Part shown: one piece after another, positions 1 to 64,000 of the stretch
How positions within the stretch are numbered: position 1 is the stretch's first letter
How the letters are laid out: each line of letters opens with the position of its first letter
DNA from: Phycisphaerae bacterium
GTDB lineage: Bacteria > Planctomycetota > Phycisphaerae > UBA1845
Length of the DNA stretch: 64,000 nt
Direction of reading: 5' to 3'
Assembly (NCBI GenBank): GCA_963666835.2
Contig: CAXXGO010000006.1
Location: 2,144,001-2,208,000 of the forward strand
The notes under the pieces: model-generated
Told to the model about the DNA's origin: nothing
Database searches by the model: none
The model's input: the letters and a program-made list of their open reading frames with translations, nothing else
Made by a program: the position numbers and the translations under genes

Positions 1-2
1 CT

Positions 3-1121
3 GACCGCCGGCGCATGCGTGATCTGCTCGGCGAACTTACCCTTCCGCCCGATATGGGGTTTATCCTCCGCACTGCCGGGCTCGGCCGCCCGAAGCGGGA
101 GCTGCAACGCGATCTCAACTACCTGCTGCGGTTGTGGAAGACTGTAGTCGGACGGATCAAGCGGGTGTCAGCTCCGGCCGAGCTATACCAGGAATCAGAT
201 TTGGTAACGCGTACGATCAGGGACGTCTATACCAGCGATTTCAAACGGGTTGTATTGGATGACGCCGAGACCGCCAAGAGGGTGCGCGAGTTCCTGCAGA
301 TCGCGATGCCGCGTACTCGACCGGTCGTGGAGCTCTATTCACAGCGGGAACCGCTCTTCCATCGGCTCGGGATCGAAGAGGAGATCGAGCGAATCAGCAT
401 GCGGCAGGTGCCGCTGCCGTCCGGCGGGTCGATCGTAATCGACACGACGGAGGCGATGGTGGCCATCGATGTCAACAGCGGGCGATTCCGCAGTATCGAG
501 GATGCGGAGGAGACGGCGTTTCGGATCAATATCGAGGCGGCCGAGGAGATCGCCCGTCAACTGCGCTTGCGTGATCTCGGCGGGTTGATCGTGTGCGATT
601 TCATCGATATGCGCAGCGATGCCCACAAACGAGAGATGGAGCGTGCTCTACGCGACGCTCTGAAGAAACACAAGGAGCGCGCCCACGTTCTCCGGACCAG
701 CGCGTTCGGGTTGATCGAGATGACGCGCCAGCGTCAGGGCCCGTCCCTGAAGAGAAACGTCTACTACGACTGCCCGCATTGCCATGGAACCGGGCTGGTC
801 AAAATGCCGGAGTCGGTGATGCTCGATGTTATGCGCATCGTCCAATTGGCGGTTCATCACGAAGAGGTGCAACTGGTTACCATCACGGTCTCCACTGACG
901 TCGGCTTCGCCATCTTGAACCGCAAACGCTTGATCTTGAGCGAGATCGAAGCGGAGACCGGTAAACAGGTGATCGTTCGGGGCGACCCCGGATTCACCAG
1001 CGATCAGATCGAGTGCCTCTGCGAGGACGCGCGGGGACAACCCGTTTCGGTAGGACGCGGTGGGGCGGCGCCCTACACGGGTCAGCCGGGCTCCGCTAAC
1101 CGCGGTCGTAGTTCGCGATGA
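3..1121 (+). CDS. Rne/Rng family ribonuclease, C-terminal part (5' end lies outside the window)
   Basis: GFILRTA, IDTTEAMVAIDVNSG, RQLRLRDLGGLIVCDFIDM, FGLIEMTRQR and CPHCHGTG zinc-link motifs; frame open to the window edge. Confidence 0.95.
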   Translation, partial: DRRRMRDLLGELTLPPDMGFILRTAGLGRPKRELQRDLNYLLRLWKTVVGRIKRVSAPAELYQESDLVTRTIRDVYTSDFKRVVLDDAETAKRVREFLQIAMPRTRPVVELYSQREPLFHRLGIEEEIERISMRQVPLPSGGSIVIDTTEAMVAIDVNSGRFRSIEDAEETAFRINIEAAEEIARQLRLRDLGGLIVCDFIDMRSDAHKREMERALRDALKKHKERAHVLRTSAFGLIEMTRQRQGPSLKRNVYYDCPHCHGTGLVKMPESVMLDVMRIVQLAVHHEEVQLVTITVSTDVGFAILNRKRLILSEIEAETGKQVIVRGDPGFTSDQIECLCEDARGQPVSVGRGGAAPYTGQPGSANRGRSSR

Positions 1122-1163
1122 CGAGCCCCCGAACGCGTCGTTGAAAGCCGTGCCGGGCAGCCG

Positions 1164-1979
1164 TCAATACGTATCCGGACTCTCAACGGACTCCGCTTCG
1201 GTGAGCTGATCGAAGTAGGCACTACGCGGGGCATCGGTCGAGCAGTTGGTCTGTTTGGCCACGAATCCCTGCGGTTCCGTCATTTGGGCCATCGTGTGCC
1301 TGGCGAGCATCAGTTCAACGAAGCCGCACTCCTCGGGACCGGGGCAGTCTTCCGGTTCGGCGTGGGGATAACCCAGTGTGTGGGCGATTTCGTGGGCGCA
1401 GACGTTGGCGAAGACCATGACCCAGTCGTTAAACGAATAGCGGCCTCCGAGCTGGCGGACCCGCTTGCCGAAGATCAGCGCGGAGTTGTCATGCTGACGG
1501 TCGCAGGGGTCGTACTCCGCCTCTCCGATGTCAGTGCCCCCGCTCGGCGGGATCGCTTCGGTAATGAGGACGACGGTGTCAGCGTCAGTGTCCGGGTCGT
1601 CATTGTTGCGGATTACCACGGCCACGTTCGGGCAGTCGCAGTAGATGTTGGTGATCTCGAGCCGGACCTGCTCCTTGAAGTACTCGATATCGTCGGCCAG
1701 CGTGTCGCCGTCGGTTATCGCGAATTCCGAGAAATCCAGCCCCTCGAACTGCACGTCGGGGTATATCGGGCTCGTGCCGCCCGCCCAACTGAGGACGATC
1801 AGCTCTGTAGTGTTGGTGTCCGCCATGACGCCCTGCGTGCATTCCGCAGCGAGCACGGTACGGGCGACCGTGGGGTCGATGATGGTGTTGCCGCACCCGC
1901 ACATCGCGGCGAACGACGAAACGAACGACCCGATAACGAGTGCGCGCAGCGCGCACCGATAGCAGCGTGTGGTAGTCAA
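1164..1979 (-). CDS. Exported (probable lipoprotein) metzincin-type zinc metallopeptidase
   Basis: TTG start after AAGGGG; hydrophobic signal ending AAMCGC; HEIAHTLGYPH matches HExxHxxGxxH; downstream ELM is a possible Met-turn. Confidence 0.7.
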   Translation of the reverse strand: MTTTRCYRCALRALVIGSFVSSFAAMCGCGNTIIDPTVARTVLAAECTQGVMADTNTTELIVLSWAGGTSPIYPDVQFEGLDFSEFAITDGDTLADDIEYFKEQVRLEITNIYCDCPNVAVVIRNNDDPDTDADTVVLITEAIPPSGGTDIGEAEYDPCDRQHDNSALIFGKRVRQLGGRYSFNDWVMVFANVCAHEIAHTLGYPHAEPEDCPGPEECGFVELMLARHTMAQMTEPQGFVAKQTNCSTDAPRSAYFDQLTEAESVESPDTY

Positions 1980-2229
1980 CTTCTTTCCCCCTTAGAAGCA
2001 ACTTGTTGGCAGATGCCCGCGGATCGCGGGGCGTGTGGGTTTCTACCTATTTGTTGGCACGCCGACCGCCGAAGTCAAGCGGCGGCAAGTTCAGCCCAAC
2101 GTGCCTCAACCGGGCGTCCCCGCAGAGCGGATCTTATCGGTCCGGTCGCGGAATCGAGGTGACACAAGCGCGTCAGGAGAGTAGGACGATGTTTATTGGA
2201 GGTTACGCGGGGGTGGCGTCGCCCGCCAA

Positions 2230-2330
2230 GTAACTCAGGCTTCCAGCCTGCCGGAGGCTCGGCAGACGCGCGATAAGTTCGAGGATGCAGACAAGATGTC
2301 TGCGTTACGCAACGCCGGCTTCCAGCCTGC
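2230..2330. repeat. Cluster of three short REP-like palindromes
   Basis: GTAACT-CAGGC-TTCCA-GCCTG (2230, +), GTAAC-GCAGAC-ATCTT-GTCTGC (2287-2308, -), GCAAC-GCCGGC-TTCCA-GCCTGC (2309, +). Confidence 0.65.
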
Positions 2331-2490
2331 CCGCCGGCTGGGCCTTGATAAAGGCGGGAGGATCCGAACCGACCTTGCCGCAAGCAGGTGTTCTACCGGA
2401 CGGAAAGGTTCGGGTCGAATCCACACCGTGCGCTGTCTCTGGACTATTCAAGAGCATGGGCGTACGTGAAGACCCAGGTGTGACGTAGCA

Positions 2491-3210
2491 CTAGTCCCGC
2501 AGCGCCAGTGGCGGTGCCAGGATTTCACTCATTACGATCGCGCGACGCAGGGCAGCACGTGAGGGACGCCGGACTTGATCGAGAAGCTCGTCTTTCGTTT
2601 CTACTACGGTTTGCTCCGTGACGTCCAAGTTGCCCAAGTGCCCTTCCGGAGCCAAGTGCCCCAAATGCTCCTCCGGATCCAGGTGGGGCAGGTGATCTGT
2701 CGGCTCGAACCCATGCGAGGCCGTCGCGGCGACAGTCTCTGCGGATCGCGAGGCCCGCCGGGCCGGTCGGCGTTTTGCCGGGGCAGGGGGGACGCCGCGG
2801 CGCGATTGCGCCGGCTCGTCAGTGGGGCTCGCCGGATGCAGTGTCTTCGGCGCAGGGCGTGCCACCGGGGTGTCGGTGGGCGCAACCAGCGGCGGAGTGA
2901 CGCGCTTGTCCGGAACGCGTTCTAACACGAGGGGCCTAAGTGGAGCGGGATGCGCCGGAGGGGGTTGACTGCCGCGCGCCGGCATTGGCCTGGCCGGCGG
3001 GTGGTCGGGGCGTGCCGGACCGGGGATCCGTCCCGGGAAGTCCTCCGATTCGGGACTCGGACTCTCCTTCGAACCAAAGTGTTCGATCAGCTTCTTGGAT
3101 ACGGATCCCAGGGCGGAGCCGCCGACCACGAGGATCAGGATGACGATCTGGACCCAATCGTCGACATCCGCGAGAAAGAGGGGCACAGGCTGGGTTATCG
3201 CCGGAAGCAT
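2491..3210 (-). CDS. Membrane-anchored Pro-rich protein, last gene of the nfeD-floA cluster
   Basis: N-terminal TM (WVQIVILILVVGG), long Pro/Ala linker, C-terminal LRRAIVMSEILAPPLALR motif of the kind found downstream of floA. Confidence 0.75.
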   Translation of the reverse strand: MLPAITQPVPLFLADVDDWVQIVILILVVGGSALGSVSKKLIEHFGSKESPSPESEDFPGRIPGPARPDHPPARPMPARGSQPPPAHPAPLRPLVLERVPDKRVTPPLVAPTDTPVARPAPKTLHPASPTDEPAQSRRGVPPAPAKRRPARRASRSAETVAATASHGFEPTDHLPHLDPEEHLGHLAPEGHLGNLDVTEQTVVETKDELLDQVRRPSRAALRRAIVMSEILAPPLALRD

Positions 3211-3338
3211 CTTGATCCTCTATTACCTTTGCGGTACTCCCCCGCATCCTAGGAGCCCCGGCCGCCCGTTTCGGCACGCCGGAGCCCCGCCGTGAAACTC
3301 ACCTCGCTGCATCATTGCCAACGCCTAGCGCGCCCGCG

Positions 3339-4394
3339 TCAGCCTTTCGGCTCCGCACTCCCGTCAGTTCCGCCGATCGAATCCCGCATGCTCGTATCCG
3401 CTTGGATGTTCTTCATGCGATAGTAGTCCATGATTCCCAGATTGCCGCTGCGGAAAGCCTCGGCCATGGCTTTCGGCACCTCCGCCTCGGCCAAAACGAC
3501 TTTGGCCCGGTTGTCTTCGACCTTCGCCCGGTTCTCGGCCGCGGTGGCGATGGCGGCCGCGCGGCGCTTCTCGGCTTCCGCCTGGAAGCGACGCTTGTCG
3601 GCCTCGGCCTGGTCGGCCTGCAGTTTGGCGCCGATGTTGCTCCCGACGTCCACGTCCGCAATGTCGATCGAGAGAATCTCAAAAGCTGTGCCCGAGTCCA
3701 GACCCTTAGCGAGCACTGCCTTCGTAATCATGTCCGGGTTCTCCAGCACGGCCTTGTGGGAATCCGCCGAGCCGATTGCGCTAACGATCGCTTCGCCAAC
3801 GCGGGCGACCACGGTCTCTTCGGTGGCACCGCCAATCAACTGAGAAATATTGGTGCGCACGGTCACCCGGGCCTTGGCCTTGAGCTGAATCCCGTCTTTG
3901 GCCACCGCGTCAATCGTCATCTTGCCCCGCTCCGGGTTGGGACAATCGATCACCTTCGGGTTAACGCTGGTATTGATGGCTTCAATAATATCCCGACCGG
4001 CCAGGTCGATAGCGCAAGCCTTCTTCCAATCCAACTGGATGCTCGCCCGGTTAGCCGCGATCATCGCGCGGGCGACGTTGTACACACGTCCGCCGGCCAG
4101 GTAGTGACTTTCCAGATCGCTGGTTTCGATATCGTGGATCGCCGCTTTGACCAGTTGGATCTTGGCCAGCACGATCATACTGGCATCCACCTTACGCAGG
4201 CGCATCCCGATCAGGTCGAACATGGAAACGCCGGCGTTGCTCATGTAGGCCTGCAGCCACAGCCTGAAGAACTGGGCGACAACGAGCAGGATGACGAGGC
4301 AGATTACTCCGCCTACGATCGCCAGGATCACACCCCAACCCCATTCGGACCCGCCTTGAGATTGCGCCAGCAGACTTTGAGTCGCGAGATTCAT
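3339..4394 (-). CDS. floA: Flotillin-like protein FloA (YqfA/UPF0365)
   Basis: [61 protein letters not shown] motifs. Confidence 0.95.
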
Positions 4395-4456
4395 GAGCCG
4401 TTACCTTTCGAGCTTATGCGTCCGCACTGGCGAGTTCTCATCGCCGGCGGATTCCC

Positions 4457-4948
4457 TTATGCCTTCTTCTCCACGACGATCAGGTTGCTGCCCTTGATCC
4501 CCGTGCCTTCGACCGTAACCCCGGCCTCGACCATTTCAAGTTCCACAACGCATGATACGCGCCGCCCGTTGAACTCGGAAATCCCCACCGGGCGATGCGG
4601 CGACACCGTTCGACCGACCTGGCCGATGAGCTTAGTGAGCTCCTCTACAGGTACACCAGTATCGGCCGCCGTCAGCACGGGGTTCGGCGGGGCTATCCGC
4701 CGGCCAACCGGGGTGAGGTGCCAATACTTGATGGCCAGGAATGCGAAGATCGGGAGGAGCACCATGCAAGTCAATACCGCGACGATACCGGCCTCGCGCC
4801 CTCCGTAGCTGAACGTCTTGGTCACCGCGGCCACCAGAAACCCCACCCCGGCAAGCGTGAGTATGCCGTGAGACGGGATGAAGATCTCTGCAACCAGGAT
4901 CAAGGCCCCGATTACGTACAGCGTTATCAGAATGGCTACGTCGGACAT
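4457..4948 (-). CDS. Short NfeD family protein (TM segments + OB-fold)
   Basis: AEIFIPSHG TM motif; C-terminal IGQVGRTVSPHRPVG OB-fold. Confidence 0.88.
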   Translation of the reverse strand: MSDVAILITLYVIGALILVAEIFIPSHGILTLAGVGFLVAAVTKTFSYGGREAGIVAVLTCMVLLPIFAFLAIKYWHLTPVGRRIAPPNPVLTAADTGVPVEELTKLIGQVGRTVSPHRPVGISEFNGRRVSCVVELEMVEAGVTVEGTGIKGSNLIVVEKKA

Positions 4949-4985
4949 CGCTACGTTTCTTCCAAGTCGCTCGTGGCGCCGAATC

Positions 4986-5474
4986 CTAATCCACCGTCAC
5001 CGTTTCTTGCTCCGAATCGGAGCAGTCAATCCCGCTTGCGTCAGTGCGGGCGTTGATGGCTTCGATAATATCGTGCCCGGACAGATCGTTGGCACAGGCC
5101 GTCCGCCAATCCAGTTCGATGTTTGCCTGGTTGGCGGCGATCATGGCACGGGTAACGTTGGGCACGCGTCCACCGGCCAGGCAGTGACGCTCCAAATCCG
5201 TCGTCGACACGTCGTGAATGTCCGCGTTAACCAGTTGAATCTTGGCGAGCACGATCATGTTGGCATCCACCTGCCGCAAACGCATACCGATCAAATCAAG
5301 CATCGAGACCCCGGCATTGTTCATGTAGGCCCGTAGCCAAAGCCGAAAGTACTGGGCTAAGACCACCAGTATGACGAGGAGCACCACGCCGGCTGAGATC
5401 GCCAGAATCAGCAGCCATTGTCCATCGACGCCGGTCGGGGACTGCGCTAACAGGCTCTCAGCCGTGAGACTCAT
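4986..5474 (-). CDS. Truncated FloA paralogue (N-terminal ~160 aa only); possibly a pseudogene
   Basis: Colinear with the FloA N-terminus ([43 protein letters not shown]), then stops; start set at MSLTAESLL by homology. Confidence 0.8.
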   Translation of the reverse strand: MSLTAESLLAQSPTGVDGQWLLILAISAGVVLLVILVVLAQYFRLWLRAYMNNAGVSMLDLIGMRLRQVDANMIVLAKIQLVNADIHDVSTTDLERHCLAGGRVPNVTRAMIAANQANIELDWRTACANDLSGHDIIEAINARTDASGIDCSDSEQETVTVD

Positions 5475-5558
5475 GAGCCGTCGCCTTTCGATCTGAAACT
5501 GCGCACCAGATCTCATCCTCCGCCGTCAGATTCCTGCGAATGTTGCGTTTGCGACATA

Positions 5559-7286
5559 CTATGTCGCCGCCCGAACCACCACGCGATTGCCGCGGTGTTC
5601 GATGACTTCAACGGTCGTATTGCTATCAAGATAGTCGCCTTGAGTCACCACGTCGACCAGAACCCCACCAAAACGAGCCTTGCCCGCCGGACGAAGCGGT
5701 CCCGCCGTAACCCCGCGATCGCCCACCCGGGCAGCGCCGTGATAGGGATCCTCAACCAACACCTCCGAAGGGGTTGGGTTGGCCGGGACGATCCTGCGGA
5801 ACGCCGGGACGCGCGGCAGGAACCGGCTCAAAACGAAGACGCCCACCAGTGACGCCCCCATCGAACAGACCAGGGTTATTATCGCCACCTTCAACGCGTG
5901 GATCGTGGACGGCAGACTCGGCAGATACAACGGGAGCGTCCGTCCCGGCTCCGGCGGAACAAACGTCGCCAGCAGGCCCACCACCAGCAGAATCAGCCCG
6001 GCAATGCCCGCCACCCCGAACCCCGGGATTACGAACACCTCCAACGCCATCAGCAGAATGCCGACGAGGATCAGCGCGATCTCCCAGACGTTGGCCAAGC
6101 CGGTCAGGTAGGGGGCGCCCACGAAGATGGCCAGACATATTAGCGCCACCAAGCCGGGAACCCCGACACCGGGAGTGTGAAACTCAACGTACGCCCCCAG
6201 CAGAATGATCACCATCAAGAACCCGCGCACTACGCCGGAGGTCAGCCAGTATGCCAAATGCTCCGACCACGTCGGCGCAAAGCGCACAAGCGATGACACT
6301 CCATAACGCTCCTTCAGGGCGTCTTCATCGGGCACCATGCCCTTGCTGAATCCGTAAGCCTGCGCCTCGCCGGCCGACATCTCCAGGAGCTGGTTAGAGG
6401 GCACGATCGGACCCTTCAGCGGAATGTCCATATCGAGGACCGGATCGTAATACGAATCGACAACCCGCCACGGGGTATCCGCCCGGGCGGCATCCGTCCC
6501 GGCGTCCTCCTCGGTGTCAGATTCCTCATCTGCCTCGTCGGATTTCGCCTTCTTGCCGTCGGCCTTCTTTGTTTCCTCCTCGCCGAGCAGCTCCAGTTTC
6601 TCTTCGCGGAAAACGAACTTGCGCTCTTTGGTCTCGCGGTTCTCGATCCACCATACTTCCCGATCCGGCAGAACGAACGCCTCGCACAGGACCTCGTCAT
6701 ACCCGTTCAACCGGGCCGAGGCCCGAAACTCCGCCAGAACCGGTGTGTAGGCCTTTGGCTGTAGCTCCTCCGGAACGGCCTGGGCACCACCCGGCCCGCC
6801 TAAAATTACCTGAGAATCTCCCATACGCGATGACCGGGCCATGACGATCTCGTCGCACGCCACGGCTACGATCGAACCGCCGGAATGGGCGTTGGGATTG
6901 ACCCAGGCTACGGTCTTGATGTCGGTGAGGTTCTTTATCAGGTCGGCGATGGTGATTGAGCTGGTAACCAGCCCGCCCGGCGTGTCCATATCGAAGATGA
7001 TGACCTCGGCGCCTTTTGCCCGGGCATCCTCGATCCGTCGTTTGAGCGATTCCGCCATGACGTCGGTGATCGCGCCCTCAATGGGCAGGACTCCGGCGAT
7101 GCCTCCTTCGGGGGCGACGGCCTCGGCGATCTCGATTGGCTCGGCCGCTTTCGCCGTCTCTGCGGTATCGGTTGGGGCGGGCGGATCTTGGGCTCTGACC
7201 GACGGAATCGCCATCAAGGCAACCGCCGCTGCCGCAATCAGCCGCCACCTTCGCCGCGAGTACGCAAATCGAGTCATGCTCATCAT
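5559..7286 (-). CDS. Long NfeD membrane-bound ClpP-class serine protease
   Basis: Signal peptide, MDTPGGL, AHSGG (Ser), EFHTPG and EVFVIPGFG TM motifs, C-terminal LRPAGKA OB-fold; acidic insertion. Confidence 0.92.
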   Translation of the reverse strand: MMSMTRFAYSRRRWRLIAAAAVALMAIPSVRAQDPPAPTDTAETAKAAEPIEIAEAVAPEGGIAGVLPIEGAITDVMAESLKRRIEDARAKGAEVIIFDMDTPGGLVTSSITIADLIKNLTDIKTVAWVNPNAHSGGSIVAVACDEIVMARSSRMGDSQVILGGPGGAQAVPEELQPKAYTPVLAEFRASARLNGYDEVLCEAFVLPDREVWWIENRETKERKFVFREEKLELLGEEETKKADGKKAKSDEADEESDTEEDAGTDAARADTPWRVVDSYYDPVLDMDIPLKGPIVPSNQLLEMSAGEAQAYGFSKGMVPDEDALKERYGVSSLVRFAPTWSEHLAYWLTSGVVRGFLMVIILLGAYVEFHTPGVGVPGLVALICLAIFVGAPYLTGLANVWEIALILVGILLMALEVFVIPGFGVAGIAGLILLVVGLLATFVPPEPGRTLPLYLPSLPSTIHALKVAIITLVCSMGASLVGVFVLSRFLPRVPAFRRIVPANPTPSEVLVEDPYHGAARVGDRGVTAGPLRPAGKARFGGVLVDVVTQGDYLDSNTTVEVIEHRGNRVVVRAAT

Positions 7287-7472
7287 GGTTCAACCCTCAA
7301 CCGCGCGCCGCTCCGATCTGCCCAGAATCCACCGGATTACCACGAAAATTCTACGGTCCGGTGCGATAATCAGCAAGTTGAAAGATCGTCTGCGATTGTA
7401 ATCGCCCGCGTTCTCGCCACGAAAGGAGGCGGGGCAGGAGATGGTATCGGTCTGGCAGATGGCGTCACTTCA

Positions 7473-7502
7473 GTAGGACACGGTCGAGGTACGAGACCTG
7501 CC
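7473..7502 (+). repeat. GTAG-type REP, family X
   Basis: GTAGGACACGGTCGAGGTACGAGACCTGCC; related copies at 16185, 39544, 39757, 40698, 40957. Confidence 0.85.
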
Positions 7503-7636
7503 GCCGCCCAAACGGCTGAAAGACGCCGGCTGTGAGTGCCGCTCGGTACCGATACTATGCTCCGCTTGCGTCTGGTCTTCCGCCTGCCCGTTGCGCCCTT
7601 GTTGTCGTCCTGTTAAGGGCGATACGCCGCGGGGAT

Positions 7637-8596
7637 TCAGCCGGTTGCCGCGGAGCTGCTTCCCTCGGTCTTCCACCAATCCACCGTACGTTGTAGTCCG
7701 GTTTCCAGGCTGATCTCGGCCCGCCAGTCGAGAAGCTCGTTTGCCCGCGAGGTATCCAGTTGCCGCCGGGGCTGCCCGGCGGGGCGGCTCTCGTCCCAGC
7801 TTATCGTCCCGGAGAAGCCGCAGAGTCGGGCGATCATTGCGGCCAGATCGGCGACCACGATTTCCCGGCCGGTGCCCAGGTTGATCGGGCTGGGGTCGTT
7901 ATGCACCGCCGCCGCCCGGACGATTCCGTCCGCGGCGTCGTCCACGTAAAGGAACTCACGGCTTACCCGTCCGCTGCCCCAGCAGGTAACCTCGGGCCTC
8001 TTTTCCGCCGCCGCCTCGCAGAACTTGCGGATCAGTGCCGGAATCACATGTGACGTTTCCAGATCAAAGTCGTCGCGAGGGCCGTACAGGTTGACGGGCA
8101 CGACGAAGATCCCGTTGAACCCGTATTCTCGGTGGTAGGCGTCGAGCATTGTGCCCAAAGCCCGCTTCGCCACGCCGTATGGGGCGTTGGTCTCTTCGGG
8201 ATACCCGTTCCAAAGGTCATCCTCGCGGAACGGGACCGGGCAGTGCTTCGGATAGGCGCAAACCGTTCCGATCTGTACAAACTTCTCGATATCGCGCCGC
8301 CGCGCCTCTTCGATCAAGTGCAGGCCCATGGCCATGTTGGCGTAGAAGAACCGACCGGGCTCCTTCTCGTTGGCCCCGATCCCGCCGACCTCGGCCGCGA
8401 GGTGAATGACCACGTCCGGGCGGGCGTCGTCAAACAGCCGGGCGACGGCCTCTGCGGCGGTCAGGTCATAATCGGCTGATCGTGGTACTAAGACGTCGGC
8501 CACATCGTGTCGCCGCAGCCGATCGCACACGACCCGCCCGAGGAACCCCGCTCCCCCGGTAACACACACCCGTTTGCCGGTCAGATACGATGACAT
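7637..8596 (-). CDS. fcl: GDP-L-fucose synthase
   Basis: TGGAGFLG, HLAAEVGGIGAN, GYPEETNAPYGVAK, PVNLYGPRD, SHVIPALIRK; real start MSSYLTGKRV (ORF track over-extends). Confidence 0.95.
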   Translation of the reverse strand: MSSYLTGKRVCVTGGAGFLGRVVCDRLRRHDVADVLVPRSADYDLTAAEAVARLFDDARPDVVIHLAAEVGGIGANEKEPGRFFYANMAMGLHLIEEARRRDIEKFVQIGTVCAYPKHCPVPFREDDLWNGYPEETNAPYGVAKRALGTMLDAYHREYGFNGIFVVPVNLYGPRDDFDLETSHVIPALIRKFCEAAAEKRPEVTCWGSGRVSREFLYVDDAADGIVRAAAVHNDPSPINLGTGREIVVADLAAMIARLCGFSGTISWDESRPAGQPRRQLDTSRANELLDWRAEISLETGLQRTVDWWKTEGSSSAATG

Positions 8597-8720
8597 CCGC
8601 ACCACGCTCCGAGAACGCCAAACCGCCGAACCCCGCCAAGCTCCGCCTATCGTAACACCACGCGCCATCGGTGACCAATTGGCGCCGTGGCCGTGGCGTC
8701 TCGCCCGGTTCTTGGGCGTG

Positions 8721-8755
8721 GGGTGCCCCGTCCCTCGCCTCAGGCGAAGGGTGGG
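8721..8755 (+). repeat. GGGTGCCCC...GGGTGGG palindromic repeat, family W
   Basis: GGGTGCCCCGTCCC-TCGCCTCAGGCGA-AGGGTGGG; same head and tail as copies at 38537, 39424/39463, ~40549. Confidence 0.6.
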
Positions 8756-8822
8756 GAATGGATGGGCATAGGATTGGCCAAACGTGGATTCGAATCCCGG
8801 TCCGCTGTGCGGACCACATTCC

Positions 8823-9779
8823 TTACCGCTTCCTCGTCCGATCTTGCGTTGGCGAATCCGCCGACTCGGCCCCGGGGACTTGCGAGACGGTCCAGCCTGC
8901 TTCCTTCCCCTTCCGTGCGCGGAACACCGCACGTGGTTCGTCTGAAGAGTGAAACCCGAACATTCCGGGCTCATCAATGCGGAGGATCCAGGCCACGCCG
9001 TCGTCTGGTATGCTCCGAGACCATATCGCGTTTCCCGACTCGTCAACAACGGCGAACAGATCACCCCTTGACCCCACGGACGCATGGAAGATGACGAGGG
9101 GAGTATCCGGGACCCACCGCAAGTCGTCCATTCTTGCTCGGGGGCGGCCACGAGCGGTCCAGGCGCTTGCCGCGTCGAATCGCTTGAGCAGCTTGCCGGT
9201 TGCCAGGTCGAAGATCCAGAGGACGCTGCCTCCGTTGCCGCACTCATTGAGTTCCTCCACCCAGACAACGACGCGACCATCATCATCCGACACCATGAGG
9301 CGACGAGCAAAGGGGTGCCATAGCCCGAGTAATCCGTCGTGTGATCGCTCCGATATGTGGTTCAGAACCTCCTTCCCGTCCTGCCTGAGAATGACGACAT
9401 GGAAGTAAGGGGTCCCTCCCTCATCTTCTTCCGACCGATAGACGACCCCGACGATCATGCCCTCGTCGGTCACAGAAACGCCGCGAAGGGTATATGGCCT
9501 CTGCTCGGACCATAGGAGCTTATCTTCCTTGTAGAAGCGATAAGAACCGCTCCATCGGCCGAGCACACTTAAGTCGTTCGGCTGGTCGGTGCTGCTGTGA
9601 GGTTCCAGGTGAAGCGAGTATCGCCCGGACGGCGAGCGGTACGTGGCGGGGTCCACCGCGCCTTCTTCGATCACGGTATTCACCCTTACCCCCGCATCCG
9701 ACGAAGCGGACGTGACCCCGGCGACCAGAATCAAAGCGCAATATCGAACTCCAGCCGCGAAGATCTGTGAAGTATGCAT
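8823..9779 (-). CDS. Secreted hypothetical protein, beta-rich (possible propeller-like)
   Basis: Signal-like N-terminus (YCALILVAGVTSA), short beta strands such as YRSPSGRYSL, LWIFDLATGKLL; no family recognised. Confidence 0.6.
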   Translation of the reverse strand: MHTSQIFAAGVRYCALILVAGVTSASSDAGVRVNTVIEEGAVDPATYRSPSGRYSLHLEPHSSTDQPNDLSVLGRWSGSYRFYKEDKLLWSEQRPYTLRGVSVTDEGMIVGVVYRSEEDEGGTPYFHVVILRQDGKEVLNHISERSHDGLLGLWHPFARRLMVSDDDGRVVVWVEELNECGNGGSVLWIFDLATGKLLKRFDAASAWTARGRPRARMDDLRWVPDTPLVIFHASVGSRGDLFAVVDESGNAIWSRSIPDDGVAWILRIDEPGMFGFHSSDEPRAVFRARKGKEAGWTVSQVPGAESADSPTQDRTRKR

Positions 9780-10059
9780 AGCGATCCTCTCGTTTGTGTG
9801 GCGGGCTGCCAAAGCAAGGCAGTCTTGCACCCTCTACCGGATCCTCATTGTCTCTGCGATTGGAGTGATCTGCAAGGAAAGCAGGACAATGCCGTTCGGA
9901 GTCGTGCGTGGAACTACCTCACAGGCCTACAGCAAAGACCACACGATGCGATCAAACCAGTACGCCAACACAACTGCTGCCGGGAGGAACCCAGCTCCGG
10001 CGGCGACCAGAAGCGCGGGGCACCCGGCCCGCAGGGTCCGCACAGAGAGGTAGATCAGA

Positions 10060-10107
10060 TCAACGACCTGCCTTCGCGCTGCGCAAATAGCAAAGGCAGG
10101 TCATTGA
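10060..10107 (-). terminator. 18-bp hairpin downstream of the S41 protease gene
   Basis: TCAACGACCTGCCTTCGC / GCAAAGGCAGGTCATTGA; both mismatches become G-U pairs only on the minus-strand RNA; no U-tract. Confidence 0.5.
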
Positions 10108-10165
10108 CCTGGCTTGCGGGATTGTGAACGGGTTTATCGTTCAGCCGGTCGAACGCAGCTCGCGC

Positions 10166-12490
10166 CTAGCGGTGAAGCTGCTCTCCCGATGGTGAGGGTT
10201 CGACGGCCGCGATTGTCGGTGAGGAGGCACCCAGGAGTTTCACCCGCATCACCAGCAATGCGGTATCGAGCTGGGGATCTTCTTTCGGACGGTTATTCTC
10301 GTCCTTCTGTTCCAGCTTGGGCAGCTTATCCTCTTCCGAGTCGCCGTCGGCTTCAGCGTCTTCTCCGTCCTTTGTGTCTTCGCCGTTCTTCGCGTCCTCG
10401 CCGGCCTTGGGCTCTTCGCCGTCGCCCTTGTCGTCTTCGGCGGTCGCGGACTTGTCACCGGATTCGGAGTCCGGATCCTCGTCGCCGGTCTTGGCGGCGT
10501 CTTCCTCGTCCTCGTCCTTCTCCGGCTTGGGCGGGCCGATCCGCTCGGCGTCGCGCCGCATCAGGAAAGTGTTATATCGCTCCCACCGCACCAAACGGAC
10601 GGGGATGTCGGGCTCTACGCCCCATTTGTCAGAGTCCGGATCGCGGTGCAGCGAGACCCCGCTCGGCAGGTAATACCGCGCCGTGGTCAGCTTAAGCTCG
10701 GCCTGCGACCGGCTCAGCGGGATCAGGTTCTGCACACTGAACTTGCCGAACGTGCGCGCCCCGACCACCTGGCCGTGGTTGTTGTCCTTGATGGCTCCGG
10801 CCAGGATCTCCGAAGCGCTGGCACTATGCTCGTCGACCAGCACTGTGAGAGGCAGATCGGCATACGGCCCGTCGCGCCGGGCGTTGAAGGTGTGGTTCTC
10901 GGCCGGATTCCGCCCGCGCGTGCTCACCACGACATCGCCGCGTTTCAGGAAGAGAGACGACAGCCGCCACGCGGACTCCAACAGACCGCCCGGGTTGTTC
11001 CGCAGGTCGAGCACCAACCCTTTCAGGCTGTCCTCATCCTCCAGATCGGCGAGCACGTTGCGAACGTCCTCCTCCGTGTTCTTCTGGAAGTTGGTTATCC
11101 GGATGTAGCCGATGCCGTTCTCGCGATCCAGCCAGTGGTTCCACTCTTCGTCGTCGTTGCGTTTGTAGCCTTTGACCGACTGGATCTTCACCCGGTCTCG
11201 CTTAAGGGGGAACTCGATCTCCTCCTCGCCTCGACGGATCGTCAGAACCACCGGCGTACCCCGCGGGCCGGTAATGGTGTCCACCACCTTGTTGAGGCTG
11301 AGGTTCTTGATCTCCTTACCGTCCACCTTGGTAATGATGTCGCCGGCCTGGATGCCCGCGCGATATGCCGGGGTGTCTTCCAGCGGCGAGACCACTTCGA
11401 TCTCGTCGGTGACGCGGTCCTTGACGATCGATACGCCGACCCCGATGAAGTCTCCGCGCGTGTGCTTGTGAAACTCGACCGCGTCCTGTGGCCAGATGAT
11501 CGTCGTGAAATCGTCAAGCGGCTCGAACGCTCCGCGCATCAGCTCGCTGATGAGCAACTCCTCCGGCAGGTCGACGGTCTGCTCGTTGATATCCCGGACC
11601 CGACGGAAGTGCTTGGTGGCCTCGTCCCAGTCGAGTGACGGTGCCGCCTGAACATACTCGAGCTTCCGGCGGATGCGGGCGGTGAAGTCGTTTCGGTCGT
11701 TCTCGTTACCCAGCCCGGTAAACGCCTTCTGGGCGGCCGGTGATTCCGCCAACAACAGCATCTGCTCCAGGCCGGCCTCAGTCATGGCCTTGAAGTCCGC
11801 CAGCTCAACGTAATAGAGCCCCACGAACTCCATGGCGCGCTCGGCGTCTTCCCAGCGGACCTTCTCAATGCGTTCCTTCCAGAGTCCTTCCTCTTCGAAG
11901 ACGGTCTCCAGACGCAAGTGGGTAAGAACCTCGCGTTCGAGCTTCTGATAACGAGGCTCGCGGTCATACAGGGTGGCCAGCGGGTTGTAGAGGCGCCATG
12001 CCTCCTTCCAGTCACTGTCCTTGCGGGCCTTCTCCGCGGCAATCAGGGAGTCGTTGACGAGCTGCTCGAGCCACTCTTCGTGCAGGAATGCCTCACGATC
12101 CTCTACGCAATCTGCGGCCGCCAGCGCCCACTCCAGGGCCATTGCGTATTCCTTGCGCTCGATACGCTGCTTGGCGTACCCGACGTACTTCTCGAGATCG
12201 GCCCGATCGAGCTCTCTACGGGCAACCTGCTGGGCTTCGTACTCCTCCAGCCACGTTCGGACCTGTTCGGTTAGATGTCCGCCGTCCTGGATCTTCCGGA
12301 TGGCGCCGACGGCGCCCTCGAAATCTCCCCGCCCGACGAGGTCGATACTCTGTTGCCACAGTTCATTGCGCGCTGAGGCACTTGCCTGCCGCGTATCCGT
12401 GGCCGAAATGGCGCCATGGCACAGGACCATCGCCCAGGCGATGACCGTGAATCCGAGAATACGACCGACGCGCGGTGACAAGCGATGCAT
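10166..12490 (-). CDS. S41 carboxyl-terminal processing protease (helical N-region, PDZ, S41 domain, acidic tail)
   Basis: FIGVGV PDZ, LDLRNNPGG, SASASEIL (Ser), TFGK (Lys), LTTARYYLPSG, GVEPD. Confidence 0.95.
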   Translation of the reverse strand: MHRLSPRVGRILGFTVIAWAMVLCHGAISATDTRQASASARNELWQQSIDLVGRGDFEGAVGAIRKIQDGGHLTEQVRTWLEEYEAQQVARRELDRADLEKYVGYAKQRIERKEYAMALEWALAAADCVEDREAFLHEEWLEQLVNDSLIAAEKARKDSDWKEAWRLYNPLATLYDREPRYQKLEREVLTHLRLETVFEEEGLWKERIEKVRWEDAERAMEFVGLYYVELADFKAMTEAGLEQMLLLAESPAAQKAFTGLGNENDRNDFTARIRRKLEYVQAAPSLDWDEATKHFRRVRDINEQTVDLPEELLISELMRGAFEPLDDFTTIIWPQDAVEFHKHTRGDFIGVGVSIVKDRVTDEIEVVSPLEDTPAYRAGIQAGDIITKVDGKEIKNLSLNKVVDTITGPRGTPVVLTIRRGEEEIEFPLKRDRVKIQSVKGYKRNDDEEWNHWLDRENGIGYIRITNFQKNTEEDVRNVLADLEDEDSLKGLVLDLRNNPGGLLESAWRLSSLFLKRGDVVVSTRGRNPAENHTFNARRDGPYADLPLTVLVDEHSASASEILAGAIKDNNHGQVVGARTFGKFSVQNLIPLSRSQAELKLTTARYYLPSGVSLHRDPDSDKWGVEPDIPVRLVRWERYNTFLMRRDAERIGPPKPEKDEDEEDAAKTGDEDPDSESGDKSATAEDDKGDGEEPKAGEDAKNGEDTKDGEDAEADGDSEEDKLPKLEQKDENNRPKEDPQLDTALLVMRVKLLGASSPTIAAVEPSPSGEQLHR

Positions 12491-13052
12491 GGTCACTCCT
12501 TAGAAACAAACCACGGTTTCGCGTACTCGCGAACCTCAAGCAAGGCGGCAGGTCGGACCGTCGGCATCCCCCGGCCGCAACCTAAGGGCGTCAGACAATA
12601 CCCACCCTACGTTGGCTTTGAGCAGCTTACGCCACCCTGCAAAGGGCGTGTCTCTCCCCATCTTCCGGTTTGCGGTGGCCAACGATCCCGCCTAATGATC
12701 CATGTAAAGTATAAGAACCGTCGTCGGTACGGTCCAACCGCCGGCCACCAAGCCCGGACATTTCGTTACACATCCGGGACACATTCGACCACCTCCCAGA
12801 ATGTCGGCTATCGCCGACGGCCCGGTTAGCCGGGCTGGGTCGGCAGGATCCGTCCCAGTTACGAACGGCATTCTCGGACGCCGCACCCCGATGCCCGGGC
12901 GACTTGGGGGCTCAGAATCGCCGCCCGGCGGTTTGAACGTGGAACGTGTCCGTATTACGCTCCACAGTTCGCCTGACCCCCGTACGGGAAGGACGTGGCC
13001 CAGGCCGGATGCCGGTCACGGGTGAGGGGGCGAGCGGTCTCGGAAGCGATCC

Positions 13053-15872
13053 ATGGCGGAACGGTCAGCAATACGCGTCGTCGGCGCCCGACAGCACAAC
13101 CTCAAGAACATCAGTGTGGACGTGCCTCGCGATGCCCTGACTGTGGTTACGGGGCTCTCCGGGTCGGGCAAAAGCTCCCTGGCGTTCGATACGATCTACG
13201 CGGAAGGGCGGCGGAAGTACGTCGAATCGCTGTCGGCGTATGCCCGGCAGTTTCTTGAGCAGATGCAGAAACCGGACGTCGACCGGATCGAGGGGCTCAG
13301 CCCGACGATCGCAATCGAACAGCGGGCCGCCACCTCCAGCCCGCGATCGACTGTTGCCACAACTACGGAGATTCATGATTTTCTTCGCGTCTTGTACGCC
13401 CGTGTCGGTCAGCCGCGTTGCTGGAAATGTGATCGGCCCATCGGTCGACAGTCCACCGCCCAGGTTGTCGATTCCGTGCTTTCCGGTCCTGACGGGCAAC
13501 GCATTATGGTCCTCGCTCCGCTTATCCGGCAACAACGCGGCAAACACCACACGGTGCTCGAGCGGATTGCCCGCGAGGGGTTCGTTCGGGCGCGGGTCAA
13601 CGGTGCGGTGGTGGTGCTCGAAGAACTGGAGCCGCTGCCCCCCGGACGCAAACACACGATCGACGTAGTGGTTGATCGGTTGAAGATAAAGCCGGGAATC
13701 AGGCAGCGTCTGGCGGACAGCGTGGAGCTGGCCACCAATCTATCCGGCGGGCACGTGCTCGTCTCCGCCGAGGTTGCCGACGGGCAGTGGTCGGATCAGC
13801 CCTACAGTGCCGCGATGTGTTGTCCGGTGCATTTCGACGTGCGGCTGGATGAGCTTTCTCCCCAGCTTTTCAGTTTCAACGCTCCGCTCGGGGCGTGTCC
13901 TTTATGTCACGGACTAGGCACTACATTGGAGTTTGACCGGGAGCTTATCGTTCCCGATTCGAACCTCTCTCTCGCCGAAGGGGCGATTGCCGCGTGGCGG
14001 AATCAGGGGAAACGGCTCAATGCCGAGTACGCCAGGCTTCTGCGTGATTTCTGCGAACACTTCGGGATCCTCGCCGATATTCCGTTCCGCAACATCCCCG
14101 CCCAACCGGCGAAGATTCTGCTCGAAGGAACGACCACGGCGGATGTCGAGCAATATGGTGTCTCCTTCGAAGGGGTGATCCCGAACCTTAAACGCCGCTG
14201 GGAGACGACGGAGTCCGATTCGACGAAACAGCGTCTGCACGCGTTTCTAGGCGAGTCGTCTTGTGAGGGATGTGCCGGCGCCCGGCTTAATTCGCAGGCG
14301 CTGTGTGTGAAGATCGACGGACGCAGCATCTCCGATGTCAGCAAGTTGACAGTGGCGGAGGCGGCCGATTTCGTCGATGGGCTTGAGCTATCGGGAGAAA
14401 CGAAGACTATCGCCGCGCCGCTACTGAGTGAAATCAGCCGCCGGCTGCGTTTCATGTGTGATGTCGGGGTTGAGTACATAGCGTTGGATCGCCCCGGGGC
14501 AACGCTGTCCGGCGGCGAGTGGCAGCGCATCCGCTTGGCCACGCAGATCGGCAGCGGGCTGGCCGGGGTGTGTTATGTTCTGGACGAGCCGACTATCGGC
14601 CTCCACCCCCGCGACAGCCGCCGCCTGGTCGAGATTCTGCAGCGCTTGGCCCGGTTGGATAACACGGTAATCGTCGTGGAACACGACGAAGAGGTGATCG
14701 CCGGGGCGGACCATCTGATCGACATCGGCCCGGGAGCCGGGACGCGAGGGGGGCACGTCGTCGCCCAGGGTACGCTGCCGGAGGTGCTGAAATGCAAAGA
14801 GTCTATCACGGCGGATTACCTTGCCGGGCGCAGGCAGATGCCCGTGCCGGAGCAACGTCGTCCGGTGGATTGGCGGCGCGCGGTGGAACTCCGCAGCGTG
14901 ACGGCGAACAACCTGAAGAACATCAATGTCCGATTCCCCTTGGGGTGCTTCGTATGTGTCACTGGAGTGTCGGGGAGCGGAAAGAGCACTCTTGTTCAAC
15001 AGGTGCTCGTCCGCGTTCTTCGCCGCCGGCTCGACCGGTCCGGGAGCCGCCCGGGACCCTTCGGGCGGATCGTGGGCAGCTCGAACATCGACAAGCTGAT
15101 CGAGGTAGACCAATCTCCAATTGGCCGGACCCCGCGGAGCAACCCGGCCACGTACGTGGGGGTGTTCGATGCGATCCGAACGCTCTACGCCGGCACCCGG
15201 GAGGCCAAGATCCGAGGCTACGCCCCCGCCCGGTTCAGCTTTAACGTTCGCGGCGGGCGGTGTGAACACTGTGAAGGGCAGGGGGTCAAGCGAATTGCCA
15301 TGCACTTCCTTCCGGACGTCTTCGTCGAGTGCGGCGAGTGCCACGGCAAGCGGTACAACCGCGAGACCCTCGATGTGCGCTACCGGGGTAAGACTATTGC
15401 GGATGTGTTGGATTTTACGGTGGAAGAAGCCACCAAGTTCTTCGAGAACTTCACGAAGATCCGCACTCGCCTGCAGGCCCTCAAGGACGTCGGGCTCGGG
15501 TACGTTACGTTGGGGCAATCCTCGAGCACGCTCTCCGGCGGTGAAGCCCAAAGGGTGAAACTGGCCGCGGAGTTGCACCGCTCCCCCGATGCTCACACGC
15601 TTTACGTATTAGACGAGCCGACCACCGGATTACACTTCGCCGACGTGCGCAACCTGCTGACAGTGCTCAACCGTCTGGCGGATCGCGGGCACACGATTCT
15701 GGTTATCGAGCACAATATCGAGGTGATTAAAACGGCGGACTGGGTGATTGACCTCGGCCCCGAAGGCGGCGACGCCGGCGGTACGGTAGTGGCCGAGGGC
15801 ACTCCCGAGGAGATTGCCGCCCACCCTGCGAGCCACACCGGCAAGTTCCTGAAAAAGCGGCTCGTTTCGTAG
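13053..15872 (+). CDS. uvrA: Excinuclease ABC subunit A
   Basis: GARQHNLKN, two GxSGSGKS Walker A motifs, two LDEPT Walker B motifs, RSNPATY, zinc fingers. Confidence 0.97.
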   Translation: MAERSAIRVVGARQHNLKNISVDVPRDALTVVTGLSGSGKSSLAFDTIYAEGRRKYVESLSAYARQFLEQMQKPDVDRIEGLSPTIAIEQRAATSSPRSTVATTTEIHDFLRVLYARVGQPRCWKCDRPIGRQSTAQVVDSVLSGPDGQRIMVLAPLIRQQRGKHHTVLERIAREGFVRARVNGAVVVLEELEPLPPGRKHTIDVVVDRLKIKPGIRQRLADSVELATNLSGGHVLVSAEVADGQWSDQPYSAAMCCPVHFDVRLDELSPQLFSFNAPLGACPLCHGLGTTLEFDRELIVPDSNLSLAEGAIAAWRNQGKRLNAEYARLLRDFCEHFGILADIPFRNIPAQPAKILLEGTTTADVEQYGVSFEGVIPNLKRRWETTESDSTKQRLHAFLGESSCEGCAGARLNSQALCVKIDGRSISDVSKLTVAEAADFVDGLELSGETKTIAAPLLSEISRRLRFMCDVGVEYIALDRPGATLSGGEWQRIRLATQIGSGLAGVCYVLDEPTIGLHPRDSRRLVEILQRLARLDNTVIVVEHDEEVIAGADHLIDIGPGAGTRGGHVVAQGTLPEVLKCKESITADYLAGRRQMPVPEQRRPVDWRRAVELRSVTANNLKNINVRFPLGCFVCVTGVSGSGKSTLVQQVLVRVLRRRLDRSGSRPGPFGRIVGSSNIDKLIEVDQSPIGRTPRSNPATYVGVFDAIRTLYAGTREAKIRGYAPARFSFNVRGGRCEHCEGQGVKRIAMHFLPDVFVECGECHGKRYNRETLDVRYRGKTIADVLDFTVEEATKFFENFTKIRTRLQALKDVGLGYVTLGQSSSTLSGGEAQRVKLAAELHRSPDAHTLYVLDEPTTGLHFADVRNLLTVLNRLADRGHTILVIEHNIEVIKTADWVIDLGPEGGDAGGTVVAEGTPEEIAAHPASHTGKFLKKRLVS

Positions 15873-15984
15873 GTCCCTCCAATCTCTCTTTCTAACAAGG
15901 AGGGATCGAAAGAGGGCACTGGGAGAGACCCCACGCGGGCGAGCGATTGAGCGGTATGAGAGGACCCCTTCCGGGCGAACGAGA

Positions 15985-16102
15985 GTACGCCGTAGGCGTT
16001 TTACAGCAAAGCCCAGGGTAAACGAAGCGGCGTAGCCGCTTCAGTGCCACCCTGGGTCACAGAGATCCTTACCGTGCCGACCCCGAAGCGGGTTGAACAA
16101 CG
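15985..16102 (+). repeat. ~117-bp multi-hairpin repeat, family Z (MITE/REP-like)
   Basis: ACGCC-GTA-GGCGT, CCCAGGGT...ACCCTGGG and ACCCCGAAGCGGGTT hairpins; inverted homologue at 39821-39937. Confidence 0.8.
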
Positions 16103-16184
16103 TCTGCCAACAGGGTGACATGAGCCAACTTGTTGCCCTATGAGTCGATACGCAGACAGCCCTTCTTGCGACATGCGTTTTTGC

Positions 16185-16214
16185 GGCAGGTCTCGTACCT
16201 CGACCATGCCCTAC
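16185..16214 (-). repeat. GTAG-type REP, family X
   Basis: Reverse complement reads GTAGGGCATGGTCGAGGTACGAGACCTGCC. Confidence 0.85.
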
Positions 16215-16239
16215 GCCCCCCCCGAAGGACCCGCAAGGA

Positions 16240-18323
<2,084 letters not shown>

Positions 18324-18437
18324 CGCGTAGTTTCTACTCGTAGCGAGCTTCGCCGTCAACAGGTGCGGTGGAGTTGTACGGTCTGGCTGTATGCCAAGAG
18401 GGTTTCACCGAGGAGGTTCTCGCGAAGAAGGAAGTCC

Positions 18438-18465
18438 TCAGATTGTCGAAGGTAGCCGCCGATGT
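18438..18465 (+). promoter_or_regulatory. Candidate sigma28 promoter of the HDOD gene
   Basis: TCAG-N16-GCCGATGT. Confidence 0.5.
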
Positions 18466-18564
18466 AACCGCGGAAGAGGCGCAGGCTCGTTGTTGGGCGT
18501 GGTGTACAGAAGAGCTGACAGACGACGAGCCGCACTCTGCGCTGAATTTGGAGCTAGATCCTTC

Positions 18565-19491
18565 ATGAACGCGAAACTGCTTGAGACGATCCGACAGTCT
18601 GCGGCCGTACCTTCCGTTCCGCAAGTAGTCACTCGATTCCTCGAGATCATGCAGGATCCCGAGTTTGAATACGACGACTTGGTCAAAGTCCTCGCCGCCG
18701 ATGCGGGGACGGTGAGCGAGATTCTCCGTCTGGTAAACTCCGCCCTGTTCGGAATCCGCCAGAAGATAGTCTCCTTGCGCCAGGCACTGACCTTGCTGGG
18801 TCCGATGCGGACCCGGTCGCTTCTGGTCGGACGGTATCTGGTCGACACGATGTCTAAGAAGCAGATAACCGGCGTGGACATGAGTTATTACTGGCGCAGA
18901 TCGCTGGCGTCGTCGGTAGTTGCCTCCCGCTTTGCCGAGGCCATCCTACCCCGCCAGCGCGACGAGGTTTTTATCGCTGCCCTGCTGGCTGACATCGGGA
19001 TTCCGATCCTCGCTGAGGCGTTTCCGGAGGCGTACGCTCCGATCGTCCGGCGTTATACGCCGCGGGGGGTGCCTTTCTCGGTGGAAGAGGAGCAGGACGC
19101 CGTAGATGTGTCGCACGCGGAAGTGTCGGCGATGGTGCTGGCGTTCTGGTCGTTGCCGGATTCCGTGACCAAGGCCGTGAACCTTCATCAATCGATGCAA
19201 CTCGGACACGATGATGTCGGCAAGATGGCACGAATTTTGAGTGGCGCTGACGTGATCGGACGCCTGCTCTGCGAGATTCCCGAAGGGGACGAGGTAGCCG
19301 GCACTTGTCTTGCAGCAACGGATACGGTGGGTGTCGAGAGCGACGTTCTGATTCGCCTCTTGCCTTGTATAGAAGGCGATATCGAGGAGCTGGCGGAAGT
19401 GCTGCGGATCGACGTGATCCCCAGCAATGTATACGCCCTTATCGCCAAATCCGTACAAGAGAGGGTCAGCGCGGTGGCGGCGGTCGACTGA
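18565..19491 (+). CDS. HDOD domain protein
   Basis: VPSVPQVV, ILRLVNSALFG, SLRQALTLLG, YWRRSL, LLADIG (His of the usual LLHDIG replaced), HAEVSAMVLAFWSLP. Confidence 0.92.
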   Translation: MNAKLLETIRQSAAVPSVPQVVTRFLEIMQDPEFEYDDLVKVLAADAGTVSEILRLVNSALFGIRQKIVSLRQALTLLGPMRTRSLLVGRYLVDTMSKKQITGVDMSYYWRRSLASSVVASRFAEAILPRQRDEVFIAALLADIGIPILAEAFPEAYAPIVRRYTPRGVPFSVEEEQDAVDVSHAEVSAMVLAFWSLPDSVTKAVNLHQSMQLGHDDVGKMARILSGADVIGRLLCEIPEGDEVAGTCLAATDTVGVESDVLIRLLPCIEGDIEELAEVLRIDVIPSNVYALIAKSVQERVSAVAAVD

Positions 19492-20123
19492 GACCGGTTC
19501 ATTATCCGTTCCACCCCGATGTGATTCCATTTCCAGGGAACGCCCGTACGGGGTCCGTCCGCAGAGGGATTGCAAAGGGCATCGCGAAGACGGCGGACCT
19601 CTGCCGACACATCCGCGACACCCCGGAAGTTTCCATCTTGCTGAAAAAGGGCGGACGTACGGCAACCACCGCTCCGGCAATGGCTCCGGCCGTTGAAGTG
19701 CCGGGTTGACGTTCTCTCCGACGACCGATGCCTTCCTGGCATTGTAGATCCGCTTTTTGCCTTCCCCTTCCGTGCGGAATCCGCGTCCACATGCTCGACG
19801 ATTAGTGCTATAAGCCTCGGCGAAGGACCAGCGGCGACGCGCATCGGGCAGCCCGGCGCGCCATCGGTCTATTGAAACGCTAATCTGGGGGCGGCGGGAA
19901 CAGAAGCCCCAGAATTCTCCGTCGAGATCGGTTTTTTTGTGGATTTTGTCGGGCGGTCCACACACATTTTTTTCGGTCCGGCGCGCTGCGGTTGTGCTGA
20001 CAGTGTCCGGTAAAGTCGGCCGAATTGAGGCAAAACGGCCGACTGGCGCGGTTTCCGGGGGGCGTAAGACCCGGAGTCGACGCGGCACAAGCGAGGGGGT
20101 CCGGATGTGGGGTCCGAAAGTAC

Positions 20124-20151
20124 TAAAGGCGACTTATCGGCAAGACGATTG
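20124..20151 (+). promoter_or_regulatory. Candidate sigma28 promoter of flagellin 1
   Basis: TAAA-N16-GACGATTG. Confidence 0.55.
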
Positions 20152-20437
20152 TTTGATTTGTGAAGCAGTCGGTTATTGGGCTGTTTCTCTGACTGCCGGA
20201 GTCGGCGGAGTGTTCCAGCCTGGCAGTCAGCTCGCCGAACCGTGTTGGGATTAGGTCGAGACATCGGAGTGTGTGATCGACCGGAAATATTATGGGCCAC
20301 CGCATCGGTTAGGGAGCGAGCCCGTCGCCGAAGCTCGGCTTCGGCGCCTTAGTCCGTTTGAGGTAGCGAGCCCATGTTAGGAATTTCTGGCTGCGTGGGC
20401 AGAGCTTCGGCGGCATGTTTGGAGGCACGAACCAGTT

Positions 20438-21967
20438 ATGAGTCGGATAAACACCAACGTTGAGTCGTTGATCGCCCGGCGAGCACTCGATCTCAACAAC
20501 CAGTCCTTGAACCAAGCGCTGGAGCGACTCAGCACCGGTCTGCGGATCAACACCGGGAAGGATGATCCGGCCGGATTGATCGCATCCGAGACTCTCCGTT
20601 CGTCCATCCGGGCGATCGACTCAGCCATTTCCAATGCGAACCGTGCCGATACGATCGTGGCGGTTGCGGAGGGTGGTCTGCAGGAGGTCAGCTCTCTACT
20701 GTTGGACCTGGAGGCACTCGTCGATCAATCCGCCAACGAGGCTGGTCTCACCGAGCAGGAGATCGCCGCCAACCAACTGCAGATCGACTCGATCCTCCAG
20801 TCGATTGACCGGCTGGCCGAGGCGACCGCGTTCGGCGACAAGAAACTCCTGAACGGGAACTTCGACTTCACGACTTCCGGCGTGAACGTCACCGAGTCGA
20901 CCGGGGCGACCGTGGACCATTTGGATGCCGTGCAGGTTAATGCGGCCAAGATAGCCCCGGGCGCCTATCGTCAGATCACTATTTCCCGGGTGGCGGCCTC
21001 GGAGGTTGCTCATGTGAGCGCCGTGCCGATGGGGACGAACGGGTCTGCAGTTTACAACGGCACGATTGGTGACACCGCCACAATCCAGGTTCGCGGCATC
21101 TACGGTAGCGAGCAACTTAGCTTCGCCTCGGGAACGACCACGGCTGCGATTGTCGCTGCAGTGAACGACCGGTCAGCCCTGACGGGGGTGGCCGCGTCAT
21201 CGTACGCCGGGCCCCTCGGGAGCGGACCGGGCAGTGTCTATTTCTACAGCACAACGTATGGCTCTGATGCCTTCGTATCGATCAGCGTACTGGAGAACGA
21301 GGGTAGTACGAAGAGCGTAAGCGCGATCGACGTTGAGACGGTTACCGGGACAAACACCAAGACGGACTACGGGGTCGACGGGACGTTTACGGTCAATGGA
21401 ACCGCGGCCGTTGTGGATGGCCTCGTGGCAAAGGTCCGCGCCGGTGACCTCTCCCTGGATCTCACGATGTCGACAGCCTTCGGAGGCGGGACCGGCAGCA
21501 CGGCCTCCTCGACGAGCTTCGAGATAACCGGCGGAGGGGCCGTCTTCTCAATCTCGCCGACCGTTGGACTGTCCGGGCAGGAGTCGATCGGAATCGGTGA
21601 GGTTTCGGCCAGCAAGCTCGGGAATGCTGCGGTAGGGTTCCTGTCGACGCTGCGGACCGGATTGGCCAACGACCTCTCCAGCCAGAATTTCGCCACCGCC
21701 CAACGTATCGTGCGGGCTGCGGTCGACGAAGTCGCGACATTACGCGGACGACTGGGTGGTTTCCAGAAGGACACCTTGGTCAGCACGATTAACTCGTTGA
21801 GCGTGGCTCGTGAAAACGTCACCGCAGCCGAAAGCGCTATTCGTGACGCGGACTTCGCCGCCGAGACGTCCGCGCTTACCAGAGCGCAGATTCTGGTGAA
21901 TTCCTCCACCCAGATTCTCGGGGTGGCGAACACGCAGCCCCAGAACGTGCTGTCGTTGCTCGGATAG
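20438..21967 (+). CDS. fliC: Flagellin 1
   Basis: MSRINTNV, LERLSTGLRIN, DDPAGL; C-terminal AESAIRDADFAAE...NVLSLLG. Confidence 0.96.
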   Translation: MSRINTNVESLIARRALDLNNQSLNQALERLSTGLRINTGKDDPAGLIASETLRSSIRAIDSAISNANRADTIVAVAEGGLQEVSSLLLDLEALVDQSANEAGLTEQEIAANQLQIDSILQSIDRLAEATAFGDKKLLNGNFDFTTSGVNVTESTGATVDHLDAVQVNAAKIAPGAYRQITISRVAASEVAHVSAVPMGTNGSAVYNGTIGDTATIQVRGIYGSEQLSFASGTTTAAIVAAVNDRSALTGVAASSYAGPLGSGPGSVYFYSTTYGSDAFVSISVLENEGSTKSVSAIDVETVTGTNTKTDYGVDGTFTVNGTAAVVDGLVAKVRAGDLSLDLTMSTAFGGGTGSTASSTSFEITGGGAVFSISPTVGLSGQESIGIGEVSASKLGNAAVGFLSTLRTGLANDLSSQNFATAQRIVRAAVDEVATLRGRLGGFQKDTLVSTINSLSVARENVTAAESAIRDADFAAETSALTRAQILVNSSTQILGVANTQPQNVLSLLG

Positions 21968-22003
21968 CACAGCAGTCTCAGCACACTTAACCACCGCCAA
22001 CAG

Positions 22004-22046
22004 CCGGCACCGGGGTGAGTAAACCACCTCGGTGCCGGTCGTGTTT
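22004..22046 (+). terminator. Hairpin terminator after flagellin 1
   Basis: CCGGCACCGGGGTG / CACCTCGGTGCCGG stem followed by TCGTGTTT. Confidence 0.65.
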
Positions 22047-22098
22047 GGTGACGGGTATAAGGGGATGCCTCTTGCACTGGAGATGCGTCAAGGTCCGC

Positions 22099-22126
22099 TA
22101 AAGCCGCGGCTCTTAGGGGTCGAAAG
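22099..22126 (+). promoter_or_regulatory. Candidate sigma28 promoter of flagellin 2
   Basis: TAAA-N16-GTCGAAAG. Confidence 0.55.
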
Positions 22127-22297
22127 ATGTCTTAGGACCAAAGAACGTCCGTTTGCGCGCGGAGATTGTCTCGGCGGGTCATAGGCGCAGAGGTAGTATC
22201 AGCGACCAGCGGGCGGTGCGGTGGCTCGAAGCCACACACGGCTGTGTGGTAAGGCTGTTCGGCGAACGTCGGACGCCCGAGCGTCACGGATGACTCG

Positions 22298-23749
22298 ATG
22301 ACTCGGATCAACACCAACATACCGGCGTTGCGGGCCACGCATCGCCAGCAGGTTAACCAGGCCGATCTCGATCTGCGCCTCGAACGGCTGGCGACCGGAC
22401 TGCGGATCAATCGAGGTCGGGATGATCCTGCCGGTCTGATCATCTCAGAGAGGCTACGCTCGGAAATCCGAGGAATCGAGCAGGCGATCTCCAACTCGAC
22501 TCGCGCAAACAACGTCATTTCGACCGCCGAAGGCGCGATGAACGAGGTTTCGGCGCTGTTGCTTGACCTGCAAGGTCTGATCGTGGCTACTTCCAACGAG
22601 GCCGGGCTTACCGAGGGCGAGGTGGCCGCCAACCAACTTTCCGTTGATTCCATTCTCGACAGTATCGACCGTATCGCTAACACCACGTCCTTCGCCGGCG
22701 AGAAGCTGCTGGATGGCAGCAACGCGTACACGATGTCCGGGATTGTGCCTAGCGAGTTGACCGCTGTATCCGTTTTCGCGGCGTATGTGCCCACGGGCGG
22801 CTCCCGTGAGGTCAACGTGCGGGTCACTCAATCCGCCCAGACGGCCGGGTTGTCATTCGTGGGTACGAATGCGACGGGCACTTCGACGGTGTCGTCTACT
22901 GTTGTCGAGGTGCGGGGGGTGCTCGGCAGCGAGCTGTTGAGTTTCTCGCACGGTACGACCCTGGCGCAGGTTCGGACGGCGATCAACGACATTACGGCGA
23001 TGACCGGGGTCTCCGCAATTGTGTCCTCCGTGGCCGTGGGCGCGGCCGCCAGCGCCCTTTTGCTCAATAGCCAGGGGTATGGCTCGGATGCGTTCGTGTC
23101 GGTGGAGCCGATCAGCGGGAACTTCGTCGAAGCGGCAAACGCCAATATTCTCAGCCGTGATACGGGAGTCGACGTCGGAGTGCTGGTGAACGGTCAGAGT
23201 GCCGCCGGGAAGGGGCTCCGGGCGGACGTTCGGGCACGCACGCTTGACGCGCGTTTCTACCTGTCGTCCTCGTTTGCTCAGACGAGCTCCACGTCCACGT
23301 TTCGGATCACCGGTGGTGGGGCGGTGTTCCAGTTGGCTCCGGATGTCGTCCCCAACGGGCAGGTCTTCGTCGGATTGAATCGGCCTTCGACGACCGAGCT
23401 GGGTAACTCGGTGGTTGGGCTGCTGTATACGTTGCGCTCCGGTGGGGTTAACGATCTGTCCAGCCGGAACTTCGCGGCGGCGCAGGACATCATCGAAACG
23501 GCGGCGGAACAGGTGGCGTCGGCGCGTGGTCGCCTCGGCAGCATTCAGCGAAACCACGTGGATACGAACATCAATGCCCAGAAGGTTGCTTTGGAGAACG
23601 TGACCGCGTCAGAATCGGTTATTCGTGACGCGGACATGGCCGTCGAGGTGTCGGCATTGACCCGGGCTCAGATTCTGGTTGAGAGCAGCCAAGCTACTAT
23701 GCAGATCGCGAATGCCGCCCCGAAAATGGTCCTCTCACTTCTTTCCTAG
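22298..23749 (+). CDS. fliC: Flagellin 2
   Basis: MTRINTNI, LERLATGLRIN, DDPAGL; C-terminal SESVIRDADMAVE...VLSLLS. Confidence 0.95.
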   Translation: MTRINTNIPALRATHRQQVNQADLDLRLERLATGLRINRGRDDPAGLIISERLRSEIRGIEQAISNSTRANNVISTAEGAMNEVSALLLDLQGLIVATSNEAGLTEGEVAANQLSVDSILDSIDRIANTTSFAGEKLLDGSNAYTMSGIVPSELTAVSVFAAYVPTGGSREVNVRVTQSAQTAGLSFVGTNATGTSTVSSTVVEVRGVLGSELLSFSHGTTLAQVRTAINDITAMTGVSAIVSSVAVGAAASALLLNSQGYGSDAFVSVEPISGNFVEAANANILSRDTGVDVGVLVNGQSAAGKGLRADVRARTLDARFYLSSSFAQTSSTSTFRITGGGAVFQLAPDVVPNGQVFVGLNRPSTTELGNSVVGLLYTLRSGGVNDLSSRNFAAAQDIIETAAEQVASARGRLGSIQRNHVDTNINAQKVALENVTASESVIRDADMAVEVSALTRAQILVESSQATMQIANAAPKMVLSLLS

Positions 23750-23810
23750 CTTGAAAACAACCGAGAACGGCCCGTCTGAGGTGCTGCGGCGGATGATTCT
23801 CGGTCTCGCT

Positions 23811-23838
23811 TGAGAGCGCGGGGCGACCGAGCCGATAA
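23811..23838 (+). promoter_or_regulatory. Candidate sigma28 promoter of fliD
   Basis: TGAG-N16-GCCGATAA (consensus -10 element). Confidence 0.6.
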
Positions 23839-23896
23839 CCCGTTTGGGAGAAACGTGCGCCGGCAGGAGAGTCGGCGGAGTTCTCCCGTGGGTGGA

Positions 23897-26800
23897 ATGA
23901 TCATGAGCGGAATCACGAGCAGTATTGGGCTGATGTCGGGAATCGATAGTGCCGACCTTATCGAACAGTTGATGGCAATTGAAGCGCAGCCGGTGACCCG
24001 GCTGGAAGAACAGATCTCGGCAATCGACATCCAGCGAACTGCGTTTCTCGATCTTTCCGCCAGGATTCTCGCCCTCCAGGGGGTCGCCCAGCAGTTTGAA
24101 AGCCTGTCGCTTTTCCGGGGGTTCGGCACGACGAGCTCGAACGAGAGCGTGCTAATGGCGCAAGCGGATGACGGAGCTGCGGCCGGCGCGTATACGTTCC
24201 GGGTTCATTCCCTGGCAACCAATCACTCCGTTGTCAGCCGGGGGTTTGCGGATGCGGACCGGATGCCGGTGGGGGTTGGTACTATATCGCTGGAGGTCGG
24301 GCAAGGCCGGGTGAATCGCGGCACGGAGCTGAGCACGCTGAATTCCGGGCAAGGCGTGGCGCGGGGGACGATTGCGATTACGGATCGCTCCGGGGCGATG
24401 GCGGAGATCGACCTATCGACGGCTACAACGGTAGAGGATGTGCTAGAGGCCATCAATCGCGAGAACTCAATCAACGTTCGGGCTCGGGTTACCGGGTTGG
24501 CTAGTGCGGGGGCGACCGGGGATCGGATTGTGCTCGAGGATCTGACCTCCGATGCGGCCATCACCGGAGATCTGATTGTCGCCGACCGGAACGGAGGTAC
24601 GACGGCCTCCGATCTCGGTATCGTTGCGAGTTCCGCGACGGGACGGATTGACGGTCGGGATCTCGTTCGGCTGTCTTCGGGAACTCAGTTGGATCTGTTG
24701 AATGACGGCAACGGTGTTGGTGTCGGAGGGATTTTGGATAACGCCCTTACGTTCGTGAAGAGCGGTGCCAATCCGGAGTCATTTACGGCGTCATTCAGTG
24801 ATACCATCAAGTTGGATACCGATCTGCGAGTTCTGAACGGGGGGCAGGGGGTCAGGCTCGGAGTGATGCGCATAACCGATCGGAGCGGGGCTTCGGTCGA
24901 CGTCGATTTCTCAGACCTGGACCTGGAAGATGGTGTCACCGTACGCGACATTCGCGATCGGATAACCACCGCCGCTAACTCTGCGGGAGTGTCCATCAGT
25001 TTCACATCCGTCAATTCGTATTTCCAGATTACGGATACGACGGATGTGCATGAAGACCTTGAGGGGAACCTCATCGTTGAGGATCTCACCGGGCATACGG
25101 CCGCCGACCTGGGCATGGCCGGCGATGTCGATGACGACAGTATCCGCGGGAGCGATGTCTATCGCGTGGCGACCGTGGGCGACGTCATCAACGCCATTAA
25201 CTACGCGGCCGGGAACAACGGCCAGATTGCCCGGGCGGCGATTGCCGAGGACGGCAATGGAATCACCCTGACCGCCATGGAGTATGGCACCACCGTGACA
25301 GTGGATGCCGGCGACAACGAGGCCCTGGCAGAGGAGTTGGGATTGCTGGGCGCCAGCTTCTCGGAGGCGGACGGACCGTTCGAATCGCGGCAGTTGATCG
25401 CCGGGCTCAATACGGTCCTGCTCCAGTCGCTTCGAGGTGGACAGGGTGTGGACCTCGGCGAAATCCGCCTGACGGACCGAATGAACCGGACGACGACGAT
25501 TGACTTCGGCGGAGCGGATACTCCGATACGGACCCTTCAGGACGTGGTCGATTTCATCAACGCTGACTCGAGTACGTCATTGGTTGCGTCGATCAACTCC
25601 GCGGGAAATGGAATAGAGCTCAGCGACAACTCGAACGACAATGGCACCATTACTGTAGCTGATGTCGGCGACAGTTCGATGGCCGCTCAGTTGGGCCTTG
25701 CCGGGACACACGATCCGGCCGCGGGGGGCGTGGTTAACGGTGGCAATCTGCAGTTGCAGTATATTACCCGGTCGACGGCGCTGGCCGATCTCAACTCCGG
25801 ACAGGGCGTTACCCTCGGTGATTTTCAAATAACGGATTCGACCGGGCAGACGCATACCGTTCGCCTGGGAAGTAAGGTTGAGACTGTCGGGGATGTGATT
25901 AGTGCGATTAACCTTGTAGCGCCCGACTCAATCGAGGCCCGGATAAACGACACGGGCGACGGCATTCTCATCGAAGACAAGACTGACGGGACCCAGAAAC
26001 TGACCGTGGCCGACATCAACGGTGGTCAAGCAGCAGCAGGGCTTCGCCTGGCGGGCACCGCCCGAACCGGAGAGTCGTTTATTGACGGTTCATTCGAGGT
26101 TCGGGTAGAGGTCGGTCCGGCCGATACGCTTGACGACATCGCCCAGCGGCTTAACGAGGCCGGAGTCGGACTGTCGGCATCAATCCTGAATAACGGGGGC
26201 GCGGCCAATCCATATAGCCTGACGATTACGTCGACGCAATCAGGACGCGCCGGGGAATTGGTGATTGACTCCGGCGGGTTGGATCTCGGGTTGCGTACGA
26301 TGACCAAGGCGCAGGATACACTCGTTTTCGTCGGTGACGAATCGGGTGGGGCGCCCTTGTTGATCAGCAGCGCCAATACGACGCTGGAGAACGTGATCGA
26401 GGGGGTGACGATCGATGTGCTCGCGGCCGCGGATGAGGACGTGACCGTTACGGTCTCGCAGGATGTTGACGGGATTGTGGATACCATCAGTCGCTTCGTG
26501 GAGAAGTACAACGACGTGCAGGCGGCGATCGACGATGCGGTGTACTTCGACGAGGAGTCTTTGGAGCGCGGTGCGCTGATGGGCGACTCGACCGTGAACA
26601 CGATCAGAAACCGGCTGAGCCGAATCATGCTCGGGAGCTTCAACGAAGCAGGTTCATCCGTGTCCCACCTGACGGCCGTTGGGATCCGGTTGACGTCCGG
26701 CAATCGTCTCGAATTCGACGAGGAGAGGTTTCGGGAGGTGTACGAAGATTCTCCCGAGCAGGTTGAGCGTCTCTTCACTGCCGAGGATACCGGATTCGGC

Positions 26801-27046
26801 GCTGTGATTACGGGAGCATTGGAGGCGCTGACGGATTCCTACGACGGGCTGATCACGCACAAGGACAACCTTCTTGTCGAGAAGCAGGATTTGCTCAACG
26901 ACCGAATAGACCGGCTCGAGGTTCTGCTCAGCGCTAAGCAGGCCCGTTTGGAGGCCCAGTTTGCAGGGCTGGAATCATCCCTGGCAGTGCTCCAGGGGCA
27001 ACAGGACGCCCTGACCGCTCTTGCGCAACTGGCGAGTGATGCGTAA
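23897..27046 (+). CDS. fliD: Flagellar filament cap protein, very large (~1050 aa)
   Basis: GLMSGID...IEQLM N-terminus; IEGVT, FVEKYND, RLEAQFAGLES C-terminus; lies between flagellins and fliS. Confidence 0.92.
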   Translation: MIMSGITSSIGLMSGIDSADLIEQLMAIEAQPVTRLEEQISAIDIQRTAFLDLSARILALQGVAQQFESLSLFRGFGTTSSNESVLMAQADDGAAAGAYTFRVHSLATNHSVVSRGFADADRMPVGVGTISLEVGQGRVNRGTELSTLNSGQGVARGTIAITDRSGAMAEIDLSTATTVEDVLEAINRENSINVRARVTGLASAGATGDRIVLEDLTSDAAITGDLIVADRNGGTTASDLGIVASSATGRIDGRDLVRLSSGTQLDLLNDGNGVGVGGILDNALTFVKSGANPESFTASFSDTIKLDTDLRVLNGGQGVRLGVMRITDRSGASVDVDFSDLDLEDGVTVRDIRDRITTAANSAGVSISFTSVNSYFQITDTTDVHEDLEGNLIVEDLTGHTAADLGMAGDVDDDSIRGSDVYRVATVGDVINAINYAAGNNGQIARAAIAEDGNGITLTAMEYGTTVTVDAGDNEALAEELGLLGASFSEADGPFESRQLIAGLNTVLLQSLRGGQGVDLGEIRLTDRMNRTTTIDFGGADTPIRTLQDVVDFINADSSTSLVASINSAGNGIELSDNSNDNGTITVADVGDSSMAAQLGLAGTHDPAAGGVVNGGNLQLQYITRSTALADLNSGQGVTLGDFQITDSTGQTHTVRLGSKVETVGDVISAINLVAPDSIEARINDTGDGILIEDKTDGTQKLTVADINGGQAAAGLRLAGTARTGESFIDGSFEVRVEVGPADTLDDIAQRLNEAGVGLSASILNNGGAANPYSLTITSTQSGRAGELVIDSGGLDLGLRTMTKAQDTLVFVGDESGGAPLLISSANTTLENVIEGVTIDVLAAADEDVTVTVSQDVDGIVDTISRFVEKYNDVQAAIDDAVYFDEESLERGALMGDSTVNTIRNRLSRIMLGSFNEAGSSVSHLTAVGIRLTSGNRLEFDEERFREVYEDSPEQVERLFTAEDTGFGAVITGALEALTDSYDGLITHKDNLLVEKQDLLNDRIDRLEVLLSAKQARLEAQFAGLESSLAVLQGQQDALTALAQLASDA

Positions 27047-27130
27047 CGCTACGCAACGAGCGGGTCCTACCCAGGCGCGGCGGGTTTTTCGATTATTCGG
27101 CTCCGGTTATTGACCGATAGTATCGGCACT

Positions 27131-27592
27131 ATGGCTACTGCGGCGAATAATCCGTACCTTCGTGACGCCGTTATGACGGCCACCCCGGAGCAGCTTCAAC
27201 TGATGCTGTATGACGGGGCGATCCGGTTCGCACTCCAGGCGCGCGATGCGATCCTGGCGAAGGATTACAGCACGTCATACGAGAAGCTCACACGCACTCA
27301 GAACATCATCTCGGAGATGCAGGCCGGCCTGAACTACGATGTGAACCCCGAGCTGTGCGAGCGGGTGGCCGCGATCTACAACTTTCTCTTCCGCAAGCTG
27401 GTAGACGCCAACGTCAATCGAGATGTTGACGCTATCGACGACGCCGTCAAGGTCCTGCGGATCGAGCGGGAGACCTGGCAAATCGTTGTGGACAAGGTCT
27501 CCAAGGTGCGCGAGCAGGCAACGCCCGACACGGAAGAGACGGCGGCAAGTCAGGAATTAGAGGCTCCCGCTTCTTTCTCGGCCGAGGGATGA
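27131..27592 (+). CDS. fliS: Flagellin export chaperone
   Basis: VMTATPEQLQLMLYDGAIRF, IYNFL, ETW motifs. Confidence 0.95.
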   Translation: MATAANNPYLRDAVMTATPEQLQLMLYDGAIRFALQARDAILAKDYSTSYEKLTRTQNIISEMQAGLNYDVNPELCERVAAIYNFLFRKLVDANVNRDVDAIDDAVKVLRIERETWQIVVDKVSKVREQATPDTEETAASQELEAPASFSAEG

Positions 27593-27736
27593 TCTTCCGC
27601 CTCTCCCACGCTGCCCCGCGATCCGTTCTCCTCGCTTGCTGCATTCTGCGGCTATCACTATAGTCGAAAGTGGTGTTCAACTGCGGCCGGCAATCCGGCG
27701 CGGACCGCCGAGCCGGTCCGATTGGGAGTCAGTTCG

Positions 27737-28816
27737 ATGTTCTTCAAGGTGATTCACGGGGCATTACTGGTTCTTTCATTGGCGTCGGCCCCGGGCGCGG
27801 CACTCGGGCAGGTTCCGGAGCAGACCGAGCCGGCACGGGGTACCGATACGTCCGGTGGGGCGGCTTCGCCGGTTGATGTTGACCAGCTTATCCGGGAAGC
27901 ACTGGCGAACCTCGATGAGCTGGAGCGCGTCGAGGATCCCGCTATGCGGTCGAGGCTCCTCGAGGAAGTTCTGGACCGAGCCCGAGTTGTGCAGGAGAGC
28001 GATCCTGACAATCCATGGGCCAAATACGTGTTCGGAAGGGCATATCTGATTAGCGGTCGGGCCGGCGATGCCATTGATTATATGCAGAGGTTCGTGCGGA
28101 CTCGCGAGGGGCGGAACGAATGGCGGGCTCATCGCCTGTTGGGCGATATGTTCGTCGGCAAGTTCCCCCGGCTTGCGCAGGCCAGCTATCAACGGGCGAT
28201 CGCGCTGAAGCCCGGCGAGCCGGCGTTGCTGCACGGCTTATCCGTATGTGCGGCCAAGACCGGTGATCTGGATGAGGCTATTCGCTTGGCCGAGGAGGCG
28301 GTGCTCGCCGACGGTCGACGGACGATTGCGTACCAGCACCACTATGCACGTACTCTGGCGTCCCGGGGGCGTCTTGCGGAGGCGCGGCACGTGGCCTTGG
28401 CGGTTCTGGCGCTCGCCGAAAAAGCGGCGCGCGAGCAACGTGGAGAACGAGAGCCGCTGGAGGTTCTCGATAAACAGCACCAACTGGTGATCGACGTGAT
28501 CGACGGGTTGATCCGGGACGACCCCGGGCATGCGGAGAACTACGTCGAGATCGTCAAATACCTGCGTGCTCGCTCAGCCAATTCGATCGAGATTGCTCGC
28601 TTCGATGTGTTGGACATTCTCGAGGCCGGAGTGACGGAAGCCCGTCCCGACCGTGCGCCGCGACTGATGGTGGAATACGGTCGGACGCTTGCGGCCGTGG
28701 GTCGACTTGAGCAAGCTATGGCGGTGCTGAAGGACGTGCTGGCAGCCGATCCGCAGAACTCAGAGGCCAGAAAGGCCCTGGCGGAGCTTCAGGGTGGCGA
28801 ACCGGTCGGGGATTAA
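27737..28816 (+). CDS. Exported tetratricopeptide repeat protein
   Basis: Signal peptide; repeated Ala/Leu helix pairs ending xDPxN. Confidence 0.8.
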   Translation: MFFKVIHGALLVLSLASAPGAALGQVPEQTEPARGTDTSGGAASPVDVDQLIREALANLDELERVEDPAMRSRLLEEVLDRARVVQESDPDNPWAKYVFGRAYLISGRAGDAIDYMQRFVRTREGRNEWRAHRLLGDMFVGKFPRLAQASYQRAIALKPGEPALLHGLSVCAAKTGDLDEAIRLAEEAVLADGRRTIAYQHHYARTLASRGRLAEARHVALAVLALAEKAAREQRGEREPLEVLDKQHQLVIDVIDGLIRDDPGHAENYVEIVKYLRARSANSIEIARFDVLDILEAGVTEARPDRAPRLMVEYGRTLAAVGRLEQAMAVLKDVLAADPQNSEARKALAELQGGEPVGD

Positions 28817-28850
28817 CGGCTCTCGCCCGGCCACTGAGGAGGGATAGTGA

Positions 28851-30494
28851 ATGAGAAGCCTTGGGATGTTGTTGGGGGTCGGGCTGACTGCTGTATTGAT
28901 CTTGCCGGCGGTACGGGTGGAGGCGTGTACGAACATCCTTGTGACTCGAGGGGCGTCGACCGACGGCTCCGTGATGATAACCTACGCCTGCGATGGCGAG
29001 TTTCACCCGCATCTTCGGTATTCGCCGGCGGCCGATTACGCCCCGGACGAGTTCTTCGAAATTCGAGATTGGGGCGGTGAACTCCGGGGGCGCATTCCTC
29101 AGGTTGCACACACGTACGCCGTTGTCGGTTTGATGAACGAGCACCAGCTTGCCATCGGTGAGACCACGTTCAGCGGTCGGCAAGAGCTAATCAACCCTGA
29201 CGGGCTGCTCCATTACTGGGATCTGATGCGGTTGGCGTTGTGGCGGGCGAAAACGGCGCGCGAAGCCATCGCCCTTATCGGCGATCTCGTGGCCGAGTAC
29301 GGCTATCGCTCCGAAGGTGAGTCCATTTCCATCGCCGATCCGAATGAAGTGTGGATTATGGAGATCGTCGGGCCCGGCCCCGGTGGTTCGGGGGCGGCGT
29401 GGGTGGCGCTGCGGGTACCGGACGGGTACGTATCGGCGCATGCCAACAAGTCCCGTATAGGTGATTTCCCGCGGGACGATCCCCAGAACTGTGTCTATTC
29501 CGATAGTGCCATAAGCCTGTCAGTTGAGAAGGGCTACTACGACCCGGCATCGGGGGAGCCGTTCAGCTTCCGAGATGCCTACTGCCCGCCGACCCCCAAG
29601 AGTCAGCGTTATGGGGATACGCGGGTGTGGAGCGTTTTCCGGCGGGCTGCCCCGTCTTTGAAACTGTCGCCCGACTATCACCGGGCAGTGGAAGGGGCGA
29701 AGCCGTACCCGTTGTGGATCAAGCCGGACGAGAAGTTGTCGGTAGGCGATGTGTTCGCGCTGTTTCGGGACCATTACGAAGGCACCGAGTTCGATATGAC
29801 GGTCGGCAGTGACGCCGGGCCGTACGGGACGCCCAATCGGTGGCGGCCGATCGATTGGGAAATCGACGGTGTCAAGTATGCCTGGGAGCGACCCATCTCC
29901 ACCCAACAGACCGGGTTCTCATTCGTTTCGCAGTCACGGGCGGGGCTGCCCGATCCGATCGGTGGGGTGCTGTGGTACGGCGTGGACGACACCTACACGA
30001 CCTGCTACGTCCCGCTCTACTGCGGGATCGATGCCCTGCCCGAGTCTTACACCGTAGGCGGCTTGGGTAACTTCTCGTGGGACTCGGCCTGGTGGGTGTT
30101 CAACTTCGCGGCCAACTACGCCAACCTGCGGTACTCGTACATGATTGATGATATCCAGGCCGTTCAACGCGACCTGGAAAGGGGATTCCTCGCGTTGCAG
30201 CCGGCCGTAGAGCGGACGGCCGTCGAACTTCACAAGACCGACCCTGCCCTGATGACGCGGTATCTGACCGACTACTCGGTGTCCCATGCCGAGATGGCCG
30301 TGCGGCGTTGGCGCGAACTCGGCGAGTTTCTTCTGACCAAGTACAACGACGGTTACGTCAAGGACCAGGACGGCCGCCCGCAGGAGGAGGGCTATCCTTT
30401 AAAGTGGCTGCGCCGGGTTGTCAATGATCGTCCCGACCAGTTCCGCCTGAAGACCAAAGACACCGCCGTTCCCGAGTCCAAGCTCGTGGACTGA
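28851..30494 (+). CDS. C69 family dipeptidase (Ntn hydrolase)
   Basis: VEA|CTNILV N-terminal Cys, MNEHQLAIGETT, SAHAN, WERPIS. Confidence 0.93.
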   Translation: MRSLGMLLGVGLTAVLILPAVRVEACTNILVTRGASTDGSVMITYACDGEFHPHLRYSPAADYAPDEFFEIRDWGGELRGRIPQVAHTYAVVGLMNEHQLAIGETTFSGRQELINPDGLLHYWDLMRLALWRAKTAREAIALIGDLVAEYGYRSEGESISIADPNEVWIMEIVGPGPGGSGAAWVALRVPDGYVSAHANKSRIGDFPRDDPQNCVYSDSAISLSVEKGYYDPASGEPFSFRDAYCPPTPKSQRYGDTRVWSVFRRAAPSLKLSPDYHRAVEGAKPYPLWIKPDEKLSVGDVFALFRDHYEGTEFDMTVGSDAGPYGTPNRWRPIDWEIDGVKYAWERPISTQQTGFSFVSQSRAGLPDPIGGVLWYGVDDTYTTCYVPLYCGIDALPESYTVGGLGNFSWDSAWWVFNFAANYANLRYSYMIDDIQAVQRDLERGFLALQPAVERTAVELHKTDPALMTRYLTDYSVSHAEMAVRRWRELGEFLLTKYNDGYVKDQDGRPQEEGYPLKWLRRVVNDRPDQFRLKTKDTAVPESKLVD

Positions 30495-30548
30495 CGAGAA
30501 CAAGGCCCTGGGGCGATTACAGTGCCGTCTTGGGACTAACGGAATGCT

Positions 30549-31364
30549 CTACGCAGCTTGAATATCGCGACGGGTGAAGATGACCGCTGCTGCCAGCCAC
30601 AATGCCAGAGCAACGGCAGCGAGAGTTGCCAGGTCCGCCACAGGCCAAATACCGCTACCGAGGATGGCGAGCGGCTGATAGTAGTTCAGCACGCTCAGCG
30701 AGGCGGCGCTTTGGGCGGCGGGCCACGACTGCGCCAGGAAGTTGAGCAAGAAGGAGGTGAAGACCACCCCGAATGCAACGGCGATCGCCCGGCCGCGGTG
30801 ACTGGCTATCGAGCTTATCAGACGAGTGATGCCGCCGACTGCCAGATACAGCATAAACAGATTGGCGGCGGCGATGATCGACGGGAGTACCCCCCGCTCG
30901 GCGTCGGGAGAGAACAGGCGGTTGCCGATGGCGTTGCCGATAAGGGCCGCAGTGATGACGGCTGCCCCGGCCACGAACCAGACGATCGACTCACAGCAAT
31001 AGTGCCGCGTGCGCGAGGCGGGCAGACTCAGCAGCACGTCAATAGTCCCCCGGTCGATCTCTCCCACTGGCAGGCGCGTGCAGAGAGCGATGGCATGTGC
31101 CCACGTCAGGATCAGGATTAGCGGATGGACCCAGGGGATGGCGGCCATGACGTCTCCGCCGAGCCCGCCGGCGACACTGGTGCCGAGCAGGCCTTGGATC
31201 ATCTTCTGCACGATCTTGACGCGAAGCCAAGTATCTGACATCTCGCGGCTGAATAGCTGCAGTATGTATATAAGCAGCAACTCGGTTAAGGCGATGGAAA
31301 CGGCAAGCAGCAGGGTGCTGAGCCACACCTCGTGAACGGCTTTCGAGATCAAACCCCGGTTCAT
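30549..31364 (-). CDS. ABC-2 type exporter permease
   Basis: Six TM segments, GEIDRGTIDVLLSLPASR, C-terminal FTRRDI. Confidence 0.9.
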   Translation of the reverse strand: MNRGLISKAVHEVWLSTLLLAVSIALTELLLIYILQLFSREMSDTWLRVKIVQKMIQGLLGTSVAGGLGGDVMAAIPWVHPLILILTWAHAIALCTRLPVGEIDRGTIDVLLSLPASRTRHYCCESIVWFVAGAAVITAALIGNAIGNRLFSPDAERGVLPSIIAAANLFMLYLAVGGITRLISSIASHRGRAIAVAFGVVFTSFLLNFLAQSWPAAQSAASLSVLNYYQPLAILGSGIWPVADLATLAAVALALWLAAAVIFTRRDIQAA

Positions 31365-32257
31365 TCGGCGGGCTCCCTATCGGCGTAGTACTGTTGAAAG
31401 AGCCGGGCGAGATCAGGTGTTCCGATCGAGAGATCTTCGATGGGCTGACCGGCGCTCCAGCGTACCAGGTCCATGGCCGATCCGGTCAGGGTGGCACGCC
31501 ATTGCAGTGGCCGGCGCTCGTGTACGTCGAGAAACTCCGGGGAGCGGTTTTCGTACTCCTGGGGAATATTATGCCACTGTATTGACACTGTTCTGCGGGC
31601 ACGAGTTCGCAGGTCGTGTACGGTTTCATCGGCGACCAGGGTTCCCTCGCGGAGGATCGCTACCCGATCGCAAAGCTGTTGTACTTCGCCTAGCGTGTGA
31701 CTCGAGAGGAACACGGTGTGCCCGCTGGAGGCGAGCTTGCGTAGCCGAGCGTAGAGCTTCTCCTGTATCAACGGGTCGAGCCCCGAGGTCGGTTCGTCGA
31801 GGATCAGAAGCCGCGGGCGGTGCGCCAGCGCCAGAATCAACCCCAGCTTCTGCCGCATACCCCGGGACATGCTCCCGGACCGCAAGTCGGCAGGAAGATC
31901 GAAGTCCTCGGCCAATTGAGCGCCCTCGTCGGTCAGATCACGCCCGTGCATCCGCCCCAGCAGTCGCACGGCCGCTCGGCAGGTGAGCCACGGGTAGAGC
32001 CGCAGGTCGCCGGGGACGTAGCCGACCTGGGCCTTGACGGTGTCACTTTGTTTCCAGCAATCTTGTCCGAAGACCCGGGCTACGCCGGCGGAAGGTCTCA
32101 GCAGGCCCAATAGCAGCCGGATCGTGGTTGTCTTTCCGGAGCCGTTAGGCCCGAGGAACCCGAACACCGATCCTTCCGGGACGGCCAGATTGAGCCTCTC
32201 GACTCCGACGCGCCGTCCATACCGCTTACCCAGTTGTTCGGTCCGGATCACGCTCAC
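31361..32257 (-). CDS. ABC transporter ATP-binding protein
   Basis: GPNGSGKTT, MSRGMRQK, LDEPTSGLD, SSH; GTG start at 32257 (ORF track over-extends). Confidence 0.93.
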   Translation of the reverse strand: MSVIRTEQLGKRYGRRVGVERLNLAVPEGSVFGFLGPNGSGKTTTIRLLLGLLRPSAGVARVFGQDCWKQSDTVKAQVGYVPGDLRLYPWLTCRAAVRLLGRMHGRDLTDEGAQLAEDFDLPADLRSGSMSRGMRQKLGLILALAHRPRLLILDEPTSGLDPLIQEKLYARLRKLASSGHTVFLSSHTLGEVQQLCDRVAILREGTLVADETVHDLRTRARRTVSIQWHNIPQEYENRSPEFLDVHERRPLQWRATLTGSAMDLVRWSAGQPIEDLSIGTPDLARLFQQYYADREPAE

Positions 32258-32283
32258 CGTTTGGTCTCGAACTGCAACATGCG

Positions 32284-33006
32284 CTATCGGTGCTGTCGGA
32301 CGACTTCCCGTTCTATCGTCATGAGGGTCTCGAGCATGGCATCGGCGGACTCGGCCTCGAAAAGTGACTCCGCTCTGGCATCGTTGAGGATCCGCATGAG
32401 ACGCGCCAAAACGTGCAAATGATGGCGGTCGTTGTGGCAGCAGATCAGAAAGAAGAGGCGGGTCAGTTCCGGCGTAGGCCCGCCGAACGGGATGCCCCGC
32501 TGGTGCCGCGCTACGCAGATGAGGGGCTCGGCCGAGACGTACGGCATCGGCTGCCGTGGGTGGGGAATGGCGATGCCGCCGGGCAATGCGGTGGAACACA
32601 TCGTTTCCCGCTCCCGCACCGCGTCCAGAAGCCCCTCGCCGTCGTACAACAGGCCGGTGCGGTCCGCGAGGCGGACCAACTCCTGCAAGACCGAGGGTTT
32701 CGTCTTCGCTGCAAACGACACGTCGATCCCCTCCGTGCCGATTAACTCCGTGACAACCATGCCGTTCTCGTTCGTGGGATCGTCCACCTGCCCACTCATG
32801 GAGTCCTCCAGCGCGATAAGACGCTGTTCGTCCAGGGTGTGCATTTCCTGCTGGAGCCACTCGGTGACTTTCGTGCGGTGGAAACGCCACTGACCCCCGA
32901 TCAGGCGGCCGGGGAGCTGACCCCGATCGGCCAGGCGGCGCACTTGGCGTGCATCCATGCCGACGTATTTGGCGAACTCCTCCAGACTCATAGTGCGGTA
33001 CGGCAT
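32284..33006 (-). CDS. Excisionase-like HTH fused to a PTS EIIA (PtsN/fructose-type) domain
   Basis: N-terminal EFAKYV...LPGRLIGGQWRF; RETMCSTAL and IAIPHPR (phospho-His). Confidence 0.9.
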   Translation of the reverse strand: MPYRTMSLEEFAKYVGMDARQVRRLADRGQLPGRLIGGQWRFHRTKVTEWLQQEMHTLDEQRLIALEDSMSGQVDDPTNENGMVVTELIGTEGIDVSFAAKTKPSVLQELVRLADRTGLLYDGEGLLDAVRERETMCSTALPGGIAIPHPRQPMPYVSAEPLICVARHQRGIPFGGPTPELTRLFFLICCHNDRHHLHVLARLMRILNDARAESLFEAESADAMLETLMTIEREVVRQHR

Positions 33007-33095
33007 CAGCAACGCCTATATAGAGCAATGCCCACACGAAATCCACTTAAACGTATTGTAGAGATTTCACGCGGCGAAGCCAATGACCGGCGGGC

Positions 33096-33299
33096 TTACC
33101 GGGGGCAATCGTCGTCGTTTGGGCAACGCCGGGTCGGGTCAGCAGGGCAGGGGCCGGCGGCAGGCGGGGACGGGCAATTGTGGCACCCCGAACACGGCGG
33201 GCGAGCCTGCTGTGAGCCGACCCTGCTTCGAGTGAATCGAATCACGTATGCCAAAGCACAGGCCGCCAGCGCGAGCGTCAAGTAGTCTTCCCCAGTCAT
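33096..33299 (-). CDS. Small FeoB-associated Cys-rich membrane protein
   Basis: N-terminal TM then CSGCHNC; immediately after feoB. Confidence 0.65.
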   Translation of the reverse strand: MTGEDYLTLALAACALAYVIRFTRSRVGSQQARPPCSGCHNCPSPPAAGPCPADPTRRCPNDDDCPR

Positions 33300-33312
33300 C
33301 CTGTGTTTCTGC

Positions 33313-35784
33313 CTAGATCATCCGGGACGCTATCTGATAAGTCACCAGAGCGCCGATATAAGCCAGGACGGTCATGTACGAGAAGGTCAGAATAGGCCAT
33401 CGCCAGGAGTTAGTCTCGCGTTTGATAGCCGCCAGCGTAGCCGCGCACTGGCAACACAGGGCGAAGAACACCATGATCGAAAGTGCTACCGGCAGGCCGA
33501 AGGTGGGTTGTCCATCCGGTCCCGTCACGGTGCGGAGCTTGGCGCGGAGACCCTCGGAGGCCTCGCTCTGGTCGCCACCGAGATTGTAGAGCGTGCCCAA
33601 AGTGGCTATCACGACCTCCCGGGCGGGGAAGGATGCGATTACGGCGGTTCCGATTCGCCAGTCCCATCCCAGCGGTCTTACAGCCGGTTCGATCCAGCGC
33701 CCGGCCCGCCCTAGTATGCTCTGGCGGAGGAGCGATCCGGCCTCGGCGCGGTCGATCTCGGCCAGCCGGTCGTTTAGCGCCGCGCGGCTCTCATGCAGGG
33801 CCAAGGCGATCTCCCCGGCCGTGCCGTGCTGACGAGCAATCCCGGCGATATCCGCGTCCGCGGCGGATCTGGCGGTCTCCCAGGCGGTTGACCCCGGTTG
33901 GGTCTCGTTCCGGTCGATTAATGCAGTAAACGCCGCCTCGCGGGCCTCAATCTCTGTAAGCGCTGTTGCGATGGCCCTTTGCGCGGGCAACTCGGCGGGC
34001 GTTACCGCAGGATTTGCTCGTCGGGCCAGCTTCGCCAGGGTAGCCCGGTGCGTTTCCTTCGCCTCTGTCCGCATGGCGGCGTGCGAGGCGAAGATCGATG
34101 CCGGTCGGGGGTAGTACGCCAGAGCCCAGATTACGATGGTCACCGCGAAGATGATGGTCCCCGCGGAAACGCAGAAGACCTTGCCTTGCTCGTACATCCG
34201 GTGCAGTACGGTTGGGGCTGACGGCCATTTGTAGCCGGGGAGCTCCATCAGAAACGGGGCGGGCTTTCCTTGCAGCACAGTGGCCTTTAGCGCCAAGGCC
34301 ACCGCCACAGCTACTAGGCCGCCAATGACGTACATGGTCAAGAGCACCACCGTTTGCAGCCCCAGAAAGCCGCCCAGTAAAGGCGTTGGCGGAACGAACG
34401 CGCTGATGAGCAGCACATAGACCGGTAGTCGGGCACTGCAACTCATCAGCGGAGCGATGAGCATGGTAACGAATCGGTCGCGGCGATTTGCGATGGTTCG
34501 TGTTGCCAGGATTCCCGGTACGGCGCAGGCGAACGAGCTGAGCAGGGGTATGAACGACTGCCCGTTGAGCCCGAGCCGGCGCATCCATCGGTCCAAAAGC
34601 AGCGCCACACGGGGCATGAAACCGCAGTCTTCCAGGATGGCGATGAACAGAAACAGAATCAGGATCTGGGGCAGGAAGATAAGAACTCCGCCGACTCCCG
34701 CCACGACGCCGTCCACCAGGAAACTCTGAATAGCTCCGGATGGAACTACGCTTCGCAGGAATCCGCCCGATGCTGTCACACCGATGTCAACCGCGTCCAT
34801 GATCGGAGCGGCCCACACGTAGATGGCCTGGAAACAACCGGCCATGAGCACCGCAACGATAGCGAGCCCCCACACCGGGTGGGTAAGGACGACGTCGGCC
34901 TTCTCGGACCGCGGCCGGCGGTCCGGTCGACTGCACCTGACCGTTTGAGCGAGCACCTTCCCGACCCAATCGTACCGGGTTCCGGCTTCTACCTGGGCTA
35001 ACGAGACTCCCGCCGCGCGGATTCGTTCACGGCGCGACTCGAGGTCCGCCGAAATCCAGTCTCCGTGGCGCTTCCGCATGACGCTCTCGTGGTACCCTTC
35101 CGGTTCGAGCAGGGCTTGGAGCAACTCCACCTGCGCGCTGCCGCGGGCGGCGGGATTGGCATTGTCGGCCACGGCGGCGGTCAGCCCCGCCAGTTCCTCT
35201 TGGATGCACTCGGGAAATGGTAGGCGATGCTCCACCAAAGCGGGCGCATGCGTCTGGAGCGTGTCGCCGATCGTGGTGATTAAGCTCTCAAGTCCGGTCC
35301 GCCGGTTCGCCACGACCGATATTACCGGCACTCCGACCTGCTTGGCCAGCGAATCAGCGTCGATGTCGATGCCCGCATGATCTGCCAGGTCGACCATGTT
35401 CAAAGCGATAAGCGTGGGATGGCCGATCTCGAGGATCTGGCTTACGAAGAAGAGACTCCTGGCAAGCTGAGTGGCGTCCACGACGACGACGATAACGTCC
35501 GGCGCCGAGTGCTCTTCGTAATGACCGCAGAGCGCGTCGAGGACGACGGCCTCATCCGCTGAGTTCGCCGCCAGGCTGTACGCCCCGGGCAGATCGATTA
35601 TCTCTACCGGGGATGCGATGAGGTTTGTGCGAAGGAGCCCGGTCTTTCGTTCGACGGTAACCCCGGCGTAGTTGCCTACCCGGCCCCGGAAACCGGTGAG
35701 GGCATTGAAGAGCGTTGTTTTCCCGGTATTGGGGTTGCCGACCAGGGCTACTACGGGTTGTTTTCCGGACGGGTGTTGGGGCAT
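33313..35784 (-). CDS. feoB: Ferrous iron transporter B
   Basis: GNPNTGKT, VGNYAGVTVE, DLPGAYS, NMVD, LEDCG, FACAVP, MSCSARLP, FLMELP. Confidence 0.97.
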   Translation of the reverse strand: MPQHPSGKQPVVALVGNPNTGKTTLFNALTGFRGRVGNYAGVTVERKTGLLRTNLIASPVEIIDLPGAYSLAANSADEAVVLDALCGHYEEHSAPDVIVVVVDATQLARSLFFVSQILEIGHPTLIALNMVDLADHAGIDIDADSLAKQVGVPVISVVANRRTGLESLITTIGDTLQTHAPALVEHRLPFPECIQEELAGLTAAVADNANPAARGSAQVELLQALLEPEGYHESVMRKRHGDWISADLESRRERIRAAGVSLAQVEAGTRYDWVGKVLAQTVRCSRPDRRPRSEKADVVLTHPVWGLAIVAVLMAGCFQAIYVWAAPIMDAVDIGVTASGGFLRSVVPSGAIQSFLVDGVVAGVGGVLIFLPQILILFLFIAILEDCGFMPRVALLLDRWMRRLGLNGQSFIPLLSSFACAVPGILATRTIANRRDRFVTMLIAPLMSCSARLPVYVLLISAFVPPTPLLGGFLGLQTVVLLTMYVIGGLVAVAVALALKATVLQGKPAPFLMELPGYKWPSAPTVLHRMYEQGKVFCVSAGTIIFAVTIVIWALAYYPRPASIFASHAAMRTEAKETHRATLAKLARRANPAVTPAELPAQRAIATALTEIEAREAAFTALIDRNETQPGSTAWETARSAADADIAGIARQHGTAGEIALALHESRAALNDRLAEIDRAEAGSLLRQSILGRAGRWIEPAVRPLGWDWRIGTAVIASFPAREVVIATLGTLYNLGGDQSEASEGLRAKLRTVTGPDGQPTFGLPVALSIMVFFALCCQCAATLAAIKRETNSWRWPILTFSYMTVLAYIGALVTYQIASRMI

Positions 35785-35838
35785 CTGGACGAGGCTGCCG
35801 GTTTCTTTGGATGGTCGGTCCGGGCGTCCGCGAGAAGG

Positions 35839-36063
35839 CTATTCGGGGCTGAGCAGAATGCTCTGCTGGTGTCCGCCTCCGAGACCCACACAGCGACCAC
35901 CCAGCCGCACCACGCAGGGTTCTCCGGGGCGCACCATCATGACACAAGCCCCATGCACGAAACCCAGGTCGGCCAGACGCTTGGCTGAGCCCTGCGAATC
36001 AAGCACCGAAGACACGGTTCCGAACTCACCCGCCTTCAAACCTGGCAGCGTCTGTTCAGCCAT
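35839..36063 (-). CDS. feoA: Ferrous iron transport protein A
   Basis: LKAGEFG, RLADLGFVHG; GAGGAGG RBS before ATG at 36063. Confidence 0.88.
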   Translation of the reverse strand: MAEQTLPGLKAGEFGTVSSVLDSQGSAKRLADLGFVHGACVMMVRPGEPCVVRLGGRCVGLGGGHQQSILLSPE

Positions 36064-36123
36064 CCCGACCTCCTCATCGAACCGGTGGAACCAGAAGCAA
36101 TTTCGGTCTCTACCGGCGACAAC

Positions 36124-36138
36124 TGAGACTGTGTCTCG
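36124..36138. promoter_or_regulatory. Fur-like palindromic box 1
   Basis: TGAGACTGTGTCTCG, 60 bp upstream of feoA. Confidence 0.45.
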
Positions 36139-36344
36139 GGCACACCCGCGATGGAAACGCAACGGACCAAACGCCGCGGCCCGTCTTTTAAACCGAATAT
36201 CGGCGGGTCGCATCGCCTACTGCAAGACCAAAAGGCGACTTAGGGGGGGCGCCAGCACACTAATACGCCGGAAATCCAACCACGCGACCCACTTGTGGAG
36301 TATACGACAGGACTGCGGGAAGTCCAGGGCGTTTCCGTGAAAAT

Positions 36345-36359
36345 TGAGACGAATTCTCA
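36345..36359. promoter_or_regulatory. Fur-like palindromic box 2
   Basis: TGAGACGAATTCTCA, a 7-1-7 palindrome resembling TGAGAATnATTCTCA, preceded by AAAT. Confidence 0.6.
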
Positions 36360-36538
36360 GGTAGGCGGTCGTCAGGGGCTGGCTGCTTGTCGTCCTATAA
36401 CCGAGCGTGGAATCAGAGGACCTCTTGGCGGAAGAAGACAGAGCCGTCGATTGGATGCTGCCGGCGGGGAGCCGACGTGTGGGGCGAGTGCTGAGGAAAT
36501 CCACCGTCAGGCCTTTTATGGCGCCATGCAATTCTTAA

Positions 36539-36567
36539 TTGACTCCCTCTTAGTGTACGGATATGTT
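36539..36567 (+). promoter_or_regulatory. Candidate sigma70 promoter of the peptidase cassette locus
   Basis: TTGACT-N17-TATGTT. Confidence 0.55.
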
Positions 36568-36670
36568 TCGCTGATACACAGCGGGCCCGAACTTGGAGGC
36601 CGCGGTCGGACCCGCCGATCCCATCACTTGATTCACTTAGGCAGCGGCCCAACAGAAGGGAGTACAGGTC

Positions 36671-37942
36671 ATGAATGTGCGTCGTACGACGGCCAGCGCT
36701 GCGATGCGCCGGGGCGGGCAAACGGGTTTTTGTCCTTTGAACAGGGGGGGGGCACGCACTGCCGCCCTTGTGAAAACGGCGCTGGTCGCCGGGCTTGGCG
36801 TGGTTCTCGCCATGCCTAGCACCGCGTGGGCACAGGCGGCTCCGATCTACCTGGGAAGCGATCGGAGCATCGACGGGTGCTACCGGGATGAGATGGGAAA
36901 CCTGCACTGCGGGCCGGCAGTTGCGGACCCCGGTCCCCCGGGGCAATACGATCGGATCGAGCACCTCGCCGATTACTTCGCGTGGGCCGACGTGGATTTC
37001 GCCTTAACCAGCGGTAGTCTCGAAGTTGGCGAGGCGACGATTCATGCGGACCTGACCGGCACGGCGCCGGTGCTGGTGTCGGAGGGCGGGTTGCTCGTGG
37101 CGACGGGCACGGTTACCGCGGTGTTCGAGAGTTGGGGCTCGTCGGTCGACGCGGTCGTGCAGCTTACCGAGGGCTCGGTAACCCGCACGCTGGAGCTTAC
37201 GGTCTCGGTCACTCCGAGCGGGCTGGCAGTCTACGGCACTTTGACGACCACGGCCGGTGACCCTCCGGTGTCCGGGGGCTGGTTGTATTCGCCTGCGGAG
37301 GGCGTCTGGGAGGATCCTACGTCGGAGTCGGGCTTTCACGACGCCGTCGAGGCGATGCTCCACTGTCAGTTGCTGGACCGTCAGAATGACCCTCGGGGTC
37401 TGAGCCTGGGCAACACATTCATTCTGATCGGCAATATCATCGGGCAGGTGGTCACGTCCATCTTGGACATGATGATTCCCTATACACCTCCGCATGCATA
37501 CCAGTGTGACGGTCCCTTGGTCAACGACGGCCCGGGTCAAAGCTGCGAGGGCAGCACACCCCCGTGCATCGATAACCTGTCCAGCGTATACGAGAAGATC
37601 GACAAGATCCCGGACGTCACCCTGGCGTTCAAGAAGTGCATGAAAGGCCGCCTCGGCTGCGGCGGCTCACACTTCCGCCGGACACGAATCGATTGCGCGC
37701 CGGAGAGTGACTGCGGGCCATGCGAACCATTCGGTTTGGCCGGCGGATGCAGTTTGGGTGGATCGCTTATGTGGTATTGCGAGACTAGTGCAGACGAATG
37801 TGATTGTGCCAATGTTGTGTTTCACGAGACGGCACATTCGTGCGGCGCGTTGGATCAGACTGGTGAGACCTCTAGGATTGGCGAGTGGTTTGCGGATCAG
37901 CTAGGCCAGACGAACCCGGGGCTTTGCTGGCCGGTTGATTGA
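36671..37942 (+). CDS. Secreted protein with Cys-rich C-terminal HExxH metallopeptidase-like domain (putative toxin T1)
   Basis: GGGAG RBS; signal ending TAWA|Q; beta-rich N-domain; hydrophobic helix after DPR; 14 Cys in the last ~146 aa; VFHETAHSCG. Confidence 0.8.
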   Translation: MNVRRTTASAAMRRGGQTGFCPLNRGGARTAALVKTALVAGLGVVLAMPSTAWAQAAPIYLGSDRSIDGCYRDEMGNLHCGPAVADPGPPGQYDRIEHLADYFAWADVDFALTSGSLEVGEATIHADLTGTAPVLVSEGGLLVATGTVTAVFESWGSSVDAVVQLTEGSVTRTLELTVSVTPSGLAVYGTLTTTAGDPPVSGGWLYSPAEGVWEDPTSESGFHDAVEAMLHCQLLDRQNDPRGLSLGNTFILIGNIIGQVVTSILDMMIPYTPPHAYQCDGPLVNDGPGQSCEGSTPPCIDNLSSVYEKIDKIPDVTLAFKKCMKGRLGCGGSHFRRTRIDCAPESDCGPCEPFGLAGGCSLGGSLMWYCETSADECDCANVVFHETAHSCGALDQTGETSRIGEWFADQLGQTNPGLCWPVD

Positions 37943-38017
37943 GGGGATCGCCGCAAACAACCAGGGCTTTCATCTGCTTAGGCCTGATGCGGCAACATGC
38001 CTGATGAGGAACGGAAA

Positions 38018-38518
38018 ATGAAAATAGGACGTATGAAGGTCACGGCCATACTACTGGCCTCGGTAACTGTAGGAGTAGCATTCGGTCTCGGATGCTCTCC
38101 TTGCCCGCTTACGTTTGCCGGCATGCTCGTGCGCGGTAGCGTCGAGACGGATAGTCAAGACACACTCGGGGACTTTGTCGTTGACGCATACACGTGGACG
38201 GGCGACACACGGACCGCGTCGGGGTCAACCAGTCTGGGCTATAGTGACAACAACTTTACCTGGCAGGACGGGACCTTTCAGATCTCTCTTGCATCACCTG
38301 ACCGCGTAGCGGTCTGTGACGACCCGTTCTCGGCACAGGTCGAAGTCCCTGAGTACCCGGTGCCGGACGAGGTACACCTCGTGATCACACACGACGGTTG
38401 CGAGTACACCTTCGAGATACAGGTGACCGCAGACATGCTGACCGACTACGACTATCCGGAGTACGACATTCTCCAACTGACCGAGCCGCTGGTAATCGGC
38501 GCGTGCCCGGAAGAATGA
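38018..38518 (+). CDS. Lipoprotein, cassette A (putative immunity/inhibitor)
   Basis: Lipobox FGLG|C; paralogous to B and C (NFTWxDGTFQ, PEYPVPD, VTADMLTDYD, IGACPEE). Confidence 0.85.
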   Translation: MKIGRMKVTAILLASVTVGVAFGLGCSPCPLTFAGMLVRGSVETDSQDTLGDFVVDAYTWTGDTRTASGSTSLGYSDNNFTWQDGTFQISLASPDRVAVCDDPFSAQVEVPEYPVPDEVHLVITHDGCEYTFEIQVTADMLTDYDYPEYDILQLTEPLVIGACPEE

Positions 38519-38536
38519 CGAGGATATGTCCCGGCC

Positions 38537-38678
38537 GGGTGCCCCATCCATGCCGGCGTTTTGCGCGCTGGAATCGCCGCATCGCCCGCCGGCATGGGTG
38601 GGGGACGGATTGGAGTCCTGAAGTTGCGTCGGTCGACAAACGAGAGCTTCCACAAAGGCGCGTGTTGCGTTAGAGGTC
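38537..38678 (+). repeat. Family W palindrome plus a 73-bp segment repeated after cassette C
   Basis: GGGTGCCCCATCCATGCCGGC...GCCGGCATGGGTGGG; 38606-38678 equals 40623-40695 with 2 mismatches. Confidence 0.9.
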
Positions 38679-38679
38679 T

Positions 38680-38832
38680 CAATGCGATTGCGCGAATACA
38701 GTCTTTCATGAAATGGCCCATTCGTGCGGCGCGTTGGATCAGACCGGAGATTCGCGTCGGATTGCTGACTTCTTTGAAGACGAGTTTGAGACGGCAAACC
38801 CCATTGCTTGCTATCAAACGAAGCGACCCTGA
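38680..38832 (+). pseudogene. Orphan, start-less C-terminal fragment of a second peptidase allele (T2 tip)
   Basis: Translates QCDCANTVFHEMAHSCGALDQTGDSRRIADFFEDEFETANPIACYQTKRP*; ungapped, 27/48 identical to the T1 C-terminus; in-frame TAG at 38671. Confidence 0.92.
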
Positions 38833-38900
38833 GGGAAGAACTTGGGAGTATAACAATGTGTGCTAGAAGATCCCATAACACGCCGATCTGGAAACAAGCG

Positions 38901-39404
38901 ATGAAGAACACGATTCGAATAGAAGTAGCGGTCATGCTCACAGTCGCAGGTGTCATCGGTCTTGCGTCCGGCGTGGCGCGTTCTCCTTGCCCGCTTACTT
39001 CGGCAACCATGGTGGTTCGAGGGAAGGTCGAGGCAGACATCGCGACTACGTTGGGAACTTTCGACGTCGACGCGTACACGTGGACGGTTGGCGAACAGAC
39101 GGGGGCAGGGTCAACTCGCCATTCGTTGAGTGAGCAGAACTTCACCTGGGAGGACGGCACCTTCCAAGCCTTTCTCGGGGCCAGCGGGTCCGTCAGTGTA
39201 TGTTCCGACCCGTTTTCCGAGGAGGTTGAGGTCCCGGAGTATCCGGTTCCAGATGAAGTGCGCTTGGTCGTTATTCACGGCGGTTGCGAGCATACGTTCG
39301 AGATAACGGTAACGGCCGACATGCTCACGGACTACGACTTTCCGGAGTACGACATTGTCCAATTGACCAAGCCGTTGGTAATCGGAGCGTGCCCGGAGGA
39401 GTGA
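38901..39404 (+). CDS. Exported protein, cassette B (lipobox Cys replaced by Arg)
   Basis: Paralogue of A and C; SGVA-R-SPCP where A has GLG-C-SPCP. Confidence 0.85.
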   Translation: MKNTIRIEVAVMLTVAGVIGLASGVARSPCPLTSATMVVRGKVEADIATTLGTFDVDAYTWTVGEQTGAGSTRHSLSEQNFTWEDGTFQAFLGASGSVSVCSDPFSEEVEVPEYPVPDEVRLVVIHGGCEHTFEITVTADMLTDYDFPEYDIVQLTKPLVIGACPEE

Positions 39405-39423
39405 CAAGAATATGTCCCGGCCT

Positions 39424-39960
39424 GGTGCCCCATCCATGCCGGCGTTTGGCATGCGGGGTGCGGGGTGCCCCATTCATGCCGGCGTCTGCTGGGCTGGAAT
39501 AGCCGCATCGCCCCGCGGCCGGCATGGGTGGGGGGCGGATTGCGTAGGGCACGGTCGAGGTACGAGACCTGCCGAGATGTCGCGTGTCGCGCGAATCCCT
39601 AACCGCGTCACGCGGCCACCCGGTGAACGGTCCCGAAGGGACTGTGGGCACGTAGCCACGGGTGGAGCGAAGCGGAACCCGTGGGGTGATTCGGCCCCCA
39701 TACGCTCCCGTCCCGAAGGGCCGGAGGAGGATTAACGGCATGACGCAAAGAACAACGGCAGGTCTCGTGCCTCGATGCTGCCCTACAGAATGCTCTGGGC
39801 GGGTTGCGCAAGCCGAACGTCGTTGTGCAACCCACTTCGGGGTTGGTGCGGAAGGGGGCTTTGTGCCCCAGGGTGGCACTTCACGGCTGCGCCGCTTTGT
39901 TTACCCTGGGCTTCGTTGTTTAACGCCTTCGGCGTACGTTCAAAAGGCACGAGACCTGCC
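39424..39960. repeat. Nested repeat mosaic: W (two heads), X(+ 39544), Y (39606-39786, ending in X- 39757), Z(- 39821-39937), partial X (39945)
   Basis: Direct comparison with copies at 7473, 8721, 15985, 16185, 38537, 40549-40986. Confidence 0.88.
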
Positions 39961-40012
39961 GCGAAAGCGCGCGTCACGCAGAGGATTAAGCATGCATTCT
40001 GAGGATCTGGCA

Positions 40013-40513
40013 ATGAGGACAACGAATCGAATAGAAGCCGCGGTAATGGTCGTGGTTATAGGTGCCATCGGGCTGGTGTCCGGTTCAGCTTGTTGCTCGT
40101 GCCCGCTCATCTCGGCGCAGATGCTGGTTCGCGGCAGAGTCGAGGCGGATGCCACGATCACATTGGGGAGTTTCGAGGTCAGCGCCTACACCCGGACTGC
40201 CGGCGAATGGACCGGAGCAGGGGCGACGGGCCATTCGTTGAGCGAGCAGAACTTCACCTGGCAGGACGGGACCTTTCAGGTCCACCTTGGGGGCGGCGAG
40301 CTCGGCAGATGTCCCAATCCATTCTCTTCGGAGGTTGTGGTTCCCGAATACCCCGTGCCGGATAAAGTCCACTTAGTGGTTACGCACGACGGCTGCGAGC
40401 AGACCTTCGAGATACCTGTAACGGCCGACATGCTCACGGACTACGACTTTCCGGAGTACGACATTGTCCAATTGACCAAGCCGTTGGTAATCGGAGCGTG
40501 CCCGGAGGAGTGA
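40013..40513 (+). CDS. Lipoprotein, cassette C
   Basis: Lipobox SGSA|C; paralogue of A and B; last 100 bp identical to B. Confidence 0.85.
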   Translation: MRTTNRIEAAVMVVVIGAIGLVSGSACCSCPLISAQMLVRGRVEADATITLGSFEVSAYTRTAGEWTGAGATGHSLSEQNFTWQDGTFQVHLGGGELGRCPNPFSSEVVVPEYPVPDKVHLVVTHDGCEQTFEIPVTADMLTDYDFPEYDIVQLTKPLVIGACPEE

Positions 40514-40548
40514 CAAGGATATGGCCCAACCGCGTGCCCTATTCCGGC

Positions 40549-40986
40549 CGGACGCCCCATCCATGACGGCGGCTGCTGGGCTGAAACAGCCGTATCGCCC
40601 GGCCGCCGGCATGGGTGGGGGGCGGATTGGAGTCCTGAAGTTGCGTCGGTCGACAAACGACAGCTTCCACAAGGGCGCGTGTTGCGTTAGAGGTCGCGGC
40701 AGGTCTCGTACCTCGACCGTGCCCTACAGGGTGCCGGGTGCCATGGTCCACGCTTGCGTGGCCATGAAGGTCGTTTGGGTCGGGCGAGCGCAAGGGTGTC
40801 AACGTCGTCACGTGGCCACCCGGTGAACGGTCCCGAAGGAACTGTGGGCACGTAGCCACGGGTGGAGCGAAGCGGGACCCGTGGGGTGATTCGGGCCCCA
40901 CCTACTCCCGTCCCGGAGGGCCGGCGGAGGATTAACCGCATGACGAAAAGACCAACGACAGGTCTCGTGCCTCGACCATGCCCTAC
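40549..40986. repeat. Repeat mosaic: W, 73-bp segment, X(- 40698), Y (40806-40986, ending in X- 40957)
   Basis: Y is a 181-bp near copy of 39606-39786 containing GTAG-CCACGGG-N-CCCGTGG flanked by GTCCCG hairpins. Confidence 0.88.
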
Positions 40987-41085
40987 GGGGCGGGGTTGAA
41001 TTGACGTTCTGCGCGCATAGACCAGCAAGGCCCCGGCCGCAGCCGCAAGCCCGATGGAGGGATATCCTGTATCTCCGACGGTCTG

Positions 41086-41292
41086 CTACGAGTCGGTCTC
41101 GGTGGCGTCTTCGGTGGCGGCTGCTACCTGGGTCGCCAGGGACGCCAGGAAGTCGTTTAGGAAGTAATCTTTGGTACCGGCGACCAGAGCTTCTTTCAGC
41201 CGGGTCTCGCACCCCCCGAACATGGTACCGCCGCCCAGGGTCACCGCGAGCATAGTTGCCACTTTCGTGCGTATTCTTGCAGTGCGCTTCAT
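41086..41292 (-). CDS. Small lipoprotein (68 aa)
   Basis: Basic N-terminus, TMFGG|C lipobox, short amphipathic helix, acidic tail. Confidence 0.7.
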   Translation of the reverse strand: MKRTARIRTKVATMLAVTLGGGTMFGGCETRLKEALVAGTKDYFLNDFLASLATQVAAATEDATETDS

Positions 41293-41397
41293 GTGTCGCT
41301 TCCGTTGGGGAGAAGAACCAAGCTCACAGACGCAGCCGAGAGGGACTCCCGCATGCGCAATCTGTAACGTCTGCAGGGTGGGTCCGTGCCCGGCTCG

Positions 41398-42141
41398 CTA
41401 TTCGTCTGAAGTCTGAGCCTGGGATTCGAGGAACTCCTGGTAATTCACGAACGTGTTAGGCCCGGTGAAGATCGAGGGCTGTTCCGCTCCCGGTAGCAGG
41501 AACGATTCCAGCCGGACCCCGCCGGCGACCCGCGTGTCCGCGATGGCGCGGAAGATAACGGTATCTCCGCAATTGAAGTTACTTGGTCCTTCGTCGGGAA
41601 CGCGCGACAGAGGACTGAGAGTCTCGGCGGAGATTCCTACGCCGCCTGGCTGACCCACGTCTCCACCGCCAACGAAGACCGCGGTGTCGCTCGACAAGAG
41701 GTTCTCCCCCAACCCCACCCGGTTGATTGCGGAAGTTGAGCAGGGAAACAAGGTGCTCAGTTCGTTCGCCGGCGACGCTGCTCTGGTTTGGATGCGGACG
41801 GATTCGATGGTCGGCTCTGTGACGATTACGCCGTCGTCGATTACCGGCTCGCCATCGTCATCTAGCCTGACCGATTCTCGTTCGATAGCAACAACGAACC
41901 GTGCGTTCTGCCCGGTATCATTGACGCACCGGACCAGCACGAAATCTGCGCGAGGTCCCGGCGTGAGCGGTACGTATCCGCCGGACGTCGTGGTGACGAA
42001 CGCAGGATTGAACAGGGTACCGCTGTCGCATGCGACCGCCAGCAGCAGGCCACCGATCGCCGAAGCGATCAGCATCGATTGGGTGAACTTCCTGGTGCCC
42101 ACGAGAGTGATCCTCCAATCCCCGGACCGGGGAATCGCCAA
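41398..42141 (-). CDS. Lipoprotein of unknown function
   Basis: LLAVA|CDSGTLFNPAFV; start uncertain. Confidence 0.75.
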   Translation of the reverse strand: MAIPRSGDWRITLVGTRKFTQSMLIASAIGGLLLAVACDSGTLFNPAFVTTTSGGYVPLTPGPRADFVLVRCVNDTGQNARFVVAIERESVRLDDDGEPVIDDGVIVTEPTIESVRIQTRAASPANELSTLFPCSTSAINRVGLGENLLSSDTAVFVGGGDVGQPGGVGISAETLSPLSRVPDEGPSNFNCGDTVIFRAIADTRVAGGVRLESFLLPGAEQPSIFTGPNTFVNYQEFLESQAQTSDE

Positions 42142-42157
42142 CGCAATAGTACTCGAC

Positions 42158-42973
42158 CTATTTGATTTCCGTCACGAAGCGGTAGCGACCGCCGACTCCC
42201 GCCACCGTGGACTCGTCGTCCCTATCGTAAGACGGCGAATCATCTTCTCCGGTAAGGAACGGAACGCTGAACTCACCCTCCAACACGAACGCCACCACCG
42301 AGCCACAGTACGGTGAAACCGGTGCCGGGGTGTCACCCGGGGCGAAGTTGCGCTGCAAGGTCACATAATTGTCCTCGTCTACATCATCCACCTCCAGCGC
42401 CTGGAACCCCGGGGCGATTCGCTCGCGAATCTCAAACTCCGTGGTAACTGCTCCACCCACTCCCGTCGCCTCGACCAGCTCGTACACCGCTATCTCAACC
42501 GGAATGTACACTTCAATCGGGCGATCCGGATCCAACTCGACTTGGACGACGTCGCACGGGAACACGACATTCGAGACCACTGACTCGGCGAAATCCGTCA
42601 CCTCGACCAGCTCGGCCGTTCCTACGGCGTATTGGAAGCTGGCTTCGGTGCCGTCCTGGTAGGTTACCAGTAGTCGCATGCGGACTGCAGGCTTGATGGA
42701 GTCCGAAGCGATACTGGACAGCCCATCGAGATTGGCGAGCATGTACGCGAGCGTCTGCTCCTCGATTTGGGCGTTGTTAATGAAGGTTACGATGATGGGC
42801 CCCGTACCGTTATCGATGCTTGCCAGGGCGTTCGCAGTCTCCGCGTCCAACAACGTTACAAACGCGGGGTTCAGCGAATCGCACCCCAAAAAAGGGATGG
42901 TAACGCATGCGGAAATCAGTAGGACGCGCGCGATCGCCGGCCGCATGTTTCTAATGCCAGAAAAAACAGTCAC
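42158..42973 (-). CDS. Lipoprotein of unknown function, distant paralogue of the previous gene
   Basis: PFLG|CDSLNPAFV; shared FPC and CG motifs; GTG start after AGAGGG (alternative ATG at 42946). Confidence 0.75.
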   Translation of the reverse strand: MTVFSGIRNMRPAIARVLLISACVTIPFLGCDSLNPAFVTLLDAETANALASIDNGTGPIIVTFINNAQIEEQTLAYMLANLDGLSSIASDSIKPAVRMRLLVTYQDGTEASFQYAVGTAELVEVTDFAESVVSNVVFPCDVVQVELDPDRPIEVYIPVEIAVYELVEATGVGGAVTTEFEIRERIAPGFQALEVDDVDEDNYVTLQRNFAPGDTPAPVSPYCGSVVAFVLEGEFSVPFLTGEDDSPSYDRDDESTVAGVGGRYRFVTEIK

Positions 42974-43254
42974 GAGTGAACCCTCTTTCTGTTTACCAGT
43001 CTGCAGGAGCCACCAACGGCTCGCGCCACGCAGACGCAGAGCACAGCTTCCCCCAACGCACGTAGTATCTCTCACCAGAATGTCAGGTCAACCCCTGGAG
43101 CGGCAACACAACGCCGCGACCTTGAGAATAGACCTTGAAGATGCTCCGGCGCTCGGGGGGGCGGCGGTGGCTGCGGAGCCCGATTGATTTTCCGGGCCAC
43201 AAGCCCTACAAGACTGCTCGGAGGACACGAGAATCTCGTTTTAGGAGCAGGTAA

Positions 43255-45063
43255 TTGGCCGTTGCTTATAACCAGCGAAGCCACCGTTGCGGTGAGCTCA
43301 GGCTGTCCGATGTAGGCGCAGAAGTCATCTTGGCCGGCTGGGTCCACTCTACGCGGGATCATGGCGGCATGGCCTTCGTGGATCTACGCGATCATACCGG
43401 CATGACTCAGCTCCAGTTCGCTTCCGATCACGCTGCTGTCCACGAGATCGCCCAGGGTCTGCACAATGAGGACGTAATCGCGGTTTCGGGAAAGGTCGTG
43501 GAACGCCTTAAATCAAACCCGAAGCTGCCTACCGGCGAAATAGAGGTCGAGGTCACCGAGGTCGACGTTCTGAGCCCTGCCGACCCGCTCCCTTTGCAGG
43601 TAAACGATGAGTTTGACTCCGGGGAGGACATGTGCCTTCGCCATCGCTTTCTGCACCTGCGACGGCCGGAGATGCAGGAGAAACTGCGTCTAAGGCACAC
43701 CATTGGGCGCGCGATAAGAGAGTATTTCAACGACAACGGGTTCGTGGAGGTCGAGACGCCGTTTCTGACCAAATCGACCCCGGAAGGAGCCCGTGACTAC
43801 TTGGTGCCTTCGCGCGTACGCCCCGGGACGTTCTATGCGCTTCCGCAGTCGCCGCAGATTTTCAAGCAACTGTTAATGGTTGCTGGGTTCGACCGATACG
43901 CTCAGATCGTCCGCTGTTTTCGCGATGAGGATCTCCGCGCCGATCGGCAGCCGGAGTTCACTCAGCTTGATATGGAAATGGCGTTCGTGAAGCGTGACGA
44001 GGTCATGACCATGGTCGAGGGATCGATCAAGCGGATATTCAAGGACGCCCTCGGTATTGACGTGCCGGTCCCGTTCCCGCGGATGACCGAGAAGGAGGCT
44101 ATGGACCGGTTCGGCACGGATCGCCCTGATACGCGCTTCGGGATGGAGCTTCAGGACGTTGCCGAGATTGCCCGCGAGACCGGTTTTGCAGTCTTCACCG
44201 ATGCGATCAAGGCCGGGGGGACGGTCAAGTGTTTGGTGGCCAAGGCGGCGGCCGACCGGCTCACGCGGAAGATCACCGACGGGTTGACGGACGAGATCAA
44301 GGGTATCGGAGGTGCCGGGCTGCCGTTGGTCAAGGTGACGAGCGAAAACGGTGAGGTTTCGTTTGCAACTGGGATTGCGAAGTTCGTGAAACCGATGGTG
44401 GGTGAGCTATGTGCCAGGGTCGGCGCCGAGCCCGGCGATGTGATCTTCTTCATGCCCGGCACGGTTGCCGACGTCAACAAGTACCTGGATTACCTGCGCG
44501 GGCGGTTGGCAAGAACGCTGGATGTCATCCCCAAGGACCGGTGGGATCTTCTATGGGTTATCGACTTCCCTCTCGTGGCTTGGGATGACGAGGAGCAGCG
44601 TTGGACCAGCACGCACCATCCATTCACGGCACCTTTGGATGAGGATCTTGCCCTTCTGGACACTGATCCCGGCAAGGTGCGCGACCAGGCCTACGATCTG
44701 GTATTGAACGGCGTGGAAATGGCCGGTGGGAGTATTCGAATCCACCGCCGCGACGTTCAGCAGAAGGTCTTCCGCCTGCTGGGGATCAGCGACGAAGAGG
44801 CCCACGCCAAGTTCGAGTTTCTCTTGGAGGCGTTGCGGTTCGGGGCTCCGCCGCATGGCGGGATTGCGTTCGGGTTTGACCGTTGGGCGATGATGCTAAC
44901 CGGGTCGGACAGTCTCCGCGAAGTCATCGCGTTTCCCAAGACCCAGCGAGCGGTGTGTCCGCTGACGGAAGCGCCGAGCGAGGTTTCAAAAGCGCAGCTC
45001 GACGAGCTGTTCATCTCGACCAAGGTGCCGGCTGAGAAGACGACCGGGGAGCCTCGCGGATAG
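43255..45063 (+). CDS. aspS: Aspartate-tRNA ligase (RDHGG suggests the non-discriminating type)
   Basis: RDHGG, TPEGARDY, LPQSPQIFKQLLM, FRDEDLRADRQPEFTQ, GAPPHGG. Confidence 0.97.
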   Translation: MAVAYNQRSHRCGELRLSDVGAEVILAGWVHSTRDHGGMAFVDLRDHTGMTQLQFASDHAAVHEIAQGLHNEDVIAVSGKVVERLKSNPKLPTGEIEVEVTEVDVLSPADPLPLQVNDEFDSGEDMCLRHRFLHLRRPEMQEKLRLRHTIGRAIREYFNDNGFVEVETPFLTKSTPEGARDYLVPSRVRPGTFYALPQSPQIFKQLLMVAGFDRYAQIVRCFRDEDLRADRQPEFTQLDMEMAFVKRDEVMTMVEGSIKRIFKDALGIDVPVPFPRMTEKEAMDRFGTDRPDTRFGMELQDVAEIARETGFAVFTDAIKAGGTVKCLVAKAAADRLTRKITDGLTDEIKGIGGAGLPLVKVTSENGEVSFATGIAKFVKPMVGELCARVGAEPGDVIFFMPGTVADVNKYLDYLRGRLARTLDVIPKDRWDLLWVIDFPLVAWDDEEQRWTSTHHPFTAPLDEDLALLDTDPGKVRDQAYDLVLNGVEMAGGSIRIHRRDVQQKVFRLLGISDEEAHAKFEFLLEALRFGAPPHGGIAFGFDRWAMMLTGSDSLREVIAFPKTQRAVCPLTEAPSEVSKAQLDELFISTKVPAEKTTGEPRG

Positions 45064-45132
45064 GCCAACTCCAGGCGTGGCGAGGCCGTTGCCCATTGTG
45101 CCGGCCGACGCGGATGGGCGAGCCATGCCGGT

Positions 45133-45591
45133 CTAACCGGCGTTGTGCTTTCCGGTTGTCTCGTAGGAAGAGATCTTTTGGAGCCGCCGTTCGTGACGGC
45201 CGCCCTCGTAGTCGGTGCGGAGCCAGACATCGATAACGCGGTGGATCAGCTCCTCACCTATAAGGTCTGCGGGAAGGCACAGGACGTTGGCGTTGTTGTG
45301 TCGACGCGACATTTCTGCGGTGAGCTCGTCGTGGCACAGGGCCGCCCGGATGCCGCGGACCTTGTTGGCGGTGATGGACATACCGATGCCCGTTCCGCAG
45401 AAGAGAATCCCGCACTCGGTCTTGCCCTCGGCTACGGAAACGGCGCTGGCCAGCCCGATGTCCGGGTAATCACAGCCGGCGGGGCTGTCGCAGCCGAAAT
45501 CCTCCACTACGTGTCCTGCCTCCGTGAGAAAGACCTTGGTCCGTTCCTTGGCGGCGAAGCCGCGGTGGTCACTCGCCAGAGCGATCTTCAT
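45133..45591 (-). CDS. rpiB: Ribose-5-phosphate isomerase B
   Basis: ASDHRG, DYPD, CGTGIG, ANKVRGIRAA, HNNANVL, GGRH. Confidence 0.95.
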   Translation of the reverse strand: MKIALASDHRGFAAKERTKVFLTEAGHVVEDFGCDSPAGCDYPDIGLASAVSVAEGKTECGILFCGTGIGMSITANKVRGIRAALCHDELTAEMSRRHNNANVLCLPADLIGEELIHRVIDVWLRTDYEGGRHERRLQKISSYETTGKHNAG

Positions 45592-46700
45592 ATACTCATC
45601 TCCTGCAGCCGCGCCCTGAGGCCCTCCTCGATGGTCCGCGCGCATGCCTCATATTCCTGTTCATCGCCGCCAATCGGATCCCGAACGTCGATCCCGTCCA
45701 GCAGGGTTGCGGTTCGGTCGTGGGCGGAGGGTACCATATCCAGCACCGCGTTGCGATGTGCGCGGGTCATTGTGAGAATCAGATCGGCCTCGCGGATGCG
45801 CTCAACGGTCAGGTTCGAAGAGCGGTGTGCGGCGATATCCGCCCTGCGCCGCTCGGCCGCAGTTAAAGCGTGTGCAGATGCGGAACCCCAACCTCCTGCA
45901 ATGCCGGCCGAGGTGACCAGGATACCACGGTCGGGAAGTTCGCAGACTTCGCATTTCACTCTTTCCGCCAACAGCGCGGCCGCGATTCCGGCGGCCATCG
46001 GGCTTCGGCACGTATTCCCGGTGCAGACGAAGAGGATGTGCTTGGATGCGAGGCGTCGGATGGTCTTTGCGGTGTAGACCCCTTTCCGGATGATATCGTA
46101 ATCATCGCCGTCAATCCGAACGACCGTGGAAGCTTTCGCGTGCTCAGTGGGTCCCGCATCCACAAGGACGTCCACCAGTCCGTCGAAATGTTGGAGCACT
46201 TCATCCCCGGTTCGTGGGGGCGGCAGCCCGGGGGGGTTTGCGCTGGCGGCAACGACGGGTGATCCGGCCATTCGGAGGATATCGCGCGTAATCGGGTGGT
46301 CCGGGCAACGCAGGCCTACGAAACCGTCGACATACACCGCCGACAGGTTCAATCCGGCGTCATTCGGGGATGCGTCGCCTACCGTGCCGCGGACCACCAA
46401 AGTCAAGGGCCCCGGCCAGGCTTTACGCATAAGGCGGCTGGCGAGTGGCGGCGGGTCGGGAACGAGCTGTGCGACGTCTGCGGGATCGGCGATATGGACC
46501 GCAAAAGCCTTGACGGGGGGGCGTTGCTTCAATTCTCGCAGGCGTTCGAGCGCCCCGGCCACCGCGGTACAGGCACCGACTCCGTAGACCGTTTCCGTTG
46601 GGAAAGCCACCAAGCCGCCATTGCTGAGCACGGCACCGGCCCGGCGGGCGATCGCATCCCGACTGGTCTGCGAGTCAAGGCTGAGAACCTCCGTTGCCAT
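45588..46700 (-). CDS. Sua5/TsaC threonylcarbamoyl-AMP synthase fused to an LMW phosphatase (YwlE-like)
   Basis: PTETVYG, LKQRP, WPGPLT, SANPPG, STVV; then FVCTGNTCRSPMA and DPIGG. Confidence 0.92.
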   Translation of the reverse strand: MATEVLSLDSQTSRDAIARRAGAVLSNGGLVAFPTETVYGVGACTAVAGALERLRELKQRPPVKAFAVHIADPADVAQLVPDPPPLASRLMRKAWPGPLTLVVRGTVGDASPNDAGLNLSAVYVDGFVGLRCPDHPITRDILRMAGSPVVAASANPPGLPPPRTGDEVLQHFDGLVDVLVDAGPTEHAKASTVVRIDGDDYDIIRKGVYTAKTIRRLASKHILFVCTGNTCRSPMAAGIAAALLAERVKCEVCELPDRGILVTSAGIAGGWGSASAHALTAAERRRADIAAHRSSNLTVERIREADLILTMTRAHRNAVLDMVPSAHDRTATLLDGIDVRDPIGGDEQEYEACARTIEEGLRARLQEMSI

Positions 46701-46921
46701 AAGCTCCTCCCTGTTGGGGGGAAAGTAAGGGCGGGGTCCACGGCGGTCAAGCTGGGGAGGCGGACGGTTTGTCGCGTGGCGGAGGCGCGGCGTGTCCGGG
46801 GCTTTTCAACGTGAACAGCAGGGTGTAGGGTGCTGCTGTGTAATGAGGATGCGGGCCGCCGGCCCGCCTGGGGCGTTGCTAGGCACGCTCCGCTTCTGCG
46901 AGTAGCACGGAAAGGAACAAC

Positions 46922-49780
46922 ATGAGAACTTACGACAGACTGGGCAAGGTCTTTGCCGTGTTTGCGGTTTTTGTTGCATGCGTTCTCCCGGCTCAGGCGG
47001 GGCAACTGCCGAGTGACCCGAAGATCGTGCAAGGAGAGCTTGCTAACGGCGTGAAATGGCTCTACCGGCAGCACGACAACCCGCCGGGGAAGATGGCGCT
47101 GATGATCCACGTGGATACCGGCTCGTTGAACGAGACGGAGGAGCAACGTGGTCTGGCCCACTTCTTAGAGCACATGGCTTTCAACGGCACGGAGCATTTC
47201 GGTCCGGGCGAACTGATCAAGTACTTCGAGGGCATCGGAATGGAGTTTGGGGCCGATCTGAACGCCTTTACCTCGTTCGATCAGACTGTGTATATGCTGT
47301 TCACGCCCGACACGAAACCGGCGCAGCTCGATAAAGCCCTGACCGTGTTGAGCGACTACGCATTCCGGATGCTTCTGCTGGAAGAGGAAATCGAGAAGGA
47401 GCGAGGTGTCATTCTCGAGGAATCCCGCTCGGGCAAGAATGCCTTTCAGAGGATTCGCGACAAGTTGTGGCCGGAGCTGTTCGCGGGGTCGCGCTTTGCC
47501 GAGCGATTGCCCATCGGATTGGAAGAGGTCATCATCAACGCCCCCAAGGCCGTGTTTGAGGATTACTACCGGGCTTGGTATCGCCCGGAGAACGTGACCG
47601 TGCTACTTGTCGGTGACGCCAGGTCGGACGAGATCATCCCATTTGTCGAGAAGTGGTTTGGCGAGTATCGGTCACCGGTTCCGGCGCGCGAACCGCTCGG
47701 GGCGGAGTTCACCCCCTTCACGGAACAGCGTGCCATGGTGGTGACGGATCCGGAGATGGCGTTCTGCGAAGTTGGCATGATGAACATTTACCCCGGGCGG
47801 CCGCCGACGACGACAGTGAGCGCCTGGCGCACCGAGCTGGTGGAGTACATCGGCACATGGTTGGTGGACCGGCGATATGAGAACCGGGTCAACGAGGGCC
47901 TTGCCAGTTTCCGTGGAGCGTCCTCCAGCGTTTCGGACTTCTTCGACGAGGCGCTCCTGGTTTCCGCCAACGCCGAGGGCGAACCGCAGGATTGGGCGAA
48001 GATGATCGAGGAACTGGTTGTGGAGGTGAGCCGGGCACGCTCGTTTGGTTTTACCGACCGGGAGCTGCAACTAGCCAAGAAGGAAATCCTCGCCGAAGCC
48101 GAGCGCGCGGTGCGGACTGAGCCCACGCGCGCCGCCCGGGGTTTCCTTTTCGGAATGCTCTCAGCGGTCAACAACAAGGAGCCGATTCTCTCCGCCCAGC
48201 AAGAGCTGGACTTGCTTGAGGAACTGTTGCCCTCGATTCAGATTGCGGAAGTCAGTGAGACGTTCAAGAAGCACTTCCGCCCTGGGACATTTGCTTACAC
48301 CGTGGAGATGGTGGAGAAGGACGGAGTGCCGGTGCCGACGCGTGAGGACGTGCTGGCCTGCGCCGGGGCCGCGTGGGCTCGCCGAGTCGAACCGATCAAA
48401 GAAGACGCTGCTCCCACAGAGCTGCTGGCGTCGATGCCGACGCCGGGGAAGGTCGTTGAGCGCGTGGTCGACGCGGACCTCGATGTGACTTGCGCGTGGC
48501 TGGACAACGGCGTTCGGGTGCATCATCGGTTCATGGACTACAAGAAGGACACGGTATTCGTGAGCGTTGCGCTGGCCGGAGGCGAGATTGAAGAGACTGC
48601 CGCAAACTCCAAGATCACGGATGTCGCGTCGCTGGCAATCAACGAAGCCGCTACGAATCGGCTGACTTCGACCAACATCCGGGACATCATGACCGGGAAG
48701 AACATCCGGATCGGGGCGCGGGGCGAGGGAGACTCGCTCACCATTCAGATGACCGGATCGCCGATCGACCTGGAGGCCGGGCTGCAGGAGGCGCATGCTC
48801 TGCTGACCGACGGGAAGATCGAGGAGTCGGCGTTCAAGAACTGGAAACTCGGGATGCTGCAGCAGATTGAAATGATGCAGACCATGCCGATGTTCAAGGC
48901 CTACGAAGCGATGATGAGCCTGCTAACCGGGGATGATCCGCGGCTCAAGCCGATCACGAAGGAAGACGTCGAGCGGCAGTCAATCGCCGCCGCCCAGGCG
49001 TGGTTCGACCGTTTGTGTCGCGAAGCGCCGATTGAGGTTGCGGTCGTTGGCGACATCAGCGTTGATGCGGCGATGAGCCTCATTGAGAAGTACATAGGAT
49101 CACTTCCCAAACGAAGCCGGACCGCGGATCACCTGAGCAAACTCCGGCGCCTGGCCCGGCCGACCGGTCCGCTGGCGCGGCATGTCGAGGTGGAGACAAT
49201 GACTCCGCAGGGCATGGCCTTTGCCGGTTTCGTAGGATGCAACGGGCGCGATGCGGCGGATCGTAGAGCCTTGGACTTGGCCGCGAACGTTCTGGATAGC
49301 CGGCTGATCAAGACGATCCGCGAGGATCTCGGGCTGGTCTACTCCATCGGAGCCCGCAACAACGCGTCTTGGGTCTTCGAGGATGCCGGGCAGTTTGGCG
49401 CCGGGGCGCCTTGCGATCCGGCCAACGCTGAGGCAGTGGCCGAGAAGGTCCATGAGATGTTCCAGGCCTTTGCCGACGACGGTCCGACGGAGGAGGAGCT
49501 GCAGAATGCAAAGAAGCAAATCGCCAACAATCTCGACACCGAGATGAAGGAGCCGAACTACTGGTGGCGGGTGTTACGGCATATCGACCTTCACGGAGGT
49601 AACCTGAACGATGAGAAGGTGGAGAAAGAGGCGTTCTCGCAGTTCACGACCACCCAGGTTCGGGACGTCTTCCGGAAGTACTACAAACCCGCCCGGCAGT
49701 TCCGGGTGACGGCCGTTCCGACCAAGGCCGATGTCGCCGTCGAGGAGGAGGCGGGCGAAGCAGCGACCGCGGGTTCCTGA
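46922..49780 (+). CDS. M16 family (PqqL-like) zinc protease
   Basis: Signal peptide, GLAHFLEHMAFNGT (HxxEH), NAFTSFDQTVY, second half LDNGVRV and IREDLGLVYS. Confidence 0.95.
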   Translation: MRTYDRLGKVFAVFAVFVACVLPAQAGQLPSDPKIVQGELANGVKWLYRQHDNPPGKMALMIHVDTGSLNETEEQRGLAHFLEHMAFNGTEHFGPGELIKYFEGIGMEFGADLNAFTSFDQTVYMLFTPDTKPAQLDKALTVLSDYAFRMLLLEEEIEKERGVILEESRSGKNAFQRIRDKLWPELFAGSRFAERLPIGLEEVIINAPKAVFEDYYRAWYRPENVTVLLVGDARSDEIIPFVEKWFGEYRSPVPAREPLGAEFTPFTEQRAMVVTDPEMAFCEVGMMNIYPGRPPTTTVSAWRTELVEYIGTWLVDRRYENRVNEGLASFRGASSSVSDFFDEALLVSANAEGEPQDWAKMIEELVVEVSRARSFGFTDRELQLAKKEILAEAERAVRTEPTRAARGFLFGMLSAVNNKEPILSAQQELDLLEELLPSIQIAEVSETFKKHFRPGTFAYTVEMVEKDGVPVPTREDVLACAGAAWARRVEPIKEDAAPTELLASMPTPGKVVERVVDADLDVTCAWLDNGVRVHHRFMDYKKDTVFVSVALAGGEIEETAANSKITDVASLAINEAATNRLTSTNIRDIMTGKNIRIGARGEGDSLTIQMTGSPIDLEAGLQEAHALLTDGKIEESAFKNWKLGMLQQIEMMQTMPMFKAYEAMMSLLTGDDPRLKPITKEDVERQSIAAAQAWFDRLCREAPIEVAVVGDISVDAAMSLIEKYIGSLPKRSRTADHLSKLRRLARPTGPLARHVEVETMTPQGMAFAGFVGCNGRDAADRRALDLAANVLDSRLIKTIREDLGLVYSIGARNNASWVFEDAGQFGAGAPCDPANAEAVAEKVHEMFQAFADDGPTEEELQNAKKQIANNLDTEMKEPNYWWRVLRHIDLHGGNLNDEKVEKEAFSQFTTTQVRDVFRKYYKPARQFRVTAVPTKADVAVEEEAGEAATAGS

Positions 49781-50038
49781 GATTATGCGGCCCGGAGAAT
49801 GGTCTCGTTGGGTGGGGCGTTTTCTGACAGGATAGTCCGGTGGGAAACGTCACCCATGTTTGAGCCATGCCTGCGCTGCTGCTGCCGGTGTTTTCGGGGT
49901 GTAACGGGTAGCGCAGGGAGTGCTTGACAGCGGTTTTGGTAGCGCGTTATTTTCCCGGCGCTGAGTGTGTCTGCAACGCGATTCTCGCGGTGCATAGGGC
50001 ACGGTCTCCTTGGATATACATGGGTAAGGGGCCTGTTG

Positions 50039-51001
50039 ATGATTCAGGTGAGGAATCTAACCAAGAGTTTCGGTCCGCTGGTCGCCGTGAACGACATATC
50101 GTTTGACGTCGAGCGCGGCGGCGTGGTCGGGTTTCTTGGCCCGAACGGCGCGGGCAAGACGACGACGATTCGCATTCTGACCTGCTATCATCCGGCGACG
50201 AGCGGGTCGGCGACGATCGCGGGGTTTGATGTCTTTCGTGATTCGATCGCCGTGCGGCGGCGAATCGGTTATCTGCCGGAAAGCACTCCGCTCTATCCCG
50301 AGATGCGGGTGCGTGAGTACCTCGACTTCCGGGGGAAGCTGCGCGGGATGTCGCGACAGGATCGTACCACAGCGGTGCGGCGGGCGACCGAGCGGTGCTG
50401 GTTGGGCGAGTTTATTGAACGTCCCATCGGCCAGCTTTCCAAGGGAATGCGACAGCGGGTGGGGTTGGCTGATGCCATCCTGCACGAGCCGGAAGTGCTC
50501 GTTTTGGATGAGCCGACGATCGGGCTCGATCCGAACCAGATTCGCGAGACGCGCAATCTGATAAAGGAGCTAGGGGAGCAGCATACCGTTCTGCTCAGTT
50601 CGCATATTCTGCACGAGGTGGAGCAGGCTTGCTCGCACGCGCTGATTATCGCTTCGGGTAAGATCGTCGCCAGCGGCTCTCCCAAGGAACTGCGGGACCG
50701 GTTTAGCTCTCAGGGGCAGGTGATCGCCGAGATCCAGGCCCCGCCGGAGGACGTGGAGAAAGCCGCGTCGAACATCCCTCAGGTACAGGGTGCCAAGGCC
50801 TCGTCGGTGGATGGTTGGACGCATCTCGCGGTGACGCCTAAGCCCGATGCCGATGTTCGCGCGGACATCTTTCGAATGGCGGCCGACAAGAGCTGGCTGT
50901 TGCGCGAGATTCACCGAGAAGGGGCGACCTTGGAGGACTTCTTCGTTCAGGTCACGGCGCGGCAGCAGGACGAGCAGCGGGAGAGAGTGGCGGGCCGCTG
51001 A
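50039..51001 (+). CDS. ABC ATP-binding protein (GldA-like)
   Basis: GPNGAGKTT, LSKGMRQRVGLA, LDEPTIGLDPNQI. Confidence 0.93.
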   Translation: MIQVRNLTKSFGPLVAVNDISFDVERGGVVGFLGPNGAGKTTTIRILTCYHPATSGSATIAGFDVFRDSIAVRRRIGYLPESTPLYPEMRVREYLDFRGKLRGMSRQDRTTAVRRATERCWLGEFIERPIGQLSKGMRQRVGLADAILHEPEVLVLDEPTIGLDPNQIRETRNLIKELGEQHTVLLSSHILHEVEQACSHALIIASGKIVASGSPKELRDRFSSQGQVIAEIQAPPEDVEKAASNIPQVQGAKASSVDGWTHLAVTPKPDADVRADIFRMAADKSWLLREIHREGATLEDFFVQVTARQQDEQRERVAGR

Positions 51002-51075
51002 TCCGTCGATCTGCCCCGGCGGAGAATACTAGTAATGACAGGGAACTTTGGGTTTTCTAAAGGACGGAGTCGCTG

Positions 51076-51795
51076 ATGCGAAACATCTGCACCATGGCGC
51101 AGCGTGAACTCGGCGCGTTCTTCCTATCGCCGATCGCATACGCGGTGAATGCGATCTTCCTGTTCACCGCAGGGCTGGCATTCGGTTTGGGTACGTTCGG
51201 GCCGGGCTTGGAGGTGTCTTTAAGGTCGCTCCTGGATTTCTGGATTGTGCTGATTCTCGTGTTCGTGTTGCCGATGCTGGCGATGCGATTGGTCAGCGAG
51301 GAACTCAGGAATGGGACGATTGAGACGTTAATGACCGCCCCGATCACCGAGACCGAGGTGATCCTCGGGAAGTTTCTGGGGGCGTTGGGCTTCTACGTGA
51401 TTATGATCGCGGCTTTGTTGCTGTACCCAATCATTCTGGCGGTCTACGGGGACCTCGATGTGGGGCTGTTGATCTGCCATTACATCGGGCTGCTGCTGCT
51501 GGGGGGGCTCTACCTCGCGGTCAGTCTGTTCTTCAGCACACTAACGAAGCATCAGGTGATCGCAGTACTGGCCAGCTTCGCCCTGCTGGCCCTGATGACC
51601 TTCGCCTTTCAGGCGATGTCTCAGCTTGTGGAGGGCTGGCCAAAGGTGGTTCTGCAGCAGCTTTCGATTCGAAGCCACTTTCACGACTTCGTCCGGGGCA
51701 TGCTCGATTTGAATCATGTTGTGTTCTTCCTGAGCACGACCGGTCTGTTTCTGTTCCTGACCGTCAAGTTGCTGGAGGTGCGCCGATGGCAGTAA
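51076..51795 (+). CDS. ABC-2 permease (GldF-like)
   Basis: FFLSPIAY, SEELRNGTIETLMTAP, ILGKFLG. Confidence 0.92.
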   Translation: MRNICTMAQRELGAFFLSPIAYAVNAIFLFTAGLAFGLGTFGPGLEVSLRSLLDFWIVLILVFVLPMLAMRLVSEELRNGTIETLMTAPITETEVILGKFLGALGFYVIMIAALLLYPIILAVYGDLDVGLLICHYIGLLLLGGLYLAVSLFFSTLTKHQVIAVLASFALLALMTFAFQAMSQLVEGWPKVVLQQLSIRSHFHDFVRGMLDLNHVVFFLSTTGLFLFLTVKLLEVRRWQ

Positions 51796-53930
51796 ACACT
51801 CCGGATCCGAAACCTGCTTCGTCCGGGCGTCGTCTGTTCATTGGGACGAATGTCCTGGTCGCGGTTCTTCTGGTGGTTGGTATTGTCGCGGTGCTGCAGG
51901 CCTTCGCCTTCTCGATGGCAGCGCATTGGGACATGACTACCTCGGGAGTGAACAGCTTGGGCGAGGGGACGCAGAATCTGCTCAAGGAACTGGACACGAA
52001 CATCCGGCTGACTTCCCTTTATTTCGAGACCGATCGCGAAGAGGAGGATCAGCAGCGCTACCGCCAGGCGGCACGTAACCTGATCGATCTGTACGAGGTC
52101 ACCAATCGTTCGAAGGTAACGGCGAATTGGATCAACCCTCTGAAGGACCACGATAAACTGAACGCCCTGCTGACGCGGCTGCGCGAGAAACCGGCGTTCA
52201 AGGCGGGGATCGATGCCTACCGGGCGCGCCTGGACGAGTATTCCACGTCGCTGGATCAGAAGATGAAGGCGCTGGTGAAGGCGGAGCTGGATCGCTTGGG
52301 TACGCTCGGCGGCGGAATCGGCGCAGCTCCCGGCCAAGCGGTTGCCTCCGTGGAGAACCTGTTCCTTCGCTGGTCCAGCGAGTTGGAAGCCGCTCCCGAG
52401 CAGATCGAGGCTCTCGTTGCCGGGGACAACCCACAATATACCCTTGCGGGTGAGGAACTCAAATCGCTCTATCGTCAATTCAGCAAAGCGCTGAGCGACG
52501 TGGCGGGTTTCGGCACCAACCAGGTGGCGCGGAATGCGGATCTGCCGGACGACGAGGCCGAGTTCCTGCGTCAGGCGGGCACGCGCTATGCCGACGTGGT
52601 GTCAGCCATAGAGACCGAGCTTACGAAGCTGGAGGAGCTGGAGCCGCTTGAGATCGACGACGTGATGGCTGAATTGGCGCCTACCGGGAACCCGATTCTC
52701 GTGGAGACTGACAACGATGCCCGCGTGGTGGATTTCAGCTCCGTTTGGCCGCCGATTGACCCCAATGTCAGCGGAGCCCGGGCGTCGATCAAACATCGGG
52801 CGTTCAAGGGTGAGGAGAAGGTCACGGCCGCGATTCTCCGGGTGACTCAGAAGGAGCAGACGGCGGTGGTCTTTGTGCGCTACGGAGGAACGCCGCTGTT
52901 TGCCGGCGGTTTCGCACCGGGGCAACCCGTGGGGGCGTACGCGGCAATGAAAGAGCAACTGGAGGACGCGAATTTCGTCGTGTCCGAATGGGATCTCAAG
53001 ACCAGTCCGACCCAGCCGCCGCTCGAGGGCGAACCGACGCGGACGATCTTCGTAGTACTAAAGCCTACGGCGCCGCCACGCGGACCGATGGGGCAGCAAT
53101 CGTCGGAGCCGCCCTTTGTCGACAGTCATCGCGAAGCGCTGGTTAAGGCCATGGGGGACAATCCGCGAGCCCTGTTCATCACCGGTTGGTGGCCCGGCCC
53201 GTTCGGCGTAATCCCGTCCTCTTACGAATACAACGAGTATCTGGAGAGCAACTGGGGTATCGCGGTGGATACGACGGCTTTGCTGGTGCAGACGACAAGC
53301 GTAGAACCCGGGAAGTACAACGTCATGCGCCGGGACTTCTACAGCATGCCCGATACGAATGTAGCGGACCACGAGATCGTTCGGGGGCTCCAGGGCGTGC
53401 GGTTGATCTTGCCGTGGTGCGCGCCCCTTGAACGGGTCGACGACCGCCCCGAGGGCGTGGAAATAGTCGACCTGGTGACCCAACCAGCGGTCGACGGCTT
53501 GTGGGGTATCAAGAACATCAAGAAGTATGAGGATCAGCTCCGCGAGCGCCAGTATTTGACCAAAGTGGATGAAGACCTTGAAGGGCCGTTCACCTTGGCT
53601 ATGGCGGCGACAAAGGGTGAGGGGAAGATCGTTGTGATCAGTGCCCGGGATTTTGCGGTGGACGATGTCGCATTTGCCCGAGAAATGTCCCTGACTCCGC
53701 AAGGCCTCTCGCTTCATTCCCGCAACCCGGGGAACGTCGGCCTGCTCGCCAATTCCTTGCACTGGCTTAACGACAACGTGGAGTATATGAACATCGGCAA
53801 GCCGATTGACGCGGCGGTTCTGGAGGTGGACAAGACGGCCGTCCGGGTCGTTCAGGGGCTTACGATTCTGGTTTGGCCGGTATTGGCTTTGGTCTGTGGT
53901 TTGGTGGCATGGCGCGTTCGACGCAGGTAG
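51786..53930 (+). CDS. GldG-like ABC auxiliary protein with a large helical insertion
   Basis: N-terminal TM, WDMT...SL, FKGEEKVTAAILRVT, NSLHWL, C-terminal TM + WRVRRR. Confidence 0.85.
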   Translation: MAVNTPDPKPASSGRRLFIGTNVLVAVLLVVGIVAVLQAFAFSMAAHWDMTTSGVNSLGEGTQNLLKELDTNIRLTSLYFETDREEEDQQRYRQAARNLIDLYEVTNRSKVTANWINPLKDHDKLNALLTRLREKPAFKAGIDAYRARLDEYSTSLDQKMKALVKAELDRLGTLGGGIGAAPGQAVASVENLFLRWSSELEAAPEQIEALVAGDNPQYTLAGEELKSLYRQFSKALSDVAGFGTNQVARNADLPDDEAEFLRQAGTRYADVVSAIETELTKLEELEPLEIDDVMAELAPTGNPILVETDNDARVVDFSSVWPPIDPNVSGARASIKHRAFKGEEKVTAAILRVTQKEQTAVVFVRYGGTPLFAGGFAPGQPVGAYAAMKEQLEDANFVVSEWDLKTSPTQPPLEGEPTRTIFVVLKPTAPPRGPMGQQSSEPPFVDSHREALVKAMGDNPRALFITGWWPGPFGVIPSSYEYNEYLESNWGIAVDTTALLVQTTSVEPGKYNVMRRDFYSMPDTNVADHEIVRGLQGVRLILPWCAPLERVDDRPEGVEIVDLVTQPAVDGLWGIKNIKKYEDQLRERQYLTKVDEDLEGPFTLAMAATKGEGKIVVISARDFAVDDVAFAREMSLTPQGLSLHSRNPGNVGLLANSLHWLNDNVEYMNIGKPIDAAVLEVDKTAVRVVQGLTILVWPVLALVCGLVAWRVRRR

Positions 53931-53936
53931 GACACG

Positions 53937-56279
53937 ATGAATCCGAGAACTACGATCATACTAGCGGTAGCTTTGGCCTTTCTGGGGCTGGGGTACTTCA
54001 CTTTTAAGCTGTCTTCCTCGTCCACCTCGGATAATGTGGTCGAGGCGTCTACCGAAAGTGACACGGGTGTGGCCCGAAAGGTGCTGGGAGCCGACCTGGG
54101 CGATGTGGTCAAGATCGTCTGCCGGCACGCCGCCGGGGACGAGTGGGTGTTCGAGAAGCAAGATGCCGCCGACGGCGAAACTCCGGCGGCAGGACAGTGG
54201 CGGATGACCGCTCCGCGAGATCTGCCGGTGGTTCGGTGGGAGGTTGAACGGATCAGCAATCGCCTCACCCGTCTGGACTACGAGGTCGACTACCCGGCGG
54301 GGGCTCCCGGTGGAGTCACGCCCGCGGCCGCCGGATTGGATCAGCCGGAAGTTACGGTGGTTTTGCACGACGCCGAAGGACAGACAGAAACGGTGGAGAT
54401 TGGAAAACCGGCATCGGCCGAGGCGACGTACGTGCGTGTAGCCGGCAGCGATACGATCCTTGTGGGGAAAGACTCGCTCGATGACCTGCTCAAGGCGCAT
54501 GCCTGGGAGTATCGCGACCGGCTGTTGTGGTCGTTTAAGGCCGAAGACGTTACTCGGGTGGAAATCGCCGACCAGGCGGGCGCCGATGAGGCCAACAGCT
54601 TCGTTTTCGCCAAGGATGGGGCTCGGTGGATGATGGAGGCGCCGGCCGCGGCGCGGGCAACCTCCAAGGTGGACGAGCTGTTGCGGAGCATGGGGAATCT
54701 GCGAGTTACCGAGTGGTTGGACGACCGGCCGGACCGGGTAGCCTCATACGGGCTCGATCCGGCGGCGTTGACGCTGCGCATTACGGTGACGGAGGAGGTT
54801 GCCCCGCCGGAACCGGACGAGGAGGAAGGCGAAGACGCTACGAGCTCTGAAGAGGGCGAAGAGCCGGCGGAGCCGCAGTTGGTGACGAAGGTCTACGAAT
54901 TGGACGTGTCGGATCGCTCGCCCATCGGCGATGAGACGAAGGTCTATGTTCGAGTGAGTGGCGAGACGGGAGTCGGCACGATTCCGAAGACCACCGCGGA
55001 CCAGTTCCGCCCCGTGATGGCCGAGTGGCGGGAGATGGGCATAACCAATGCGGACGTCGGGGCGGCGGAACGCGTTGAGCTGACCACGCCCGAGGGTGGG
55101 GTGATCCTGGCAAAGAAAGACGGCCACTGGCTGTTTGCTGAGGATGACGCCCGGGCTGAGGACTCGGCGGTTCAGGATCTGTTGGATGCGATCGCCGGGT
55201 TGAAGGCTGTCGTGTTTGTGGATGGTCCCGTGAATGACCCGGCTGAGTTCGGCTTGGATGAACCGGTTGCACAGGTTCGATTGACGATCCCCGGAACCGG
55301 TGATGTTGAGCGTATTGCCGTCGGTGGATACACGGACCCCGGCACGAAACGTCTGGTCTATGTCCGACGTGGGGAGGGGGCGGTAGCGAAGGTGCGGGCC
55401 GGCGACGTGAAGCTGCTCCTGCGAAATCCGCGCGATTACCGCGACCGTACTGTGTTTGATGTTGCGGCGGTCGATATTGGAGTGATTACGCTGGATACCC
55501 CGGGGGCGTGCGGTGATGGCCGCGGTTCGGTTACTTTGGGCCGGGCGGGGGAGTCGTGGGCGATTACCGCTCCGGCGGAGGCGCCGGCTCGTGAGCAGGA
55601 TGTGGTCAAGTTGGTCGACGCCCTGGCGGGGCTTCGAGCGGAGGAGGTTGTGGCCGCTTCGGGCGATAGCGCTGAGTATGAGTTTGGTGATCCTGCGATC
55701 GAGATTTCGTTAACGAATACGTCGACTTCGGAAGTTACGTCGCTCGCCGTCGTTGAACAGGGCGGGAAGATCTATGGCAAGCGAGGTGACGAGCCTACGG
55801 TCTACCGACTGACGCGGGCATTTTACGAACTTCTCTCGGGAGAGTATCGCGACGGCCGGGTGATGACCTTCGAAGACGGCGCGGTAACGAGAATGTCAAT
55901 ACGGTCCGGTGAATCAACCCATGTATTCAATCGCGCTGCCGGCCAGTGGACGTACGAGGCCGAGCCGGATCTGCCGCTCGATTCGGCGAAGATCGAGAAC
56001 CTGTTGTTGCAGATTGGTGATTTGCGAACGAGTCGTTTCGTGGCGTACGTTGCCGACGAGCTTTCTGCGTACGGGCTATCCGATCCGGTCCACGAGGTCA
56101 CCATATCGATGGACGATGAGTCGAGCGTGACTCTCTTTGTTTCAGGTCAAACCTGCCGGTCGTCACCGCGCGAAGGGTACTACGCTACGGTGCAGGGATC
56201 ACGGTCCGTTTTCCTGCTGACCTCGGATACAATCAACCGTTTTTCGGTGTCACTCGATCAACTTGAGGCTGAGAAGTAG
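53937..56279 (+). CDS. Multi-repeat DUF4340-like periplasmic protein
   Basis: N-terminal TM; several W-x-(M/I)-x-AP...(Y/F)GLDxP...YRD repeats; last gene of the GldAFG-like module. Confidence 0.82.
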   Translation: MNPRTTIILAVALAFLGLGYFTFKLSSSSTSDNVVEASTESDTGVARKVLGADLGDVVKIVCRHAAGDEWVFEKQDAADGETPAAGQWRMTAPRDLPVVRWEVERISNRLTRLDYEVDYPAGAPGGVTPAAAGLDQPEVTVVLHDAEGQTETVEIGKPASAEATYVRVAGSDTILVGKDSLDDLLKAHAWEYRDRLLWSFKAEDVTRVEIADQAGADEANSFVFAKDGARWMMEAPAAARATSKVDELLRSMGNLRVTEWLDDRPDRVASYGLDPAALTLRITVTEEVAPPEPDEEEGEDATSSEEGEEPAEPQLVTKVYELDVSDRSPIGDETKVYVRVSGETGVGTIPKTTADQFRPVMAEWREMGITNADVGAAERVELTTPEGGVILAKKDGHWLFAEDDARAEDSAVQDLLDAIAGLKAVVFVDGPVNDPAEFGLDEPVAQVRLTIPGTGDVERIAVGGYTDPGTKRLVYVRRGEGAVAKVRAGDVKLLLRNPRDYRDRTVFDVAAVDIGVITLDTPGACGDGRGSVTLGRAGESWAITAPAEAPAREQDVVKLVDALAGLRAEEVVAASGDSAEYEFGDPAIEISLTNTSTSEVTSLAVVEQGGKIYGKRGDEPTVYRLTRAFYELLSGEYRDGRVMTFEDGAVTRMSIRSGESTHVFNRAAGQWTYEAEPDLPLDSAKIENLLLQIGDLRTSRFVAYVADELSAYGLSDPVHEVTISMDDESSVTLFVSGQTCRSSPREGYYATVQGSRSVFLLTSDTINRFSVSLDQLEAEK

Positions 56280-56852
56280 TCCGGCACCTGCGTTCACCGG
56301 ATAGTCGGGCTGAGGGGCGCATAGGGGAGATGTGTTCCGAATCGGATCGGAAATACGTCATCAGTTAATTTTGGTAAGTATTCGCCCGGTTTTTTCCCAG
56401 AGATTCATAGTAGCTTTGCTGGACTAGCTTGCTGGAATCTATTAAGGTGTCGATGGACGCAGTGGTGCTGCGGGTGGCTTCGTCTTTCGCTTGAATCCCG
56501 TCCAGTACTGCATTAGCATCCTACGCATGGTGCTTGATGACAGCCGTTGAGGCCGTATGTTGTCGCCCACAACGGAGCGCGTCGTCGGCCGGACTTCGGG
56601 AGTTATCTCCATTCCGCGGAGCTGGCGTCGGCGATCGAAGGATGTTGTGGGACACGGCGGTTGCAAGACGGCTGCGGTGGGGAAGGGCGCGCCGTGTACG
56701 AAGGTGTGGCCTCTAAGTGGGAGGCGATTCGAGAGAGGCGGGTGGTTTGATGAGAGCCGCTCGTTCAGGAAGGTTCGGTTTCCGGCGAATGTTCGCGTGC
56801 GCTTGTGCCGTGAGCGTCAATGTCGGCTGGGCTCGTGAAAGGAAGGGTTAAC

Positions 56853-57458
56853 ATGGCTGTGCGACATCATATCAAGGTGCTGGTAATCGATGACGATCCG
56901 TCAATCTGCAAGACCGTAGGCCTTCTGCTGGAGGACCACGGCTACAACCCGCGGACCTTTACGGATCCGGAGGAAGCCGTGGCGGCGGCAGCGAAGGAGT
57001 CTTTCCAGGTATCGCTGATCGATCTGCGCATGCCGTCGATGGATGGTGTCGAGGTGGTCGAACGGCTCAAGAAGATTGATACCCGGATGAGCTGCATCGT
57101 TATGACGGCTTATCCGGATCTCGACAGTGCTACGGAGACGATGCGTCGCGGATCGTGCGACTACATCTCCAAGCCGTTCAAGCAGGAGGAACTTGTTGCG
57201 TCAGTGGACCGGGCGTGCCAGCGCATGGGCATCATCTATACGGATGAGGCCGAGCTGAATCGTCTGATTGGCCAGCGCATTCGGAGCCATCGTCTGAGCC
57301 AGAATCTGACCTTGCGTCAGTTGTCGGATCGGACGGATTTGACGACGTCGCAGTTGTCGCAGGTCGAATTGGGCAAGAATGCCGCGTCTATCTGGGCGCT
57401 CGCGCGGATCAGTAACTCGCTGGGGTTGCAGGTTTCGGAGTTGCTCGCGGGGCTGTAG
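56853..57458 (+). CDS. Response regulator with C-terminal XRE/Cro HTH
   Basis: VIDDD, LIDLRMP (phospho-Asp), MTAY, KPF; then IGQRIRSHR...LSQVELG. Confidence 0.92.
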   Translation: MAVRHHIKVLVIDDDPSICKTVGLLLEDHGYNPRTFTDPEEAVAAAAKESFQVSLIDLRMPSMDGVEVVERLKKIDTRMSCIVMTAYPDLDSATETMRRGSCDYISKPFKQEELVASVDRACQRMGIIYTDEAELNRLIGQRIRSHRLSQNLTLRQLSDRTDLTTSQLSQVELGKNAASIWALARISNSLGLQVSELLAGL

Positions 57459-57595
57459 CGATAAGGCGTCTTCCGGCGCCGGTTGTAGAAGGTGCCCCGG
57501 GGCTATTGCGTTATTAGAACGTACAGACGGCCTGTCCGGCCGCCCATTTCAGGTGGGCCGGGCGGGCCGTAGTTTTGTGCGGGCAAGTAGCCGGT

Positions 57596-58648
57596 TCAGT
57601 TGTTGATAGCGCGCCGAATGTAATCGGCGCGAGCGATGCCGCGTTCTCGTCCTTCGAGCGGGCCGCCGCACACTTTCTGAATATGCGCGGGTTGGGTGCG
57701 GAGGAAGATGTCATTGAGCGTGTCGAGACCGAACCGGTCGAATCTGCCCATGTGAATTGCCATGCGAATGGGCGAAAGCAGCGATTGGGTCTCGGTGCTG
57801 CTGATGCAGCGGGCATTCGTAAGAGTGCCGTAGGCTCGCCAGATTCGGTCGTCGAGCTGATGGGCGAGGTTCTTGGCCAGCGAATCCCGCGCTGCTCGTT
57901 CGTATTCGACTATCTTGGGGATTATCTTGTTTCCGAAAACGTTGATGATCTCCGCCTCGGTTTGCCCGAGGGTGATCTGATTCGATACCTGATAAAGATC
58001 GCCGATGGCCTCGGTGCCTTCGCCCTGCATGCCGCGGACCGCCAGGCGGAGGTCTCGCACCGCGCGGTCCACGCGGTCTATTTCCTTAGTCAGTTTCAAG
58101 GCCGGCAGATGCACCATGACCGAAACCCGCATGCCGGTTCCGACGTTGGTGGGGCAAGCCGTGAGGAAACCGAACTCGCTATCGAAAGCGAAGGCCAGGC
58201 TTGCACTCAGAGTATCATCAAGGTGGTTTACCTCTTCCCACAGCGAGTCGAGCTGAAGGCCGCTGCGCAGCACCTGGATCCGCAGGTGGTCTTCCTCGTT
58301 GATCATCAGGGCTTGAGTCTCGGACGATGAGATGCTCACGCCCCGCGGTCCCTCTGCCAGGGCGTGCTGGCGGCTGATTAAGTGCCGCTCGACCAGCGCC
58401 TGACGATCACCGGAACTCGCCTCCGCCAAGTCTACTATTAGGGCGTCGGACCCGATTGACGAGCCGGCTATCGTGTGCGTCAGGGAATCGTAGATGTCTT
58501 TACGTTCCGCTTCGTCGGCGGTAGCAAGAAAACGATGCTCTGCCAAGTTGCGGGCGAGACGGGCTCGGGAGGAAATGACGACATCCGCGAGAGGACCGAC
58601 CCCCCGCAACCACTCGCCGGTATTCCCCGTCAACTCGTTGAGAGTCAT
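57596..58648 (-). CDS. mcsB: Protein arginine kinase
   Basis: ISSRARLARN, LVERHLIS, INEEDHLRIQ, LTACPTNVGTG, QVSNQITLG. Confidence 0.94.
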   Translation of the reverse strand: MTLNELTGNTGEWLRGVGPLADVVISSRARLARNLAEHRFLATADEAERKDIYDSLTHTIAGSSIGSDALIVDLAEASSGDRQALVERHLISRQHALAEGPRGVSISSSETQALMINEEDHLRIQVLRSGLQLDSLWEEVNHLDDTLSASLAFAFDSEFGFLTACPTNVGTGMRVSVMVHLPALKLTKEIDRVDRAVRDLRLAVRGMQGEGTEAIGDLYQVSNQITLGQTEAEIINVFGNKIIPKIVEYERAARDSLAKNLAHQLDDRIWRAYGTLTNARCISSTETQSLLSPIRMAIHMGRFDRFGLDTLNDIFLRTQPAHIQKVCGGPLEGRERGIARADYIRRAINN

Positions 58649-59151
58649 GCGGATTCCCCGGAATCCAGAAGCCGGATTTTGTCGCGGATTTGCGCGGCTA
58701 GCTCGTAATTCTCTTGTTCGATTGCGTCCTGGAGGGCACGTTGCAGGCGGAGCGACTCGGTCTGGCGTTTCACCGTCGAGCCTGCATTCTGCGGGACCTT
58801 CCCTATGTGTTGAACGGCGCCATCGTGAGCTCGTTTGATCAAGGACTTGAGCGGCTCTCGAAACACCTCATAGTCGTTGGGGCAGCCGAGCTGGCCTTTC
58901 GTGCGGAATTCCCGAAAAGTCAGACCGCACTCCGGGCAAGCGTAATCATCGGCACTACTACTTCCCCCGGCGGTTTTGTGTTTGATGAACTCCTGCAGAA
59001 TCGCGTTCGTGGTCGGTTGGGAGTGTTTGATAATCACTCCTTCCTTCTCAGCGCAATCCTCGCACAGATGCAGCTCACGCTTCTCCGGGAGCGTGTCCGT
59101 GATGTGTACGGTAGCTTTCGCTTGCTTGCAGTGTTGACAGAGCATGCTCAT
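58645..59151 (-). CDS. mcsA: McsA activator (CxxC motifs + UVR coil)
   Basis: CQHC, CEDC, CPEC, GCPNDY, ENYELAAQIRD; ATGA overlap with mcsB. Confidence 0.92.
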   Translation of the reverse strand: MSMLCQHCKQAKATVHITDTLPEKRELHLCEDCAEKEGVIIKHSQPTTNAILQEFIKHKTAGGSSSADDYACPECGLTFREFRTKGQLGCPNDYEVFREPLKSLIKRAHDGAVQHIGKVPQNAGSTVKRQTESLRLQRALQDAIEQENYELAAQIRDKIRLLDSGESA

Positions 59152-59220
59152 GCGCGACGTTGTTCTTTCCGACTGACTACCGGTTCCAGACGGGGATTCT
59201 ACGAATCGCCCATTCTGCCG

Positions 59221-59610
59221 TCAATCAGGCGAGGTGTCCGGCTCGGGGTCGGAAGTTGCAGCGGCAATACAGCCGGGAGTCTCGGTTACTTCGACACGGT
59301 GCGCCGCGGTCAATCCACCGGCGCAGATTCGGCTTAACAGATACCCCGCGAGCACCTCGGCCGTGGGGTAGGGGCGCGCCAGCTCTGGTACGGTGTTCAG
59401 ATCCCTTCCGTCGATATCGGCCAACACGGCGCGGAGGTGGTCTTGGGCTATCTGGAAGTCGAGGACCATGCCGAATTCGTCCAGCTCAGGACGCGAAACG
59501 TGCATGCGAACTGTCCACGAATGCTCGTGCGGCGGCTCCGTCGTTCCGTCGTGGAGGCGAACATGATGAGTTGCGTCAAACCGAGCCTCGACGATGATCG
59601 TGTGCAACAT
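59221..59610 (-). CDS. 6-pyruvoyltetrahydropterin synthase family protein with PTPS-III-like motif
   Basis: FDATH, EPPHEHSW, GMVLDF, PTAE, VTETP; start MLHTII. Confidence 0.85.
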   Translation of the reverse strand: MLHTIIVEARFDATHHVRLHDGTTEPPHEHSWTVRMHVSRPELDEFGMVLDFQIAQDHLRAVLADIDGRDLNTVPELARPYPTAEVLAGYLLSRICAGGLTAAHRVEVTETPGCIAAATSDPEPDTSPD

Positions 59611-59739
59611 GGTTGAGAGATCCTGGAGGACCAGGAGCGGGTTTCTGTCATCCCGCCGCCAACGCGGATTGTATGCGAGCTGAGCCAACAGGGCACGTGC
59701 GGGATTGACCCTGCCGAGGGGCACATGTAGCATCGAAAC

Positions 59740-61257
59740 ATGCTGCACTTTCAGCCAACTCGTGCCGAGTTTGCCGATTTCGCGCGCGATGCCAACGCGA
59801 TTCCGGTGTCTTGCAGCCTTCTAAGCGATCAACTTACGCCCGTGTCGGCGTTCGACCGGATTTCGGAGGGTCAGGAGCACGCCTTTCTGCTCGAGAGTGT
59901 GGTCGGGGGAGAGAAGATTGCGCGGTACTCGTTCCTTGGCGTAGGACCTATCGCGCGAGTTGAGGCGACCGGTGATGCGACAACGGTGGTAACGCCGGAT
60001 GGTCGCCGGGAGTACACCGGATCCGACCCGCTGAAGAGCCTGGAGCAGCTTCTGGGCAGGTATCGGGCGGTGCATCCTGCGGGGCTGCCGCGTTTCTGCG
60101 GCGGGGCGGTCGGGTATGCCGGTTACGATATCGCCCGGTATTACGAGAAGCTTAAAGAGCCGCCCGCCGACGATCGCGGACTGCCGGATTTGCAGTTCGG
60201 TATTTATGACCTGATGGTCATCTTCGATCACGTGTGCAAGCTCGTGCACGTTGTAGCTCATGCGCATGTTGACGGAGCTACTTCGCTGGAGGCGGCTTAT
60301 GATCGGACCTGTGCGCGACTGCAATCGGTGGTGGAGCGACTGGCGGAGGTCCGTGCCGCGCCGTTACGCCCACTGGGTGCGATGACATCCGAAGGGGCGG
60401 CATACGAGAGCAACTTCGCTCCCGACGAGTTCGCGGAGGTAGTAGACCGGTGCAAGGAGTATATTCGCGCCGGGGACATCTTCCAGGTAGTGATCTCGCA
60501 ACGGCTTACGGCGGTGACCGAGGCGTCCCCTTTTGACGTCTACCGGGCGTTACGCGTCATCAACCCGTCACCTTTTATGTTCTTCATGCAAACACCGGCG
60601 GTTACCCTTGTCGGGGCTTCTCCGGAGATCCTTTGCCGTCTCGAGGGGCGGACGGTGTCGACCCGGCCGTTGGCGGGAACGCGTCTACGGGGCAAGACGG
60701 AAGCGGAGGACCTGGGGCTCGAGAGGGAGTTGCTGGCGGATCCGAAGGAACGCGCCGAGCATGTTATGTTGGTTGATCTGGGGCGAAACGACCTTGGCCG
60801 CGTGTGTGAGCCGGGCAGCGTGCGGATTGACGACCTGATGTCTATCGAGCGTTACAGCCATGTCATGCACATCTGCAGCAACGTCTCCGGAACGCTGGCC
60901 CCGGGAAAAACCGCGTTCGACGCGATTCGGAGTGTACTTCCGGTAGGGACGGTGAGCGGGGCGCCGAAAGTCCGGGCGATGCAGATCATTGACGAGTTCG
61001 AGACCGTGCGCCGCGGGCCGTACGCTGGGGCGGTCGGCTATATCGACTTCGCCGGCAACATGGACACGTGCATCGCGTTGCGGACCCTGGTGATTACGCC
61101 CAACCCGGCCGGGGGGAACAGGGTCGATGCCCAGGTCGGCGCGGGGATCGTGGCCGACTCCGAACCGGTCAGAGAGTATCAGGAGACCTTGAACAAGGCC
61201 CAGAGCACACTGGAAGCTCTGCGGGTGGCCAATGCGTGGATCCGCCGCGACGTTTGA
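59740..61257 (+). CDS. trpE: Anthranilate synthase component I
   Basis: FLLESV, GDIFQVV, NPSPFM, RPLAGT, EHVMLVDLGRND, GTVSGAPK, GAGIVADS; PabB not fully excluded. Confidence 0.88.
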   Translation: MLHFQPTRAEFADFARDANAIPVSCSLLSDQLTPVSAFDRISEGQEHAFLLESVVGGEKIARYSFLGVGPIARVEATGDATTVVTPDGRREYTGSDPLKSLEQLLGRYRAVHPAGLPRFCGGAVGYAGYDIARYYEKLKEPPADDRGLPDLQFGIYDLMVIFDHVCKLVHVVAHAHVDGATSLEAAYDRTCARLQSVVERLAEVRAAPLRPLGAMTSEGAAYESNFAPDEFAEVVDRCKEYIRAGDIFQVVISQRLTAVTEASPFDVYRALRVINPSPFMFFMQTPAVTLVGASPEILCRLEGRTVSTRPLAGTRLRGKTEAEDLGLERELLADPKERAEHVMLVDLGRNDLGRVCEPGSVRIDDLMSIERYSHVMHICSNVSGTLAPGKTAFDAIRSVLPVGTVSGAPKVRAMQIIDEFETVRRGPYAGAVGYIDFAGNMDTCIALRTLVITPNPAGGNRVDAQVGAGIVADSEPVREYQETLNKAQSTLEALRVANAWIRRDV

Positions 61258-61296
61258 CAGGGTTGGCAAGGGGCGAGACTGGCCAACGCAAAGGGC

Positions 61297-61713
61297 TCAG
61301 ACCGATTCAGTTCTCTCCAGCGGGTCCGCCCCGAGCACTTCGCAGGCTCGGGTTGCGTCGTCGACGCTAAGGACCAACTCACAGGCGGCTCCTGAAGCCC
61401 CGGCGCCGTAGATGTAGCTGATATTGACGCTTGCCTCGGCAAGAGTTGTGGCGATTCGCTCGAGTTCCCCGGGCTTGTTGGCGACTTCGAGAGTTAAGAC
61501 GTTTTCGGTAAGAAAACGATACCCCTTTCCCTCCAATGCGACGGTTGCCCGATCCGCAGGAGTGGCCACGATGTTCACCCAGACACAATCCGTGTCCTCT
61601 GAGATGCAGAGGGCCTCGATATTCACGTCAACGCTACGAAGATCGTGGCAGAGCTTGGCCAACATTCCAGGCTTGTTGTCGATCCCCACACAGAACTGCG
61701 TCTTCTGGAACAT
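61297..61713 (-). CDS. Tandem ACT domain protein
   Basis: Two NKPGxL...(D/S)VNI repeats. Confidence 0.9.
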   Translation of the reverse strand: MFQKTQFCVGIDNKPGMLAKLCHDLRSVDVNIEALCISEDTDCVWVNIVATPADRATVALEGKGYRFLTENVLTLEVANKPGELERIATTLAEASVNISYIYGAGASGAACELVLSVDDATRACEVLGADPLERTESV

Positions 61714-62042
61714 CACATACTCCCCGGGCCACTGAGACCCAAGCCCTTACCGCCGCGGTCCGGCCGACCAGCCACAAGCGGCGTAGCGTCCATGCCCGTC
61801 CAGTATACCAGTTTGTCAAGTCAGCGCGAAGGCGACTTCGGATGCGCTGATGCGGCATTGGCGCGCGCTTCCTCCATCGTCGCACTATAGCTGCCTACGT
61901 ACACACTGTAATTCGTGCTTGGCGATTGCGGGGTGCGGACGTTCGGCGGGGAGGATCGAACCGTTGGTTGGCGGCGGTCGTCGGGTAGATTGCAGCTCCG
62001 TTCGGCTTGCCCAAGCGCTTCGGAGCCCGGATGATCGGGGGC

Positions 62043-62648
62043 ATGCTTCTTCAGCGACGCGAATGGCCGGTCCTGTTCGTCAACGTGGCGTACCTCTCAG
62101 TGTTCACAACGATTGCGCTGGGGCGGGCCAACTACGAGTTTGTGCTCTATGCCGGGGTTGTGCTGGTAGCGGCCGGGTGGGTTCTGTGGAAGCAGAGCGC
62201 CGTTCGGTTCGATTCGGGCGTCCTTTGGGGGCTTACGCTCTGGGGTTTTCTGCACATGGCCGGGGGCAATATCTCGGTGGGTGACGGGGTCCTTTACGAT
62301 GTGTGCCTGGTCCCCTTGGTGCCGGCGCCGTATCACATTCTGCGGTTTGACCATGTGGTTCACGTGGCGGGGTTCGGCGTAATGACGCTAGTGTGTCATC
62401 ACATTCTGGGCTTCTATCTGAAGGACCGAATCACGCGCTGGTGGGGGCTGGCGATACTGGTTGTGATGATGGGCTCGGGGGTGGGGGCGCTTAACGAGAT
62501 CATCGAATTCGCGGCGGTGCTGTTGGTTCCCGAAACCGGCGTGGGCGGGTACTACAACACCTTGCTGGATCTCGTGTGCAACCTGATCGGAGGAATCGTC
62601 GCAGTCTGTTGGATCGGCTGGCGCCGGCCGCACGAGGTGTCAGGATGA
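62043..62648 (+). CDS. DUF2238/YjdF-like membrane protein
   Basis: LHMAGG, FDHVVH, NEIIEF, DLVCNLIG within TM helices; start uncertain (62031 or 62043). Confidence 0.75.
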   Translation: MLLQRREWPVLFVNVAYLSVFTTIALGRANYEFVLYAGVVLVAAGWVLWKQSAVRFDSGVLWGLTLWGFLHMAGGNISVGDGVLYDVCLVPLVPAPYHILRFDHVVHVAGFGVMTLVCHHILGFYLKDRITRWWGLAILVVMMGSGVGALNEIIEFAAVLLVPETGVGGYYNTLLDLVCNLIGGIVAVCWIGWRRPHEVSG

Positions 62649-62709
62649 TTCCGCAGCCGTTGCTAGAACCACCCTGACACCTTCTCTCTGACTTCTCTCT
62701 GCCCCTGGG

Positions 62710-63978
62710 CTAACCCGTCTTCTCCTTGGGAGCGTCGGCCTGGGCGATCGGCCCGGGCCTCATCTTCGGGAACTTGATGTCTTCGTCGTGGCACTCTGAG
62801 CACGAAGGCGCGGGAGCGAACTGGCCGTCCTCGTGGCAATCCGTGCAGTCGGCGTCCTCGTGGTTATCGTCAAGGACCTGCCCGGTCAGGCTATGGTCGA
62901 AGGAGTCTGCGTCCCAATCCGTATGACACGTGGCGCATTCGTGGTCGAGATCACGGGCAAACAGGAGCCGCTTGTGGCACGCCCGGCACGAAAGCTCCCC
63001 GTGGTGTTTCTGCAAAGCGAATCCCGTCGAGGCGTGATCGAAATGTTTAGGCGAAGGCGTTTCCTCCGTGGAATGGCAGCGTTCGCACGTGTCTTCCCCG
63101 TGGCAGTTGAAGCAGCCGTCATGTGTCATGGGGCCGGTCCCGGCGACCCGCTCGCGCGGCGTATCCGACCGCTCGTGGCACTGGGCGCAGCTCTCGTCGC
63201 GATGGCACCGCTCACATTCGAAGCCGTAGCGCTCGATATGCTCGCGATGCCGGAACATCACGTTGGGCCCGTCTTCGTAGTCCACCTTGCGCAAGATATG
63301 CTCAGGGTTGTCCAGCGGAGGGTGCGCTCCGGCGATGTCCCCATGGTTGAGCAGGTCATTGACCGGCAAAGACTTAGTAGCGTTTCCCTTTGGGAGGTGA
63401 CAGGCCGAGCATTTGGTGTTGTGCGCCCAGGTGCGGTGGCAACCCATACACTGTCGATGGTAAGCGCCTTTGAGGCTCGGCATGCGCATGTCTTCCATCT
63501 TGTCTTTCGAGAAGGTGGCTTTGTGGCAAACGCTGCAGTTGGGATGGGCCTCGCCCGGCGTGGAGTGGTGGTGGCAGGTTTCACACCCGTCGCCCATGTT
63601 GGCCATATCCGCATGCGACTTGTGGGTGAACGGAACGGCCATGAACCGCCGATCCTCCCAGTCGAAGGCATCAAGAAGAAGGACGTCATCCGGCAACTCG
63701 TCGTTGTTAGCGGTGGCGGGAGCCGGCGCAGGACGCGGACACTCTCGCAGGCACGGGGTGGTTTCGGTCGGCTCCGCGCACGCGTGGCACTTCGCGCAAT
63801 CCATTGCGGCAGAGTCTGCGGCGGCGGATCCGGCTTCGCCCGCCGGCGTGGTTGCGGGGCGCGGTCGCGCCGCCGGCCAGGAGCTCGCTAAGGCGACAAG
63901 CGGAATAGCCACCAAGGCGACTACCGCCAAACCGACGAGTTGGGAATAAGCTGCTCGTGAATAGGGTTGCTTCTTCAT
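62710..63978 (-). CDS. Periplasmic multiheme cytochrome c (13 CxxCH), cytochrome c3/Hmc-like
   Basis: Signal peptide; 13 CxxCH counted; VPFTHKSH, CETCHH, LKGAYHRQCMGCH c3-type motifs. Confidence 0.93.
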   Translation of the reverse strand: MKKQPYSRAAYSQLVGLAVVALVAIPLVALASSWPAARPRPATTPAGEAGSAAADSAAMDCAKCHACAEPTETTPCLRECPRPAPAPATANNDELPDDVLLLDAFDWEDRRFMAVPFTHKSHADMANMGDGCETCHHHSTPGEAHPNCSVCHKATFSKDKMEDMRMPSLKGAYHRQCMGCHRTWAHNTKCSACHLPKGNATKSLPVNDLLNHGDIAGAHPPLDNPEHILRKVDYEDGPNVMFRHREHIERYGFECERCHRDESCAQCHERSDTPRERVAGTGPMTHDGCFNCHGEDTCERCHSTEETPSPKHFDHASTGFALQKHHGELSCRACHKRLLFARDLDHECATCHTDWDADSFDHSLTGQVLDDNHEDADCTDCHEDGQFAPAPSCSECHDEDIKFPKMRPGPIAQADAPKEKTG

Positions 63979-64000
63979 TTCGCCCTCGCTTTTCCAGGAT

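Follow-up and report, generated by a model that had tools for sequence, protein, structure and literature searches.

A candidate Sec-exported metallopeptidase toxin family with adjacent lipoproteins as putative antidotes in Phycisphaerae

Among polymorphic toxins, export by a signal peptide is described as the default class, with lineage-specific N-terminal domains such as MAFB-N, and small Wss1-like metallopeptidase tips of Rhs proteins are tabulated in the same source with a dash under immunity (PMC3482391). In the MafB system, start-less mafB-CT cassettes are accompanied by mafI genes (PMC4287609). Two HExxH effectors, VgrG2b and Tpe1, exert their toxicity in the periplasm, and the envelope proteins that neutralise them include lipoproteins (PMC6899460). 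The KLIKK peptidases of Tannerella forsythia have linked lipoprotein inhibitors, the potempins (PMC9890683).

The locus considered here lies within a 64,000-nucleotide stretch of a Phycisphaerae genome (the window, G000:C6:2144001-2208000, to which coordinates refer unless a contig is named) and carries T1, A, a start-less tip, B and C on one strand, in the order that a preliminary description had given. Two further T+A+A loci, with the T genes T2 and T3, are found in the same genome at C6:1777450-1774910 and C6:833006-830439; their surroundings are unrelated. The gene upstream of T1 is feoA, and the other loci have different, unrelated upstream genes. Two sequencing runs on a single sample, possibly the source sample of the assembly, gave short-read contigs that match positions 37657-38479 and 38614-39292 without differences. 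The features of the locus are as follows.

36671..37942, + strand: T1, with signal peptide, N-domain and Cys-rich zincin-type tip; 423 aa (ATG 36671) or 390 aa (GTG 36770)
36744..36752, + strand: G9 run in the T1 leader (T2 has G15; T3 has G9 with one base fewer beside the run)
36770..36832, + strand: putative Sec signal peptide of T1, residues 34-54, likely by eye and hydropathy
36944..37474, + strand: lineage-restricted N-domain of T1, predicted beta-meander sheet plus helices
37475..37939, + strand: tip domain of T1 with 14 Cys and zinc motif H385-E386-x-x-H389-x-x-G392-x-x-D395
37687..37687, + strand: T1/T2 breakpoint at codon 339, end of 933 bp of identity
37997..38518, + strand: A, lipobox lipoprotein with predicted transthyretin-like beta-sandwich; putative cognate immunity protein or inhibitor
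38534..38678, no strand assigned: REP-like hairpin and 79-nt element, the latter recurring after C
38680..38832, + strand: start-less tip remnant of 50 codons (T1 residues ~376-423) with HEMAH motif
38901..39404, + strand: B, A paralogue with the hydrophobic signal kept and the lipobox Cys lost
39405..40012, no strand assigned: REP-like repeat mosaic between B and C, its repeats occurring genome-wide
40013..40513, + strand: C, A paralogue with lipobox and without an upstream tip
40514..40993, no strand assigned: further REP-like repeats after C

T1 has 18 cysteines, and the 14-Cys HExxH domain described before is confirmed: 14 of them fall in residues 279-419, together with the motif HETAH (residues 385-389, coordinates 37823-37837). 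The hydropathy maximum of T1 is at residues 30-49, and hydrophobic N-termini are also present in homologues. Because the frame from the upstream ATG is broken at the G-run in both T2 and T3, with a stop codon that overlaps the GTG corresponding to T1 codon 34, the true start of T1 is probably GTG 36770, which would give a protein of 390 aa with an ordinary 21-aa signal peptide. The G-run may be subject to phase variation; length differences among contigs could originate from T2 and T3, and with a GTG start downstream of the run the frame break would be harmless. The last predicted element of the N-domain is a conserved amphipathic helix that spans residues 246-266. A DPxG-like word in the linker was considered as an Rhs-type cleavage site and dropped, since homologues do not conserve it. 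Promoter and terminator scans returned chance-level signals only, and an Rfam search gave no match.

The tip is predicted to be a minimal zincin of the form HExxHxxGxxD/H. The catalytic motif is retained in 57-60 of the 60 rows of the tip alignment, with HExxH on a predicted helix and, in 58 of 59 rows, a D/H as third ligand at +6 counted from the second His; two tips carry an altered zinc motif (QExxH in genome G007 and HKxxH in G012). T1 and A had been presented as unrecognised families, and they match no Pfam, NCBIfam or PDB-sequence family searched. Searches of T1, A, B and C against Pfam, NCBIfam and PADLOC returned no informative family, T1 gave no Pfam family at E up to 1, and the PDB sequence search yielded nothing for T and, for A, one weak match to a dioxygenase (E 0.12). 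Foldseek with T gave no match at E up to 0.001. All ESM Atlas scores are below 0.9, and the named clusters nearest to T1 are zincins at 0.75-0.77, taken as leads only. Pfam includes some Tox-MPTase1-5/Tox-HopH1 models, and a comparison of 22 tips with Pfam at E up to 10 has no Tox-MPTase or Tox-HopH1 family among its matches. T1 also has weak matches on contig C1 (E 0.03-0.7), which were dropped after inspection. A literature search, with subscription papers and supplements outside its scope, did not find these tip and A families described.

A is predicted to be a transthyretin-like lipoprotein, and comparison of its predicted structure points, at weak Z, to adhesin and pilotin-type beta-sandwiches; its first 80 residues are variable. 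The mature parts of A, B and C are 65-75% identical, and C shares 89% identity with the second of the A genes at locus 2. A lipobox is found in 39 of 45 A-family proteins, in keeping with the proposal that A, B and C are envelope proteins, of which B is the one that lost the lipobox Cys. Both B and C have intact reading frames, and their dN/dS is well below 1; a test for positive selection saw none.

Between A and B, the tip remnant is 77% identical to the T3 tip versus 56% to that of T1, with synonymous sites near saturation. A start-less copy of the T1 end is thus present as proposed, in the form of a decayed 50-codon remnant rather than an intact orphan cassette: the first two thirds of the tip are missing, and the hairpin and the 79-nt element stand where the 5' part of an orphan tip would be. 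The repeats of the locus, which we take to be REP-like elements, are mostly genome-wide and not part of the system; the genome contains 815 near-full-length copies of the 35-nt unit at 39543-39577 and 60 copies of the hairpin 3' of A (38534-38616). An inserted repeat is also present within the coding sequence of T3.

In total, the host genome holds three complete tip alleles plus the remnant and seven A-family alleles. For 933 bp, up to base 37686, the sequences of T1 and T2 do not differ at all; beyond it, their identity is 58-75%. The jump in synonymous difference between the two genes at codon 339, from 0.02 (residues 269-339) to 0.78 (residues 340-423), marks recombination, in which either the tip was swapped or the front part was converted. 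The break lies directly past FKKCMKGRxGCGGS, the motif of highest conservation (0.83 over residues 315-334), and this same motif is the beginning of several start-less modules in relatives. The genome also encodes 22 Rhs cores, two T6SS sheath matches and five secretins.

Within the host's family, the tip profile matches 15 of the 100 genomes searched; it has no match in 378 other genomes of the class or 400 of the phylum, with nine candidates scored per genome. Among 1.84 billion representatives, 45 clusters match the tip, and the relatives of T in named records (13 loci) come from Phycisphaerae or Planctomycetota MAGs. The 28 tip-profile matches in the host's family correspond to 27 sites, 24 of which contain the HExxH region. 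At all 24, the next downstream gene is A (in one case with an insertion sequence between), and 13 of these sites belong to genomes outside those that built profiles A2 and A3; no A was seen 3' of the remaining three, all of them short fragments. The neighbourhood comparison called for earlier thus yields a fixed T-then-A order with a varying number of cassettes: T-A-A-A in G021, T-A-tip-A-A in G451, T-A-A-A-remnant-A in G480 and three successive tip-A units in G012. Besides the remnant in the window, start-less tip cassettes with their own A genes are found in G012, G451, G465 and G480.

Seen from A, the linkage is looser than from the tip. The A family is present in 30 of the 100 genomes of the family, 14 of which also have the tip and 16 of which do not; of its 68 matches, 44 lie in tip loci, 20 are solo, one comes after an unrelated HExxH tip on an Rhs protein (G386) and three are weak. 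Solo A genes are seen in a neighbouring family too. In a set of 22 tip-A pairs (G004, G012:C162 and the window remnant excluded), tip and A distances correlate within genomes with rho 0.88 over 11 non-independent pairs, and show no correlation between genomes with the Rhs forms removed (rho 0.06, p 0.33). B is not closest to the partner of T3, although the remnant is closest to T3. We pose allele specificity of tip-A pairing as a hypothesis, since co-duplication alone could yield the within-genome correlation.

The same tip is also carried by a second kind of protein. Five Rhs-core proteins, all above the TIGR03696 cut-off, end in it; G022 and G460 hold the two with genomic context, both followed by A, and the other three are context-free sequences, one with a Pretoxin HINT domain. 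The G022 protein was found with T1 alone (E 9e-7), and its tip then joined the profile that found the rest. By contrast with the tip, the N-domain keeps to one partner: in the 11 of 100 genomes that have it, it leads to this tip family, with one truncated gene and one weak partial match as exceptions, and apart from that partial match no fusion to an unrelated toxin domain was seen among the 100 genomes searched. A search among longer proteins gave 28 matches of up to 630 aa which, by Pfam label, showed no carrier besides the G022-type Rhs proteins and small Cys-rich repeats, and is weak evidence.

The gene order, the tip exchange, the occurrence of the same tip on Rhs cores and the lipoboxes argue for reading T/A as a Sec-exported polymorphic toxin system, to which we assign a probability of about 0.7; its predicted metallopeptidase tip would act on envelope proteins of related cells, with the A lipoproteins as envelope inhibitors and the extra copies directed against the tips of neighbours. 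T would be exported by Sec, fold with its disulfides in the periplasm and exit through a secretin route or in vesicles. The tip would then cleave envelope proteins of related cells, and in the producer's own envelope A would bind the tip and block its active site. The first A would guard against the cell's own tip, extra copies such as B and C would be kept against tip alleles of neighbours, and the pairing would be allele-specific. The toxin/immunity cassette proposed in the preliminary description keeps its core in the 24 of 24 order, the orphan tip+A modules, the breakpoint within T, the sharing with Rhs, the lipoboxes and the lack of a match to the known families searched, and was overstated in its repeats, its orphan, its allele specificity (B having lost the lipobox Cys), its tie of A to a tip (absent from 16 of the 30 genomes with A) and its delivery; the last had been thought unlike known classes, and the combination of a signal peptide, a lineage-restricted N-domain and a C-terminal toxin is that of the MafB/Sec class (PMC3482391, PMC4287609). 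A more specific version, tentative and on balance doubtful, would be a lock-and-key arms race within one peptidase family, in which a planctomycete-only carrier bears a disulfide-stapled zincin whose catalytic core is swapped as an allele through recombination and which needs no injection machinery, with A as a new class of transthyretin-fold metallopeptidase inhibitors, stocked as allele-specific antidotes and used again against unrelated Rhs-borne zincins.

That T is instead a secreted peptidase with a housekeeping, nutritional or matrix-processing role, A its self-protecting lipoprotein inhibitor and the extra copies products of duplication with no role in fighting, appears unlikely to us. 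The signal peptide of T, the lack of nearby delivery genes, an N-domain found with this tip only, the numerous solo A genes and the potempin precedent (PMC9890683) all fit such a peptidase. The presence of the tip on Rhs cores and on one HINT protein does not, and is the strongest evidence for a toxin tip over a housekeeping protease; start-less tip+A modules, the abrupt exchange between T1 and T2 and the patchy occurrence in 15 of 100 genomes point the same way.

A non-lethal pair of ligand and receptor for kin recognition, with the peptidase fold as a variable recognition surface or releaser of a signal, seems quite improbable, given that 57-60 of 60 rows keep the catalytic motif, that the tip is fused to Rhs cores and that the loci read hold no linked signalling genes; allelic variation within a single family, the altered zinc motifs of the tips in G007 and G012 and the weak resemblance of A to adhesin and pilotin-type sandwiches would suit it. 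We give least credence to an array formed by tandem duplication and decay through REP-like repeats, in which nothing but T1 and A matters and the rest (remnant, B and C) is debris. Such decay would explain a remnant of just 50 codons flanked by repeats, the missing lipobox Cys of B and the repeat within T3, but not that the remnant is nearer to T3 than to the adjacent T1 with near-saturated synonymous sites, that dN/dS is well below 1 in B and C, which are both intact, or that multi-A arrays are found in many other genera.

In sum, comparative evidence supports the polymorphic toxin system well, with tip, carrier and immunity families that appear to be new and toxin and immunity roles that are putative. 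If this is true, polymorphic toxin biology gains one toxin family, one immunity family and a carrier domain, and does so in the Phycisphaerae, a class from which the literature search found no prior report of such a system. The polymorphism is allelic rather than at the level of domains, and a fixed partner travels with the tip across two carriers, while the metallopeptidase tips tabulated in PMC3482391 are listed without immunity partners. One genome offers a natural 3x7 matrix of tips and antidotes for the evolution of specificity, and A may represent a new scaffold for metallopeptidase inhibitors.

Like MafB/MafI as described, the system joins a signal peptide, a lineage-restricted N-domain and a variable C-terminus to an immunity gene directly 3' (PMC4287609, PMC3482391), and has multiple loci per genome and start-less cassettes whose 5' end is a conserved motif (PMC4287609). 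Unlike MafB, T1 has no DUF1020 (MAFB-N) match, no mafA-like gene stands upstream in the loci read, and the tips are allelic forms of a single peptidase family instead of unrelated toxin domains; unlike MafI, the putative immunity proteins form a single family of envelope lipoproteins. As in the periplasmically acting pairs VgrG2b-Cter/PA0261 and Tpe1/Tpi1, an HExxH peptidase is accompanied by an always-adjacent immunity gene for a Cys-containing envelope protein or lipoprotein (PMC6899460). T differs from VgrG2b in having a signal peptide in place of a VgrG fusion, with no vgrG beside it in the loci read, and from both effectors in a predicted disulfide-rich fold and in having orphan cassettes; VgrG2b is absent among the 50 structural matches listed, and the PDB sequence search (profile A5) gave no match. 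The Tox-MPTase1-5/Tox-HopH1 tips are likewise small Wss1-like zincins on Rhs proteins, some of them in planctomycetes, yet they are entered with a dash for immunity (PMC3482391), whereas the present tip has a fixed partner and a mainly non-Rhs carrier. The KLIKK/potempin pairs also link a secreted peptidase to a beta-rich lipoprotein inhibitor; potempin genes, however, lie upstream of the peptidase and encode OB or eight-stranded up-and-down barrel folds, and the abstract mentions neither orphan tips nor Rhs fusions (PMC9890683). From the aspzincins (M35: AsaP1, GfMEP and deuterolysin) and Wss1/WLM, the tip is set apart by 10-14% identity, no Pfam match, far more cysteines and a shorter HExxHxxGxxD/H motif. 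By these comparisons, the T/A system resembles MafB in layout and Tpe1/Tpi1 in its predicted chemistry, and is no member of MafB.

The secreted T proteins, each a signal peptide and N-domain carrying a Cys-rich predicted zincin tip, differ in the length of a G-run within the leader, which, when matching runs are compared, measures 9 in T1 (window 36744–36752), 15 in T2 and 9 in T3, and a whole-genome count of the host places runs of at least 12 G/C at only three. The differing runs in the T leaders may point to phase variation or to translational coupling of a 35-codon leader. The T3 coding sequence (L002, G000:C6:832700 region) contains an in-frame REP-like element within its N-domain, where part of one strand is replaced, and the element is likewise present in P0006, a near-identical protein from a different assembly. 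Five longer T homologues (P0035, P0036, P0040, P0041 and P0046) have additional N-terminal modules, recognized by eye as Cys-rich repeats and dockerin-like segments, by which the T carrier varies at its front end too.

Among relatives, genome G004 encodes a two-domain fused A protein (L022, 7575–8519) behind a T gene with an in-frame stop. In G268, a solo A gene is immediately followed by an ORF (L054, 7701–8276) that we take to resemble a REP-associated tyrosine transposase. In G386, two tandem Rhs cores (L127, G386:C6, 1235–4182), one with a small Cys-rich tip and the other with a different, metzincin-type tip, precede an A-family gene.

Within the host genome (G000), 22 Rhs cores are grouped in five clusters, listed here with two further features.

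G000:C6:1061183–1077158, Rhs-core cluster 1
G000:C1:1472533–1483274, Rhs-core cluster 2
G000:C5:42694–45213, Rhs-core cluster 3
G000:C5:127745–134970, Rhs-core cluster 4
G000:C6:367011–382677, Rhs-core cluster 5
G000:C6:2117224–2118129, T6SS sheath gene, VipB/TssC family, ~27 kb ahead of the window
Window 41086–43075, (−) strand, three ORFs (68, 247 and 305 aa) with signal- or lipobox-like N-termini, immediately past the T1 array

None of these three ORFs has a Pfam match. The five clusters, in the genome of an uncultured member of the Phycisphaerae, probably represent arrays of orphan Rhs tips.

Follow-up and report, generated by a model that had tools for sequence, protein, structure and literature searches.

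What is a reading frame with no beginning doing between two complete genes? The question is raised by a short stretch behind the paired genes T1 and A in a Phycisphaerae bacterium, where a frame that resembles the end of T1 stands directly ahead of B, a further gene of the A family. We analysed it in the window, that is the whole 64,000-nt stretch of DNA in which it lies (part of G000:C6); all positions are window coordinates unless a contig or locus is named. We favour, at a probability of roughly 0.6, the reading that positions 38680-38832 represent a 5'-truncated, untranslatable remnant of a second tip, behind which its partner gene B still stands, and that the locus is likely a polymorphic toxin/immunity system. 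The features on which the argument rests are collected in Table 1. The locus is bordered by FeoAB upstream and AspRS downstream, and the neighbourhood holds no dedicated secretion genes. Rfam gave no match between 36000 and 42000, and promoter-like and terminator-like sites were no more frequent than in shuffled sequence. Among the sequencing runs listed for this DNA, none was of RNA.

Table 1. Features of the T1 locus, in window coordinates.
Feature	Position	Strand	Remarks
T1, full-length gene	36671-37942	+	ORF, 423 aa
Variable tip of T1	37687-37942	+	From about residue 339; nucleotide identity to locus-2 T falls from 100% to 67%
26-nt block in T1	37835-37860	+	Encodes HSCGALDQT; identical to 38719-38744
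A, partner gene of T1	38018-38518	+	Small, lipoprotein-like, A family; alternative start 37997
Post-A repeat module	38519-38679	+	17-bp GC-rich hairpin plus half-unit; its 3' edge coincides with the fragment's 5' edge
T2 fragment, 5'-truncated orphan tip	38680-38832	+	50 codons plus stop; no start codon; in-frame TAG at 38671-38673
26-nt block, copy in the T2 fragment	38719-38744	+	Identical to 37835-37860
B, orphan partner gene	38901-39404	+	A family, 167 aa; Arg at the lipobox Cys position
Spacer of dispersed repeats	39405-40012	+	Hundreds of copies genome-wide; no tip remnant detected by profile
C, third A-family gene	40013-40513	+	No tip upstream; alternative start 39992

Firstly, we established what the fragment is. 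The original prediction had read a peptide from this frame and aligned it to T1 without gaps, with 27 of 48 residues identical. Our translation matches that peptide exactly, and BLASTP returned the same number of identities in a gapless alignment of somewhat shorter span (27 of 45, E 7e-20). The 50 residues of the fragment are homologous to the last 48 of T1 (residues 376-423 by alignment), hence about 35 residues of the variable region and the entire conserved part are missing; a profile of the C-terminal part of T recognises the fragment over positions 76-121 of its 124 (iE 2.5e-15). The HExxH motif, which is HEMAH in the fragment, and the four cysteines that had been described as kept do align with those of T1, and all the synonymous codon differences that had been listed (TGT/TGC, GCC/GCG, CAC/CAT, GAG/GAA) are present. 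The distances to the genes behind also agree with those first given: 68 nt lie between the end of the fragment's stop at 38832 and the ATG of B at 38901, and 75 nt between the end of the T1 stop at 37942 and the second ATG of A at 38018. We confirmed that the ORF list lacks the fragment, which is explained by the missing start codon; with the TAG in frame ahead of it, the frame opens only from 38674. Its nearest relative is the tip of the T gene at locus 3 of this genome (over 42 codons, 83% identical in amino acids and 79% in nucleotides), and P0037, from another assembly, carries a tip of the same subtype, about 65% identical as counted by eye. The proposed dN/dS comparison gave a pN of 0.09, a pS of 0.67 and a dN/dS of 0.06 for the fragment against the locus-3 tip; over the tip pairs pN ranged from 0.09 to 0.23, pS from 0.61 to 0.87, where synonymous sites are near saturation, and dN/dS from 0.06 to 0.22. 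Since the divergence is mostly synonymous, the fragment evolved as coding sequence for most of its history, and its truncation is recent relative to its divergence from the locus-3 tip.

Secondly, we assessed the edges of the fragment. The original prediction had named a misassembly at 38678 as a refutation, but Logan contigs cross 38678/38679 with 0 differences. These are X1 (38614-39292), X3 (38614-38807) and X5 (38587-38752), which come from three samples and two studies, one of the three samples possibly being the assembly's own source. As contigs from three samples bridge the 5' edge without a difference, a misassembly there is unlikely. The sequence on the other side of this edge belongs to a module, a 17-bp GC-rich hairpin with a half-palindrome unit, that follows every A-family gene in the genome. 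At loci 2 and 3 the module runs directly into the start of the C gene, and at the equivalent point in the window locus it runs into the T2 fragment. Its units occur at tens to hundreds of genomic sites, and contig depth over them, summed over public runs, reaches up to thousands. Because the module adjoins the edge of the fragment, the truncation probably arose through a deletion or insertion mediated by repeats. A reading by eye of the hairpin modules as integron attC sites was dropped because of this number of genomic places. Contig joints from 38609/38610 to 40696/40963 were set aside as repeat artefacts, their sides being 21-26 letters inside dispersed repeats. The spacers around C (39540-39990, 40640-40800 and 40950-41100) are made of several dispersed repeat families with hundreds of genomic copies, which may be REP-like elements.

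Thirdly, we compared T1 with its paralogs. T1 begins with a signal-peptide-like segment with an AxA site (by eye), continues with a beta-rich middle and ends in a Cys-rich part that contains HETAHSCGALD. The genome holds three T genes, the other two being 91% and 80% identical to T1, and seven genes of the A family. Loci 2 and 3 are arranged T-A-C, while the window locus reads T1-A-fragment-B-C. The claim that the fragment is the remnant of a second tip allele paired with B is supported by this arrangement, since the window locus alone among the three has the extra fragment and B, and by the relatives, which have intact cassettes of a tip and an A gene; the check for a full-length T2-B allele found none in any fetched locus or protein, and a metagenome scan with B as the query returned no relative. 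T1 and the T gene of locus 2 are identical over 933 nt (36754-37686) and only 67% identical over the 270 nt that follow. The change comes after ...GCGGSHFRRTRI, at about residue 339, and beyond the tip the two loci are 52-78% alike through the A gene. A variable tip, which is one of the features of polymorphic toxins, is thus present in the comparison of T1 with the locus-2 gene, and a variable tail is found family-wide. All T genes of this genome agree fully or almost fully as far as about residue 339 and diverge sharply behind it. The divergent last ~85 residues include the HExxHxCGxx[D/H] helix, and the break falls inside the Cys-rich domain, not at a domain border. The T gene of locus 3, which lies outside the window, carries a palindromic dispersed repeat of ~90 nt in frame within its N part (at G000:C6:832543-832692, minus strand). 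This repeat adds about 30 residues (YVGHGRGTRPATV...) and has 935 short blastn hits genome-wide; the insert is also found in P0003, from another assembly, and its unit recurs in the window at 39544-39577 and 40694-40727.

We then asked whether the tip is a zinc peptidase. Its motif is HExxHxCGxx[D/H]. HExxH is intact in 43 of the 46 tips in which the motif region is covered, the exceptions being a frameshifted orphan with HKASH, the L034 main gene with QEMAH and one tip that could not be parsed; D or H stands at the third-ligand position in 44 of the 45 tips that were parsed. The domain is about 150 residues long and the C-terminal part of T has 12 or more conserved cysteines. At threshold, Pfam and NCBIfam assigned T1 to no family, nor did Pfam at E values up to 1. 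Below threshold, the C-terminal parts matched zinc peptidases only: Astacin in 3 of 14 (E 0.04), Reprolysin_3 in 2 of 14 (E 0.014) and M50B in 3 of 14. The sole match in a profile search of the PDB was a snake venom metalloproteinase (E 0.19), and the Atlas gave Aspzincin_M35 at 0.90. Structure models were of low confidence (pLDDT 57, the mean of the AF2 model of T1, and 47). A Foldseek search of the PDB returned nothing at E <= 0.001. The best Z from VIA-align wide was 5.6, and a number of zinc peptidases scored near Z 4, within the noise range that is given for the tool. Given the lack of a family match and the low confidence of the models, the peptidase call rests on the motif and its conservation, from which the tip is probably a small zinc peptidase. 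HEXXHXXGXXD is the motif of the Asp-zincins (Trame et al. 2014, PMC3890501), and HEXXHXXGXXH is the metzincin form. The T tip resembles the Asp-zincins, the mini-zincins and the metzincins in having HExxHxxGxx with D or H as third ligand. It differs from the Asp-zincins and the metzincins in its cysteines and in the lack of a family-level match or a confident fold, and from the metzincins in that no conserved Met follows the motif in the T alignment, the only invariant column behind the motif being a Phe.

The partner genes vary along with the tips. A has a lipobox-like GLGC (by eye), its relatives have lipobox-like motifs, and Pfam gave it no family at threshold. The A paralogs are 50-72% identical where the tips differ. 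B is 72% identical to C and 61% to the A gene of locus 3, and C shares 91% identity with the gene that ends locus 2. Purifying selection acts on B as it does on its paralogs, with a dN/dS of 0.10-0.28 when the signal segment is left aside. At 38961-38975, however, B has an Arg at the position that the lipobox-like Cys takes in A, C and the four other paralogs, and its Shine-Dalgarno-like stretch is weaker; the anchoring or processing of B may differ, or its decay may be setting in. Sub-threshold leads, namely CarboxypepD_reg in 2 of 12 A-family members by Pfam (E 0.013) and an Atlas look-up of A with scores under 0.9 and PEGA in 14% of the members of one cluster, hint weakly at a small beta-sandwich. 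A prediction of the complex between the C-terminal part of T1 and A scored 0.00 and was left out as evidence either way. The last 96 nt of B and of C, with 4 nt past the stop, are identical (39309-39408 and 40418-40517), although the proteins are 72% identical overall, which resembles a tract of recent gene conversion between two adjoining members of the A family.

We found the family in a single family-level clade of the Phycisphaerae. With T1 as the query, 6 of 36 other genomes of this clade matched and 0 of 24 from the other families of the order, and the tip profile gave 0 matches at E <= 1e-5 in 400 other genomes sampled across the phylum. Named records with the T family are Phycisphaerae or Planctomycetota MAGs. 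A database of 5.8 billion protein clusters contributed 8 near-length relatives of T1, 10 A-family proteins and 46 longer proteins with the tip domain, the latter unnamed or 'hypothetical' except P0051, whose source label is 'putative flippase GtrA'. The relatives from this database have no Pfam domain apart from a Cys-rich repeat (PF00526) on four T proteins, and no known carrier domains were found on the 46 longer proteins. With profiles of the N part, the tip and the A family we charted 14 genome loci and 28 metagenome loci, and removed duplicates by identical layout (L040, L041, L048, L042 and L052), which left 37 distinct loci. A script flagged orphan tips in 14 of these, of which we discounted L033 (broken main gene), L035 (contig start) and L057 (gap in the main gene). 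An orphan tip downstream of an A gene and devoid of a full N part is therefore present in 11 of the 37, the window locus included. Standalone tip cassettes near a full gene, another polymorphic-toxin feature, are thus present. Intact orphans, for example in L028, L045 and L054, start at or slightly upstream of a conserved AFKKCMKGRxGCGGS stretch; L054 also has a short truncated fragment (profile positions 81-117) ahead of an A gene, a remnant of the same kind as the T2 fragment. An A-family gene follows the tip in nearly every mapped locus, and in 15 of the 37 an A gene comes directly after another A gene. Tip similarity correlates with the similarity of the adjacent A genes (Mantel r 0.60, 0 of 5000 permutations), a correlation confounded by shared ancestry.

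A sharp switch, a variable partner, a surplus of partners and start-less tip cassettes mark polymorphic toxin systems and the orphan modules of CDI and Rhs loci, as outlined in PMC3482391, PMC3150448, PMC2935791 and PMC3967940. It is on account of these four features that we read the locus as one of the polymorphic toxin/immunity kind. Under such a scheme, T would be exported by the Sec pathway and the disulfide-rich C-terminal part would act as a small zinc peptidase that harms the envelopes of neighbouring cells, and each A-family lipoprotein would bind and block one type of tip outside the cytoplasm. New cassettes of a tip and an A gene would come in through recombination within the conserved stretch that lies immediately ahead of the variable tip, and the entering cassette would push the older pair downstream (C-terminal displacement). 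The displaced tip would decay, cut in this locus at the edge of a dispersed repeat module, and its A gene would be retained as protection against neighbours that still make that tip. Several observations count against parts of this scheme. The tips are homologous variants that all align as one domain, so the diverse unrelated C-terminal domains on one carrier that characterise polymorphic toxins are absent. B is not especially similar to the A gene of locus 3, the partner of the fragment's nearest tip, and is closer to C. B also lacks the lipobox Cys of its paralogs, and T and A have no Pfam or NCBIfam family at threshold. The position of the break inside the Cys-rich domain, the QEMAH and HKASH variants, the low confidence of the models with fold searches that gave no clear match, and the lack of dedicated secretion genes near the locus weigh on the same side. 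The variable partner immediately downstream is present, its immunity role being putative. We advance with more reserve, and at somewhat under even odds, a fuller picture: an undescribed Sec-exported polymorphic zinc-peptidase weapon of one Phycisphaerae clade, in which the exchangeable unit would cut through the catalytic domain, strains would swap the active-site helix, the C-terminal helix and the matching lipoprotein antidote as one cassette, and dispersed hairpin repeats would help to shuffle and truncate the cassettes.

The main rival to the toxin/immunity reading is a protease secreted for feeding or for remodelling of the surface and not as a weapon, against which lipoprotein inhibitors protect the cell that makes it; the paralogs and the fragment would then be debris of tandem duplication and repeat-mediated deletion, with no part in conflict. 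Pairs of the serralysin type have a gene for an HExxH zinc protease beside that of a small exported beta-rich periplasmic inhibitor, and the T gene likewise adjoins that of a small, putatively exported and perhaps beta-rich A which would block T outside the cytoplasm. Such pairs are not known to be polymorphic or to come with arrays of orphan tips. That both proteins look extracytoplasmic, from signal-like and lipobox-like segments seen by eye and from conserved cysteines, that the catalytic motif is conserved, that secretion or delivery genes are lacking near the locus and that the fragment's edge coincides with a dispersed repeat module all agree with this account. Yet plain duplication leaves unexplained a fall from 100% to 67% identity at one intragenic point, and also the recurrence in many relatives of tip-only arrays that start in the same conserved stretch, as well as the surplus of A over T genes (7 to 3 in the genome). 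We consider this rival unlikely, at about one chance in a handful.

Returning to the toxin/immunity reading, the locus can be set beside three known systems. In the account of CDI loci by Poole et al. 2011 (PMC3150448), orphan modules of the cdiA-CT/cdiI kind are start-less C-terminal fragments downstream of the main gene, each with a small partner behind it; they keep varying amounts of the conserved upstream sequence, some are truncated or cut by mobile DNA, and the partners look expressible. The window locus has in the same way a start-less tip fragment followed by the small gene B. In contrast to CDI, whose toxin is a giant two-partner-secreted filament, T is a 400-aa protein with a signal-peptide-like leader, its alignment contains no VENN motif, its tips are variants of one Cys-rich HExxH domain and the partners are lipoprotein-like where those of CDI are cytoplasmic, all known here from sequence. 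Rhs genes are described as having a conserved core, a sharp switch to a divergent tip with its partner and displaced tips downstream (Jackson et al. 2009, PMC2935791), and T has likewise a conserved core, a tip that switches sharply and a presumably older tip downstream. T1 differs from Rhs proteins in having neither YD/Rhs repeats nor any other Pfam domain, and the homology left between T1 and the fragment amounts to only 26 exact nt within about 67% identity. The survey by Zhang et al. 2012 (PMC3482391) includes the zincin-like toxin domains Tox-MPTase1-5 and HopH1-like, and gives the general secretory pathway as the commonest export route; in its table, no immunity family is entered for the metallopeptidase toxin domains and their carriers are mostly RHS-repeat proteins. 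Like these toxins, T is a polymorphic protein whose C-terminal end is a small HExxH domain. It differs in that no Tox-MPTase model held by Pfam was reported for T1 (E up to 1) or for 14 C-terminal parts (E up to 10), and in that it has a conserved family of lipoprotein-like partners. Interbacterial weapons are little studied in the Planctomycetota, and if the proposed function is true, a toxin family and an immunity family that have no current annotation would be added to the polymorphic toxin systems of this phylum, and the zincin-type toxins would gain a cognate immunity partner, for which the table of PMC3482391 has no entry. The fragment itself would be ordinary for such a locus, a decaying displaced tip, while the gene family around it is undescribed. 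As the family is small and rich in variation (main tips, intact orphans and truncated ones), it would then suit a study of how a protease tip and the protein that blocks it evolve their specificity for each other.

The original prediction had gone further and proposed that a 26-bp block shared by T1 and the fragment could let recombination swap the end of the tip and the cassette behind it onto T1. The block is exact over 26 nt and extends on neither side. Its two copies lie 884 nt apart amid about 67% identity, and in the other five tip pairs of the genome shared runs are at most 15 nt long. In shuffles of the T1/T2 match vector, 5 of 20000 reached 26, a frequency that holds for this pair out of the six examined. 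Either a short conversion tract or chance could account for the run. Crossing over at the block would delete 884 nt and yield a T1/T2 chimera followed by B. The strongest form of the proposal is that the fragment is a maintained silent cassette whose recombination at the block would load the T2 end and B onto T1, in the manner of orphan Rhs toxins; a second arm might be provided by the 3' parts of the A and B genes, which are conserved. In favour of it are an exact run that only T1 and the fragment were seen to share and that agrees with a short conversion tract, the 80% likeness of A and B over 260 nt in their 3' parts, and a frame that is still open with mostly synonymous divergence, and there is a precedent in the recombination of a main rhs gene with an orphan fragment, by which an orphan tip can be loaded (Koskiniemi et al. 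2014, PMC3967940). However, the fragment lacks the AFKKCMKGRxGCGGS arm that the intact orphans of relatives retain, together with about 35 residues of the variable region, so that in any chimera the active-site region would be a mixture of two tip types. No such chimera is among the contig joints listed, a listing that leaves out 36 joints, and contigs drop rare variants. The frequency from the shuffles applies to a single pair, and the analogous fragment in L054 suggests that decay is common. We regard a maintained cassette as improbable, at perhaps half the chance given to the protease/inhibitor account. X5 also includes a 243-nt contig that matches T1 exactly over 37706-37856, leaves it inside the 26-nt block and continues with 92 letters unlike the window, which could be a strain variant or a recombinant.

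Least probable of all is a non-catalytic pair in which the T tips and the A lipoproteins would act as polymorphic adhesins or as labels of self and non-self, HExxH being a structural metal site: paired variation, the QEMAH of the main T of L034 and the lack of a confident peptidase fold in the models are compatible with it, but the catalytic Glu is retained with HExxH in 43 of 46 tips, and metal binding alone needs no Glu.

Several loci of relatives depart from the usual picture. In one relative (L033 = G004:C27, 5748-7004, and L026, 3578-4519), a TAA stop interrupts the main T gene shortly ahead of HExxH, after which the frame shifts, and the two downstream A-family domains are fused in one reading frame of 314 aa. 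L034 (G007:C71, 1825-2193) has a full-length T in which the first zinc-binding His is replaced, followed by two A-family genes. In L038 (5633-6241) and in L056 (7260-7610), a second full T with its N part lies shortly downstream of the first T-A unit, hence whole T-A units also occur in tandem.
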